Part shown: positions 1 to 51,509 of the stretch, piece by piece
How positions within the stretch are numbered: the stretch's first letter is position 1
Layout of the letters: every line of letters begins with the position of its first letter
Virus record (IMG/VR): IMGVR_UViG_3300034945_000013
Span: 1-51,509 of that record
DNA length: 51,509 bases
From: a virus
Lineage: Duplodnaviria > Caudoviricetes
Reading direction: 5' to 3' (one strand)
Translations under genes and position numbers: made by a program
The notes under the pieces: model-generated
The model's input: only the letters and a program-made list of their open reading frames with translations
What the model was told of the DNA's origin: nothing
Database searches by the model: none

Positions 1-98
1 GATACGCCCGCAACGTATACGGTAACGCGCTCACACATTATTCGCCACAGTGACGATTCTGGAATCCCCATAAAGTGTAAGGCGTGGGTGCCCAACGC
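1..98. repeat. Terminal direct repeat, left copy (circular assembly overlap)
   Basis: 1-98 is identical to 51410-51507; the next base differs (A at 99, T at 51508). Confidence 0.95.
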
Positions 99-108
99 AT
101 AGCTAAGG
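90..108 (-). mobile_element. Truncated attC site (only the R'/L' arm remains)
   Basis: GCCCAACGCATAGCTAAGG matches the arm of the complete site at 950 (GTCGAACGCATAGCTAAGG); no partner arm follows. Confidence 0.65.
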
Positions 109-130
109 ACACTGGCCCGGAGGGAAGGCG

Positions 131-337
131 ATGGAAGATTTGACAAGGCTTGAAGCGGCTGCACTGGAAGAAATGCGCGAGGGAACCAAGGTGAGCATTT
201 TTCACCCCTCGGATATTGTTGCGCAGGCGTGTGCATCGCTAGTGCGGAAGGGTTACGCAGAGATTGACGCGGACGGCTTGGCCTGGGTGCCAGTAGAGGT
301 GCCCAACGCTGAATTGAGGGGCGCGACTGATGACTGA
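131..337 (+). CDS. Cassette-associated hypothetical protein, 68 aa; C-terminus runs into attC
   Basis: GGAGGGAAGG precedes the ATG; ends VPNAELRGATDD within attC 301-389. Confidence 0.75.
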   Translation: MEDLTRLEAAALEEMREGTKVSIFHPSDIVAQACASLVRKGYAEIDADGLAWVPVEVPNAELRGATDD

Positions 338-389
338 ACAAAAGCACGACGACGCTTGCGGAGCGACCCGCTCGGATGCCGGGTTGGGC
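301..389 (-). mobile_element. attC site, 89 bp
   Basis: Minus strand reads GCCCAAC-CCGGC-ATCCGAGC...CCTCAAT-TCAGC-GTTGGGC (R'', 5 nt, 8-nt L'', 7-nt L', R'). Confidence 0.85.
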
Positions 390-599
390 GGCACGCTTTG
401 GTTGGCTGCCGGGACCACCGACGACGGTAAGCGCGTGTACCTACCCGACTATGCTGGGCAGACAGCCAACGAAGTCGGCATGAAGGTGATGGCGAGATCG
501 TACCAAGAGGGATTCCGGGGGGCGCTTGCTGAACGGCTGGCTACGCTGGGGTGGGAGATTGTATGCGTGCGGTTCGATGAAGTGACGCCCAACGCATGA
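330..599 (+). CDS. Cassette hypothetical protein, 89 aa; starts inside attC
   Basis: Overlaps the upstream stop; ends VTPNA at the next attC core. Confidence 0.7.
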   Translation: MTEQKHDDACGATRSDAGLGGTLWLAAGTTDDGKRVYLPDYAGQTANEVGMKVMARSYQEGFRGALAERLATLGWEIVCVRFDEVTPNA

Positions 600-656
600 A
601 TTTACAGGCGACCCGCAGCTTTATCGCGGGGCGTCCTGTGGAATGACGGGTTCGAC
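587..656 (-). mobile_element. attC site, 70 bp
   Basis: Minus strand GTCGAAC-CCGTC-ATTCCACA...TGTAAAT-TCATGC-GTTGGGC. Confidence 0.9.
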
Positions 657-680
657 AACACCGCAACCACGGAGAAAGAA

Positions 681-962
681 ATGACGCACATTGATGACTG
701 GCTAGATGACCCGACAACCGGCCCCGCCGACGTGAAGGAATGGCTTGAGCACTTCCGCAGGCCAGCGATTGACAAAGACCACGATTGGCTGCGCGCTCGG
801 CAATTGTTCTGTAACTACAAGGACGGCAAGCGTTACCGCTGCATTGGATGCAGCAGGATGGGCGACGTGTGGCTGACGGAGCATTTCGAGCGGGAGAACG
901 GCTACGACTTGCGGATTGACATTGCCGACTGCACCGACTGGGAAGTGGTGTCGAACGCATAG
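681..962 (+). CDS. Cassette hypothetical protein, 93 aa
   Basis: RBS GGAGA; ends VSNA at the attC core GTCGAAC. Confidence 0.85.
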   Translation: MTHIDDWLDDPTTGPADVKEWLEHFRRPAIDKDHDWLRARQLFCNYKDGKRYRCIGCSRMGDVWLTEHFERENGYDLRIDIADCTDWEVVSNA

Positions 963-1008
963 CTAAGGGACCGGCTTCAGCCGGTCCCGCTTGAGCGCCA
1001 GGTTCGGC
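950..1008 (-). mobile_element. attC site, 59 bp
   Basis: Minus strand GCCGAAC-CTGGC-GCTCAAGC-GGGACCGGCTGAAGCCGGTC-CCTTAGC-TATGC-GTTCGAC. Confidence 0.92.
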
Positions 1009-1028
1009 GCGGAACTGGAGGGAAGGCA

Positions 1029-1394
1029 ATGGATTTCAAGACGGAAACACAACTGCGGCAAGAGATTGCCGACGCTTGGCGGCTCGTGGACCAACACAAG
1101 CGCACAGCCGAGATTTACGCAGCAGAGCGAGACCACGCGAAAGCATGCTATGACCGCGGCGTTAGGATTTTGACCGGCATTCACGCGCTGCTCTATCCGC
1201 CGAGATTCACCGACAACGACGGCCGCACATGGCAATTCAAGTCGCCGCTCGCTGAAGAGCAGATGCAGGAATTGAGCGACCGCATTCGTTCGCTGCCAGA
1301 CGAGATTGCAGCAACTGATGAGGCCATGAAAGAGACGCCGAACGCTGAAATAACCGGGCGCACGCTGGCCCAAAACGAAGCCGATGGCGCTTAG
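1029..1394 (+). CDS. Cassette hypothetical coiled-coil protein, 121 aa
   Basis: RBS GGAGGGAAGG; C-terminus PNAEITGR... lies in attC 1337-1422. Confidence 0.85.
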   Translation: MDFKTETQLRQEIADAWRLVDQHKRTAEIYAAERDHAKACYDRGVRILTGIHALLYPPRFTDNDGRTWQFKSPLAEEQMQELSDRIRSLPDEIAATDEAMKETPNAEITGRTLAQNEADGA

Positions 1395-1422
1395 GGCGCT
1401 CCGGTTGATTGCCGGGTTAGGC
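1337..1422 (-). mobile_element. attC site, 86 bp
   Basis: Minus strand GCCTAAC-CCGGC-AATCAACC...GGTTATT-TCAGC-GTTCGGC. Confidence 0.9.
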
Positions 1423-1445
1423 ATTTTAACAATGGAGAGCAAACC

Positions 1446-1631
1446 ATGACAATAAAAGAGTTGATTTTAGAGTTGCTGAATGAGGACATGGGTGAGTATT
1501 TATATTTTCGCTATGAAGATGAGGCTGGCAATGTCCGATTTTTTCACCCTAATGGGATATGTTTTGATTCGGACAGATTCCAAAATATCCGTGGCGCTAA
1601 ATACACAACCATCTCTCTAGATGACGCATAA
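1446..1631 (+). CDS. Hypothetical protein, 61 aa, AT-rich
   Basis: RBS GGAGAG; directly follows attC 1337-1422. Confidence 0.75.
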   Translation: MTIKELILELLNEDMGEYLYFRYEDEAGNVRFFHPNGICFDSDRFQNIRGAKYTTISLDDA

Positions 1632-1640
1632 GGCTATGTG

Positions 1641-1674
1641 CCTTATAGAAAATTACACCTTATAGAAAGTTACA
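1641..1674. repeat. 17-bp tandem repeat, 2 copies
   Basis: CCTTATAGAAAATTACA followed by CCTTATAGAAAGTTACA. Confidence 0.85.
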
Positions 1675-1678
1675 ACCA

Positions 1679-2071
1679 ATGGTTTACAAATGCATAAAGC
1701 CGCAATGCCCGAGAGATTGCTCTGAATGCAACCACGCGCTGCCGGAGGAAGATGAGGCCGCGATGCTGGTGTGCGACCTGCTGGAGGACTTTGCCGTTGA
1801 CGGGTTCGGTGCGCCGCTTGAGGATGGCGAAAGCGAACTGGTTGACCGGTGGCGGGCATGGCTTGCCACACGACGCGGCGCGAGTTTGCCGGAATTGCCA
1901 ACTTGCACCAAATCGCAAACTGACGAGATTGAGCGGCTGCGAACCCTGGCAAAAGACGCCTACGACGCCTGGCAGCACGATAGGGATATGCGGGTAGGAA
2001 AATTACTGCTCGCAATGATGGACACGAAATTCAGCGCCACATACCGGCCTGACTTGGTGCCCAACGCTTGA
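1679..2071 (+). CDS. Hypothetical protein with Cys-rich N-terminus, 130 aa
   Basis: Ends LVPNA at attC core 2059; start codon uncertain. Confidence 0.7.
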   Translation: MVYKCIKPQCPRDCSECNHALPEEDEAAMLVCDLLEDFAVDGFGAPLEDGESELVDRWRAWLATRRGASLPELPTCTKSQTDEIERLRTLAKDAYDAWQHDRDMRVGKLLLAMMDTKFSATYRPDLVPNA

Positions 2072-2115
2072 ATTAAGGGGCTGCGCAGCAGTCCCGCTTG
2101 AATGAATTGTTAGAG
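2059..2115 (-). mobile_element. attC site, 57 bp, with aadA-type arms
   Basis: Minus strand CTCTAAC-AATTC-ATTCAAGC-GGGACTGCTGCGCAGCC-CCTTAAT-TCAAGC-GTTGGGC. Confidence 0.92.
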
Positions 2116-2220
2116 ATGGCTGAACGATGCCCCGGATGTGGACACAATTTTTATGACGACGCACCCGTGCGCAACGGCTTGTGCAAGTGGTGCGTGGCCG
2201 AGAAGGAATTGTTGGGCTAG
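2116..2220 (+). CDS. 34-aa CxxC...CxxC zinc-ribbon microprotein
   Basis: Manual translation MAERCPGCGHNFYDDAPVRNGLCKWCVAEKELLG; weak RBS. Confidence 0.5.
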   Translation: MAERCPGCGHNFYDDAPVRNGLCKWCVAEKELLG

Positions 2221-2234
2221 AACAGGAGCGAAGA

Positions 2235-2456
2235 ATGGAAAAGCAATACATGCTGCACCCCGGCAGAGTTATCAGTAAAACGGATCGGCAGGAGCACTTC
2301 ATTGATGCTCCGACGCTCGCACGCTTGTATGGCGTGAAGTTGCACGATTGCTTGATAGTTCCGATCAGCGATGCCCTTTACCCTGGGCATAGTGAGCGCC
2401 TCGACGTGATCCATCTTTACCCAAAGTCGAACGGCGATTACAAGGTGCCCAACTAG
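2235..2456 (+). CDS. Cassette hypothetical protein, 73 aa
   Basis: RBS AGGAG before ATG 2235; ends VPN at GCCCAAC 2447-2453. Confidence 0.8.
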   Translation: MEKQYMLHPGRVISKTDRQEHFIDAPTLARLYGVKLHDCLIVPISDALYPGHSERLDVIHLYPKSNGDYKVPN

Positions 2457-2513
2457 ATTTATACGACACGTCGCATAACCAGTTTAGCCTGATCTGACAG
2501 AAAGGAAATAGAC

Positions 2514-2717
2514 GTGAAAGACCAAGAGTTTTTAATGTGGCTGCATGAACGGATTGAGATTGTTCACCGCGAACCCGCGCAGGCAGATTACATGCACAAA
2601 TTGCGGGCGATTATTGAGTCAACGCCAGCGGACAAAGAAACGCCGAACTTTGGATTTACAGCAACGCTTGATGAACTGCGCACCCACTTGGTGTTTCGTA
2701 CCAAGGAACCCGCATGA
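2514..2717 (+). CDS. Hypothetical protein
   Basis: RBS AAGGA, GTG start. Confidence 0.75.
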   Translation: MKDQEFLMWLHERIEIVHREPAQADYMHKLRAIIESTPADKETPNFGFTATLDELRTHLVFRTKEPA

Positions 2718-2744
2718 GGATCAGCCTAGTGATACTTCGGCAAC

Positions 2745-2996
2745 ATGAACATCAAGCTTTCTGATGGAAAAGAGATCAACGCGCCAAACGGTGTCATCGG
2801 GATTGATGACAAAGGATGTGTTTTCGGCGGGTACGATTCAACAATCTTTGAGCGGGGGTTCTACTACCCTTTTGACGAAGCGCCAGACTTGACACCAATA
2901 GAGCAGATTGAGATTGCCGACTTGATGATTTCAAGATGGAAATCATTCAAGGCTGCCGCAGAGTCTGAGAAATGTGCCACAAAGGAGGCAACATGA
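2745..2996 (+). CDS. Hypothetical protein
   Basis: ORF track; ATGA coupling to the next gene. Confidence 0.7.
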   Translation: MNIKLSDGKEINAPNGVIGIDDKGCVFGGYDSTIFERGFYYPFDEAPDLTPIEQIEIADLMISRWKSFKAAAESEKCATKEAT

Positions 2997-3121
2997 GTGA
3001 TTATGGGTGGTTTGTATTGAAGGGCATTGCTTACCTAGTGTTGATCGGGTTTGTGGTGTGGCTAACTAAATCAGGGTGGCCGCTACTGGCTTTGCTGATG
3101 ATGCCGTCATGGTCGAAGTAA
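2993..3121 (+). CDS. 42-aa membrane microprotein
   Basis: RBS AGGAGG; MSDYGWFVLKGIAYLVLIGFVVWL... is hydrophobic. Confidence 0.6.
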   Translation: MSDYGWFVLKGIAYLVLIGFVVWLTKSGWPLLALLMMPSWSK

Positions 3122-3160
3122 GGTGCAATCTTATTTTTGAAGTGAAAAAGGAGAAGTGAA

Positions 3161-3400
3161 ATGAACATCATTGTGATTTTGATACTTGCCGTCCTGCCTA
3201 TCGTTTTTATGTTTGCTGTGGACTATCGGCTCAGCAAGATTTATAAAGAACTCAGGATATTGAATGCGACCATGATGGAGCAACCCGCAGTTGGGTGGCG
3301 ACTCGGTAAGATTCTTGAAGAACTTAGGATGTTGAAAAGCAGCATTAGCACGGCGGTTGACAACACACCAGCCGAAGTTTTCATGCATAAAGGTCGATAA
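3161..3400 (+). CDS. Hypothetical protein with N-terminal transmembrane helix
   Basis: RBS AGGAG; hydrophobic N-terminus. Confidence 0.7.
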   Translation: MNIIVILILAVLPIVFMFAVDYRLSKIYKELRILNATMMEQPAVGWRLGKILEELRMLKSSISTAVDNTPAEVFMHKGR

Positions 3401-3630
3401 TGGTCGCCACTGTTGATCCATTGCCAGGTAAGAATTGGGGAGGGAGAGCTGTGGTTGGTGATGCACTGCAGCGTGTGGCCGACGAAGACGTTGTGATGGT
3501 GCTGTGGCTGGACCCAACCGGCAAAATGCGATACTCCAAGAACACCATCAATGCTCAGCAGCTGGTGACGATGGCATCATATCTGAATTATTTGTGCAAC
3601 CAGATGTGGAAACAGGAAGAAGATGGATAA
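3400..3630 (+). CDS. Hypothetical protein
   Basis: Translationally coupled in the operon. Confidence 0.65.
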   Translation: MVATVDPLPGKNWGGRAVVGDALQRVADEDVVMVLWLDPTGKMRYSKNTINAQQLVTMASYLNYLCNQMWKQEEDG

Positions 3631-3847
3631 GATAGAGTGGGAAAACGCGAAGTGCGAGGTTTGCGGCGCACAGGCGGTTGTACAGGTGTTTGACATGGCG
3701 AAGCGCATAGACCTCCGTACAGGACAGATGAAGGCCAGGCACTTCAGAGGCCCGCATCTATTCTGCGATGAACACAAGCGGGATAGCATTTGGTACGAGC
3801 TTGAACCTAAAGACATGTCAGACGAAGGAAAATCCGGGCTATGGTAG
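3623..3847 (+). CDS. Small zinc-binding protein (CxxC...CxxH)
   Basis: CEVC and CDEH motifs. Confidence 0.65.
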   Translation: MDKIEWENAKCEVCGAQAVVQVFDMAKRIDLRTGQMKARHFRGPHLFCDEHKRDSIWYELEPKDMSDEGKSGLW

Positions 3848-3857
3848 CCTCAAACAA

Positions 3858-4023
3858 AAGAGTGCTTCAGGGAGGGTGTAGCGGGATTAGAGGCGGACAG
3901 GGAAACCAAGCCGTCGAGGAATGCCCGTCTGTGATGTGCAAGTCTGCCACCGTCTGAGCGTACATCTATGGCGAATCGGTGGTTGATGTGGTCCGAATCC
4001 ACCTCCCTCTCTAAAGCACTCTT
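3858..4023. repeat. Long inverted repeat between convergent operons (possible structured RNA or terminator)
   Basis: AAGAGTGCTTCAGGGAGGG (3858-3876) pairs with 4005-4023 at 17/19 positions. Confidence 0.6.
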
Positions 4024-4049
4024 GGCTAATCATATAAGGTGGGCCAGAT

Positions 4050-4286
4050 TCATTTCACCGCCCCGCACACCTGACATACAACATGAGCATGGGCCGTGCC
4101 ATAATTCCAGTGGTGCCCGATCCGGCCACAGGCTTCGCGCAATTCCGTCAGGCTGGCGTTATGCGCCTTGTCGTATGCTGCAAGGGCTTCGCTCACCTTC
4201 TCGCGCCTGTCGCGCTCAAGCTCCCGGCGTTTGTCGGCAATCTCCAGGTGGTCAATCATTGCCCGTTCCCCTTCATCAGCCATCAT
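4050..4286 (-). CDS. Hypothetical protein with C-terminal Cys/His motif
   Basis: CGRIGHHW...CQVC; last gene of the late operon. Confidence 0.6.
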   Translation of the reverse strand: MMADEGERAMIDHLEIADKRRELERDRREKVSEALAAYDKAHNASLTELREACGRIGHHWNYGTAHAHVVCQVCGAVK

Positions 4287-4289
4287 TGA

Positions 4290-4670
4290 TCAAGGATTCG
4301 CCATGCAGACGGCTGCGTAATAAATCTCACACATGGCCGGATCGTAACCCGCTTCGTACAGAGCAGTACGAAAAATTCGGTGCGCGACTGCAGGTGGGAC
4401 GATGCCAAATCGCAACAGGTAATCGTGCAGCACACCCTCACGGAATCCCAACCAGACGCCGCCACCGAAGATTGACATGGCCAGTGGCGGAAGCATCATC
4501 AGTGCTTTGGGGACGGAGCTGCCATCTGTCCGGAAATTGATCGGCACAACAAACAGTCTACCTGTGATGGGATCCTCATATTCCAGCGGTCGCAAGCTTA
4601 TCCATGGGAATTCATGCCGATCATTCAGCAGCATTCCGTGGAAGTTGGCATGCGGACTTAAAAATGGCAT
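4290..4670 (-). CDS. DUF1353-like protein
   Basis: VPxxFxTDGSSVP and LHDYL motifs. Confidence 0.75.
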   Translation of the reverse strand: MPFLSPHANFHGMLLNDRHEFPWISLRPLEYEDPITGRLFVVPINFRTDGSSVPKALMMLPPLAMSIFGGGVWLGFREGVLHDYLLRFGIVPPAVAHRIFRTALYEAGYDPAMCEIYYAAVCMANP

Positions 4671-4785
4671 GGGTGCCGCTTCCCGGCAGAAATTACCCGG
4701 CCTTGCGGCCAGGAGGAGGCTCTCTTTGATGTTTCCGTGGCGGCTGGTTCCGTTGTCTCACGGTTTCCTGGAGTGCGCAACATTG

Positions 4786-5127
4786 TTACTTGGTCCCGCC
4801 GAAGTAAGGTTTGGCATGCCCGCCCACTATCATTAGTTGATTGACGTGCACGTCTCCTCCTTGTCCCACATGGATATACAAGTCGACCAGCCAGCGCCCA
4901 TACTTGTCCGGCTTGTGGGTTTCCACACGGGACAAGGTATTACCGAGCAGGTCGATGAGGTGGATAGTGGCTTCCTTGTGGCCTGGTTGTCCACGCTCCG
5001 GTGTGTCAATGCCATTGAGCCGGAATGAATCCCGCCAACGAATTTTGTTGCCGAGATCGATGTCCAGCACAACGGTATCACCATCTATCACCCGTACAAT
5101 ATTTACATGGCGATAGATGTAGCTCAT
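4786..5127 (-). CDS. Thermonuclease (SNase-like)
   Basis: VIDGDT, RLNGIDTPE and DKYGRWL motifs. Confidence 0.9.
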   Translation of the reverse strand: MSYIYRHVNIVRVIDGDTVVLDIDLGNKIRWRDSFRLNGIDTPERGQPGHKEATIHLIDLLGNTLSRVETHKPDKYGRWLVDLYIHVGQGGDVHVNQLMIVGGHAKPYFGGTK

Positions 5128-5288
5128 ATCAAGCCAATCCCCGCTCCGACCGTAGTGCGGCAGTCTGCTTCAATATGAATTACCGTGCCAGTGCGAGTGT
5201 AGCTCACAGAGTCGCAGTATTTCATAGATGGCAGACTACCGCACCCCGCAAGCAGCAGTGTGGCAATTGCGAGCATGAACAGCTTCAT
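5124..5288 (-). CDS. Small lipoprotein, possible spanin component, 54 aa
   Basis: Manual translation MKLFMLAIATLLLAGC...; lipobox; located next to the lysis genes. Confidence 0.6.
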   Translation of the reverse strand: MKLFMLAIATLLLAGCGSLPSMKYCDSVSYTRTGTVIHIEADCRTTVGAGIGLI

Positions 5289-5503
5289 TTTGCAACAAAC
5301 CAACCAGAGATGGGCTTGATCATAGGACGCAGACGACCGGAGAGCGCCAGTGCCGCGCCGATCAGAGTCGAGATGTCCAGCGCGAGTTGTGGATCATCCA
5401 AACCGTCGATTTTGACACCGGATAAAGACAAGGCAGTAGACAAACCAACAAGCATGATGCCCCACACAGAGGACGATGCAACTGCAGGTTTAGTTTCGTT
5501 CAT
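5285..5503 (-). CDS. Putative holin (2 transmembrane segments)
   Basis: Two hydrophobic segments, basic tail, adjacent to the endolysin. Confidence 0.65.
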   Translation of the reverse strand: MNETKPAVASSSVWGIMLVGLSTALSLSGVKIDGLDDPQLALDISTLIGAALALSGRLRPMIKPISGWFVAK

Positions 5504-5514
5504 GGTGGTTCCTT

Positions 5515-5928
5515 TCAAGGGTAAGTGTTTCTGTTGAGTTCAATGTGGGGACCATCTTTGAAACTGCGCCAGTCCCCGCCCCACACAATCGGGATGTCTA
5601 ACGATGCTGCTACTTCTTTGATGTGTTTTCCAACCTTGGTATACAGTGGCCAATCCCAACGCACTTTGCCATCAACCATGACGTAGAAATCTGCCGCCCG
5701 AGAAAGCCCATCTGACGGGTGCGGCAGATGGCGGCTGCGCATGGTTGTCGTTGCCCCCTGCTTAAGCAATGCTGCTTGCCGTTCCTTGGTGCGCAAGGTC
5801 TCGCTGATTTCGTAAACCAGACCACAAGACTTTGCAGCCTCCAACATGACTTTGCGTAGATCGGGATGACATTTATCTAATCGTTGCATTGAGCGAATAT
5901 TCACAACAAACCTCCTCGTTTTCTTCAT
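5515..5928 (-). CDS. Endolysin, M15 L-Ala-D-Glu peptidase family
   Basis: SRH...D and WGGDW...DGPHIE motifs. Confidence 0.9.
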   Translation of the reverse strand: MKKTRRFVVNIRSMQRLDKCHPDLRKVMLEAAKSCGLVYEISETLRTKERQAALLKQGATTTMRSRHLPHPSDGLSRAADFYVMVDGKVRWDWPLYTKVGKHIKEVAASLDIPIVWGGDWRSFKDGPHIELNRNTYP

Positions 5929-5934
5929 TGGCCA

Positions 5935-6201
5935 TTATGGTCTCCCGCGCTTTTTAAATAGCTGCCAATCCCGCGAATGTTCAAGAGAGCAGAACAACGT
6001 TTCCCCATCCACCTCGCGGTTGCACCAGAGGCAAAATCCGCGCGGCTCCGGTTCACCATCTGTGGCTCGCCTGATCCCAGTGCCCACAACATACCCATCT
6101 GCATCATGTGTTGCTCTTTGTGGATGAAGGAACCATGCGCAGATTAGAAATCCAAGTGCGAGTCCAATTGCCACAGTCATGCAAATAGCGAACCAACACA
6201 T
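5935..6201 (-). CDS. Membrane-anchored zinc-ribbon protein
   Basis: N-terminal TM; CLWC...FCS motif. Confidence 0.55.
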   Translation of the reverse strand: MCWFAICMTVAIGLALGFLICAWFLHPQRATHDADGYVVGTGIRRATDGEPEPRGFCLWCNREVDGETLFCSLEHSRDWQLFKKRGRP

Positions 6202-6518
6202 TAGGGGGTGCCCCTTCCATTAGGCCCTGCCCCGACCCGCTCTGAAATCTTGTCAATCTTGCGGTTCAGTTCACGTAGTTCTTCTCGCAGCGTGTCGCGG
6301 TCATAGCGTACATTGGACTTCACATCCTGAATTTCGAACTCGTGTTTTTGTACAGTTGCCTTTAAATCAGACCCCCATGAGAAAATTGCCAATATCATAG
6401 CGACAGTCGTTAGAATGTGTGCAATGTTAATAGTAGTATCGACCCGGAATCGCTTCTGGTCGATTTGACGTCTGTCATCTGTCTGGTTTTCTTCGCCCAC
6501 CCCGTTCTCCCGTCTCAT
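6201..6518 (-). CDS. Single-TM coiled-coil protein in the lysis module
   Basis: TM segment followed by a coiled coil. Confidence 0.65.
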   Translation of the reverse strand: MRRENGVGEENQTDDRRQIDQKRFRVDTTINIAHILTTVAMILAIFSWGSDLKATVQKHEFEIQDVKSNVRYDRDTLREELRELNRKIDKISERVGAGPNGRGTP

Positions 6519-6886
6519 TCAAGATACTCCTTGCGAGCTAATAAATGCTGCTTAGATTTCCATCTATCGAAAAACGCCTGCGATATGCCACCGTGATCCC
6601 CGCCCTTGCAGTGCGCGAGTTCATGGTCGAGCGATGGCCCAGTCGTGGTTTCCGTGACGTAGATGTCGCAGGTCTTGCGGGGCAGGTTGATGTGCGCGCA
6701 GGCCAGCGGCAGCGCGACCAAGACATATTTCGTGACCCATGACAGGTCTTTCGAACAGGTCGCGTAAATGTCACCATCGGGGATGGTGTGAATGCGGGTC
6801 TTGAGTTCGGGCCAGTCCTGGACGTAGGTGTGGATAGACGAACAGCCGGATAGCAGCAGCGCCGCCGCGATGAGTATCGTTTTCAT
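6515..6886 (-). CDS. Lipoprotein with HExxHxxGxxH metalloprotease motif
   Basis: MKTILIAAALLLSGC lipobox; HELAHCKGGDH. Confidence 0.7.
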   Translation of the reverse strand: MKTILIAAALLLSGCSSIHTYVQDWPELKTRIHTIPDGDIYATCSKDLSWVTKYVLVALPLACAHINLPRKTCDIYVTETTTGPSLDHELAHCKGGDHGGISQAFFDRWKSKQHLLARKEYLE

Positions 6887-6936
6887 CCTCCACCGGGCGC
6901 CGATGTAATCGCCTGACGGTGTTACTAAATACTTAG

Positions 6937-7830
6937 TCATGCCCAAGCCCTCACGCGAAGTGCCCAACTGGTTGGTGTAATCGCCGCGGCCACGCCCGTA
7001 GTTTTATGCCCGATGAATGCTGCATTCCCGGCCATGCGAATATAAATCTCCGTCGTATTGCCATTTTCAATAATTGCAGCCGGCCCTCTAGAACCTGTAT
7101 TCGATTCCCATGTTACAGAAACAATGTCACCGACCGCATATCCAGCATCAATGGTGGTGCAGACTAAAAACATCTGAATCAGCTTTGGGGCAGCGCCAAG
7201 GCCGTGTGTGAGCGTCGTTAATCCACCTAGAGTTATTGCTGTGTCGGCGCTAACATACCCGGTTGGTAATGTCGTCGGCGTGATAACTCGCCCAACAGTC
7301 TTCCACGCCAACCCCGTGCAAACCACAAAGCACGACTCGCCCGCAGCAAGCGTTATGGTTGCTGCTCCGTCGATTAGTTCTGCGCCGTTTGGGTTGATGG
7401 CTACTGCACCCGTCCCACTGTTACGTACAGCGAATGACCAGCCATCACCCAACGTAACGGCTGTACTGGTTATAGATAGCGTCAATGAACCGGTGCAATC
7501 GTACACTTTTCCACGCGCATTTGAGGGGATCGACCCGGATGCGGAAACAGCTTGAACGGAGTTCAAAGGCACACCAAAGTTTACTAGAGCGAAGGGCTGG
7601 CTGTCCGACGCCAATGTGGTTCCCATAAACGTAGACACGGCGGCAAGGTCTATGGCCTGCGTGGCGCTGATGCCTGATAGGGTGGTGAGCCGCGCACTGA
7701 TCGGCTGCACCTCCGCGAGCAACAAGTTGAACTTGTCGATTACGCCTGCCAGATCGGTCAGGATTGCCAGCTTAGGGTCGTCAGTAGACGAATCGCAGTT
7801 GGCTTTGCTTGCTGCGGATGGGAGTGCCAT
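6937..7830 (-). CDS. Tail fibre / receptor-binding protein
   Basis: Follows the tail tip gene; G/A/T-rich beta-type composition. Confidence 0.7.
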   Translation of the reverse strand: MALPSAASKANCDSSTDDPKLAILTDLAGVIDKFNLLLAEVQPISARLTTLSGISATQAIDLAAVSTFMGTTLASDSQPFALVNFGVPLNSVQAVSASGSIPSNARGKVYDCTGSLTLSITSTAVTLGDGWSFAVRNSGTGAVAINPNGAELIDGAATITLAAGESCFVVCTGLAWKTVGRVITPTTLPTGYVSADTAITLGGLTTLTHGLGAAPKLIQMFLVCTTIDAGYAVGDIVSVTWESNTGSRGPAAIIENGNTTEIYIRMAGNAAFIGHKTTGVAAAITPTSWALRVRAWA

Positions 7831-7832
7831 AG

Positions 7833-10619
7833 TTATACCTTCGGTCCTTTCAGCATTACATCTACAAGGGCATTGGCAAGGGTGCCGGATGCGTTACGGA
7901 TTTTGAACTCGGCGGCAGGCTGGCCGTTGACAGTGCTGGTCTTGTTGACCAACTCCCACGTCCAGGCGCCGCCTGTGCTTTGCAATGCGACGATGCTGGC
8001 CGAGGTGATGGAACTGATCTGGCCGCTCTTGCTGCCGATGCGGAAATGCCCAGCGGCGACGGACTGGAACCAAGTAGCCGTTTCGGTGGCGGTGTTCACG
8101 TCCTCGAATTCGTCTACCTGCATTTCAGCATCCAGCAACAGGGTCATACCGCTTATCACAGCAGCGGTGTCGGCCATGCTCACCTTGATCTGTATGTAGC
8201 GTTTCCCTGCCACATGACCCAAGGCGCCATAAGCTCCGGCCACGCTACCGTCAGCAGTGGTGCCGGTTTTCATTGTTACCGTTGCGGTGCCGGTGCCCCA
8301 GACTGAGGCCAGCGGGGTGAAGCTTGTGTTTGCGCCCAGGTCTATAACGGGCGTCTCGTAGATTATTGGATTGTTGTTGGTGCCGATTGCATTGATGGTC
8401 GAAGCCAACCCCGCAATGGTGGCTGGTAGTGTGGCAATGGTGCTGGTAGACAGCGGGATCAGCGTGTTCTGATGAATGAAACAGCCGGTAAGTGTTCCCG
8501 GCCACCCGAGGTTGTGCTCAAGGCGCTGTAGAAGCACGTTCTTCATCCGAGGATCGCCGATGGTGCCGCTGATGAACTTGGCCGCAGCACTCTCGTTGCC
8601 GCTTGAATCCACCGTCTTGATCGCCCAGGTGTAGGTTCCGGCTGCGAGTTCGTTGTTCTCGAACGGGCTGGAAATCAACAGGCCCGTGTGCAAGTCGGTC
8701 ATGGCCGACCAGTTTGTGGTGATGCCGTTGTAGTAGCGGATTTTATAGCCGCCGCCCGAACGAACGTCTGCCGGAGTGGACGCCACCGTCCACGCATAGC
8801 GGCGGGTGCCGTCTGCCAGGCGTGCGATGGTGAACGCGGTAGGCTCAGCCGGGGCTTCTGTTTTGCCGATGACGGTATGGTTGAGCAGATAGGCCCATGC
8901 TCCATGCACCCCGAGAGAGTTGACCGCACGGACACGAACGTCATACGACACGCCATCGTCAACCGGCGAGACATAGGCTGATTTACCGTTGATTGGAAGC
9001 GCCGCCATCGAAGAGATCGAGGCAGTAGATTTCTTGGCTTCGACTTCGTAGTTTGAAACAAACGCGCTGGCAAGAGCATTCCACGTCACGTAGATTCTTG
9101 ATGTAACGCCGCCATCGCTCGTTTCAAGCAGGTGATCAGTTCCCGATGCACAGGCCAATCCAGTAACCGCAGAAACGGTAAACGGGTTGGGCAGATTGGT
9201 ATCGGGCGCGGGGTCGATGGTCGTTTCATTGCCCGTGTTCCAATTAAAATTGGCGCTTGCGGTTTCCCTGAGCACCAGATTGACCCCTAGCGCCTGCTCG
9301 CCAGCATCGTCTGCGTAGACTTCAAACTGCCATTCGATTACTTCAAAGACCTTTTCTGACCAGCCAAAACGGGCAAGGGACAGTTTCACCGTATCGCCAG
9401 CACGTAACTGAAGCCCGGTCAGCTTGGCCGGAAAGATGACGACGATCTGCTGACGGCTTTTCTCTAATTCGATCTTGGCGATCCGCTGCGCCATCGACCC
9501 GCTCGTGGTGTACGGCAGGGACAGGTCGCGCCATATCCGTTCGCCGTTGTCCTGCGTCTCGTAGGTTGAACTGGTGACGGCGGGGAAGTCGGACGGTTGC
9601 CAGTTGTTGCCGGGGCTGGTGTAAATGCCTTTGACCGCGTTGTACAGGTCGCGTCTGGAGATGCGCGGAACGACCTTGACCGAGCCGCGTGCGTCGTCTT
9701 CATTCAGGGTAACAATCGGGACGATGTAAGCCCCGGCGAGAATGGCCCAGCGCCCGCCCGAATAGATCACCTTGCCGTGCATGGCTGACAACATTTCGCC
9801 CACAGTGTCCTCTGGGGTCTGGTTGCTGTCGAATGAACCGTTCATCGTGTAACGGTTCTCGGTCCCTCCAGCAGCCAGCGCCACGGCCTCGGCGCAGACG
9901 TTAGCAGCGGCAGTCAGTGCGGTGGAATCAATCGCTGTCGCATAGGTCGCGCTGACGCCATATTTGGTATCAGACAAATAGTTGGCGATACACAGCGCGG
10001 CGTTATCGGTCCATCCGGTAGTGGCGGTGCGCGGGTCGTAAATGTCTTTCTTGCCCTTGACGATTGCACTGATGTTCGGAACCCCATTAGGGAACAAATC
10101 GGAACTGCCAATCAGCCGAACGTAGAGATAGGCGATGCCCTGCAAGCGATGCGCGGTTGTCCACTTGTCAGGTGCTTCGGCAATCAGCGTGGTGTCTGCG
10201 GTCTGCGTCGTGCTGCCGAGGTGCTTGATGATGCGGACGTAACCGGCATATCGTCCGGTGGCCTCTCCAGCACCATCCAACGGGACCAGTTCATCATTCA
10301 GATAGATGTCGCCGATTTCCTGAACCTCATGGCCGGCTATGGTCTGGATCAAATGAAGATGGGTGTCATCGTTGGTCGAGTGCATGAACGCCAGCACGCC
10401 GCCGACTTTCATCTGGCCATAAATCACGCGCCGTGGTGCCGCTGGCTGGCGGACGGTTAGCTGACGGTCGCGCGCGGTGTCGGCGAACGATCCTGATTTT
10501 GTTTTTGGAGCGAATATCGCGCTGATCGCAATGGATATGATCATTTTGATCACGAACGCCACGATGCCCTGAAATGTAAGGCCGAGGCCTACTACTAGGT
10601 ATGCAACGACTGGCGGCAT
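7833..10619 (-). CDS. Central tail tip / host-specificity protein (lambda J-like, with FN3 domains)
   Basis: RRVIYG...GG, VKGKK.YDPR and YDVRVRAVN motifs; start taken at MPPVV. Confidence 0.85.
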   Translation of the reverse strand: MPPVVAYLVVGLGLTFQGIVAFVIKMIISIAISAIFAPKTKSGSFADTARDRQLTVRQPAAPRRVIYGQMKVGGVLAFMHSTNDDTHLHLIQTIAGHEVQEIGDIYLNDELVPLDGAGEATGRYAGYVRIIKHLGSTTQTADTTLIAEAPDKWTTAHRLQGIAYLYVRLIGSSDLFPNGVPNISAIVKGKKDIYDPRTATTGWTDNAALCIANYLSDTKYGVSATYATAIDSTALTAAANVCAEAVALAAGGTENRYTMNGSFDSNQTPEDTVGEMLSAMHGKVIYSGGRWAILAGAYIVPIVTLNEDDARGSVKVVPRISRRDLYNAVKGIYTSPGNNWQPSDFPAVTSSTYETQDNGERIWRDLSLPYTTSGSMAQRIAKIELEKSRQQIVVIFPAKLTGLQLRAGDTVKLSLARFGWSEKVFEVIEWQFEVYADDAGEQALGVNLVLRETASANFNWNTGNETTIDPAPDTNLPNPFTVSAVTGLACASGTDHLLETSDGGVTSRIYVTWNALASAFVSNYEVEAKKSTASISSMAALPINGKSAYVSPVDDGVSYDVRVRAVNSLGVHGAWAYLLNHTVIGKTEAPAEPTAFTIARLADGTRRYAWTVASTPADVRSGGGYKIRYYNGITTNWSAMTDLHTGLLISSPFENNELAAGTYTWAIKTVDSSGNESAAAKFISGTIGDPRMKNVLLQRLEHNLGWPGTLTGCFIHQNTLIPLSTSTIATLPATIAGLASTINAIGTNNNPIIYETPVIDLGANTSFTPLASVWGTGTATVTMKTGTTADGSVAGAYGALGHVAGKRYIQIKVSMADTAAVISGMTLLLDAEMQVDEFEDVNTATETATWFQSVAAGHFRIGSKSGQISSITSASIVALQSTGGAWTWELVNKTSTVNGQPAAEFKIRNASGTLANALVDVMLKGPKV

Positions 10620-10620
10620 G

Positions 10621-11031
10621 TCAGATACTCCAAGCGCGGAGCGCCGATGAGATAGGTAGATAAGCAAGCCCGTCCGGGCCGGTACAGACCACCTTCGTGC
10701 CGACGCAAACCCCGAGCGCATACCCCAGCGGGGTATCAAGCACGCACAGATCGCCTCGTTTCGCCATAGCAGGGGCTATCTCTGCAAGGTTGTGCTTGGG
10801 TGCAACGCGGTTGACCATGACGGATTCAATATCGCCACGCATGACGCGGTAGGCCCCGCGTGCGGTCTTGTAACGACCCCGGAACTCTGCGGCGATGTCG
10901 ATACCCGTCATGGCTAGAACGCAGTTCGCGGCGAACAACCCGCAATCCCACTCGCCCCAACAAAACGGGCGATCCCCATTGGCGATAAAGTCGGCCAGAA
11001 CCTCGGACCAGTTTTCAACGCGGTTCATCAT
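10621..11031 (-). CDS. Tail assembly protein, NlpC/P60-like
   Basis: PFCWGEWDCGLF and RGD motifs; position in the tail module. Confidence 0.8.
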   Translation of the reverse strand: MMNRVENWSEVLADFIANGDRPFCWGEWDCGLFAANCVLAMTGIDIAAEFRGRYKTARGAYRVMRGDIESVMVNRVAPKHNLAEIAPAMAKRGDLCVLDTPLGYALGVCVGTKVVCTGPDGLAYLPISSALRAWSI

Positions 11032-11654
11032 GGGCCATCCTGACCCCAGGTGAGGTCTGGCTCGCTTGTAACCGGATCAACAACGATTGACGACTTGCCG
11101 GGCTTCCAGATGAGTTCCTTGTCCTGTAGCCCGGCAACGTATTCAAGCCCACGGTCTGCGGGGTAATCAATAAGCTGGTCTTCGTGCGTGTAGCGCCACT
11201 CATGCGCACGTTTGAGCGAGATAGCATGGCTTTCCACACGGACGATGATGGATGACGTATCGCCGCCTTCCTCGATCTCCATCGTGTCCATTTTCGCCGC
11301 GAAAATGGAGAGGGGGTCTGCGATGACAGCCCCGGCACTATCCAGCAACCCGAGATAAATCGTGGCGTCCCGGCCCTGGTATTGCTCACCCAATGCAATA
11401 GCGATCATCTCGCTCGGAATGCCGGAGAGTTTCAGGTTCGCCCCGTTGGCAACAAAGTCAACGCCTTCCGACAGGGTGTCGATGCTGATCAAATGACCAG
11501 CCCCAAGCCATGTCTTGGCGTCCCACGAGATTGACCCGTAGCCCGACCAGACCCTAACGAACCCGCTAACAAAGTCCATTTCGACAAAGAAAACCGGAGC
11601 GACAGAAGCCTTCGCGGCCTCTGTGACCATTGCTGCGGTTGCAGTACGGGCCAT
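11028..11654 (-). CDS. Minor tail / hub protein
   Basis: Synteny; YTHEDQ...YP.DRGLEYV motif. Confidence 0.75.
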   Translation of the reverse strand: MARTATAAMVTEAAKASVAPVFFVEMDFVSGFVRVWSGYGSISWDAKTWLGAGHLISIDTLSEGVDFVANGANLKLSGIPSEMIAIALGEQYQGRDATIYLGLLDSAGAVIADPLSIFAAKMDTMEIEEGGDTSSIIVRVESHAISLKRAHEWRYTHEDQLIDYPADRGLEYVAGLQDKELIWKPGKSSIVVDPVTSEPDLTWGQDGP

Positions 11655-12263
11655 TTAGATCGCCTCCACAGCAGAGAATGCTATTTCAATGCGGTCTGCT
11701 GACTTGTGCGTCCATGGCATCTCATTGCTGACCAACCTGAATATTCCAGTGCAATTGTTAATTGTGACCACAGCATTGTCGGCCGGTGCCGCGCGCAGGC
11801 GCGGCCAGATGTCGAGGGTGGCGTTGCCGGAGCCGTCCGAGTTGGCGTTGACCATCACCATGTAGAGCCGGTCTTCGATCTGGATATGGTCGCCCTGCTT
11901 GAGAATGCCGGTGACGCTCGCGGTCCAGCCGTCGGTGATCAGCGACTGCCCGGTCTGGCTGGCGCCCTTGACCAGCGGCGTGCCGGTCGCTACTCCCTGT
12001 GGCGTCTGCGTAGCAGCATTGCCAAGGCGGAAGGTGCCGTAGCGCCCATTAAGCTGAAGGAACGCGGCCATCCACGGAGCGGCGTACGCTCTGGACATTT
12101 CAGGCATAGTGACATCGGCTTGCCAAAACTGTCCTTGGTGCTGATATGCCTGCTGCGCACCGGAGAATGGCGACACAGCGAGTGATACTATGGCACGCGG
12201 CTTGATGCGGATTTCGGTAGGCGCGGGTGTTGAAGGCAGGTTGATTGGGTAGGTGATTGCCAT
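11655..12263 (-). CDS. Distal tail protein
   Basis: Immediately follows the tape measure gene; SPFSG..Q motif. Confidence 0.75.
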   Translation of the reverse strand: MAITYPINLPSTPAPTEIRIKPRAIVSLAVSPFSGAQQAYQHQGQFWQADVTMPEMSRAYAAPWMAAFLQLNGRYGTFRLGNAATQTPQGVATGTPLVKGASQTGQSLITDGWTASVTGILKQGDHIQIEDRLYMVMVNANSDGSGNATLDIWPRLRAAPADNAVVTINNCTGIFRLVSNEMPWTHKSADRIEIAFSAVEAI

Positions 12264-12266
12264 CGA

Positions 12267-14567
12267 TTATGCAAGCCGCAGCTGCCCCCGCTGGTTCATC
12301 GACTGCACTTGGGTCACAGAGCGTTGTACTGCGCGATCCTCGGATTCGTCAATCGCACGGCGGATGCGCTGCTCAACACCGGCCTCGGCACCGCGTGCGT
12401 CGATGTGGTAAGTGTTGTTGACTGTCACTCCCCCACCACCGCCGCCTCCCGCTACCTTCACTCCCAGATCGCCGCCGCTCATGCGCTGCAGCGGCATGAT
12501 TGCCTCGCCGGGGCTGCCGATTTCTTCGCCCATCACACCCTGAGCAAAGGCAAACGTTGTGGGGCGGTCTACCACAGTGTTGCGGTAAGAGGAAAGCCCT
12601 GTTTCGCCGGGGAATACATTGCCCTGAGCATTGAAAAGGCTGGCAGCCCAGTTACCAGCCGCATTGGCGAGAGGCTCGGTAATCGCCTTGCGCGCCATTA
12701 TACGCAGTACGTCCTGCGCCAACCCCTTCAGCACGTCGCTGAATTTCTTGCCACCTATTATGGCATCCTCAAACGCGCTGGTGAACGTCATGCCAAGCTG
12801 CTTTGCGGTGTCGTCGGCCTCTGATAGCTTGTCACCGACAAGCCCAAGCCGGTTTTTAACGATGTCGAGATATTCTGATTCGGACAGTTTGCGCAGATTG
12901 CCGTCAGCGTCGGTGATGCCTTCGTTAAAGGCTTTTGCAAGCAGGATCATGTCCTCCTGGTCTTTCGCCAGCTTGGAAAAATCCGAGTTGTTGATCATTT
13001 CACCAAGACGGCTCATGTCCACGTTGGCAAGATCAATAAGATTCTGCCGCCATTCCTGTGTCGTCTTGATTCCGTCTTCCTCGACCATACGGAAAAACTC
13101 CGCATCGCCTGCTGCGGTCTTGAATGCGGCAATCTGCGTGATGTAGCCGTCTGCCAGCTTGGCATTGGTGCCGGTCAGCTTCAGCTTGGTGGCTTCGTAG
13201 CGTTCCAATGCCTCTGATCCCATGCCCAATGTTGCAGCTTCGTCGCGCAGTTTGGCGATAAATGCGCCTTGCGGGTCTGACTTTGAACCTGTGCTCGTAT
13301 CAACACCTGTGGCAGTCGACCGCGTAGGGGTCTTTACTGTTTCTGGGTAGTACCGGTCATACAACATCTGCACAGCTTTCTGCTGAGTTTTCAGAGGCTG
13401 GCTGGCATAGGCTTTCCGTGTCACAGCCAATTCTTTCAGGTAATTGCTTTCGCGGTTCAGATCAGTCTGCTGTTTTTTGGCTTTTTCGGCGTAGAACTTG
13501 TCTGCTGCACGAGAGAGACTTCCAAGGCCAGCCATGTACTTGTCTTCTTCTGCCTGGTACATGGCCTCAAGCTGTTTGAATTCCTTGATGCCTCCTGGCT
13601 TAACTAACGTTTTCGCTTGTGCCACAAGCACTGATGCCGATAGCCCTACCATCTTAATAAACCCAGCAACAGCTACCGCGCCATCGGCCACATATGCTAG
13701 GATTTTAACCGTGTCCTCTCCCCACGCTTTAAGGCTCCCGTCTTTCGAGAGGTTGTCCGCTTCTTTGTTGGCGTCTTTCAACGCGTCCGAAAATCCGAAA
13801 ACAGCGATAGTCAAAGCATCATTAAAAGTTTCCCCGAGCTTGACTTTGAGGTCTTCGACATAACGCTTCATGGACTGCAGTTGCTTGCCTGCTGTGCCCA
13901 TTGCAGATTCATAGGTCCCGGCGATGCGAGTGCCATACTCGATCACGGCATTCATGCGAGCCTGTGCTTTTTGAGTCTCGGTAAGATTCTTCTCTGTCGT
14001 GCCCAGTTCTTTCGCAAGCTTTTCGTAGCTTTGTTGAAAGTCGACGTTGATACCAATGGTGCGGAGAGTCTCAGTCTGCCCGGCTTGGATGCCATGCACC
14101 ACACGCGCAAACGCATCGGACGAGTTAAGATTTCCGATAACTGCAGCATCCTGTGCAACACGAGCTAGTTCAGAGGTTTTGCTAAGATCAAGCTGCGCCT
14201 GTGCCATCTTGGTAACGTTTTCACGGGCCTCAATCATGGAGATGCCAGTCTTGCGCAGCGCCATCTCAAATGACGTCATTTCGTTCTGCGAGTACCCGGC
14301 ATTTTTGCCGACACCCTTCATCACGATTCCCATCGTCTCAAAGCGGGCATTGAGCAGGGCGGATTCTTTGATTAAGCCCCCAAGCTTGTACAGGCCAAAG
14401 GCAGCAGCAGCATTTTTCACAGCGGCCATCAACGAGCCTGTAGCAGAAGTCAGACTCTTGGTCGCAACCTCGGTTTGTACACCTTTTTTGGCCAGCTCTT
14501 CGAGCGCAATGGTGGCTTTGCCGACATCGCGTGAGTCTACCTTTATGATGAGGGCTACATCAGTCAT
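12267..14567 (-). CDS. Tail tape measure protein
   Basis: 766 aa, Ala-rich helical; C-terminal GVMGE...EAIMPL motif. Confidence 0.9.
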   Translation of the reverse strand: MTDVALIIKVDSRDVGKATIALEELAKKGVQTEVATKSLTSATGSLMAAVKNAAAAFGLYKLGGLIKESALLNARFETMGIVMKGVGKNAGYSQNEMTSFEMALRKTGISMIEARENVTKMAQAQLDLSKTSELARVAQDAAVIGNLNSSDAFARVVHGIQAGQTETLRTIGINVDFQQSYEKLAKELGTTEKNLTETQKAQARMNAVIEYGTRIAGTYESAMGTAGKQLQSMKRYVEDLKVKLGETFNDALTIAVFGFSDALKDANKEADNLSKDGSLKAWGEDTVKILAYVADGAVAVAGFIKMVGLSASVLVAQAKTLVKPGGIKEFKQLEAMYQAEEDKYMAGLGSLSRAADKFYAEKAKKQQTDLNRESNYLKELAVTRKAYASQPLKTQQKAVQMLYDRYYPETVKTPTRSTATGVDTSTGSKSDPQGAFIAKLRDEAATLGMGSEALERYEATKLKLTGTNAKLADGYITQIAAFKTAAGDAEFFRMVEEDGIKTTQEWRQNLIDLANVDMSRLGEMINNSDFSKLAKDQEDMILLAKAFNEGITDADGNLRKLSESEYLDIVKNRLGLVGDKLSEADDTAKQLGMTFTSAFEDAIIGGKKFSDVLKGLAQDVLRIMARKAITEPLANAAGNWAASLFNAQGNVFPGETGLSSYRNTVVDRPTTFAFAQGVMGEEIGSPGEAIMPLQRMSGGDLGVKVAGGGGGGGVTVNNTYHIDARGAEAGVEQRIRRAIDESEDRAVQRSVTQVQSMNQRGQLRLA

Positions 14568-14928
14568 TGGAGTTTTGTGCCGCTATCCAAGCAGCATCCA
14601 TGCAGCGGATAGCTTTGCGCTCCCACAATTCTAAATCATTGCCAGTGGCCCATTGCCAAGACATCATTGCAGTCGAAGAGATGCGTTCGATACCCATTGC
14701 GCCATTACCCCTCTCCGTGTTGTTCATATCAATGAACCAATGCCACAAATACATCAATTCGCTGTCTAGCTCCGGTGCATCTGCCAACTGCGCCGGTTTC
14801 TTTCCTGTCTGCCTTTCTACGCTTTCAAGGTGGAAACGTAAAGATTTGCCATCCTTTTGTTGGGCATTCAGAGCTGCTTCTGATTCTGCGAATTCAACAA
14901 GTTCGAGAATCAGACTTTCATAAAATTT
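14560..14928 (-). CDS. Tail assembly chaperone GT segment (-1 frameshift product)
   Basis: The -1 frame is open from slippery A-AAT-TTT (14922-14928) to 14560. Confidence 0.75.
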   Translation of the reverse strand, partial: KFYESLILELVEFAESEAALNAQQKDGKSLRFHLESVERQTGKKPAQLADAPELDSELMYLWHWFIDMNNTERGNGAMGIERISSTAMMSWQWATGNDLELWERKAIRCMDAAWIAAQNSND

Positions 14929-15350
14929 CCGAGGTCTGCAATGCCCTCATCGACTTGAGTGCGAATCCACGTCAGCTTGGGAGAGCCATAAATCAGAGCG
15001 GCATTCGCAGTGGAGAACTCCAGGTCTTTCCCCTCGAAGATGATGACCTTCTTGTCGCCTGTGCGCCAACCAACCGTACAAGCCACCAGCATCTCGACAG
15101 ACTTCTCTTCGAACTTCTCCACCGTCACGGCTTCCTCGTCCTTGCCGCGCTTCTTGAGCATCTGCGACTTGCGCAAGTACTCATTGGACGCACGACGGGT
15201 ATGGTCGAGAAACACCTTGGAGTACTTGCCCAGCACTGTGATGTAGACTCCGACAGGAACACCAGACACAGGATGGAGCAGTTCGATTTCCGCACCTGCA
15301 TCACAAGGTGTTGCTGCGTCTAGCGATGCAAGGTCGATGATGTCAGTCAT
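14910..15350 (-). CDS. Tail assembly chaperone G
   Basis: Lies between tail tube and tape measure; ends GNFMKV. Confidence 0.8.
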   Translation of the reverse strand: MTDIIDLASLDAATPCDAGAEIELLHPVSGVPVGVYITVLGKYSKVFLDHTRRASNEYLRKSQMLKKRGKDEEAVTVEKFEEKSVEMLVACTVGWRTGDKKVIIFEGKDLEFSTANAALIYGSPKLTWIRTQVDEGIADLGNFMKV

Positions 15351-15377
15351 TTTTCTTTCCTCAAAGTTTGATTAAAA

Positions 15378-16601
15378 TTAAGCCGCTTGTGAATCTTGGA
15401 TCGTCAAGATGGTTTTGGCATTGGCCAATGCGGTGCCGCCAGAACCATTAATTTCCGCAGTGAAGGGGTATGTGCGAATGATGCCTTTTGCACCGTTGTC
15501 CTTGTCGTCGCCATCTAGTTTGACGCGGCTCATGACAAACGACACAAACTCAGAAGCATTGGTGTCATCCACTGCATCAATAAGCATCACGCTGATTGCA
15601 GTGCCAGCATCGAAGTACCCGGACATCGTACCATTCTCAAAGAATGCCGTGATCTGGCCGCTGACCTTAAGGATGCCGCGCTTGACATCGGGTGCGACAT
15701 TCGATCCGAGGACACCTTCCATCGGCTCCGAACCACCATCAATTTGGATGGATGCTCCAGTCACGTTGGCAACCTGAGCACCACCGATGACCACAATACC
15801 CTTGATGCCTTGTACCACGGAGGTTGTAGTTTCAGCAGTCGGTGTGGTCAGCACTTGTGCGCCAGATGATACACGGTCGAGCGCCACAGCAGAAAACGCA
15901 ACCGTGGTATTTCCCGAGGCGGGAATGGATATATCTGCCGAGCCGAATACAGTATCGGTGAACAGCTCCGAGCGGGTGATGTCACTCTGATATTCTTCAA
16001 CAGTCCAGTATTCGCTGGTCTGTCCAGTGATCGGTGCCGCGCACCTTTTGCCAACCACCGTGGCGGTGCATGAGGTGATTGCCTCAGCCGTCAGCGCAGA
16101 AGCATTCAGGGTGATACCGGTAAAAATCAACTCGGACGTAACGCCCAGAACCAAGATGTTGTTGGCCTTGTTGCCTGCGGTGCCGCCCGATGCAGACAAC
16201 CGGACAACGTCGCCAATCTTCAGGCCATTGGTAAGGAAACTCGGGGTGGCAGCAGACGCTGTGAAGGTATACAGCGCGGAGGTGCCTGAGATGGTAATGG
16301 TCGATGCCGCGAATGCAGTGACTGCTGCGAATGGCCCACGCATAATTGAAGCAAACAGCGTCGAATAAGTATTGGGCGACAGCAGGCCATTGAGCGAGAA
16401 CGAAGCACTGCGCCCACCCTGCGTCTTGCCGGTAGACTGCTGATGTGACGTGATCTCGTTGTTCTCGTAGGTGGCAACACTCAGCTTGCCGGACGAGGTT
16501 TCACGGCGGAGCGCCTGACCACCAGTGCCGGAGCGGGGAACTCCGAGTCCGGTTTGCTTGTACAGGCTCACTACTTTGTTAATTTCCTGAGCTATCGACA
16601 T
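15378..16601 (-). CDS. Major tail tube protein
   Basis: 407 aa from MSIAQEINK; synteny. Confidence 0.8.
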   Translation of the reverse strand: MSIAQEINKVVSLYKQTGLGVPRSGTGGQALRRETSSGKLSVATYENNEITSHQQSTGKTQGGRSASFSLNGLLSPNTYSTLFASIMRGPFAAVTAFAASTITISGTSALYTFTASAATPSFLTNGLKIGDVVRLSASGGTAGNKANNILVLGVTSELIFTGITLNASALTAEAITSCTATVVGKRCAAPITGQTSEYWTVEEYQSDITRSELFTDTVFGSADISIPASGNTTVAFSAVALDRVSSGAQVLTTPTAETTTSVVQGIKGIVVIGGAQVANVTGASIQIDGGSEPMEGVLGSNVAPDVKRGILKVSGQITAFFENGTMSGYFDAGTAISVMLIDAVDDTNASEFVSFVMSRVKLDGDDKDNGAKGIIRTYPFTAEINGSGGTALANAKTILTIQDSQAA

Positions 16602-16618
16602 GATATTTCCCTTCGTTG

Positions 16619-17194
16619 TTAATGGAGTAAATTTTTTGCTGCACGAAGTCTGGCAAAGTACGCACGCAATTTTGCACTTATTTTTGCCTTCGTTTCTTCT
16701 GACGCAATACAACCCTTAGCGTACTGGTTACCTTTGCTCGCAGCGGATATTTTTGCCTTCGTTTCGGTCGACAGTACTTTACCTACGCCGTGTTGATTAC
16801 CTACGGCGTGCCGATTACCAACAAGAGCCGTAGAGATTTTTGCGCGAGTCTCTACTGTAAGAGTTTTACCTATGTTTGCAGCCGATAACTTTGTTTTGGT
16901 TTCTTTGTTGTGTATGTGTCCAGAAGCCCCTTCCCCGCCGTCCGTCATATTCGTCAGCTTCACGCCGTTTTGAATGAATGTTTTGATCAGACCGACCTCA
17001 AGCTCAAAAGCGACGGCTTCGGTCGAACACGGTATAAACGAAATCTGGATGTTCTCCTTACCGTGCTTGGCCACAACAGACTCGTGGTGTTGGTTACGGG
17101 CACCCATAGTGTGGGCACGCTTCTTTGTGCCTTTGCCCACATAAAAGGCCTCCCCATTGGGTCTGAAATGAATGTAAGCGCCGTGAGGATTCAT
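16619..17194 (-). CDS. GIY-YIG-type homing endonuclease with NUMOD3 repeats
   Basis: YIH...FYVGKG, LTNMTDGGEG and repeated ETKAKISA. Confidence 0.85.
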   Translation of the reverse strand: MNPHGAYIHFRPNGEAFYVGKGTKKRAHTMGARNQHHESVVAKHGKENIQISFIPCSTEAVAFELEVGLIKTFIQNGVKLTNMTDGGEGASGHIHNKETKTKLSAANIGKTLTVETRAKISTALVGNRHAVGNQHGVGKVLSTETKAKISAASKGNQYAKGCIASEETKAKISAKLRAYFARLRAAKNLLH

Positions 17195-17595
17195 GAGTTA
17201 ATGTCTGCCGTAAACGGAATTTTCACTGTCACGGCGAAACGGTCGCCTTCCACCGTGCCAGCAGAGACTTCTGGCGTTTCTGTAATCATCGTTGTGACAC
17301 CGCCACTCTCAAACGTATTCCCACGCTGAAAAGTAGCACGCAAGAGTTCAGCTCTCGCGGCAATCGCAGCAGTGCCTGCCAATTGTGGATATGCGAGACG
17401 CACCTGCAAATATCCGCGCTCTTGATGCCGCGCTCCAAACTCACGGTTGCTGGGGCGGGCAAGCATCAAGTGCACAATCTGATAAGGCGTGCCACTCACC
17501 GGGATGAAGGTTACGTTCTCCCGTGCAGTCGCCAATACCGGCAGCACCGCATTCAGTGCGTTCTCCAAAGCGAGGCGGATGCTGAGGATGCTCAC
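17191..17595 (-). CDS. Tail terminator protein
   Basis: Synteny; G.LQV...YP...GT motif. Confidence 0.7.
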   Translation of the reverse strand: MSILSIRLALENALNAVLPVLATARENVTFIPVSGTPYQIVHLMLARPSNREFGARHQERGYLQVRLAYPQLAGTAAIAARAELLRATFQRGNTFESGGVTTMITETPEVSAGTVEGDRFAVTVKIPFTADINS

Positions 17596-18062
17596 TCAAT
17601 TTCCTTCAAAATCGCACGCGCCGCATTTTCCGTATCGAGTTGTGCCAGCCCGTAGATGCCGAACGGCGCTTGAGTGCTGTGGCCCTCTTCCAGAGCCTGA
17701 GCATACGGCACGATGTTTGCTACGTAGTGCACGCCAGAAGCCGGGGCCATCATCACACCATTCCGAATCGCGGCCATCGCACTTGCCCCAATCGGGTCTT
17801 CGCCTTCAACTTCGGATGCCGGTACGGAACCAAACTGGTACTGGTTGTTGGCACGGAAGTGTCCGCCGAGGTATCCCTTGGGTACCGGGGGCAGTCCACG
17901 AGATGCGCGCGCTATATTAGCTGCCCAGATGTCAGGCTGACCCACCGGAGACCGCTCGTCGACCAGCGTGCCGATGGTAATCACTATCTCGCGCACAGCA
18001 TCGCCAATGGTCTGCTCGGCCTTCTTGGCATACTCACGGAGGTCGAATGCGAATGCTGACAT
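17592..18062 (-). CDS. Neck/tail completion protein (HK97 gp10-like)
   Basis: SPV...G.FRAN and N.VPYA..LE.GHS.QAP motifs. Confidence 0.8.
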   Translation of the reverse strand: MSAFAFDLREYAKKAEQTIGDAVREIVITIGTLVDERSPVGQPDIWAANIARASRGLPPVPKGYLGGHFRANNQYQFGSVPASEVEGEDPIGASAMAAIRNGVMMAPASGVHYVANIVPYAQALEEGHSTQAPFGIYGLAQLDTENAARAILKEIE

Positions 18063-18436
18063 TATGCCCTCACATTGCAGTCGTAAAGCACCGGCACGCC
18101 GGCAGGGGAAATCGCCTTGATGTTCTTAATTGTGTAATTAACCTGGCTGAATGTTACAACATCGTCCATTTGTGGCGGAGTAACGAGGTCAGGTGACAAC
18201 AGCAATTGCTTGTCTCCTTGTTGAACCAGCGTGCCGGGGGTATTGTACGACCCGGACCCATGCAGTCCATAGTCAAGAAGTACCCCGTACCCCTCATGGG
18301 AGGTCACCGAGGAGGATGTCGTGCCCGTGGCAGGGTCGTATTCGCCCACTACGGAGGTGGTAATTGTCAGGGCCTGCCCGAACTCCGTCAGCAGCTCGTC
18401 TGCAAGTTCAGCCATCGGGGCGTAGTCGAAGCTCAT
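18062..18436 (-). CDS. Head closure protein
   Basis: GEYDPATG motif; synteny. Confidence 0.7.
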   Translation of the reverse strand: MSFDYAPMAELADELLTEFGQALTITTSVVGEYDPATGTTSSSVTSHEGYGVLLDYGLHGSGSYNTPGTLVQQGDKQLLLSPDLVTPPQMDDVVTFSQVNYTIKNIKAISPAGVPVLYDCNVRA

Positions 18437-18948
18437 TAGACTCGCACCATCTTGATTCTACCCGCGCCAGACTGAAGGTACGGAGCCAACATCGCGTCAA
18501 TTTCTTTGTACTGCTTTGCCGCCGAGCTGTTGGGGTCATACGAAGTGCTGATCGAGCCAATGCTTACGCTCAGCTTCGCTTGCCCTTCGTCGGCCAGCAG
18601 GTCGGCTGTGGCAGCGCGCAACGCCAGCGAAGCGCAGGCATTCTTGACCGGGGTCGGAACCGCAGAGTCCGAATAGTAGCTGGGTGAAATGGCATCCTTG
18701 ATAAGGACCAGCGAGCGCGGCCAGTCGAGTGCTTGGGTGGTGGTTTTGCGCGAGCCATTCCACAGAGGACGGAAGCGACCAATCATGAACGAGGTGGCTT
18801 TGCGCAGGCACTGCTCCCGCACCGTATCAGATGACAGCGCAGCCCACGCCGTATTGCCGTAGGCGAGGTGGTAGGCTGTGGCTTCAGCGAGCGTACAATA
18901 CACTTCCGCGTCTGCTTTGCCGGTGCCGTCTTCTGCGATGATTGCCAT
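18436..18948 (-). CDS. Head-tail adaptor (DnaT-like family)
   Basis: EDGTGKADA.Y and QALDWPR motifs. Confidence 0.8.
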   Translation of the reverse strand: MAIIAEDGTGKADAEVYCTLAEATAYHLAYGNTAWAALSSDTVREQCLRKATSFMIGRFRPLWNGSRKTTTQALDWPRSLVLIKDAISPSYYSDSAVPTPVKNACASLALRAATADLLADEGQAKLSVSIGSISTSYDPNSSAAKQYKEIDAMLAPYLQSGAGRIKMVRV

Positions 18949-18954
18949 GGTCGA

Positions 18955-19125
18955 TTACTTGTACCCGGTGTGCTTCTTGTTGGCTTTGTCGGCAGCAGGC
19001 TCTTCGTCAGCCACCGGCTCAACGTACAGCGTCTGCTTCTTCGGATCGAAGTCAGCCTCGTTGATTACGACGAACTCACCTTGCTCGGGGTCGGTTGCTT
19101 TGATTTTAACTGTTGGGCATTGCAT
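18955..19125 (-). CDS. Small hypothetical protein, 56 aa
   Basis: Manual translation MQCPTVKIKATDPEQGEFVVINEADFDP...; RBS AGGAG. Confidence 0.65.
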   Translation of the reverse strand: MQCPTVKIKATDPEQGEFVVINEADFDPKKQTLYVEPVADEEPAADKANKKHTGYK

Positions 19126-19148
19126 AACTGCACTCCTTCGTTGGTAAA

Positions 19149-19385
19149 CTATTTACGTTTGGCATTCTTAAAACGGTGCTTGAGAACTTTCAGAGTGGTG
19201 GAGTCATATGCCGCTCGTCTATCCATCATGCCCTGTGGCGAATTACGAATAACACTCTGATTCTTAGTTGCTGCGGAAGATTTGTTCACAGCACGCAATG
19301 CACGTTTGACATGCCCCACCTTGATGGTAGCTGTGCGGCCACCTTTTGTATACTGATTGATTCCGGTGGGGTTGTTATTCGGCAC
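19149..19385 (-). CDS. Small basic protein with GINQYT motif
   Basis: RBS AGGAGA, GTG start, K/R-rich. Confidence 0.6.
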   Translation of the reverse strand: MPNNNPTGINQYTKGGRTATIKVGHVKRALRAVNKSSAATKNQSVIRNSPQGMMDRRAAYDSTTLKVLKHRFKNAKRK

Positions 19386-19442
19386 GGTGCTCTCCTTGGT
19401 AAAGTTCGCAGATGCCCCCTCTTGCGAAGGGGCATGAACTAC

Positions 19443-20597
19443 TTAACCAATCAGCAGCGCGGTGTGGCGGGGAGCAATCATCTTGCAACCCCATGCCAGC
19501 GCCACTTCGAAGTGCACTTGGCGGTACTGACGATACATGGCCACTTGGAAGCTCAGGCCGGAAACGGGATCGACAATGTCCATCACGTCATCAGCCTCGT
19601 CACCACCTTCGGGCATGTAGGGCGAGCGGGTTGCCAGCACAATCGCGGACTTGCTGAAGACCATGTTACGGTCGGTTGCAGCACCGACTGTAAGGGCGAC
19701 AGCAGATGCAGCGACCGCTTGGCGCAGGCCCGGTTCAGCCAGCGTAACGACGCCGCCCGTCAGTGCCGTCGCGACCACGTACTTGTTGGTGTCGCCAGCG
19801 AAGGTGACCATGTCGCCTGCCAGGATCGTGCCAGAGCCAGTGATCAGGGTGATGGCGGTAGCACCAACTGCGTAACCTGCGGTGTTGGTGGTGTAGGATG
19901 CACCAGTGCCGGCGGTAACGCTTTGCTTGACCTGAGCGGACTGGCCCAGACCGACACCGAAGATGTCACCAATGATACCGCGACGCAGCATCTGGTCGGT
20001 ACCAGCTTCATTGACCTTGAACAGAGCCGACTGCTTGCCACGGATGTTGGCGATGGCAGTGGAACTCAGCACAGCACGCAGGTCAGTTTGCGGAGCGCCA
20101 TTGTCTTCCAGGATCTTAATGGTCTGGGCCATGTCGGACAGGTCGCCGGCAGTGCCGAAAGGCTGGGTGCCATCAGTGCCGTAAGCACGCGAGGTTGCGA
20201 TGTGCAGTGCAGCCAGATCGGCTTCAACCAGGTTGGTGATGGAGCGCATGGCTTGTGCGAAACGCTGAGTCACCACGTTGTCGTAGATGCCAGTTTCGCC
20301 AACTGCGATTTGCTCATCACCGTTCCAGGCAATCGGAGCCTGGTACTGGTTGCTGATTGTTACAGTGACGTTGGCAGGGGTAGCACCACCGGTGTCGGGA
20401 GCGTAGGCACCCGGAGTGATGGACACAGGGGTGATGGCGCCAACGACCGGCACGTTGACGGTCTGGTTGATGGCCACACGGTCAATGCGGGAGTCGCGGG
20501 TCACTGCGGGGATGAAGCCCACCAACTCACGGCTGACAACGTCAGCAGCGGCATACAGAGTGGGGATCAGGTTGGTGAGAGTGTTAGGAGAAGCCAT
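19443..20597 (-). CDS. Major capsid protein (P22 coat-like)
   Basis: NTLTNLIP...VSRELVGFIPAV and DPVSGLSF motifs; follows the scaffold gene. Confidence 0.9.
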   Translation of the reverse strand: MASPNTLTNLIPTLYAAADVVSRELVGFIPAVTRDSRIDRVAINQTVNVPVVGAITPVSITPGAYAPDTGGATPANVTVTISNQYQAPIAWNGDEQIAVGETGIYDNVVTQRFAQAMRSITNLVEADLAALHIATSRAYGTDGTQPFGTAGDLSDMAQTIKILEDNGAPQTDLRAVLSSTAIANIRGKQSALFKVNEAGTDQMLRRGIIGDIFGVGLGQSAQVKQSVTAGTGASYTTNTAGYAVGATAITLITGSGTILAGDMVTFAGDTNKYVVATALTGGVVTLAEPGLRQAVAASAVALTVGAATDRNMVFSKSAIVLATRSPYMPEGGDEADDVMDIVDPVSGLSFQVAMYRQYRQVHFEVALAWGCKMIAPRHTALLIG

Positions 20598-20737
20598 GAT
20601 GTGTGTCCTTATAAAAATGATCGAAAGTGGAATTACCTTTGGACCATCCCGGTCGTCTACATCACGCGCATCTCACGCGGCACTGCTTTGATTCTTTACA
20701 CCTACCAGGCATCACGCCAAGCGGGTTGATTCTTTAC

Positions 20738-21511
20738 TTAACCTTCAACAATTGTATGCGCCTTTGCCGCTGCGGCCTTGTCGCGAGCTGGGAGGGCATC
20801 AAAAGCACTGCGCTTCATCGTCTTGCCACCACCCTGCCCGTTACCGCTGCCGCCCGAACCACCGCCGCTGCCGCCTGCAGGGAACCAGTGCGGAGCCTGC
20901 TCAACCATGCTCTCAATCCACTCGGCAGGGCTGAACGGGGTCTTCCCATCCTTGCCCAACACCGGCTTACCGTCCGCACCCAACTGCACCGCGTTGCCTT
21001 CATCGTCAAGCGTGAAGATTTCGCGTGCTGCCCGCATCACATCACCATTCTTGATAGCACTGACATGAACCTTGCCAATAACTGCATCCTTGATTCTGTC
21101 ATCCAGCACTCGCTGGCTGTACTTCGTCGTGCGGTCGTTGGCTGCCTTCTCGCGACCAGTTGCTTCATCAACCTGACGTTGCAATTCCGCACGGAGCTTT
21201 TCGCTACGCTTGGCAATCACCTCGTCGATCTTGCCTGCTGCGATCAATGCGGCTTCACCGTCCTGATCCAGCTTGCTCATCATTTCACGAACCTTCGCAG
21301 GGTCAATCCCGGAGAACTTTTCTTCCAGTGCCTTGGCCAAGTCCTTCGCATCCTTGACTGCCTTGCGTTCAGCTTGTAGCGCCGATTTGAGGCCGCTGGT
21401 GTCTTCGATGCCGTCTACATCAAGTTTGAATCTGTCGCCATCGACAACGTACAAACCACGGATTGCTTCTGCCACATCGTCCAGCTTATCTACTGTCAGT
21501 GCTAATGCCAT
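20738..21511 (-). CDS. Capsid scaffolding protein
   Basis: Coiled coil, APHWF, Gly-rich linker, MKRSAFDAL tail. Confidence 0.8.
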   Translation of the reverse strand: MALALTVDKLDDVAEAIRGLYVVDGDRFKLDVDGIEDTSGLKSALQAERKAVKDAKDLAKALEEKFSGIDPAKVREMMSKLDQDGEAALIAAGKIDEVIAKRSEKLRAELQRQVDEATGREKAANDRTTKYSQRVLDDRIKDAVIGKVHVSAIKNGDVMRAAREIFTLDDEGNAVQLGADGKPVLGKDGKTPFSPAEWIESMVEQAPHWFPAGGSGGGSGGSGNGQGGGKTMKRSAFDALPARDKAAAAKAHTIVEG

Positions 21512-21568
21512 TTTGTTGATCCCTCCCGGATCGATTCGCTGCGATTAAAGTCATCCTGACTTCAAGGT

Positions 21569-21597
21569 ATTGTACCACACCAACAACATCGTGTCAA
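21569..21597 (-). promoter_or_regulatory. Sigma70-type promoter for scaffold/capsid genes
   Basis: Minus strand TTGACA-17 nt ending TGTGG-TACAAT. Confidence 0.75.
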
Positions 21598-22565
21598 GTA
21601 TACTTCGAAACCAGCTTATCCAACGACAGCGGAGCGCCGGTCCCAGACACCAGATCCCGCATGGTCAACTTGCCCGAACGATACAGCTCGGCGCGTCCTT
21701 TGCCCAGCACCTCATTCTGGAAGGCTGGTGACTGCCTCCCCAGAAAGTCATTGAACGTCACCTTGCGATCCACAGGTCCAAACATGCTGGCGCGTTGACC
21801 GTTGATCAGCTTGCTCAGTTTGGTTACGCCGACCAGCTTGCAACGGCAACCGAAATGCAGTGGCGGAGTGATGTAGGGCAGGTCATGGCCGACCGGTTCC
21901 TTGGTCAGCGTGTCCCATTCCAGCCCATCCCGACTGCCACAGACGATACAGGTCGAACTGTCCAAAGTCGAGAGGTGCCGCATTGTGGGGGTCACGTCCG
22001 CGTTCTTCTGCAACGTGGCTTCGGTGGCATCGTTCATGGTCTGCATGATTGAGGTGTGGACCAAGGCCACCGAATTGCGGCCCGCCAAGCCAACCACAGT
22101 GTTGACCCGCTTGAATATCTGCGCTTGGGTTTCGCCCTGCATCAGCCCTTGGCGCACCGCTGCCTTGAATTTGAATGCGGTGTCGGTGGCGATCTTGCTC
22201 CACCAGGTTTTAGTTGCCGCGCCGTCGATCATTACGTTGCTGACGATTGATTCGAGTGCGGTGCGACTAGGTATAGATGCCGCCATTGCCTGCGAAGCAG
22301 CCACTCCGGCCACCACGTTATAGGTTGGATGGAGCACCGCTTGCACTTGTGCATAATAGGCAGCGATGGTTGTTTCAGCATCTTTAAGCATAGCATTGAT
22401 GCGTGTCTTTCCCCATGCGGTCAAATTACCGGAGGCGAGTTTTGTAATCAACTCCTTGCGCATTTCTTCAAGCAAGCGTAGCACCTCCTCCTCGGTGGAT
22501 GAGGAGTGCCGCAATATATCGAGTTGGGCACGTAATGACTGATCGATGCGCTCAAGCTCAGTCAT
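21594..22565 (-). CDS. Minor head protein (Mu gpF/SPP1 gp7-like)
   Basis: STLDSSTC..C...DG and PPLHFGCRC motifs. Confidence 0.85.
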   Translation of the reverse strand: MTELERIDQSLRAQLDILRHSSSTEEEVLRLLEEMRKELITKLASGNLTAWGKTRINAMLKDAETTIAAYYAQVQAVLHPTYNVVAGVAASQAMAASIPSRTALESIVSNVMIDGAATKTWWSKIATDTAFKFKAAVRQGLMQGETQAQIFKRVNTVVGLAGRNSVALVHTSIMQTMNDATEATLQKNADVTPTMRHLSTLDSSTCIVCGSRDGLEWDTLTKEPVGHDLPYITPPLHFGCRCKLVGVTKLSKLINGQRASMFGPVDRKVTFNDFLGRQSPAFQNEVLGKGRAELYRSGKLTMRDLVSGTGAPLSLDKLVSKYT

Positions 22566-22722
22566 TACGAGTCTCAATGCGACATGCGCGTGACAGAACC
22601 TTCTCCACGCGTTCAGGATTCGGCTCAAGGCTAAGCAGCCAACACAGAAAAGCCAACGTGTGTAGGTACGGCTTAGCCCACCATGCCAGCTTGACGTTCA
22701 CGATAATGCTTTGGTTTGCCAT
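22558..22722 (-). CDS. Small hypothetical protein, 54 aa
   Basis: Manual translation MANQSIIVNVKLAWW...; overlaps both neighbours. Confidence 0.5.
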   Translation of the reverse strand: MANQSIIVNVKLAWWAKPYLHTLAFLCWLLSLEPNPERVEKVLSRACRIETRND

Positions 22723-23021
22723 TACATGTCCTTAACCACGATCCCAAACGACAGCACTGAAATCCTGCCGCTGGCCCATGTCACAGTGTTGGTTGCGGAG
22801 TAGCGGGCACCAGCTGTGCCGCCATTAAAGTAGGCATAAGTAATGAGGCCAGAGATGGCATCGCCCGATCGAGTGATACCTGTGTCGTTGACCCAAGTGC
22901 TTGTGGATATTGTGTCGGCATCCTCGGCCCAGTCAGTCCAATCGTGGCCGTAGTCCAGTTTGGCTGTCGGGCTTTTTTCTTTGTAGTACCCAGTGGCATC
23001 TCGTTTCCATTCAGTGGTCAT
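22722..23021 (-). CDS. Virion adaptor-like protein
   Basis: K.P.AKLDYG.DW motif common in phage structural genes. Confidence 0.6.
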   Translation of the reverse strand: MTTEWKRDATGYYKEKSPTAKLDYGHDWTDWAEDADTISTSTWVNDTGITRSGDAISGLITYAYFNGGTAGARYSATNTVTWASGRISVLSFGIVVKDM

Positions 23022-24529
23022 GTTAACTTCCTTATGCGTTGGTCGTACTCAATGGTGCGGATGCGGCGGTCATACTGAACCAGGAGCATATCAAGAGCAG
23101 CAAATACCAACAGGTTGAGTGTAACGTTGTCGGCCAGGTGCGTGTGCATCGCCTCGACAATCGCCAGCGTGGCTGCGTAGGTCAGGCTCACGTCGTCTGC
23201 CAGATGGGCATGCGCAGCATCAGCAATCGCCAGCAGAGCGGCAGTCGTCAGCGTAAGATTGTCAGCACTATGGCTGTGGCCGGCATCAGCAATGCTGAGG
23301 CTCGGCAAGTCGGACAGGCTGAGGTTGTCGGCTGTATGTGCGTGCAGAGCGTCGGCCACAGCCAAGACGTGCGCGCTGGTGATGACTACATTATCCGCAC
23401 TGTGCGCGTGGGCAGCGTCGGCGATGGCCAATAACATCTGGCTGGTAAGGCCGAGACTGTCCGCCATGTGGGTGTGGAGCGCATCAGCAACGATCAAGCT
23501 TGTGGCACCGGACACTGACAAGGCGAGGTTATCGACCAGATGGCTGTGCAGCGCCTCGGCAACGACCAACACCGACAGGGTGGTGAGGTCGAGGTTGTCT
23601 GCAGTGTGGACGTGGGTTGCATCCTGCACCGCCAGCCTGGCGGCGGTGTCGAGCGTCAGGTTGTCAGCGGTGTGGCCATGCAGGGCATCTGCCAGCATGA
23701 GCAATATCTGGCTGGTGAGACTGAGATTGTCGGCGGCGTGGGCGTGGGATGAATCGGCGACGGTGAGTGTGGTCGCCCCACCGCCCCCAACATCGAAATA
23801 CAGGACTTGCGGACTACGGCGGAAAATCTGCCAGGGGTTGCGTATTATCTCAAAGGCTTCTTTTTTGCTGTGGTCAACATAGAAGACATACGCGAAGTTT
23901 ATTGCGCCATTTATATATTCTTCGGGCTGCGAGGCGTCATTGCCTATAAACAGACTCCCTTCAGTTCTGCTACTGGCAAACCAATCGACGGTAGATGTAT
24001 ATACGTTTGTTGTGTTTTGGTAAATCTCGTCGCAAACATCGTTGCGTACAATCACGGCATACGTTGCCTGCGCCCCATTTAAAAGCGCAGTCTGGAATCT
24101 GACCACTCGTCCGCTAGTGTTCCAATACAACAATGACAGCGGCGGATTCGCAACACTTCCAGCAGAAGGCTCTGTCCTTAACAGGAATGATGGATGCTTT
24201 ATTAATGTGTTGTATTTTGCCGTGTCGGGTGAATTTTTATTTGTCCAGGACGCATTTGAATATAGGCTAAGGTTTTTAGTAGTCCCGAATTGGCTTATAG
24301 GTAACTCGATTTCAGCGGCGGCTGTAAAAGTACAGCCTATACCGGCTGGATTAACGGTATTCCCAACAGCGCCACTTACAACCCCGGCACGATTAAATAC
24401 GAGGTTTTGGCCCTTGTTCGTTGCAATCCAGGCAGCCGCTAACCCACGCGTGAGCGGATTGCTCCAGTCAACCTCGACCGGATACTGCGGCTGCTGTGTA
24501 AACCTGCGCGGCAGGATGATGCTCGGCAT
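23018..24529 (-). CDS. Putative virion fibre: lectin/LamG-like domain plus about 10 HxH repeats
   Basis: VDWSNPLTRGL...NPWQIF domain followed by ADAxHxHxADN repeats. Confidence 0.65.
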   Translation of the reverse strand: MPSIILPRRFTQQPQYPVEVDWSNPLTRGLAAAWIATNKGQNLVFNRAGVVSGAVGNTVNPAGIGCTFTAAAEIELPISQFGTTKNLSLYSNASWTNKNSPDTAKYNTLIKHPSFLLRTEPSAGSVANPPLSLLYWNTSGRVVRFQTALLNGAQATYAVIVRNDVCDEIYQNTTNVYTSTVDWFASSRTEGSLFIGNDASQPEEYINGAINFAYVFYVDHSKKEAFEIIRNPWQIFRRSPQVLYFDVGGGGATTLTVADSSHAHAADNLSLTSQILLMLADALHGHTADNLTLDTAARLAVQDATHVHTADNLDLTTLSVLVVAEALHSHLVDNLALSVSGATSLIVADALHTHMADSLGLTSQMLLAIADAAHAHSADNVVITSAHVLAVADALHAHTADNLSLSDLPSLSIADAGHSHSADNLTLTTAALLAIADAAHAHLADDVSLTYAATLAIVEAMHTHLADNVTLNLLVFAALDMLLVQYDRRIRTIEYDQRIRKLT

Positions 24530-24532
24530 GGC

Positions 24533-24916
24533 TTAAACCGGGGTCGTCAGTTCGCTGAAGTAGCTCTCGACCGTAACCGCCTGCGACGTGTTGCCGGTGA
24601 ACTCGACTTCAAGTGCCATCACCGACGCCTCGATTGGAATGGCGAGTTCAGTGACGGCAGAGGCAGTCGTTCCGCCGCCAATGGTATACATGGTTTTCCA
24701 GTCTGCCCCTGCGCTTGCTGCGGTAGGCAAAGTAGCGTTGTGGGCGACTAGCACGTTCGCCGCACATTGCACTGTGGGGCCGGTGCCGCCGTTGGTGATT
24801 TTCAGCGTGAGCATTCCGCCATAAACGGCTTCGAGGTCGATGGTTCCGCGTGCGGTTGCGCCTGCGGCATTCGATGCCGAGGCGACGATGGTGCGGGCTG
24901 TTTTTGCAAGTGCCAT
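24533..24916 (-). CDS. Putative virion structural protein
   Basis: A/T/G-rich beta composition; located in the late operon. Confidence 0.6.
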   Translation of the reverse strand: MALAKTARTIVASASNAAGATARGTIDLEAVYGGMLTLKITNGGTGPTVQCAANVLVAHNATLPTAASAGADWKTMYTIGGGTTASAVTELAIPIEASVMALEVEFTGNTSQAVTVESYFSELTTPV

Positions 24917-24917
24917 A

Positions 24918-25406
24918 TCACCACCCCATCAACTGTAGGACTTCGTTGTAGGAAACTTCACCCTGCACCACCATCGTTGCCGGGTCTGCCACCGATCCGG
25001 CTCCGGTTGCGAACAGTGCCTCAAGCCGGTTTGCCGAACGCTTGCAATGACCCAGCACCACCGCCTGTACGGCGAGGTCGGCAGTGGTGCCTTTCCAGCA
25101 CTCGGCAATGCCTGCCCGCACGTTTGATTTGCTCGGGTCGATGGCGCGGCTGGAGTTGTAGAACAGCCACTCCCAGATGCGGGCCTTGCCGACTGACAGG
25201 TTATCGACCCGCACCCAGTCGAAACCATTTTGCATGATCTCGTCTTGCGAGACGGTCGTGCGCCAAACGGTATATGCCGGGCTTGCCGGTGCCTTGTAAG
25301 CCTCGATGATCGTGTTGATGGCGTTGGAGCTTGGGGCAAGCGCGGCCAGTGCGGGGTCGGCAAGAATCGCGGCCTTGAGTGTTGCCCGTTGTTCAGTGGT
25401 CAGCAT
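24918..25406 (-). CDS. Hypothetical late protein
   Basis: ORF with RBS AAGGA. Confidence 0.7.
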   Translation of the reverse strand: MLTTEQRATLKAAILADPALAALAPSSNAINTIIEAYKAPASPAYTVWRTTVSQDEIMQNGFDWVRVDNLSVGKARIWEWLFYNSSRAIDPSKSNVRAGIAECWKGTTADLAVQAVVLGHCKRSANRLEALFATGAGSVADPATMVVQGEVSYNEVLQLMGW

Positions 25407-25492
25407 GATTTATCCTTGGTGAGCCGCGAAGGGCGTGCAGGTCGGTATAGGTAGCCATGTTTATCCTTTCATCATTTAAAAGCCGCTTACGA

Positions 25493-25867
25493 TCAGGTCG
25501 GATCAGCAATTTCAACATCCCACGCCGGGAAGTTGACGGTGTTACTGCCGTTGGCGGTGAGCGCCTGTGAGGTGCAGGTGGTGACGTACAGCAGCCGCGT
25601 GGCGTCGCACAAGGCGATGAACACGCCGGTGCCGCTGGTGTCGATGAGCACGCCGGATTTGGCCGCGACGGTGACCTTGCGCCCGGAGGTATCGCCGTTG
25701 GCCTTGGTGTAGTCGGTGTTGGCGGTCATGACAACATCGGCCAGTTTGTAGGTGGTGGTCGCCTCAAGGAGCGTGGTGGGCTGCGCCGAGCAGACAGTTT
25801 GCAGGGTTGCCTGGTCAAGCACGTCGAACGCGCCATCCAGAACATCGTCGTGTACGGTTTTGGGCAT
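25493..25867 (-). CDS. Putative virion structural protein
   Basis: RBS AAGGAG; NGDTSGRKVTV motif. Confidence 0.65.
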   Translation of the reverse strand: MPKTVHDDVLDGAFDVLDQATLQTVCSAQPTTLLEATTTYKLADVVMTANTDYTKANGDTSGRKVTVAAKSGVLIDTSGTGVFIALCDATRLLYVTTCTSQALTANGSNTVNFPAWDVEIADPT

Positions 25868-25879
25868 GATACAGCTCCT

Positions 25880-26095
25880 TTACAGGGTAGTGCTCGATGA
25901 ACCGAGCGTGGATTTGTCGATGACAAGGTCGGCGCTGCCGGCGGTAAGTGTGCCGGTTTCGATCTGGCCGCTGATGTCCGTGGCCCACCCAGCGGCACAG
26001 AAGCGCGCACCGTCTTCATCCGGCACAGTTCGCACATCATCTGCTTCGAAGCGGTCGCGACCATCGAGGAAAGTGTTTAGGACTTTAATTTTCAT
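25880..26095 (-). CDS. Hypothetical protein, 71 aa
   Basis: RBS AAGGAG before MKIKVLNT. Confidence 0.65.
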   Translation of the reverse strand: MKIKVLNTFLDGRDRFEADDVRTVPDEDGARFCAAGWATDISGQIETGTLTAGSADLVIDKSTLGSSSTTL

Positions 26096-26114
26096 GCCTT
26101 GCTCCTTTAGAAAT

Positions 26115-27500
26115 TCAATAAACGGGTGTTGCGCTTGCGATTTTTTCCTGCTCTTCTTCATAAGTTACGTCATCTGCAATAATCTCACCCGCTTTGAGAT
26201 TATTGAACAATGTTTCCTGCGAGATGGCACCAGACTGCCATGCCCCCACCAGTGCCACAAGGTCAGCGGAGGTCATCCCGGCTGGTACGAAGTCGTGGTT
26301 CAGGGCAACAGTGGCATCGCCAGTTGCGGAAGCCCATTCGCTGAACCAGCCGAGCGCGGTGGTCAGTCCTTGACTGATGGTCTGTGCTGTTGCCGCCAGC
26401 AGGGACTCTTCCCCCGATTGACGACGTGCGATGGTGTCAGCAGATTCGACGTTGGCTTTCTGCTGCTCAAGCATCCGTGCCCCGAGCACTGCCATCTCTC
26501 GCTTCTTGTCTTCAAGGTTGGTGCGCAGAGCTGCAAACTCACCGGCCACTTCGACGTAATAAGCCTTGCTGTCTGGTCTTGGCAGGATATTCGCAATAGC
26601 TCCACCAATAGCAATTTCGGTATCATCACGATTAACCCCGCTCACGAACATGGTGGGCAATCCGCTGAAGAAGCAACCCCGCTCGTAGGACGTGGCCTGC
26701 TTGTAGTGGTGCAGGGCGGTGGTCGCAAGATCAATCAGCGGCGGAGCTTCAACTTCGATCCCGAGGCAGTCTGCTCCGATGACCACAAGAGGAATGAAGC
26801 CCATCGTCTTGTTATTCATCTTCGGGAAGATGTCGCTGCCCACCTGCTCCTGACCAGCATCGTTGTCGGCCTTCTTGAAAATGCGCTGGCGGTAAACTCC
26901 ATCGACCAAGTCGAGCACGCGGTAACGTTTCTCGGTCTTTGCCTTGAACTCATTCTCAGCATCGACGGATTCAAAGTCCTCGGTGAGCTGCACCCGGATC
27001 AACACAGTGGCATTGTTGACTCGACCGACGCGCCAATTGTAAATGTCCTCGGCCTTGTACATCTTGATCATCGGGCGGAGGTTCAGGCGCTGCGCATCTG
27101 CCATGGTAGCGTCCGGGTTCGCTTCCGGGTAATCAACAAGCAGCCCGACGCGACCGACCGACAACGCCTCGCCGGCAACTTTGTACGCCAAGTCGTCGAG
27201 TGAGGTGCCAGCCAAGTCGACGTCCTTCAGCATTTCCAGAATCGTGGTCGGCGCTTCAATCACAACCGGCTTGCGGAACATCATGCCACGCAGCCCGGAG
27301 ATCGTCCTAAAATACGCGTTGAAGAAAGGTGTCATCTTCACCCGCGCTGCATAGGCATCATCTTCCTCATCATGAAGTTTTGGCAGGAAGGTGATTCCCT
27401 TCTCGTGCATGCAGTGTTCGCCTTCAAACTCGGCGCGGCACAACTCCCAGCGAGAACTCATTGCTTGATATTGCGGGTGTTCAGTAGTGACATTGCTCAT
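26115..27500 (-). CDS. Portal protein (DUF4055-like)
   Basis: HPQY..., FLPKL...Y..R and PPLIDLA motifs; downstream of terminase. Confidence 0.9.
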   Translation of the reverse strand: MSNVTTEHPQYQAMSSRWELCRAEFEGEHCMHEKGITFLPKLHDEEDDAYAARVKMTPFFNAYFRTISGLRGMMFRKPVVIEAPTTILEMLKDVDLAGTSLDDLAYKVAGEALSVGRVGLLVDYPEANPDATMADAQRLNLRPMIKMYKAEDIYNWRVGRVNNATVLIRVQLTEDFESVDAENEFKAKTEKRYRVLDLVDGVYRQRIFKKADNDAGQEQVGSDIFPKMNNKTMGFIPLVVIGADCLGIEVEAPPLIDLATTALHHYKQATSYERGCFFSGLPTMFVSGVNRDDTEIAIGGAIANILPRPDSKAYYVEVAGEFAALRTNLEDKKREMAVLGARMLEQQKANVESADTIARRQSGEESLLAATAQTISQGLTTALGWFSEWASATGDATVALNHDFVPAGMTSADLVALVGAWQSGAISQETLFNNLKAGEIIADDVTYEEEQEKIASATPVY

Positions 27501-27997
27501 TCTTGTGTACCCTTATTTACCGCTTTACGTGCAGCCCAGTATGTATTGGACGCTGCTCGCAGTTTGATTTTGGTTTCTTCTGAGGTAGTATGGGTTTTGC
27601 CTCTTGCCGCTTTTGCAATTTTGGCCTTAGTCTTGACGCTGTGGGTTTTGCCCGTACCATTGACACGCGCAGCTTCACTAATTTTTGCTCGGGTTTCCGC
27701 CGTAAACACACGCCCCGTTGATCCCCCCTTACCGCCGTCCATCATGTTCGTTAATTTTACGCCATTCCGGAGAAGAATTTTGATCAGACCAATCTCCAGT
27801 TCGAAGGCAATGGCCTCACTGGAACAGGGGATGAAACCCACACCGACGTTTTCCGCACCGTGTTTAACCACAACAGACCCATGGTATGGGTTGCGTGCCT
27901 TTAAACTTCGTGCTCTCTTCTTCCGCCCTTTACCGACATAAAAAATCTGACCATCAACACCCGGACGGGCGTGAACATATGCACCAAATTCTCTCAT
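27497..27997 (-). CDS. GIY-YIG-type homing endonuclease with NUMOD3 repeats
   Basis: YVH...FYVGKG and ETRAKIS repeats; paralogue of 16619-17194. Confidence 0.85.
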   Translation of the reverse strand: MREFGAYVHARPGVDGQIFYVGKGRKKRARSLKARNPYHGSVVVKHGAENVGVGFIPCSSEAIAFELEIGLIKILLRNGVKLTNMMDGGKGGSTGRVFTAETRAKISEAARVNGTGKTHSVKTKAKIAKAARGKTHTTSEETKIKLRAASNTYWAARKAVNKGTQE

Positions 27998-29310
27998 ATA
28001 CTACCCCTCAACCGAACGCGCCCGGTTTCATTACTTTCCACGGGAAACAAATAATCACATAAGTATCGCACAGCGGTACCAACGTGTTGTGTTTCATTAC
28101 TTTCATCCTCGATAAAGGATGACCCCTTTTTCAGTGAACCCGTACTAAGTGCTTTATGTATCCAAGGCGCTGTGTTGGGGTTCACATAAAGAGATACCTC
28201 CCCAGCAGCATTCATGATTTTTGCTCTCACAGCATTTTGTCCGGCCTTAATCGACAAGGTTGATGGGGCGACGTTCCGGGTCGGGTACCACCCATTGTCA
28301 CGCAACACTTCTTCCATCGATGTGAAGTCCGATGATTGGTAGTGTTTCTCACCAGCCTTACCAGCCGGATCACCCGCCAATACCAAATACCGATTCTCAT
28401 GGTCCTTGTACTTCTCACAAAATTCCAACGCCGTTTGTCGCGCAACAGCAGACACCAAAATTATCTCATCAAGAAAGTAGATGTCAACACCACCACGAAC
28501 CACCGCAACAGCACTACTCATAGGCGAGTAGTTGAAGTCGCAAGTGAGAAACAATTGCTCGTGCTTCTCAATCTTCGAGTCGGTGTGATTTGCCTTGCTG
28601 TAGTCTTCGTATATGCGACCTGTGCTCGTCTCGAAACTTGCCTCATACTCTTGGCGGAATTGCCGGAGCGACATGCGACGACGTGCCGCATCCACAAGGT
28701 CGGGCGGCAAAATGTCGGACGATGGCCAGGTGTACAACTTCCAGTCAGGGTCGTTGGCTGTACGAGCGTACTCCGCCATATCGTAGTAGTGGTTCATGCC
28801 ATCAGGCACGCCAAGCAGGATGCACCATGCCCGATAATCAGGACGCTCAGGGTTGTAGGTGTCGAGCGCGGGGCTGATGTTTTCCGCCCACGCGGTTTCC
28901 TTGACGTCCGCAATCTCGTCGATGGCACCGCCCGTCCAGAACGAACCTTCCATGCGCTGGGGCTGGTCGAGGCCAATCAAAGACAGGGTGGAGCCATTGG
29001 GGTACTTGATGGTAAGTTCAGTCTCCGATGGTTTATCTGGCAGGATGGAGGTGAATGACAACCGCTTCATGTCATTCCAATAAATTCGCTTAACCTGGTC
29101 ACGAGTCGGGGCAGCGATGAAGTAATTACCTTGATCACGCATCGCAGCGCGTGCCATGTACCGTTTCACACGCTCTGTCTTACCGCTGCGTCGCCCAGCC
29201 GGGACCACCTTGAATCGCACCTGATCCTCCACCAACGCACGCTGTACCGGATGGTCCATTAAAGGATACCACCGGGCAAGATCACGAGAAGCGGGAGTAA
29301 GGTTGTTCAT
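27994..29310 (-). CDS. terL: Terminase large subunit
   Basis: AGRRSGKT Walker A, AIDE Walker B, FRQEYEASF, DFN nuclease motif. Confidence 0.95.
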   Translation of the reverse strand: MNNLTPASRDLARWYPLMDHPVQRALVEDQVRFKVVPAGRRSGKTERVKRYMARAAMRDQGNYFIAAPTRDQVKRIYWNDMKRLSFTSILPDKPSETELTIKYPNGSTLSLIGLDQPQRMEGSFWTGGAIDEIADVKETAWAENISPALDTYNPERPDYRAWCILLGVPDGMNHYYDMAEYARTANDPDWKLYTWPSSDILPPDLVDAARRRMSLRQFRQEYEASFETSTGRIYEDYSKANHTDSKIEKHEQLFLTCDFNYSPMSSAVAVVRGGVDIYFLDEIILVSAVARQTALEFCEKYKDHENRYLVLAGDPAGKAGEKHYQSSDFTSMEEVLRDNGWYPTRNVAPSTLSIKAGQNAVRAKIMNAAGEVSLYVNPNTAPWIHKALSTGSLKKGSSFIEDESNETQHVGTAVRYLCDYLFPVESNETGRVRLRGSI

Positions 29311-29894
29311 ACCGGCAGTTGTTCGGCCAGTGCCCGAAGTTGAGAAGTGATGTCTTCCGCCCCACCAACACCGACGTTCGGTGATTTGTCCCGGTTGTAC
29401 GTCTCGGGTCTACGGTTGCGCAGCATCATCGACAACAGACTATCAGACCCGGCGAGTGCACGATTAATCCCGGCTTCCTCCAGCTTGTCGGTCACATCAT
29501 CAAAGATGTCCCGGCAAAGTTGATCAAACACCGGTACGCGTGAGCGAAGGGCACCAACTTCACTACGACAAAGACCAGAAACCCGACCAGCCACCCGCAT
29601 ACTACAACCACCAACATGAAGTGCTTCAAGATAAGCATTCATGCGGATCACCAATGATGCGCGGTATTTGTTTTCGGTGTCAATCAGGGATTTCCACTGA
29701 CGCTTGTTAAGATCGACGGATGGAGCAACGGGGGAAAAGGGTCTGAACTGTGTCAGATGGTGAGAGGCTTTCATCTCGTTGGCCGGGACTTCCCCACCGA
29801 GATCGGCAAGAGTGATTCGTTGACCTTGATAAGCATCGTCGGCATCAGGCACGGGAAAATCCACCAGAGAGCCGGTTCCGGGCGTTTCGAGCAT
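29307..29894 (-). CDS. Putative terminase small subunit
   Basis: Upstream of terL; LEEA...RA...SDSLL..ML..RRPE motif; start uncertain. Confidence 0.7.
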   Translation of the reverse strand: MLETPGTGSLVDFPVPDADDAYQGQRITLADLGGEVPANEMKASHHLTQFRPFSPVAPSVDLNKRQWKSLIDTENKYRASLVIRMNAYLEALHVGGCSMRVAGRVSGLCRSEVGALRSRVPVFDQLCRDIFDDVTDKLEEAGINRALAGSDSLLSMMLRNRRPETYNRDKSPNVGVGGAEDITSQLRALAEQLPV

Positions 29895-30097
29895 CGGGGG
29901 TGGCTATGGGTGCCGCCGGGCCACCACAGCGCGTTAGCGAGAGTACCACGCGACGCGACGGCTGGTCATCTCCGACCACGCCGGTATATCGCCCCACACC
30001 TACCGAGTGGCTGAGGGGGGCGATGAACGTGGGTGTTGGCATTTGTGTGTGATCCTGTAAGGGATGCGGCGCGACGTAATGCGGGCCAATACGTGCG

Positions 30098-30126
30098 ATT
30101 AAACCACAACAAGACGAGATTGTCAA
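30098..30126 (-). promoter_or_regulatory. Leftward promoter for the packaging/late operon
   Basis: Minus strand TTGACA-17 nt ending TGTGG-TTTAAT. Confidence 0.65.
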
Positions 30127-30173
30127 GTACCAGAATAAAGCCACCAACCACAAAACAAAATCACCAGACCTTT

Positions 30174-30590
30174 CCTGTCCAGCTGTCCGGTCCGCCCGAC
30201 CCCCTCAGCCCATCGTGCGACATGCGGGATGTACACATCCCGCTGTGGAGCGTGTGTAGAAGCGGAATTTAAAAAATTATAATATAGACTAATTGGACAG
30301 AGGGGGGTTGTGGGGCACTCAACGCCGTCACAACGGCGTTTCGGCTGTCCGATCGATTGTCCGATGCCCCCTTGGTTTGTTCGGACAGTGGACTGGGGAG
30401 AGTTAAGTATCCTGGTATCCGCCCACATCAATTGGACAATACCGACTGATTGGACCGACCCCGTCGTGGCGCGGTTTTCGCCTGTCCAATTCCTGTCCAA
30501 TCCACCTCAATTGCGGACCGTGATACCCTAGGTTGACGACGGGTTCTGGACATGATACAATGGCGTTCTGACCCCCGAACCGGACAGTAG
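30174..30590. repeat. Cluster of TGTCC/GGACA short repeats (candidate origin or pac region)
   Basis: About ten copies in both orientations in the non-coding divergent region. Confidence 0.55.
30533..30561 (+). promoter_or_regulatory. Rightward promoter
   Basis: TTGACG-17-TACAAT. Confidence 0.65.
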
Positions 30591-30637
30591 ATTAATATAA
30601 AGTTGGGTGGTTCTAAAGACAATTAGGAGATACACAA

Positions 30638-31099
30638 GTGGACAAAAATGAGGCGATTTTGGCAGGGGAAACCCGTTATCATGGGAAGATTTGTGAACGC
30701 CATCGGGAGTTGGGTGGCCTGCGTCGGGTTAGGTCGTCCGCGTGTATAGGTTGTGAGACCGACGCTCGACGTATTCGCTTAAAAGTTGAGCGTGAGCGAG
30801 TGCGTCACTACCGTCGTCTGGCTGAAGAGAAAGCTGGGGGTATGGATTATAAGACGGCCAAATTGGCCCGTCAGGAAGCCATTGCATCAAATACCGCGCG
30901 GTATTTTGGGAAAGTGTGTGAGAAACATCCTGAGTGTAAGGGGGAGCGGTTAACACATAATGGTAAGTGTGTTGGGTGTAAAGATGATGGCCAGCGTCTT
31001 ATGGAAAAGCGGGCGCGCGAGCGGGAAAGAGTGGAGCACGAGCGCATCAAGCACAATCAACAAATAACTGCACCAATACAGGCGGGGGTCATTAAGTGA
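30638..31099 (+). CDS. Duplicated Cys/His-domain protein, probably DNA-binding
   Basis: Two RY.GK.CE.H...C.GC repeats. Confidence 0.65.
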   Translation: MDKNEAILAGETRYHGKICERHRELGGLRRVRSSACIGCETDARRIRLKVERERVRHYRRLAEEKAGGMDYKTAKLARQEAIASNTARYFGKVCEKHPECKGERLTHNGKCVGCKDDGQRLMEKRARERERVEHERIKHNQQITAPIQAGVIK

Positions 31100-33438
31100 G
31101 CACAGACAACAAAGCTGATTTACAATCATTGGTCGAGGCACTGCAACCCCTAATCAAATCCTTACGTACCGTTGACAGTTGCTTGAAGTGGAAAGGTAGA
31201 AATCTGAGTTGGACCGATGAGCCAATAGATGATGCACAAATACTGAAACATCTGAATGGGGGTCCACGCGTCGGGGCTGCTCTCATCCAGTATGGATCAA
31301 GTAATACCTTTTCGGCACTACTTGATCTTGATTCGCATGACGGCGTAACGCCGATGCCGGTCATGCTGGAGTTGGCCGGCAGACTCATGGGGTTTATGAA
31401 AGAATATGGTTTGACCCCAATACCTTTTGTATCGTCCGGCGGTAAGGGTATTCACATCTGGTGTTTGTGGAACGAACCGCAGGATGCATGGAGCGTACGC
31501 GCTTTAATGCGCCAAGTATTGGCCAAGGCTGATCTTAAGGACGGTGCAAGGGGGGTGTCCGAACATGAGGTCGAAATTTTTCCCAAACAAAATGCTGCAG
31601 CCGAGAAGCGGATTATTGTTGATGACAAAGGTCATGAGCGGGTTAACCGGGGAAGTCAGGTGTTTTTGCCGTTGTCCGGCGAGTCGGTGCCAATCGACCC
31701 AATCACACTGAAGCTATTGCCGAAGGAACCGGACCATATTAAGTGGTCATACTCCGCCCCAGTATTATCGGCTGTTATCGAGGAAAAGAGACTCAAGAAA
31801 AAATCCAAGTCAGATAAAAAGGTTGTCGGACTTGAGACGTTGAAGAGCGCGTTGGATGCGATTGACAACGACGGTGACGGTGTTGATTATGAGGATTGGT
31901 TCCGTATTGTTGCCGCAATCCACTATGAATCTGGGGGCAGTACTGAGGGTATTGAATTGGCGCGTCGGTTTTCGCGACGCAGTAATAAATACAACTCTGA
32001 TTTGTTGGATTACAAATGGGATTCCATCTGCGACGACCTCGACTCGCCGGCCACGGCCAGTGTCATTTTCACGATTGCTGGGGGGTTTGGTTGGGAACTT
32101 GATGAACACAGCAGCCGAATCGATGAATTCAACAACAAACACTTCGCGGTGATGGCTGGTAATAAGGTGGCGGTTGGTAGCATGGTAACCGATCACACTG
32201 GAAAAAAGGAAGAATTACGTCTTTATTCATGCTACGACACCTCCAAGTACTACGCAAACTTGCCCGTGATCCAAGTCGACAAACGTCGAATTCCTTTTTT
32301 TGATCACTGGATGAGTCACCAACGTCGCCGCACCTACCGGGGATTGGTGTTTGAACCCGAGGGCTTCGTGTCTGATGAATACTATAATCTATGGCGCGGG
32401 TTTGCTGTTGAGCCGTGTGAGGGGGATTGTTCACTCTATCTGGCTCTGCTTCGTGACGTGATCTGCTCCGGCGATATCGAACTTTACCAGTACTGCCTGG
32501 CATGGATGGCCGACGCTGTACAGCACCCTGGCCACCGACCCGGAACGGCTCTCGTTTTTCGTGGCGGGCAGGGCGTGGGCAAGGGTACGATAGCGACATA
32601 TTTCGGGCGACTTTTTGGGCGGCATTTTGTGCATATCACTAGTGCCAAACATCTTGTCGGCAACTTCAACTCCCATACACTGGAGGCGCTGGTGATCTTT
32701 GCCGATGAAGCCGTATGGGCGGGAGATCACGTGGGTGCCGGGACGTTGAAAGCGTTGGTAACCGAGGACGAACGCATAATTGAGCGTAAAGGTGTTGATG
32801 CGTTCCCCATCCGCAATTATGTAAGGTTGTTGATGGCATCAAACCAGGATTGGATTGTGCCGGCGGGGAAGGACGAAAGGCGTTTTGCCGTTATTGATGT
32901 GTCCGATTCACACAAACAAAATTTAGATTACTTCGGCAGGGTAAGAGAGCAGATGAACAATGGTGGTGGTCAACAGGCGCTGCTACACTACTTGTTGAAC
33001 CACGACATCTCGGGCATCAACCTCCGGCAAATTCCAATGAGCGGCGCACTTGATGAACAAAAGGTGATGTCGTTAACACCGTTAGAGTCGTGGTGGATGG
33101 GTAAGCTTGAGAAGGGTACAATGCGGGGTGTGAAGATAAACGCCGCTGGTGAGTGGGCCGTCACCGTTGAGGCACTTTATCATGAGTATTTGGAGCTTAC
33201 GCGGAAGCGGGGTCTGACTCACCTTGATTCGGCATCAACGTTTGCAACAAAAATCCGAAAACTCGTACCCGGCATCACCAAGTGGCGGCCAACGGTTGGT
33301 AACACTCGAACCTACTGCTGGGCGTTGCCTTCACTGTCGGCATGCAGGGCGTCTTTCCCCGGCAGTCTCGATTTTGAGGATGATGGCGACGAAGCGTGGT
33401 CATGGATCGAGACCGGGGCGTTTGAGAGCGAGATATGA
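31096..33438 (+). CDS. Primase-helicase (AEP PrimPol + PriCT-2 + NTPase)
   Basis: LDLDSH, SSGGKGIH, YEDWF..AAIH and GGQGVGKG motifs. Confidence 0.88.
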   Translation: MSTDNKADLQSLVEALQPLIKSLRTVDSCLKWKGRNLSWTDEPIDDAQILKHLNGGPRVGAALIQYGSSNTFSALLDLDSHDGVTPMPVMLELAGRLMGFMKEYGLTPIPFVSSGGKGIHIWCLWNEPQDAWSVRALMRQVLAKADLKDGARGVSEHEVEIFPKQNAAAEKRIIVDDKGHERVNRGSQVFLPLSGESVPIDPITLKLLPKEPDHIKWSYSAPVLSAVIEEKRLKKKSKSDKKVVGLETLKSALDAIDNDGDGVDYEDWFRIVAAIHYESGGSTEGIELARRFSRRSNKYNSDLLDYKWDSICDDLDSPATASVIFTIAGGFGWELDEHSSRIDEFNNKHFAVMAGNKVAVGSMVTDHTGKKEELRLYSCYDTSKYYANLPVIQVDKRRIPFFDHWMSHQRRRTYRGLVFEPEGFVSDEYYNLWRGFAVEPCEGDCSLYLALLRDVICSGDIELYQYCLAWMADAVQHPGHRPGTALVFRGGQGVGKGTIATYFGRLFGRHFVHITSAKHLVGNFNSHTLEALVIFADEAVWAGDHVGAGTLKALVTEDERIIERKGVDAFPIRNYVRLLMASNQDWIVPAGKDERRFAVIDVSDSHKQNLDYFGRVREQMNNGGGQQALLHYLLNHDISGINLRQIPMSGALDEQKVMSLTPLESWWMGKLEKGTMRGVKINAAGEWAVTVEALYHEYLELTRKRGLTHLDSASTFATKIRKLVPGITKWRPTVGNTRTYCWALPSLSACRASFPGSLDFEDDGDEAWSWIETGAFESEI

Positions 33439-33444
33439 AAGTAC

Positions 33445-33509
33445 TTGACAAATGTCTGATGATATGCTATAATGCAGTTGTTGAATCTTTCCAGACAATA
33501 GACAGGAGA
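33445..33509 (+). promoter_or_regulatory. Promoter plus conserved leader, module 1
   Basis: TTGACA-17-TATAAT then GCAGTTGTTGAATCTTTCCAGACAATAGACAGGAGA. Confidence 0.85.
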
Positions 33510-33515
33510 ATTATC

Positions 33516-33791
33516 ATGGCTCTTTCCCCCGCAAGTTTCCCCATGGATGAAGTGGTCGGTGAATTTTTAAATAAGGATACGTCTTGTTATTTTGATTTCA
33601 AAAAGAATACAACCGGCGTGTTTCCTGAATATCCCTATGAAGTGTTTGTTGGCCCCAATGCTGAATCGACCCGGCTGGCCCGGATCAGCAAGACCGTGGC
33701 TTATGTGGTGGTGGATGAAGATGAGTGTGGCAACCCCGTGGAAGAAAAGTGGCGTATCAAGTTAAACTGGAGTCGGGCGCACGGGGATTGA
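33516..33791 (+). CDS. Hypothetical early protein
   Basis: Start reassigned to the ATG after RBS AGGAGA. Confidence 0.75.
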   Translation: MALSPASFPMDEVVGEFLNKDTSCYFDFKKNTTGVFPEYPYEVFVGPNAESTRLARISKTVAYVVVDEDECGNPVEEKWRIKLNWSRAHGD

Positions 33792-33854
33792 CAAAGGTTT
33801 GACAGCTGTGCTATAATGCAGTTGTTGGATTTTCCCAGACGATAGACAAGGAGA
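33788..33854 (+). promoter_or_regulatory. Promoter plus conserved leader, module 2
   Basis: TTGACA-18-TATAAT then GCAGTTGTTGGATTTTCCCAGACGATAGACAAGGAGA. Confidence 0.85.
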
Positions 33855-33860
33855 TATGAA

Positions 33861-34199
33861 ATGGCATCAATCGACCACATCATGAGGACCGCGACCCAAC
33901 CAGCCAGGTCATGGAGCTTGCGCAATTTGGTGCGTTTTCACTACTTCAACCCAAATGGGTTGTATGCACAGAAGATTGATGTCAATCGCCGGGTGGGTCT
34001 GGCCGTTGATAGGGGTATCGTGAAAAGTGGTGCAATACTCGCGTACGGCACGTTTAACAGCTTTTATTCTGACCGGTTGACGTCGTTGGCGCAACACAAG
34101 CCGCTTACCCGTGTTATTGTAACGTCAACCATTGATGGGTTGAAGCACGACATTGATTATGCTGAAGGATTCCTCAACCAGCTGGATTGGAAGGAGTAA
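33861..34199 (+). CDS. Hypothetical early protein
   Basis: Follows the leader module RBS. Confidence 0.75.
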   Translation: MASIDHIMRTATQPARSWSLRNLVRFHYFNPNGLYAQKIDVNRRVGLAVDRGIVKSGAILAYGTFNSFYSDRLTSLAQHKPLTRVIVTSTIDGLKHDIDYAEGFLNQLDWKE

Positions 34200-34263
34200 T
34201 TGACACAGCCTTCGGGCTGTGGTACAATGCAGTTTTTGATTTTCCCAGACGATAGACAAGGAG
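34200..34263 (+). promoter_or_regulatory. Promoter plus conserved leader, module 3
   Basis: TTGACA-17-TACAAT with the same leader; hairpin in the spacer. Confidence 0.85.
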
Positions 34264-34269
34264 CTTGAA

Positions 34270-35103
34270 ATGAAACTGACCGCGAATGAATTGAAAGTGT
34301 TGAAGGCTGTTGACGATTCCGAGTATGGCGACGCGCTCACTGATGGGGTTTGGACGTTCAGCGTCATGGACTACGCCAATTTCCCCAGTGCACGTAGCGC
34401 AGGAGGTGTTGTCGCCAGTTTGAGCAAAAAGGGTTTCATCAATGCCGATCCCGATTCGGGTCACGGCGAAAATGACGCCTGTATCATCATCACCGAAACG
34501 GGCGCTGTCGCATATATCGCGGCAGTCGGTGCCGAAAATGTCCATAAGTCCATTCCTGATCACATTCTTGTAAGGAGTAATACCATGAACAACGTTGCTG
34601 TTACAACCACTGAAACCCCTGCCAAACGTACTCGGATGGTGAATGGTTCCGTCACCAGAAAATCGGCGACGGCTCAGGCCAAGGCTGCAGCAAAAGCCAA
34701 AGCTGCTGTGACCGGGGTTGCCAAGGCCGCAAAAGCTGCGGTGCCCAAAGTCGCCAAGGCTGTCAAGGCTGTCAAGGTCGCCAAGGCTGTCAAAGCCGCG
34801 AAGGCTGCGAAACCGGCCAAAATTAAGGATGATTTGACCAAATCGACCGATGCACTGCGCGAAGCTGCTCAACGTTATGAGCGCGACACCGAACACAAAA
34901 CCGCCGGCGGCAACGTTTCCATCAACAATGGCGATGAAATTGCCCAAAAACTGCTTGGTAAGGATTTGGATGCCGTGTTTGTGATGGCTGCAAAAGCACT
35001 CAAGGAAGACGAAGCTGACCTCCGCGCCAAGTACAAACACCTCAACGTCGGCATGCAGCGTATGGCACTCGGTAACAGGATGCGTGCTGCTCTGAAGAAG
35101 TAA
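34270..35103 (+). CDS. Protein with N-terminal wHTH-like region, histone H1-like AKA repeats and a conserved C-terminal domain
   Basis: AKAVKA repeats; internal RBS AAGGAG with in-frame ATG at 34585. Confidence 0.75.
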   Translation: MKLTANELKVLKAVDDSEYGDALTDGVWTFSVMDYANFPSARSAGGVVASLSKKGFINADPDSGHGENDACIIITETGAVAYIAAVGAENVHKSIPDHILVRSNTMNNVAVTTTETPAKRTRMVNGSVTRKSATAQAKAAAKAKAAVTGVAKAAKAAVPKVAKAVKAVKVAKAVKAAKAAKPAKIKDDLTKSTDALREAAQRYERDTEHKTAGGNVSINNGDEIAQKLLGKDLDAVFVMAAKALKEDEADLRAKYKHLNVGMQRMALGNRMRAALKK

Positions 35104-35116
35104 ATGTCGGACTCGA

Positions 35117-35147
35117 CCAGCCCTCACACAACGGGGGCTGGCGTTTT
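35117..35147 (+). terminator. Probable intrinsic terminator
   Basis: CCAGCCCTC-loop-GGGGGCTGG followed by CGTTTT. Confidence 0.55.
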
Positions 35148-35171
35148 GATAGAATAGACAGGAGAAGGATT

Positions 35172-35456
35172 ATGAATACAACAAAGTTCGAATGCCAAGT
35201 GTGGGACTCGGTTACGGGTGAATGGAGTTGGATAACCGTTGATGTCCCGAGTCGGGTTGCTGACACCAGTGAACCGGTTGCGGCGCAGGCGCAAATGATC
35301 AACGAAGCCGTGTCAGTTCAGATGGACGAGGAACGGGGTGCGTGGGTTCTCACCGATAGTCATGTGTTGTGGGCTGTTGGCAATGAGGTGTTGCTGATTC
35401 AATTGCGGGCATTGACCAGTGATGACATCAGTGTTATCATGGCGGTTCGTGCATGA
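35172..35456 (+). CDS. Hypothetical protein
   Basis: Partial leader ATAGACAGGAGA upstream. Confidence 0.7.
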   Translation: MNTTKFECQVWDSVTGEWSWITVDVPSRVADTSEPVAAQAQMINEAVSVQMDEERGAWVLTDSHVLWAVGNEVLLIQLRALTSDDISVIMAVRA

Positions 35457-35674
35457 GCCGCCCACGCTGCAGTGAGGGTGGGAAGCGTAACCCACGTCGC
35501 CCATATGTTGCGATGGTCGAGGGAGAAGAGCACGGTGTCTTTTTCCGCGTGTTTAGCAAGCGGATGGATTGCGCTGAACGGATTGCCATAGAGGTGCGCG
35601 GCGCGGTGGTCACGTGTTTGTATACGTTAGAGCGGAGGCGTTGGATGCACGACGAATGGGTTATTGTCGCGTGA
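35453..35674 (+). CDS. Hypothetical protein
   Basis: ATGA coupling. Confidence 0.55.
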   Translation: MSRPRCSEGGKRNPRRPYVAMVEGEEHGVFFRVFSKRMDCAERIAIEVRGAVVTCLYTLERRRWMHDEWVIVA

Positions 35675-35710
35675 ACGGCAATTTTAGAATTAATAGACGG
35701 AGGATTTGAA

Positions 35711-35992
35711 ATGACGGAACAAATACCCGATTTTGACGCCTTGCGCGCGACGCGGAACCGGGCGGTGGAGGAAAGGTTGCGGGGGTTGGCCGACGATCTT
35801 GGCGTCCCCCTCGAAATGCTGCGCAGCAGCCACAACCCCGATGCGTGTTACTGCGCGTGTACTAGCGGAGGCCCATGTGAACACGACTGGACCGGGGCGG
35901 GCATAGAATTCGACGATGGGTGTGGGTGGAGCGTGACGTGCTCCCGGTGTGGTATCACGGCGATGAGCCACGACATGAGGGTTCTACCATGA
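35711..35992 (+). CDS. Cys-rich zinc-binding protein
   Basis: CYCAC..CEHDW...CSRC. Confidence 0.7.
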   Translation: MTEQIPDFDALRATRNRAVEERLRGLADDLGVPLEMLRSSHNPDACYCACTSGGPCEHDWTGAGIEFDDGCGWSVTCSRCGITAMSHDMRVLP

Positions 35993-36462
35993 CCCGAGAT
36001 ACTATGGAACAGGTAAAATTGGAGGTTGGGGACTCGGTGTTTTATCGCGACCAACGTTACTGGATTGAGATAACTGGTGAGCGCTTTGTGCGGATAGCGG
36101 ACTGTCACATCCGGCCAGAGTCACCCGCACCACTTGCGCGGAACAGTTTTTTTGTCCCTGTGGGGTTGGTGTCGCTGGCACCGGTCACCAAAAACCGGCA
36201 TGCTAAACAGCCGACCAAACATGCCATCGAAGTGGTCGAACGGAAGAAAGCCACCGGCGATAAAGACATCGGTGATGAAATAGCGGTGGCCTTACGTGAG
36301 TGTAAGGATTTGAACGCTGTTTACAAGCTCGCGGCCAGGCTGCTTAAAGTGAAAGAGGGTGAGTTGAAGGATAAATACGGCCACTTAAACACAGGACAAC
36401 AACGCATGAATCTTGGTAATAGGCTACGGGGCGCACAGAAAAAAGGATTGATAAAATTATGA
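35989..36462 (+). CDS. Hypothetical protein sharing its C-terminal domain with 34270-35103
   Basis: GDEIA...KY.HLN.G.QRM.LGNR.R. Confidence 0.75.
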   Translation: MTRDTMEQVKLEVGDSVFYRDQRYWIEITGERFVRIADCHIRPESPAPLARNSFFVPVGLVSLAPVTKNRHAKQPTKHAIEVVERKKATGDKDIGDEIAVALRECKDLNAVYKLAARLLKVKEGELKDKYGHLNTGQQRMNLGNRLRGAQKKGLIKL

Positions 36463-37139
36463 ACAACATCATGCTCGATCTAGAGACATTGGGTAAAGGC
36501 AGCAACGCCGTCATCATCGCCATCGGCGCCGTGCAGTTCGACCAAACCGGTTTGGGGCAGACCTTTTATACCGCCGTTGACCCACAAAGCTGCGTGGATA
36601 TCGGGATGAAGGTGGACGTATCAACTGTTATGTGGTGGATGGGACAGAATCAAACTGCCCGCGAAGCATTCATGGGAGCCGGTACCCCTATTGTTACGGC
36701 GCTGCGCAGCTTTTCGGATTATGTCAAGGACTGTGCAGGTGACAGGGCGGAGGTGTGGGGTAATGACTCCACATTCGATAACACGATTTTAGGCAACGCC
36801 TATATTGCAGCCGGTGTGGTGCAGCCGTGGCCGTATTGGGGCAACCGCTGTTATCGCACTATTAAAAATCTGTACCCACACGTCCCGTTTGATTTTGGTA
36901 GAGTTGGCACGGCACATAATGCCCTTGATGATGCGGTCACACAGGCTACACACGCCAGCGGAATTCTGGCCCACATCGAGGAGGCCAGAGTCAGCCATGG
37001 CCGGTACGAAACATCCAGGCGTATGAACCCCATGCAGTGGGCCGATGCGTGGAAACTCCACATCACCACGGGCAAGCCGTTTGATGAAATCGTGGACGAT
37101 ATGCGACCATTCATGTTTCCAAACAAAGAACAGGGTTAA
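36459..37139 (+). CDS. DEDDh 3'-5' exonuclease
   Basis: MLDLET, WGN..TFD and HNALDDA motifs. Confidence 0.9.
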   Translation: MNNIMLDLETLGKGSNAVIIAIGAVQFDQTGLGQTFYTAVDPQSCVDIGMKVDVSTVMWWMGQNQTAREAFMGAGTPIVTALRSFSDYVKDCAGDRAEVWGNDSTFDNTILGNAYIAAGVVQPWPYWGNRCYRTIKNLYPHVPFDFGRVGTAHNALDDAVTQATHASGILAHIEEARVSHGRYETSRRMNPMQWADAWKLHITTGKPFDEIVDDMRPFMFPNKEQG

Positions 37140-37143
37140 ATAA

Positions 37144-38910
37144 GTGGCCGACATTACAATAGATAGCGATGGTAAGCAGTTCTTGATTCGTGTGCCCATG
37201 TGGCAAAACGACAAGATCAGGGCGCTACCCAACCGTCGCTGGTCCAAGTCACAGCGTGCGTGGTCGGCACCCATAATTAGAGCGAACGTTGAAGCGGTCG
37301 AACGTCTGTTAAAGGATGGTGCCGAGTCGACACCATCGGGGCGGGCTGCGCTTGATGTGTACCGTACCAACAAGAGTGAAATGGTAACCAGGTCGGGCGG
37401 GTTTCCAAGTTGGTATCCCTGGAAGCGTGAGCCGCGCAAGCACCAGATGGCAGCACTTAATAAGGCGTATGGGAAGAAGGCGTTTGCATTCTTCATGGAC
37501 ATGCAAACCGGGAAGTCGAAGACGGCAATTGACAACGTCGCAGCGTTGCGGATTGAAGGCAAGCTGCGGGCTGTTCTTATCATTACCAAAAAAACATTGC
37601 GCCTGAACTGGGCCAATGCACTTAATGATGATTGCCCGATACCGTACTCTGTGTGTCTACCCGATACCGGCAAGCCAAAGGACTTCGAGCGCTGGCTGAC
37701 CACACCACATGACTTCAAGATAATGGTCGTCGGGTGGGAGTCGCTGTCGGCGGGCGGTATGGCGGCGATGTGTGAAAAGTTCCTGTTGCACCACCACCCA
37801 ACCGCCATTATCGGTGATGAGACGAGCTTCATTGCCACTCACACCGCGACAAGGGCCAAGGTTACGGAGAAATTTGGCCGTATGAGTGAGTACCGGTTTG
37901 CGTTGACTGGGACACCGGCTGCTGAGGGGCCATTAAATTTGTACCAGCAGTTCGAATTTCTCGACCCCGACGTCATTGGGCTTGGCGACTTTTATGCTTT
38001 CCGTAACAGGTACGCCGTCATGGGCGGTTTTACACCGAAGGACGGTCCAATGCGTGGTAAGCCCACACAGATCGTGGGATATCAGGATTTGGACGAGTTG
38101 ATGGAGTTGATTGGCCCACACACTTTCCAAGTACTGAAAACAGAGGCGTACGACCTGCCACCCAAACGCTACCAAATTCGAGAGGTTGAGATATCCAAGG
38201 AGCAGCGGGCAATTTACAACACTGTTAAAAAAGACCAAATCTTAAAGCACGGTGATGAGGTCACGGTGGTTCAGAACACCTTAGAATTACTTCTGCGTCT
38301 GCATCAGGTTGCTGGTGGGTACACGGTCAAACCGCGTCAAGTCCACACACACGACTCAAAGGGCAATCCCAAGGTAAAAACAGTGTATGACTCGGTGGAA
38401 ATTATCATGCCTGATAAAAATCCTAAGATTATCGAGCTTGAGGCCATTGTGGAGGAAGCGCGGCACAAACAAATTTTGGTCTGGGCGGTATATTCTCCCG
38501 AAGTAATGGCGATTATCAGCCGGTTAAAACGCATGGGGTTGCGGATTGGTGAGTTGCATGGCGGTATCCCGGAAGCCGATAGACAGCCCATGGTTGATGA
38601 ATTCAAACGTGGCGGCATCGATGTCGTGGTCGGGAATGCGTCGACTGGCGGTATGGGTTACAGCATGCACACGGCAGAATTGGCGGTATTTTACTCCAAC
38701 ACACACCGAGTGCGTGATCGGCTGCAGGCTGAGGACAGGCTGTATGGTGACGGACAGACAAAGTCTCCGATGATCATCGACCTGACGGCCAGTAAAACTG
38801 TTGATGTGACCATCATGAAGGCATTGACTAACAAAACAGACCTGCATAATTATATCAGGAAAAATATCAAGCGAGTGACCGCGTTGATGGACGGAGACGA
38901 CCCGTTCTAA
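37144..38910 (+). CDS. SNF2-like SF2 helicase
   Basis: MQTGKS, IGDE, LTGTP and QAEDR motifs. Confidence 0.9.
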   Translation: MADITIDSDGKQFLIRVPMWQNDKIRALPNRRWSKSQRAWSAPIIRANVEAVERLLKDGAESTPSGRAALDVYRTNKSEMVTRSGGFPSWYPWKREPRKHQMAALNKAYGKKAFAFFMDMQTGKSKTAIDNVAALRIEGKLRAVLIITKKTLRLNWANALNDDCPIPYSVCLPDTGKPKDFERWLTTPHDFKIMVVGWESLSAGGMAAMCEKFLLHHHPTAIIGDETSFIATHTATRAKVTEKFGRMSEYRFALTGTPAAEGPLNLYQQFEFLDPDVIGLGDFYAFRNRYAVMGGFTPKDGPMRGKPTQIVGYQDLDELMELIGPHTFQVLKTEAYDLPPKRYQIREVEISKEQRAIYNTVKKDQILKHGDEVTVVQNTLELLLRLHQVAGGYTVKPRQVHTHDSKGNPKVKTVYDSVEIIMPDKNPKIIELEAIVEEARHKQILVWAVYSPEVMAIISRLKRMGLRIGELHGGIPEADRQPMVDEFKRGGIDVVVGNASTGGMGYSMHTAELAVFYSNTHRVRDRLQAEDRLYGDGQTKSPMIIDLTASKTVDVTIMKALTNKTDLHNYIRKNIKRVTALMDGDDPF

Positions 38911-38919
38911 CGAAGTCGG

Positions 38920-38948
38920 TTGACACCCGGCACGCGGTGTGGTATAAT
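38920..38948 (+). promoter_or_regulatory. Sigma70-type promoter
   Basis: TTGACA-17 nt ending TGTGG-TATAAT. Confidence 0.8.
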
Positions 38949-38990
38949 CGTGGTTGATATGATAGATTCAAAACAACGAGGCAAGTAAAT

Positions 38991-39332
38991 ATGAACAGTA
39001 AACCCACCGTGTTCGTCTCGCAGGAGACTCAACACGATTTTGCCAAAGCCGAGGAATACGGTGAAATTACTTTCCTCACGCATGATGACCTCAATAATGT
39101 GAAAGGGTCACTACACAATGAGGCTCTGATTCGCGACATCCGGCACAAGCTCCGTGGCTTCGATCCGGTTCGTGATTGGTTGGTCATCGCGGGGTCACCT
39201 TATGTGGCCGCTGTGGTCTTCATGATATTGGGCGCACGCGGTTTCCGCAGCTTGCGGTTGTTGCGGTGGGACAACCGAAGCTTTACATACGTCCCGATGA
39301 TGATAGACATGGGAGGAAAAAGCGATGACTGA
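38991..39332 (+). CDS. Hypothetical replication-module protein
   Basis: ORF directly after the promoter. Confidence 0.8.
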   Translation: MNSKPTVFVSQETQHDFAKAEEYGEITFLTHDDLNNVKGSLHNEALIRDIRHKLRGFDPVRDWLVIAGSPYVAAVVFMILGARGFRSLRLLRWDNRSFTYVPMMIDMGGKSDD

Positions 39333-39786
39333 AGATACCGAAATTTTAAGCGCATTTGAGCAGGCCAAGACCGACGCCAGAGCCGAGTATGCGGAATTCT
39401 CGCTCCATGCGATGGTCGAGCACATGAAGCTCATGCAGATGGAAAAGGAAGAAGTGGAGGCCGCGCTCAGTCTCATCAACGCCAAACTCGACACACTGCG
39501 CTTGGAGATGATTCCGGCCAAAATGGAAGAGGATGGCGTGGAACGTATTACTTATGAAGGCATAGGTCGTGTTTCTCTGACGGGCGACATGTACACACAA
39601 GTGGTGGACAAGCCGGGCCTGTATGATTGGCTCGAAGGCAACGGTTTTGGTGATTTGATCCAACTCACAATCAATGCCAGCACGCTCAAGGCATTTGTAA
39701 AGGGGCGGGTTAAAGCCGGTAAGGAAATTCCGACTGATTTCATTAAGATCGCGCCTTTCACAAGAGCGTCGATAACTAAAGGTTGA
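39325..39786 (+). CDS. Coiled-coil replication-module protein
   Basis: RBS GGAGG; TLKAFVK motif. Confidence 0.75.
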   Translation: MTEDTEILSAFEQAKTDARAEYAEFSLHAMVEHMKLMQMEKEEVEAALSLINAKLDTLRLEMIPAKMEEDGVERITYEGIGRVSLTGDMYTQVVDKPGLYDWLEGNGFGDLIQLTINASTLKAFVKGRVKAGKEIPTDFIKIAPFTRASITKG

Positions 39787-39859
39787 GGGTGCTCGGGGGG
39801 CGGCACCAGTACAAGGTCCCCGATTGTTAATTTTAAACTTTAATTAGGAGCAACAAATC

Positions 39860-40693
39860 ATGGCAAAGCCAAATACCCCCGCAGTGACCAAGCAAGATAC
39901 CAAAATGACGGCAGCAACGGATAATGGTCTGATGTTGTTTGATCAGCAGGAGACACCGGACTACATCAAGAACGAGCAGCGCGGGTCTGAGAATGTCGGT
40001 GTTGAAGACATCATCATCCCGAGGCTCGAAATCATTCAGGCTTTGTCGCCGCAAGTTAAGCGCGGTGACGCGAAGTACATCGATGCGGCCAAGCCCGGCA
40101 TGCTGGTAAACAGTGTCAGTCAGGAACTCTATGGTGAGTCGGTTGTGGTGATTCCCATCGTATATCAGAAGCAGTGGCTTGTTTGGGGTCGTCGTAAGTA
40201 CATCGACGAGTCTGGGCGTGAACAGAAGTCCGAAGGCGGTTTCTTCGGTGCTTTCAATTCGCCGGAGGAAGCCAAGGACCGCGTGGAGTCGGAGGTTAAG
40301 GACAATGGGACCAACCCACGTAGCCTCGAAGTGCTCGACACGCCTTCTCATCTTTGCCTGTTGCTGAACTTCGGCACCGGTAAAACGGAAGAGGTTATGG
40401 TAAGCATGCCACGTACCAAGGCCAAAGTTAGTCGTCAGTGGAACAGTCTTGTGCGTATGGCTGGTGGCGACCGTTTCTCCCGTGCTTATAAGGTCAGCGC
40501 GGTGATGGAAAAAAACAAGCAGGGGGATGATTACATCAATTTCAATGTCACTCAGCTTGGTTTTCCGTCCAAAGCCGTATATGAGAAGGCCGAGGGGCTT
40601 TATAAGCAGATGCAGGCCGGTCGCGCGGTTACGATGGACGTGAGTGAGTACAACACCGTCGAATCCGAGGCCGGCGCAGACTCCGAAATGTAG
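39860..40693 (+). CDS. Putative ssDNA-binding protein
   Basis: GSENV..EDIIIPRL.IIQALSPQ motif; acidic tail; position before the polymerase. Confidence 0.6.
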   Translation: MAKPNTPAVTKQDTKMTAATDNGLMLFDQQETPDYIKNEQRGSENVGVEDIIIPRLEIIQALSPQVKRGDAKYIDAAKPGMLVNSVSQELYGESVVVIPIVYQKQWLVWGRRKYIDESGREQKSEGGFFGAFNSPEEAKDRVESEVKDNGTNPRSLEVLDTPSHLCLLLNFGTGKTEEVMVSMPRTKAKVSRQWNSLVRMAGGDRFSRAYKVSAVMEKNKQGDDYINFNVTQLGFPSKAVYEKAEGLYKQMQAGRAVTMDVSEYNTVESEAGADSEM

Positions 40694-40785
40694 GAAAGGG
40701 CATTTCCGGAGCCAAGGACGGCGTTTTCCTTGCGTTCCGGAGTTTTGCAAGCTACATCAGTAGCGGCTAAATGGTGTGTATAAAA

Positions 40786-41790
40786 ATGAGAGTTCTCGAT
40801 TTGTTTAGTGGCATAGGTGGCTTCAGTCTCGGACTCGAAAAAGTTGGGATGATGACGGTTGCATTCTGTGAGATTGATAAAGACGCCCAGAGGGTACTCA
40901 GAAAGCATTGGCCGAGCGTGCCAATTTTTGATGATGTCAAAGATAACGGGCTGAAGAATTTGAAACGCGTTGATGTCATTTGTGGTGGTTTCCCGTGTCA
41001 AGACATCAGCGAAGCGAATACGAATGGTAAGGCACTTGAGGGAGCACGCTCCGGATTGTGGTTTGAATATCTTAAATTAATTAAGGAGTTGAGGCCTAAA
41101 TATGCTATCATTGAAAATGTCCAAATGCTTAGGACACGTGGACTCGATACAATTCTCAAAAATCTCGATGCGATCGGGTACGATGCGGAATGGCATTGTA
41201 TACAAGCTTCCAGCGTTGGCGCCCCGCATCGAAGAGATAGATTATGGATTGTTGCCTACCCCCACGGCGTTCGACGGAACCCGATTCTTAGTGGAGACGT
41301 TATTTCATGCAAGGAGAAGATTGTTAAAGAAGGCGCAAAAAATCGAACATGGAATTCGCTTGAATGGTATCAGCGTGATTCACCATCTGCTTGTATATCA
41401 CAATATGAACAGAGGTTCGGTGAATCCTCACTTATTCGAATGGATGATGGGGTATCCAAGAGACTGGACGTTGGTCGACGATTGAAGCAATGTGGCAATT
41501 CGATCGTGCCCGAAATAGCTGAGTTAATAGGAGAAGCAATCATGATAGTTGAGCAGGAGAGAATCAAATCAAGTAGTATAAAAGCTCGTGTTGTTAGGTG
41601 GTTCAATAAAATCAAATTATTGTTTGAAAAAGATATTGTAACCGAAGCCAAAACACCGGCAGTTGTTAATTCAACAACGAGCAATAATCGCTGGAAATGT
41701 GACAGCTGTGGTAAAATATCGGCTAGTTACGGGATAACCAATCACCAAAAACACACAGGTCATGTCGGTCGCACACGATTGAGCGAGTAA
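40786..41790 (+). CDS. DNA cytosine-C5 methyltransferase, main chain
   Basis: FSGIGG (I), GGFPCQ (IV), ENV (VI), HRRDR (VIII) and GNSIVP (X) motifs. Confidence 0.92.
   Translation: MRVLDLFSGIGGFSLGLEKVGMMTVAFCEIDKDAQRVLRKHWPSVPIFDDVKDNGLKNLKRVDVICGGFPCQDISEANTNGKALEGARSGLWFEYLKLIKELRPKYAIIENVQMLRTRGLDTILKNLDAIGYDAEWHCIQASSVGAPHRRDRLWIVAYPHGVRRNPILSGDVISCKEKIVKEGAKNRTWNSLEWYQRDSPSACISQYEQRFGESSLIRMDDGVSKRLDVGRRLKQCGNSIVPEIAELIGEAIMIVEQERIKSSSIKARVVRWFNKIKLLFEKDIVTEAKTPAVVNSTTSNNRWKCDSCGKISASYGITNHQKHTGHVGRTRLSE
41102..41485 (+). CDS. Alternative-frame beta chain of the C5 methyltransferase
   Basis: LLPTPTA and NPHLFEWMMGYPRDWT (motif IX-like), nested in a different frame. Confidence 0.65.
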   Translation: MLSLKMSKCLGHVDSIQFSKISMRSGTMRNGIVYKLPALAPRIEEIDYGLLPTPTAFDGTRFLVETLFHARRRLLKKAQKIEHGIRLNGISVIHHLLVYHNMNRGSVNPHLFEWMMGYPRDWTLVDD

Positions 41791-43632
41791 ATGGTCATGA
41801 GCCTCAATATCGAACGTCTCGACGAGTACCCGGTGGTCAGTATCGACATTGAAAGCACGGGCTTGCATTGGCACACGGACAAGTTGTTCGGGGTCGCCAT
41901 CGCCGCATATGACGGCGAGCGCATTTATTCCGACTATTTTGACATCCGCACCAATGATAAGATTCTTCCGCTGCTTAGAGATAAGGTTCCCCAGATCAAG
42001 TTGTTGGTCAACCACAACGCCAAATTCGATGCCCACTTTCTGTTGAATGAAAGGGTGTTGATCCCAACGGATCGGATCGAGTGTACGATGGTACGGGCCG
42101 CGCTGATAAATGAATGGGAAACGTCGTTCTCGCTCGATGTCTTGGCCGGTAAGTATTTGAACGCGCGGAAGGTTGATATTTATCCGGAACTGGCGCGGTT
42201 GTTTGGTGGAGCACCGACACGGGCAGTGCAGATTAAGAATTTGCACCGTGCACCCGAGGCGTTGGCGCGGAAGTATGCCATCGAAGACCCGGTGTTGGCC
42301 ATCAAGCTGTGGTTGTGGCAGGAGGATGAGATAAAACGTCAGGGGTTGGAACAGGTGTGGCAGTTGGAGAAAGATGTACTGCCGGTTCTGTTGCGGATGG
42401 AGCGACAGGGCGTGCGTGTGGACGAGGACCGGGCGCACGAGTCACTGGGTGTATTGGATGTAAAGATAACCGAGGCCACCAATAGGCTGCATAAGGTTGC
42501 CGGACACGAGGTCAACGTCAATTCATCCAAACAGATGCGTTCCATGTTTGGTGTCGAAAAGAGGGATGACGGCGATTGGTATTGTGGCGCTTTCAAGTGT
42601 GAAACGACGGGCGGAGGGGAGGCATCAATTGACGCCGATGCCCTAAGGATATTAGACGGATTGGGTAACGATAAGGCCAAGGCGGTGCTGAACCTGCGAA
42701 AAATGATAAAGACCAAATCCTTTTTAAAGGATCACGTGATTGGCCATTCAATTGACGGCTTCGTGTACCCAAATTATAATCAGGCTCGCAGTGAAAACGG
42801 ATTGGGCACCGGCACCGGCAGGTTTTCCATCAACGATCCGGCGCTGCAGCAGATTCCGGCCAGAGACGTTGAAGTTGCGGAGATTGTCAGGTCATGCTTC
42901 ATTCCGGAGTATGGTAATGAATGGTGTTGTTTCGACTTTAAGCAATTTGAACAGCGGTGGTTTGGGCACTACGCCAACGATGAAAATGTTTACCAGATGT
43001 ACAGGGATGACCCAAATGTCGATTTCTACCAGATCATGGCCAACCTGACCGGACTGCCGAGGAATCCAGGCCACGCGGGGCAGGCGAATGCAAAACAGAT
43101 GACGCTTGCGGCGATCTTCGGAATGGGTGCGGGGAAACTGGCGAAAGAGATGGGCATGCCTTATATCGCCCAGAAGCGTGATGGTCACACGTATTATAAG
43201 GCAGGGAGAGAAGCGTACGCTGTGCTGGATAAATTCCACGGCGCGGTCCCCGGCATCCGTCACCACTTGGAAAGAGCCGAGTCAATCGCCAAATCGCGAG
43301 GCTACGTAAAAACGGTCATGGGCAGGCACCTCAGGTTCCCAAACGGAATGGGTGCACACAAAGCCGGGGGTCTGGTGTTGCAGGGGTCGGCTGCTGATTC
43401 ATTGAAGTTAAAAATGGTGCGGATAGCTAAATTGATAGGGGGTACCGACATCAAAATGTTGCTGTCAGTCCACGACGAGATTGATATGGACGTGCCACCA
43501 CATGAGAAGCATCTGATACCCGGCATCATCAAGGAGTATACGGCTTTTGATGGTGTTGAGGGGCCACTGTGTCGGACACCGATTATTTGCAACGCCGATT
43601 TTGGTGCAAACTGGTATGAGGCTTCAAAATGA
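41791..43632 (+). CDS. dpoZ: Family A DNA polymerase, DpoZ-like
   Basis: Exonuclease DIESTG/HNAKFD; motif A DFKQFEQR; motif B KQMTLAAIFG; motif C VHDE; close to purZ. Confidence 0.8.
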   Translation: MVMSLNIERLDEYPVVSIDIESTGLHWHTDKLFGVAIAAYDGERIYSDYFDIRTNDKILPLLRDKVPQIKLLVNHNAKFDAHFLLNERVLIPTDRIECTMVRAALINEWETSFSLDVLAGKYLNARKVDIYPELARLFGGAPTRAVQIKNLHRAPEALARKYAIEDPVLAIKLWLWQEDEIKRQGLEQVWQLEKDVLPVLLRMERQGVRVDEDRAHESLGVLDVKITEATNRLHKVAGHEVNVNSSKQMRSMFGVEKRDDGDWYCGAFKCETTGGGEASIDADALRILDGLGNDKAKAVLNLRKMIKTKSFLKDHVIGHSIDGFVYPNYNQARSENGLGTGTGRFSINDPALQQIPARDVEVAEIVRSCFIPEYGNEWCCFDFKQFEQRWFGHYANDENVYQMYRDDPNVDFYQIMANLTGLPRNPGHAGQANAKQMTLAAIFGMGAGKLAKEMGMPYIAQKRDGHTYYKAGREAYAVLDKFHGAVPGIRHHLERAESIAKSRGYVKTVMGRHLRFPNGMGAHKAGGLVLQGSAADSLKLKMVRIAKLIGGTDIKMLLSVHDEIDMDVPPHEKHLIPGIIKEYTAFDGVEGPLCRTPIICNADFGANWYEASK

Positions 43633-43814
43633 CCGAAGTGGCTAAACTGGATGATTTAGCAAATGAGCTTGTACGGGCGGCACGTGCTTTTGTGCGTGCC
43701 AAACGCAATAGGCATTACGCGCGTAAGCTCGGTGGTGGGAGAGAGGTGCTCGCTGGGTTGATGCGGGCGGTTGATGAGTATGAAACTGAAAAGGGGAAGC
43801 ATAATGGCTTATGA
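43629..43814 (+). CDS. Hypothetical protein
   Basis: ATGA-coupled to the polymerase. Confidence 0.6.
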   Translation: MTEVAKLDDLANELVRAARAFVRAKRNRHYARKLGGGREVLAGLMRAVDEYETEKGKHNGL

Positions 43815-44076
43815 CAACAACATGCGTGGTACTTTGGGCAAGAACAAGCGCAAGGAAAAAGACTCGCACCCCGACTACAGCGGCTCAGCCGAGATTGACG
43901 GAGTACAGTATTGGGTGTCGGGTTGGGTTAAGGCAAATGGCCAAACGGGAGAAAAATTTTTCTCACTGGCGTTTAAAGAGAAGGAGGACAACCTCGACCG
44001 CAGTGCCAAGGCCAAGGTTGATGCAAGTAGGCCGACACCGGATTTTGACGACCCGGATAACGACGTACCTTTCTGA
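43804..44076 (+). CDS. Small ssDNA-binding-like protein with acidic DVPF tail
   Basis: HPDYSG...YWVSGW and DDPDNDVPF. Confidence 0.75.
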   Translation: MAYDNNMRGTLGKNKRKEKDSHPDYSGSAEIDGVQYWVSGWVKANGQTGEKFFSLAFKEKEDNLDRSAKAKVDASRPTPDFDDPDNDVPF

Positions 44077-44086
44077 GGTAATGGTG

Positions 44087-44115
44087 TTGACGGACAGCGT
44101 CGGTCGTGGTACAAT
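44087..44115 (+). promoter_or_regulatory. Promoter of the purZ operon
   Basis: TTGACG-17-TACAAT. Confidence 0.7.
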
Positions 44116-44156
44116 GGCAGTTATAGAGCACATACGAATTTTTAAAGGAGTGGGAA

Positions 44157-45209
44157 ATGAAAGAGTTAGATATTGTAGTTGACTTACAATTTGGTAGCAC
44201 AGGCAAGGGGCTGCTCGCAGGCTTCCTTGCGGAAAAGAATCAATACGACACGATTGTGACGGCGTGGTCGCCGAATGCGGGACACACTTACATCAATGCC
44301 GATGGCGTTAAATTTGTGAATACGGCCATTCCTAACGGCATCGTATCGAACGGACTCAAACATGTTTTGATCGGCCCTGGTTCCATCATCAATCCGGACA
44401 CATTTCTGGCCGAGACGGAGGCGTATTCACTCTACCTTGATGGTATAGACGTGCTGATTCATGAAAACGCTGCTGTGGTCACACAAGCGCACCGTGACGA
44501 GGAAGCGGCTAGTATGTTTGCCATCGGCTCCACCATGAAGGGTTGTGGGGCCGCAATTGTTGACAAGATTCGTCGTAACCCCAAGCACAGCACCATTGCC
44601 CGTGATGCATTGATCGGGACACCACTTGAAGGGTTTGTGGTTACGGCACAGGAGTACAACCGGGTGCTTGATAGGGCTGACCGCGTGCTGCTTGAGGGCG
44701 CGCAAGGATTCTCACTCTCAATCAATCAGGGCTTTTACCCCTTCACTACCAGCCGAGATTGCACCACACACCAATTGTTGTCCGACTGTGCAATCCCACG
44801 TACTTGGCACCAGAACATGACCGTCTATGGGTGTGCCCGTACCTACCCCATTCGCGTGGCCAATCGTTTTGATACCGATGGCCGCATGGTTGGCACCAGT
44901 GGTCCGTGCTACGACGATCAGGAGGAGATTAAGTGGAGTAGGTTGGGGATGGAACCTGAGTTAACCACTGTGACGCAGTTGCCGCGTCGCATCTTTACCT
45001 TTTCACGGCAGCAGATTCGTGAAGCAATCCGGATGGATGGGGTTGACGAGGTCTTTCTCAATTTTGCTAACTACGTTCCGCTTGATAAAACTCCGGGTCA
45101 CATGGAGTTGGGTGATATGATCAGCACGATTGAAGATGCCGGTGCCGCAGTATCTTATCTGGGATTTGGGCCAAGCGTGCTTGATATTGTTGACAGAGGG
45201 GAAGAGTGA
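44157..45209 (+). CDS. purZ: PurZ, 2-amino-deoxyadenylosuccinate synthetase
   Basis: PurA fold with QFGSTGKG (Ser where PurA has Asp), NAGHT, EGAQG, ELTTVT and FLNFANY. Confidence 0.93.
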   Translation: MKELDIVVDLQFGSTGKGLLAGFLAEKNQYDTIVTAWSPNAGHTYINADGVKFVNTAIPNGIVSNGLKHVLIGPGSIINPDTFLAETEAYSLYLDGIDVLIHENAAVVTQAHRDEEAASMFAIGSTMKGCGAAIVDKIRRNPKHSTIARDALIGTPLEGFVVTAQEYNRVLDRADRVLLEGAQGFSLSINQGFYPFTTSRDCTTHQLLSDCAIPRTWHQNMTVYGCARTYPIRVANRFDTDGRMVGTSGPCYDDQEEIKWSRLGMEPELTTVTQLPRRIFTFSRQQIREAIRMDGVDEVFLNFANYVPLDKTPGHMELGDMISTIEDAGAAVSYLGFGPSVLDIVDRGEE

Positions 45210-45526
45210 TGGACACGCGCGCGATTATAATGGAGCAGGCGGTTGCTTTTAAAATTAAGCATCGCATCGATGAAGTACGGAAGGTGATTTCCGAGGAACG
45301 AGCGTTCCAGGATTCTAAATGGGGGTCAGTTGATCTGGCTGGGCACTCACTTGCCGAATGGGTTCTCATTGCCGAGGCCGAGTTGGCCGAGGCCAAACTG
45401 GCTGTGATCAAGGGCGGCAGCGGGCGAAACTCGGTCAGGAGCGAAATCGTCCAAACCATTGCTGTGCTGCATGCCTGTTTGGAACAGCACGGTGTTGAAG
45501 ACGATCATGATGGGCGAGCATTATGA
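45206..45526 (+). CDS. MazG-like nucleotide pyrophosphohydrolase (MazZ-like)
   Basis: ER..QD.KWG, E.ELAEA and EIVQ motifs; lies between purZ and the HD hydrolase. Confidence 0.7.
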   Translation: MMDTRAIIMEQAVAFKIKHRIDEVRKVISEERAFQDSKWGSVDLAGHSLAEWVLIAEAELAEAKLAVIKGGSGRNSVRSEIVQTIAVLHACLEQHGVEDDHDGRAL

Positions 45527-46080
45527 GAGTCGAACCGTTGTCTTTTTACGAGTTAATGCGCACGAGCCACATATCTCGTTGGCATGTGGTCAATACCTCA
45601 AAAGGGCAAAACCTTGCTGAGCACCAGTATAATGTGGCCGTGATTGGTATGGAGTTGTACAGGGCATATACCGGTGAAGAGATAACCGCACGGTTTATTG
45701 CCGCATTGTTGTTTCATGATTCTGCAGAGATTCGATACGGCGACGTACCAACCCCCGGCAAGGCGTTTATGCGACAGTTTACCAACCAGCCTGATTTATT
45801 TGAAAAGATGGATACGGCTATCATGCCATCCATTCCGTTTTTTAAAGACGAGGTTAGTTGGGGACTGGGGCCAATAATTAAACTAGCCGATCTGATTGAG
45901 GCAGCATGGTGGATCAGTGAGAATGGCGTTGGTGCGCATGCGCGGTTTGTTGCAGACAAGTGCCGGCAACAGATGCGCGAATTCATCCACGATAACAACT
46001 ACCATGAAATTGCTAATCCAGTGTTGATCGACCTCGGTATGATGCCGGTCAGCCGGTCCGAACGTACCACCCCGCCGTGA
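45523..46080 (+). CDS. datZ: HD-domain dATP triphosphohydrolase (DatZ)
   Basis: RW...LAEH, HDSAE..YGDVPTP and KLADLIE motifs; in the purZ operon. Confidence 0.82.
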   Translation: MRVEPLSFYELMRTSHISRWHVVNTSKGQNLAEHQYNVAVIGMELYRAYTGEEITARFIAALLFHDSAEIRYGDVPTPGKAFMRQFTNQPDLFEKMDTAIMPSIPFFKDEVSWGLGPIIKLADLIEAAWWISENGVGAHARFVADKCRQQMREFIHDNNYHEIANPVLIDLGMMPVSRSERTTPP

Positions 46081-46493
46081 TGAAAGAGTTAGAATACAAA
46101 CACAGAATCATAGGTGTTATGGGGGCGCTGGGTTTCGATGTGCAGGCTCACGAGGACAAGCTTTATAATTTCATCCCGGATTTGTCGTTTGCTTTCGGTG
46201 GGCGTGATGGCTGGATCGAGGTGAAGTACGCCCAGCGACCACCAAAAACGTTGGGGTCCATTTCACATTATACATACGGCCAGCAACAATGGCTTATAGA
46301 TCGTGGGGCGAACGGCTCCGGAAGTTGTTTTTTGTTAGTGGGCACACCCGATCACAATTTTTTGTGGAGGTGGGATGCGTTGGCCACGGCCAGGGTGATG
46401 CTATGGGACGACGCTGTAACCCGTTGTGTAGTGGAGCCCGAGAAATCGATACACTCGATATGTAATTTTTTGGTATGTGACATAAGTACTTGA
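46077..46493 (+). CDS. PD-(D/E)xK nuclease (VRR-NUC/resolvase-like)
   Basis: IPDL...WIEVK...Q..W. Confidence 0.8.
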   Translation: MMKELEYKHRIIGVMGALGFDVQAHEDKLYNFIPDLSFAFGGRDGWIEVKYAQRPPKTLGSISHYTYGQQQWLIDRGANGSGSCFLLVGTPDHNFLWRWDALATARVMLWDDAVTRCVVEPEKSIHSICNFLVCDIST

Positions 46494-46555
46494 CAGGGGA
46501 TCCGCTTCTGTGGTACAATGCAGTTGTGGTACTTTTAGACGATAGATAAAGGAGA
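46490..46555 (+). promoter_or_regulatory. Promoter plus conserved leader, module 4
   Basis: TTGACA-18-TACAAT then GCAGTTGTGG...AGACGATAGATAAAGGAGA. Confidence 0.8.
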
Positions 46556-46560
46556 ATGAA

Positions 46561-46911
46561 ATGAACATGATTTTTGTTTCAGGGAAAGAAGTTTGGGATG
46601 CCTTGGTGGCAGAAAAAGAAGCGACTGTGCCACACAGCACCATTCCTGGCAGGGAGAGTTGTTTTCAGAGCGAGCCTCTGTGTCATCTTCAAGTCAAACA
46701 ACACCAAGCTGGGTTTATCGGTGTTGAGCTTGTCGAAAGCATTCATGGTTGGTCGGTCAGGTACGACACTGGATTGCGCGGCTTTGGCCTGATTGCATCC
46801 TCGCGGTATGGGGAGGTCGATGGCACCCTAGCGGCTGCTGAACGGTTCGCAGCGGGATGGGTCGCCCAAGACCCCGACCATCGTTACGCTTGGACAAGGG
46901 AACTGAAATGA
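46561..46911 (+). CDS. Hypothetical protein
   Basis: Follows the leader RBS. Confidence 0.75.
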   Translation: MNMIFVSGKEVWDALVAEKEATVPHSTIPGRESCFQSEPLCHLQVKQHQAGFIGVELVESIHGWSVRYDTGLRGFGLIASSRYGEVDGTLAAAERFAAGWVAQDPDHRYAWTRELK

Positions 46912-47123
46912 GTTACATCATCCTTTCACCAGCCTACGGGCGTGATTACAAATCCGCGAAAGCCGTGCTGGCAGATTTTGACGCCGACAAGGACTTCGTT
47001 GTGGGGTCTTTCGTTTCCAGGGGTCGAGTCGCGAACAAGGCACAGCTCGCTGGATATACTTGCGAAATTCGGTATAACCAGTTCCGCAATCTCACTGTTG
47101 TGAAAGTTGGAGGAATGAAATGA
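46908..47123 (+). CDS. Hypothetical protein (MSYIILSPAYGRDY...)
   Basis: ATGA coupling. Confidence 0.7.
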   Translation: MSYIILSPAYGRDYKSAKAVLADFDADKDFVVGSFVSRGRVANKAQLAGYTCEIRYNQFRNLTVVKVGGMK

Positions 47124-47503
47124 CCACGAAAGCAGCCGCAGCACTTTACGAAGCACAGCATGTTTACATGCACGAAGGTCGGCGCACAGCGATTTTCAAT
47201 CCGCACGACAAGCCTGTAGCCGAACTGCCAGTTATCTACGGTTTCAACAATGGCGGCGGCGGTGATTGGTGGTACGCACAGTTGATCGCTGAAGATGGCA
47301 CGGCTCTAGGTTTGCATATGTGCAGTTCAGAGGCATACATGCCAGCAGACCTTGGCGTACTTGAAGGAACGCGCCCAGATAGGCATGAAGAATTCCAGAA
47401 GCATTACCCCGACGGCTACCGCATGGAGTTCGTCAGCCGTGACGACGTTGATGGCCACGTCGCCCTGAATGCTGCGCTTGAACGCAACCGGAGCCAATCA
47501 TGA
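47120..47503 (+). CDS. Hypothetical protein
   Basis: RBS GGAGG; coupled. Confidence 0.75.
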   Translation: MTTKAAAALYEAQHVYMHEGRRTAIFNPHDKPVAELPVIYGFNNGGGGDWWYAQLIAEDGTALGLHMCSSEAYMPADLGVLEGTRPDRHEEFQKHYPDGYRMEFVSRDDVDGHVALNAALERNRSQS

Positions 47504-47913
47504 ACACAATCCCGTTAACATCCGTTTCCAACCTGCTGTTTACGCACATGGTGGCAGTGGCAAATCCAAAGGACGAGGATGCTTTGGTTAGTGCTTATCT
47601 TGTTGCAGCACACTTATGGGGCGACAAGTACATCGAAAAGTTGCTGTCCTTCGGGAGACAAAATGCACAAGAGAGGTTGGATGACGACATTATGATGTGC
47701 TGCATCATGATACTAGCAGGAGCGAAGGCTGGTGTCGAATCGTGGCAATTGTTGCTCGTGGTCACGGAATTAGTAGATTTGATACATCGGGACACGGGGC
47801 TATCTGTTCAAGCATTTTGTGATTTGATGGACAACCCTGATTTACCCACACTGCGTGAGAGGCTGGAGGCATTTTTGGTTGCTGTGAACACTCCTCAAGG
47901 GATGGTGCACTGA
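47500..47913 (+). CDS. Hypothetical protein
   Basis: Coupled ORF. Confidence 0.7.
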   Translation: MNTIPLTSVSNLLFTHMVAVANPKDEDALVSAYLVAAHLWGDKYIEKLLSFGRQNAQERLDDDIMMCCIMILAGAKAGVESWQLLLVVTELVDLIHRDTGLSVQAFCDLMDNPDLPTLRERLEAFLVAVNTPQGMVH

Positions 47914-48160
47914 TATGACTGAGAAACAATACAGGGCTCATTGTCGGGCCGCTCGCAACCAAAGGTGGGTGGCTGCAGCTGTGTGTTTGGCGGCTTTGAT
48001 TTTGGGGGGATTGACGCTATGAAAAAGAAAATCCAAACTCCGCTGCCAATGGCAACACCACGTATTCCTGAAAGTCAACGCACACGAAGCATGGCAGAGT
48101 ATATCAAACAGTTTGATATACTAAACCGCTTGAAGTCTTGCAATTACAAAAAGGGACCCT

Positions 48161-48385
48161 GTGATGTTAAAAGTTAAAGGCGATGGTATGCAGGCGAAGG
48201 TGGAGCATATCGGATCGGTGTTGCATTGTAACATTCCGCCGCCCAAGAAGATTGCTGCATTGGTAGCACTGGACAGCGTACGTTATATGCTGCAGATGAA
48301 TACGGACAAGCTGCTTGTAGATGGCAAGACAGTGACCAGCGATCAAGCATTAGAAGTTCTGCGCAGGTTCATTTTGACGAGATGA
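48161..48385 (+). CDS. Hypothetical protein
   Basis: ORF track. Confidence 0.55.
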   Translation: MMLKVKGDGMQAKVEHIGSVLHCNIPPPKKIAALVALDSVRYMLQMNTDKLLVDGKTVTSDQALEVLRRFILTR

Positions 48386-48545
48386 CCATGGACAAAACTA
48401 ACGAGATTCTTAAACCACCCCCAACTAGAGGGCCGGCTGTTGTGTCACAACTGACACCACAACAGAAGGCTGATGATTTTTTTGGTGTCAACCCCGGCGC
48501 ACAGATTGTGATAGTGGATGGGCGTAAATTCATAAGGAGCATGCC

Positions 48546-48734
48546 GTGACTGAATGCGACACGTTCGACGAGTGGAACTCCGTCCGCCTGCAGCTTGCCG
48601 GTGCCTGCCAGGCCCTTATATTTTGCCGTGACCGTGGTGAAGACTGGCGCGCACTGAACGAAGCCCGCGGCCTTGCCTTTGAAAACGGGATTGACTGCAT
48701 CAAGGCGGGGAAATATGAGGGGGCGACAGCATGA
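48546..48734 (+). CDS. Hypothetical protein
   Basis: RBS AAGGAG, GTG start. Confidence 0.6.
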   Translation: MTECDTFDEWNSVRLQLAGACQALIFCRDRGEDWRALNEARGLAFENGIDCIKAGKYEGATA

Positions 48735-48934
48735 AAGCCGCAATCGAAACCAGCAAGTACATCCACGTCAAAGTGCTGTCGGAATTCTGGCGCTCTAACG
48801 ATAGAGCCCACATGAATGATCTGTTGCACGGGTTCCTCATGTTAGTGACGATGAGAGATGAACCTGACGCTTACGATGAAATGGAGTTCCTGCGCGAGTT
48901 TTCGGCAGGTCATGACTTAGGTGAATGGCTATGA
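48731..48934 (+). CDS. Hypothetical protein
   Basis: Coupled ORF. Confidence 0.6.
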   Translation: MKAAIETSKYIHVKVLSEFWRSNDRAHMNDLLHGFLMLVTMRDEPDAYDEMEFLREFSAGHDLGEWL

Positions 48935-49061
48935 ACCTGACCATGAAACAGAAGAGCGCCCTACACCAAGCCGCTGAACGTGGCCTACGCCGTGAGCAGC
49001 CCATCCGGGGCGGGCGAATTGTGTTCGCGCTTGCCTTGATCGTTATTTTGTGGGTGATGTT

Positions 49062-49457
49062 ATGAACTCTAACGAATTCGAGCAACTGCTGGATCGCTAC
49101 TGGAACCTTGCCCACGCAGAAGGGTACACGGGCGTTAGTCGTGGCGATGAGGCTAACCAAGTCCTGCATCGGCTGCGCGAAATGCACAAGGGGCAGGGTG
49201 AGCCGGTTGGATTTATCACAACAGATCATGCGGGATGCGAGGTTTTCACAAAAACCAGATTCAAGCTGAGGGGGCACGAGCAATTCCCCGTATACACCTC
49301 CGCCCCAACCATCACGGAAGGCTATGTGCTGGTGCCGGTGGAGCCTACGCCTGAAATGTTGATGGCCGCTGGCGATGCTGTTCATCCAGCCGGGTATTGG
49401 GGAACTGCATACCGCGCAATGCTAGCCGCCGCACCCAAGCAAGGAGAGACAGCATGA
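49062..49457 (+). CDS. Modular accessory protein, paralogue A
   Basis: EFEQLL.RYW.LAHAEGYTG N-terminal domain; VPVEPTPEML motif. Confidence 0.75.
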   Translation: MNSNEFEQLLDRYWNLAHAEGYTGVSRGDEANQVLHRLREMHKGQGEPVGFITTDHAGCEVFTKTRFKLRGHEQFPVYTSAPTITEGYVLVPVEPTPEMLMAAGDAVHPAGYWGTAYRAMLAAAPKQGETA

Positions 49458-49825
49458 ACAGCGAATTCGAGCAACTGCTAGGTCGCTATTGGGAACTTGC
49501 CCACGCAGAAGGGTACACGGGCGTTAGCCGCGGCGATGAAGCAAACGAAGTCCTGCATCGGCTGCGCGAAATGCACAAGGGGCGGGGGGAGCCGGTGGCA
49601 GAGGTATCTGATTGGCCGAATGATCGCACCCCGATGGCCATACTGCCGCTGGTGGAGTGGGATAAATTGCCGGTCGGCACCAAGCTCTACACCTCCGCCC
49701 CAACCATCCCGGCTGCACTTGACGAGTTCCTGCAAAAGCGTGAGCAGGATTCATTCTCGTGCAAGCAGCTTGTAGCTGATCTTCGCGTTCTGCTCGCCGC
49801 CGCACCCAAAGGAGAGACAGCATGA
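49454..49825 (+). CDS. Modular accessory protein, paralogue B
   Basis: Same N-terminal domain; LPVGTKLYT motif. Confidence 0.75.
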   Translation: MNSEFEQLLGRYWELAHAEGYTGVSRGDEANEVLHRLREMHKGRGEPVAEVSDWPNDRTPMAILPLVEWDKLPVGTKLYTSAPTIPAALDEFLQKREQDSFSCKQLVADLRVLLAAAPKGETA

Positions 49826-50085
49826 GCGAGATTGAAACTGGTGGGCCTGCGTTTCCGGTCCCTGTAATTGCAGACCGAGAAGGAGTCATTCAACGAGCCG
49901 ATGCTTACGTTGATGTTGGCGGAATGACCCTGCGCGATTACTTCGCAGCCAAGGCGATGCAGGCGACGATTATTGCGGCTGGCTCATGGGGACCATGCAA
50001 CTTTCGTGATTTTGATGTTGATGCGGTGTCTGAATTCGCCCATCGGCAGGCCGACGCAATGCTGGCCGCAAGGAGCAAGCCATGA
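49822..50085 (+). CDS. Common phage small protein (GGPAFP...GMTLRDYFAAKAMQ family)
   Basis: Signature motifs GGPAFP, GMTLRDYFAAKAM and ADAMLAAR. Confidence 0.85.
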   Translation: MSEIETGGPAFPVPVIADREGVIQRADAYVDVGGMTLRDYFAAKAMQATIIAAGSWGPCNFRDFDVDAVSEFAHRQADAMLAARSKP

Positions 50086-50303
50086 GCCACAACTACTTTT
50101 CGCAAGTCGTAACCGACCGCTGGAACGAGGCTGTAGCCGATCCCACCGTTGACAAGTGGGTGTCCCTTAAAGACCTCACCCGGCGAATCATCGACCTGCT
50201 GCGCAAGGAATCGCCCGACTCGATCCTGATCCCGACTTGCGAGGGTGTGTACCGGGCTGCGGCCAACCATGTGATTTCACTTACCGAGGAGATGGCAGCA
50301 TGA
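50082..50303 (+). CDS. Hypothetical protein
   Basis: Coupled; RBS AAGGAG. Confidence 0.65.
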   Translation: MSHNYFSQVVTDRWNEAVADPTVDKWVSLKDLTRRIIDLLRKESPDSILIPTCEGVYRAAANHVISLTEEMAA

Positions 50304-50527
50304 ACATCATTTTTGATTATGGGCCGGATGAAACCGGACTAGGCCTAATCATCGTTGACAACAGGTTTTACGGTGTGCCAGCAAAAGCCGTTCTGCTGCT
50401 AGATAACGCTGTTCGGCAGCGCGATGAACTGCTGGCTGCGCTGGTTGAGATTCAGCAGGTTGCGTGTTCCGGTTCGCCTGAACTTGCCATTACAACAGCA
50501 GCAATTAAACGCATGGAGGCAGCATGA
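50300..50527 (+). CDS. Hypothetical protein (QRDELLAAL)
   Basis: ATGA coupling, start MNIIF. Confidence 0.65.
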   Translation: MNIIFDYGPDETGLGLIIVDNRFYGVPAKAVLLLDNAVRQRDELLAALVEIQQVACSGSPELAITTAAIKRMEAA

Positions 50528-50847
50528 AACCAAGCCGTGATGACGTGCTGAGGGTGGCGGCGGAATGTGGGATTGGAATAGTTGAAGACCGCAGCGAAGA
50601 ATATTGCATGGAGTATTACACAGCCACCGGAAACGCGCTTGAACGCTTCGCCGCTGCCATGTACGCAGCCGGTGCGGAAGATATGAGAGAGATGGCTGCG
50701 AAAGCTTGCCTTTTGGAGCGCGTCGATTCAGACGAGACTCAAGCAGACGAGGATGAAGCCTACAACATGGCATTGACGCACGCATTCAAAGCCATCCGCG
50801 CCCTACCCATCACCCCGACAAACACGGAAGGAGAGCAAGGTGATTGA
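50524..50847 (+). CDS. Hypothetical protein
   Basis: Coupled; LERFAA motif. Confidence 0.7.
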   Translation: MKPSRDDVLRVAAECGIGIVEDRSEEYCMEYYTATGNALERFAAAMYAAGAEDMREMAAKACLLERVDSDETQADEDEAYNMALTHAFKAIRALPITPTNTEGEQGD

Positions 50848-51196
50848 GTTTATCAGGAGCATGAAACGCAGTGCCGCCTTGTTACGCGATGGCGCAGGCA
50901 ATCGTGAAGATGCAGCAGACAACCTTGAGCGTGCAGCAATCAAACTCACCGCCCCGAATGAGCGGATCAGGAAACTGGAAGACAACCTGTACACGACCAC
51001 AGCGCATTACAAATGTGCAGCATTACATCGGGATCAGTTGATGGCGCTTCTCGCTGCGGAGCGCGAGGTATCGGACAAGATGGCGGCGGCGCTGAAGGTA
51101 GCGCAACTATACCTATACGCCAATCACCATTCGCACAATACGGTGAGCGCCGCCCTTGCCGAAGTAGCAGCCCTCAGAAAAGGAGAAAAAGCATGA
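50840..51196 (+). CDS. Hypothetical coiled-coil protein
   Basis: RBS AAGGAG. Confidence 0.65.
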   Translation: MIEFIRSMKRSAALLRDGAGNREDAADNLERAAIKLTAPNERIRKLEDNLYTTTAHYKCAALHRDQLMALLAAEREVSDKMAAALKVAQLYLYANHHSHNTVSAALAEVAALRKGEKA

Positions 51197-51279
51197 ACAC
51201 ACCTTTGTACTGCCCGCAGCAGGCAGCGTCTAGCGGTGGCAGCGGGTTCGATGACATGAATGACGATATTCCTTTTTAA
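51193..51279 (+). CDS. 28-aa micro-ORF consisting mostly of an SSB C-terminal acidic tip
   Basis: MNTPLYCPQQAASSGGSGFDDMNDDIPF; RBS AGGAGA; ATGA overlap. Confidence 0.55.
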   Translation: MNTPLYCPQQAASSGGSGFDDMNDDIPF

Positions 51280-51298
51280 TTGACACGAAAGGCTGCGA

Positions 51299-51509
51299 AT
51301 GAAAAATTGTTTGAACTGTAAGTATGAGCCGGATTGGTCAAAGCCAATTGGCGGTGAATACCCCAGGCGGAGCGGTGCCTGTAGATGGGAACTTGAAAAC
51401 CATCTACCAGATACGCCCGCAACGTATACGGTAACGCGCTCACACATTATTCGCCACAGTGACGATTCTGGAATCCCCATAAAGTGTAAGGCGTGGGTGC
51501 CCAACGCTT
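51299..51509 (+). CDS. Cys-containing protein spanning the contig junction, ending VPNA at an attC core (stop at 100-102)
   Basis: Manual translation MKNCLNCKYEPDW...CKAWVPNA. Confidence 0.7.
   Translation, partial: MKNCLNCKYEPDWSKPIGGEYPRRSGACRWELENHLPDTPATYTVTRSHIIRHSDDSGIPIKCKAWVPNA
51410..51507. repeat. Terminal direct repeat, right copy
   Basis: Identical to 1-98. Confidence 0.95.

What the first reader, a model, noticed from the sequence alone, without database searches (positions are those of the whole stretch)
90..2460. Phage-borne integron cassette array with attC sites inverted relative to the genes and no integrase
Seen in the sequence: five complete sites (301-389, 587-656, 950-1008, 1337-1422, 2059-2115). 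Read on the minus strand, each has canonical attC architecture: an R'' box ending AAC, a 5-nt spacer, an 8-nt L'' with the extra C, a stem-loop, a 7-nt L', a 5-6 nt spacer and a GTT-starting R'. The 2059 site carries the aadA-type arms AATTCATTCAAGC and TTAATTCAAGCGTT. Core sites pair across each gene as expected of excisable cassettes: GTTGGGC 383 with GCCCAAC 587, GTTCGAC 650 with GTCGAAC 950, GTTCGGC 1002 with GCCGAAC 1337, and GTTGGGC 2211 with GCCCAAC 2447. All cargo ORFs are on the plus strand, opposite to the usual bacterial cassette orientation, and co-directional with the phage early operon. I found no tyrosine recombinase in the genome. Inference: the phage uses attC/IntI chemistry, probably a host integrase in trans, to acquire and shuffle its own accessory genes. 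This would be a phage-specific reversed-cassette system.
Basis: partly seen in the sequence, partly recalled or inferred. Interest (0 to 1): 0.95.

Follow-up and report, generated by a model that had tools for sequence, protein, structure and literature searches.

The report
Phage attC cassette array, genes reversed
A complete phage genome with no integrase carries a real array of integron-type gene cassettes whose recombination sites sit upstream of each gene, the reverse of bacterial integrons, and the same kind of cassette is found swapped between unrelated phages at the integron crossover point.

Summary
Window 90-2453 holds five complete attC sites, two half sites and one terminal core box between small plus-strand ORFs.

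- **Site identity.** A covariance model built only from the five sites finds true attC sites in 2 class 1 integrons and 8 chromosomal integrons. Every hit lies on the intI coding strand, which is the bottom strand.
- **Reversed polarity.** In the phage, and in about 35 other viral or metagenome contigs, that same strand is the coding strand. So the cassettes are inverted.
- **No recombinase.** No tyrosine or serine recombinase was found in this complete genome. A second complete array-bearing virus also has no tyrosine recombinase.
- **Shuffling in nature.** Identical [attC + ORF] units occur in four unrelated contexts, and identity breaks within the invariant AAC(G) at both ends. In 46 of 55 informative cases the 3' core box complements the next site's 5' box, not its own.
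- **Cargo.** ORFs on the coding strand match phage protein families; antisense ORFs match none.

The enzyme, presumed to be a host IntI acting in trans, is inferred and not shown.

Phage attC clusters without an integrase were published in 2023. The consistent reversed polarity and the natural shuffling were not found in print. I rate this a new variant of a known kind.

The parts
1..102 (+). 3' end of ORF c0. It starts at 51299; window 1-100 repeats 51410-51509. The ORF ends ..VPNA* inside the first core box.
90..108 (+). Half site: a 5' box GCCCAAC, a spacer and the start of the L arm. The 3' arm is missing (deletion remnant).
   Evidence: Read by comparison with site 950. Not found by model R1.
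131..337 (+). ORF c1 (68 aa). It reads 31 nt past the AAC into site S1.
   Evidence: no Pfam or PHROG hit
301..389 (+). attC site S1 (bottom-strand polarity on +). The ATG of c2 lies in its loop.
   Evidence: (76 bits)
330..599 (+). ORF c2 (89 aa)
587..656 (+). attC site S2
   Evidence: (63.8 bits)
681..962 (+). ORF c3 (93 aa). Its stop codon lies beyond AA|C, in the next site's spacer.
950..1008 (+). attC site S3. It resembles a chromosomal attC next to intI in a genome of the order searched (L117 14364-14426, 61 bits).
1029..1394 (+). ORF c4 (121 aa), function unknown. It has 119 homologs. The family was used to fetch related arrays.
1337..1422 (+). attC site S4. Positions 1343-1414 are identical in a contig from a groundwater run.
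   Evidence: (75.7 bits)
1423..1640 (+). Low-GC insert (38.5% against 58.9% to its left) holding ORF c5 (1446-1631). It is not bounded by attC sites and is absent from one contig of a sediment run.
   Evidence: (joint 1422->1641)
1679..2071 (+). ORF c6 (130 aa, two modules). Homologs end ..YRPDLVPNA followed by varied tails.
2059..2115 (+). attC site S5, aadA7-type arms
2116..2220 (+). ORF c7 (34 aa, CxxC..CxxC). It reads through the remnant 3' arm that follows.
2202..2217 (+). Remnant 3' arm plus the box GTTGGGC of a site whose 5' half is lost
   Evidence: (repeat D5)
2235..2456 (+). ORF c8 (73 aa, phrog_7644), the last cassette. Its homolog is also the last cassette in viral contig L014.
2447..2453 (+). 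Terminal lone 5' box GCCCAAC, the right-hand junction of the array with the phage backbone
   Evidence: A lone GCCTAAC ends the array in L014 in the same way.

Best explanation
**What it is.** Window 90-2453 is a genuine array of integron gene cassettes in a complete, integrase-less virulent-type phage. [quoted passage not shown] Each mobile unit is [C + attC hairpin + GTTRRRY + ORF + RYYYAA]. The attC site therefore lies 5' of its gene, and its recombinogenic bottom strand is the coding strand. This is the reverse of bacterial cassettes.

**How it most likely works.** Units are excised and inserted by an integron integrase that cuts the folded bottom strand at AA|C. The phage encodes no such enzyme, so the integrase is most likely supplied by an integron-bearing host during infection. 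The array probably grew from cassette insertion at an ordinary ..AA|C.. target at the end of ORF c0. Two sites have since decayed by deletion.

**Consequences.**
- Phages swap small accessory genes.
- Several ORFs borrow their stop codon or C-terminal tail from the neighbouring cassette.

**Shown (computationally).** Site identity, polarity, absence of a phage recombinase, and natural shuffling at AAC.

**Inferred.** The enzyme, its host origin, and the reason for the reversal.
For: **1. Site identity.**
- S5 aligns to the aadA7 and fosI attC sites.
- Model R1, built from the five sites alone, finds aadA7, fosI and aac(6')-Il attC sites.
- R1 gives 34 hits next to intI in 8 chromosomal integrons.

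**2. Polarity.**
- All 37 control hits lie on the intI strand. In some searches the resistance genes lie on the opposite strand.
- In the chromosomal integrons the longest ORF is on the opposite strand in 22 of 24 intervals.
- In phage-type arrays, 112 of 112 hits lie on the + strand as each source was oriented. These are 5 window sites, 3 plasmid attC sites and 104 hits in contigs oriented by the c4 homolog. A further 4 of 4 hits in GenBank MW202573 lie on the strand of its annotated CDSs.

**3. Coding strand.**
- Among 49 same-strand ORFs from other arrays, 20 PHROG families were matched at E<=1e-5. Among 43 antisense ORFs, none were.
- Substitutions by codon position in the + frame are 920/891/2019 (these are mostly c4 pairs).

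**4. Shuffling.**
- Seven c4 gene pairs are at least 98% identical and have both flanking sites. In 5 the upstream site is more alike than the downstream one (for example 1.0 against 0.37, and 0.93 against 0.35). In 2 they are equal. In none is the downstream site more alike.
- Alignments A4 and A5 lose identity right after ..TAACG.
- In A6, four contigs from four data sets are identical from AACG.. onward and unrelated before it.
- A7 shows a hybrid: one contig has the flank of one partner and the site of another.

**5. Hybrid core boxes.** The 3' box complements the next 5' box in 46 of 55 informative pairs and its own in 2.

**6. Structure under selection.**
- 89.7% of cells are paired, against 76.4% in shuffles and 24-48% when the partner is slid.
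- 7 of 9 L-box pairs show changes on both sides. The alignment was fitted to the model.

**7. No phage enzyme.**
- No PF00589 or PF00239 match in the window.
- No recombinase among 84 window proteins scanned against Pfam.
- No PF00589 match in the second complete virus, G003.
- The window, G003 and MW202573 share no protein except the c4 cassette at E<=1e-4.

**8. Candidate donors of the enzyme are common.** IntI is over the family cut-off in 127 of 301 genomes of one order. Two of those genomes are flagged unpublished; without them it is 125 of 299.

**9. Published precedent.** IntI1 recombined 5 of 6 attC sites from virulent phages (PMC9892861, section 3.4 read).
Against: - No recombination was observed. 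The enzyme is inferred.
- The host is unknown.
- The one integron-bearing MAG that carries a c4 homolog (G004) has no R1 hit.
- In the probable source run no alternative junction was seen, but only contigs were available.
- The phage carries PurZ- and DpoZ-like genes. If its DNA holds 2-aminoadenine instead of adenine, whether IntI accepts such sites is unknown.
- Two half sites, and the 6 of 7 match at 1416/2059, show decay. This particular array may be partly frozen.
- Most related loci were fetched through one gene family (c4), so the polarity counts are conditioned on it. MW202573 is the only example found independently of c4.
- Folding energies are mostly no better than shuffles.
Confidence: 0.72

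Rival explanations
1. Frozen relic. The cassettes were once assembled by integron chemistry, in an ancestor or in another phage. In this phage the array is now a static stretch of accessory genes that no longer recombines.
For: - Half sites at 90-108 and 2202-2217.
- A low-GC insert without attC sites at 1423-1640.
- An imperfect 1416/2059 pair.
- No variant junction in the source run's contigs.
- Possible Z-DNA.
Against: - Five sites keep full attC architecture and score 53-76 bits.
- Four of five across-gene box pairs are perfect.
- S4 is identical over 72 nt to a contig from a run of another study and year.
- The same cassette family is demonstrably mobile in nature.
Confidence: 0.15
2. A phage-encoded recombinase of an unrecognised family, not a host IntI, acts on the hairpins.
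For: - Most of the small ORFs in the window have no family assignment.
- A NUMOD3-motif protein and an SNase-like nuclease exist somewhere in the genome.
Against: - Three array-bearing complete genomes share no protein other than a cassette.
- The sites are the same kind as chromosomal attC sites beside intI.
- The crossover maps to the IntI cleavage site.
- IntI1 is known to act on phage attC sites (PMC9892861).
Confidence: 0.08
3. The hairpins are regulatory or boundary elements (terminators, RNA processing sites, or repeats that guide homologous recombination), and their likeness to attC is incidental.
For: - They lie between genes of one operon and would be present in the mRNA.
- Phage genomes are known to hold intergenic repeats (recalled, not tested).
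Against: - No excess of terminator-like sites: 4 found against 3.9 expected, and none is one of the five sites on the + strand.
- No Rfam family matches.
- Downstream partners only 35-37% identical are joined at the same 3-4 invariant bases, which homologous recombination cannot explain.
- A 3' box that complements the next site rather than its own (46 against 2) has no use in a hairpin but is the signature of cassette exchange.
Confidence: 0.03

Closest known systems
CALINs in phage genomes (Qi, Rajabal, Ghaly, Tetu, Gillings 2023, PMC9892861; abstract, section 3.4 and found passages read; figures and supplements not seen)
   Same: - Clusters of attC sites without an integrase in virulent phages.
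- Small ORFs and methyltransferases as cargo.
- One of their examples, MW202573, has the same polarity as this window: 4 of 4 R1 hits lie on the CDS strand.
   Different: - The text I read does not remark on attC polarity relative to the genes. It calls the TJE1 and PH101 arrays 'typical'.
- It reports no natural shuffling between phages.
- The window's phage is a different backbone with Z-genome-type genes.
- TJE1 gives one weak hit on the strand opposite its genes, so it looks canonical.
Bacterial chromosomal and mobile integrons
   Same: - Same site architecture.
- Same hybrid core boxes.
- Crossover mapped to the same AAC.
- R1 cross-detects their attC sites at up to 61 bits.
   Different: - They have intI beside the array; this genome has none.
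- Their ORFs lie on the top strand with the attC site 3' of the gene (22 of 24 intervals). Here the ORFs lie on the bottom strand with the attC site 5' of the gene.
- No attI site or Pc promoter was identified here.
Cassette insertion outside att sites ('attG' route, SALIN/CALIN origin; bioRxiv 10.1101/2022.09.11.507474, passages read)
   Same: It offers a way for an array to start in a genome without attI. The window's array ends in a lone ..AA|C box on the right and starts at a ..AA|C at the end of ORF c0.
   Different: That route was shown in E. coli chromosomes with IntI1. Nothing here shows how or when the first phage insertion happened.
Inverted cassettes inside bacterial chromosomal integrons (for example toxin-antitoxin cassettes; recalled, not tested here)
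   Same: The ORF lies on the attC bottom strand.
   Different: In bacteria these are a minority with their own promoters. Here whole arrays are uniformly inverted and are read by the phage's own operon.

Membership tests
attC site (59-base element) | Inverse core RYYYAAC and core GTTRRRY at the two ends | tested here: met
   5 of 5 window sites. AAC and GTT are invariant in 92 distinct related sites.
attC site (59-base element) | Imperfect inner inverted repeat (L boxes) with unpaired extra bases on one arm, which gives the site its polarity | tested here: met
   - An unpaired G in the 3' arm of all five sites, read from A3.
- L helix 91.5% paired, with 7 of 9 pairs changing on both sides.
- Strong strand discrimination: 37.5 against 8.7 bits for the same site on the two strands.
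attC site (59-base element) | Likeness to experimentally validated attC sites | tested here: met
   - S5 against the aadA7 attC site: arms identical over 15 and 19 nt.
- R1 finds 37 attC sites in 10 integrons.
attC site (59-base element) | Recombined by an integron integrase as a folded bottom strand | not testable with these tools
   Needs a conjugation or excision assay. Published for other phage attC sites (PMC9892861).
Integron gene cassette | Discrete unit found in different contexts, bounded at the core-site crossover | tested here: met
   - the same attC+ORF unit occurs in four contexts, with breaks within AAC(G).
- the 3' box complements the next 5' box in 46 of 55 informative pairs.
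Integron gene cassette | Canonical layout: ORF on the top strand, attC site 3' of the ORF | tested here: not met
   ORFs lie on the bottom-strand side and the attC site is 5' of the ORF.
Complete integron | intI gene adjacent to the array | tested here: not met
   - No PF00589 match at E<=10 in the whole record.
- Local tblastn with IntI1 finds nothing convincing in the window; the best E-value is 1.9.
Complete integron | attI site and Pc promoter | tested here: inconclusive
   - Nothing recognisable beyond the lone box at 2447-2453.
- attI sites have no general model.
- Promoter-like matches are at chance level.
[quoted passage not shown] | Two or more attC sites close together and no intI nearby | tested here: met
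   Five sites within 1.8 kb and no integrase. The threshold definition is recalled from the IntegronFinder papers.

The most novel reading that the evidence does not exclude
A separate, phage-borne pool of 'antisense' integron cassettes exists.

- **Who carries it.** Unrelated phages keep arrays of [attC + ORF] units whose recombinogenic strand is the coding strand. Examples are a siphovirus with Z-genome-type genes, a P22-like podovirus and others.
- **How units move.** They are traded at AA|C using host integron integrases during infection.
- **Why reversed (speculative).** The reversal may put the folding strand on the non-template and probably lagging-strand side, which would favour recombination.
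- **What follows if true.** Phage genes captured by a host integron would be silent, and host cassettes captured by a phage would also be silent. Two gene pools could then share one recombination machinery without cross-expression.
Probability: 0.5. Interest if true: 0.85.

Novelty: new variant of a known kind. Interest (0 to 1): 0.78.

Why it matters
- **A site-specific route to phage mosaicism.** Integrons are seen as bacterial devices, and phage attC clusters have been treated as stray fragments or as vehicles for bacterial cassettes. Here the cassettes are phage genes in a layout of their own, moved between unrelated phages at the integron crossover point. Phages would then borrow a host recombinase to diversify accessory genes, possibly anti-defence ones. 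Methyltransferases are among the cargo of related arrays.
- **An open question becomes testable.** The reversed layout bears on how ORFs become joined to attC sites.
- **A biochemical question.** Can an integron integrase act on 2-aminoadenine DNA?

Tried and rejected
**Searches that found nothing useful**
- No near or distant DNA relative of the array exists in GenBank phages. With site 2059 alone, only the phage P1 aadA site and MW202573 came up.
- c8 and PurZ as single queries found no relative in viral contigs. An alignment of c6 homologs also found none.
- Cassette ORFs: no Pfam family matched, and only c8 matched a PHROG of unknown function.
- The Atlas gave c4 only unnamed clusters.
- Rfam gave no credible match.

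**Ideas tested and rejected**
- Terminator role: no excess of terminator-like sites.
- Folding energy is mostly no better than shuffles, so it does not identify the sites.
- GC by codon position discriminated the strands only weakly. I replaced it with PHROG hits and substitution counts.

**Host search**
- Two Rubrivivax MAGs and one Desulfovibrio MAG hold c4 homologs.
- One of them, G004, has a true IntI but no R1 hit.
- No host can be named.

**Runs**
- The probable source run X1 showed no alternative junction, and only contigs were available.
- Joints seen in other runs (383->2451, 1009->296, 1020->952) come from diverged contigs laid at 85% likeness. I use them only as hints.
- The window's last bases differ from the overlapping copy by one letter at position 99. 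That letter matches the continuation of site 2059. This is too little to call a variant junction.

**Limits of the evidence**
- No cassette other than c4 was shared between the fetched loci. The unit test therefore rests on one gene family, plus protein tails in c6.
- Lone pattern matches at 25033, 25823 and 41267 have no R1 hit and are taken as chance.
- Figures and supplementary tables S1-S2 of PMC9892861 were not seen. They may already show site polarity for the 17 phage CALINs.
- That reversed phage cassettes are not in print rests on three searches.

Full report
**The record.** The window is a whole virus record of 51,509 bp, rated 100% complete. Its first 100 bases repeat its last 100 with one mismatch, so the assembly closes on itself.
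- A minus-strand structural module at about 4.3-30.5 kb holds the terminase, the portal, a P22-like coat protein and a tail protein.
- A plus-strand replication module runs from 30.6 kb across the end of the record into 1-3.9 kb. It holds a primase-helicase, an SNF2 helicase, a family A polymerase and an adenylosuccinate-synthetase-like gene.
- The finding lies at the far end of that plus-strand module.

- Five sites stand at the stated coordinates. Each runs from NNNNAAC to GTTNNNN on the + strand.
- GYCSAACGC occurs 10 times against 2.9 expected, and 7 of the 10 lie in the array.
- I add a 5' half site at 90-108, a 3' arm remnant at 2202-2217 that ORF c7 reads through, and a lone terminal box at 2447-2453.
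- Folding energy alone is unimpressive. Only site 950 beats its shuffles.

**They are attC sites.**
- Site 2059 matches attC sites of aadA7, aadA10, fosI and aac(6')-Il cassettes in 3246 plasmid records. It shares both arms letter for letter with the aadA7 site.
- I built covariance model R1 from the five window sites only.
- R1 finds the aadA7, fosI and aac(6')-Il attC sites in two class 1 integrons.
- As a wider control I located integron integrases in one bacterial order: 127 of 301 genomes are over the family cut-off. Two of those genomes are flagged unpublished; without them the count is 125 of 299.
- I fetched the DNA beside intI in 8 of those genomes. R1 gave 34 hits there, all just upstream of intI and all on the intI coding strand. 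The best scored 61 bits, within the range of the phage's own sites.
- On 92 distinct related sites the inner helix is 91.5% paired, and 7 of its 9 pairs change on both sides. Shuffled and slid controls are far lower. That alignment was fitted to the model.

**Polarity.**
- With the locus turned to match the phage + strand, aadA7 lies on the minus strand and intI1 lies to the right. The phage + strand therefore corresponds to the attC bottom strand.
- In the 8 chromosomal integrons the longest ORF lies opposite the R1 strand in 22 of 24 intervals, which is the canonical layout.
- In the phage all ORFs are on the R1 strand.

**The phage is not alone.**
- ORF c4 (1029-1394) has 119 homologs.
- Loci encoding them were fetched from three collections: 17 viral, 69 metagenome and 3 genome loci.
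- R1 hits lie beside the gene in 5 of the 17 viral loci and 30 of the 69 metagenome loci. Some contigs hold up to 11 sites.
- Every hit, 22 of 22 and 90 of 90, is on the + strand as each source was oriented. For the fetched contigs that is the strand coding the c4 homolog.
- For the other cassettes in those arrays, 20 PHROG families were matched among 49 same-strand ORFs, including DNA methyltransferases. None were matched among 43 antisense ORFs.
- GenBank phage MW202573 is a published CALIN example without a c4 homolog. It shows 4 of 4 hits on the strand of its annotated genes.
- Tetrasphaera phage TJE1 gives one weak hit on the opposite strand. The reversal is therefore a class of phage arrays, not a rule for all.

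**Cassettes move, and they move as the chemistry predicts.**
- Near-identical c4 genes share their upstream site but have unrelated downstream sites.
- Alignments lose identity right after ..TAACG at the gene's end.
- Four contigs from four data sets are identical from AACG.. of the upstream site onward and unrelated before it. A fifth contig is a hybrid of two others, joined at the same place.
- The unit is therefore [C, attC, GTTRRRY, ORF, RYYYAA], cut within the invariant AAC(G) at both ends. This is what cleavage of a bottom strand lying on the coding strand would give.
- The 3' box complements the next site's 5' box in 46 of 55 informative pairs, its own in 2 and neither in 7. This is the classic mark of cassette exchange.
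- Protein tails after ..PNA vary among c4 homologs and c6 homologs. In this window several ORFs take their stop codon from the neighbouring cassette.

**Which enzyme.**
- The window has no tyrosine or serine recombinase in six-frame scans.
- None appears among 84 proteins scanned against Pfam.
- A second complete virus with an array, G003, also has no tyrosine recombinase.
- The window, G003 and MW202573 share no protein except the c4 cassette. A common phage-encoded recombinase is therefore unlikely.
- A host IntI acting in trans is the simplest reading, and IntI1 is known to accept phage attC sites (PMC9892861, section 3.4). It remains an inference. The host is unknown.

**A complication.** The polymerase and the adenylosuccinate-synthetase-like gene are closest to those of known 2-aminoadenine phages. 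An HD-domain protein is also present. If the DNA carries that base, IntI activity on it is untested. G003 lacks the synthetase gene, so the arrays are not tied to such phages.

**Comparison and novelty.**
- Clusters of attC sites in virulent phages were reported in 2023.
- In the text I read, and in three searches, I found no mention of uniform reversal of gene and site polarity. I also found no mention of phage-type cargo, or of evidence that such units are exchanged among unrelated phages at the integron crossover.
- Figures and supplements of that paper were not seen.
- I rate this a new variant of a known kind.

Noticed in passing
window 41791-45206: A family A DNA polymerase (41791-43629) is 40-45% identical to polymerases of Salmonella phage PMBT28, Acinetobacter phage SH-Ab 15497 and Vibrio phage phiVC8, one of which is annotated DpoZ. 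A 350-aa adenylosuccinate-synthetase-like gene (44157-45206) is about 50% identical to phage genes annotated as 2-aminooxy adenylosuccinate synthetase. An HD/YfbR-like protein is also present in the plus-strand module. Together these suggest a 2-aminoadenine (Z) genome.
   Followed up: partly
window 1423-1674: A low-GC stretch (38.5%) holds ORF c5 (1446-1631). It is followed by a 17-nt tandem direct repeat at 1641-1674. A contig from a sediment run joins 1422 to 1641 with 7 other letters between, so the stretch looks like a separate insertion that is not bounded by attC sites.
   Followed up: partly
window 49050-49825: Two neighbouring ORFs begin with nearly the same roughly 45 residues (..NEFEQLL.RYW.LAHAEGYTGVSRGDEANQVLHRLREMHKG..). 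They look like a tandem duplication with diverged C-terminal halves.
   Followed up: no
window 1-100 and 51410-51509: A 100-nt terminal overlap with a single mismatch at position 99 (A against T). The T version equals the continuation of site 2059. This could be an assembly branch at the repeated core box or a plain error.
   Followed up: partly
window, plus-strand and small minus-strand ORFs (alignments A8, A9): Other families found in the genome: a C-5 cytosine DNA methylase, Pam3 gp32/33/34-like proteins, an Rv2179c-like exonuclease, a NUMOD3-motif protein (possibly a homing endonuclease), an SNase-like nuclease and an M15 peptidase. I did not map each one to its ORF.
   Followed up: no
L121 (Tetrasphaera phage TJE1, NC_019930) 1016-1075: The only R1 hit in this published CALIN phage (18 bits) lies between orf2 and orf3 on the strand opposite the genes. 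This is the canonical cassette layout, unlike the window and MW202573.
   Followed up: partly
Genomes of the order of G004: Integron integrases over the family cut-off occur in 127 of 301 sampled genomes of this order. Two of them (G300, G032) are flagged unpublished. This is a very high share.
   Followed up: no
Alignment A12 (c6 homologs): c6 is built of two modules joined at ..PELPTCTKSQT... Each module also occurs with other partners. The gene bodies are therefore reshuffled by a second process that does not involve attC sites.
   Followed up: no
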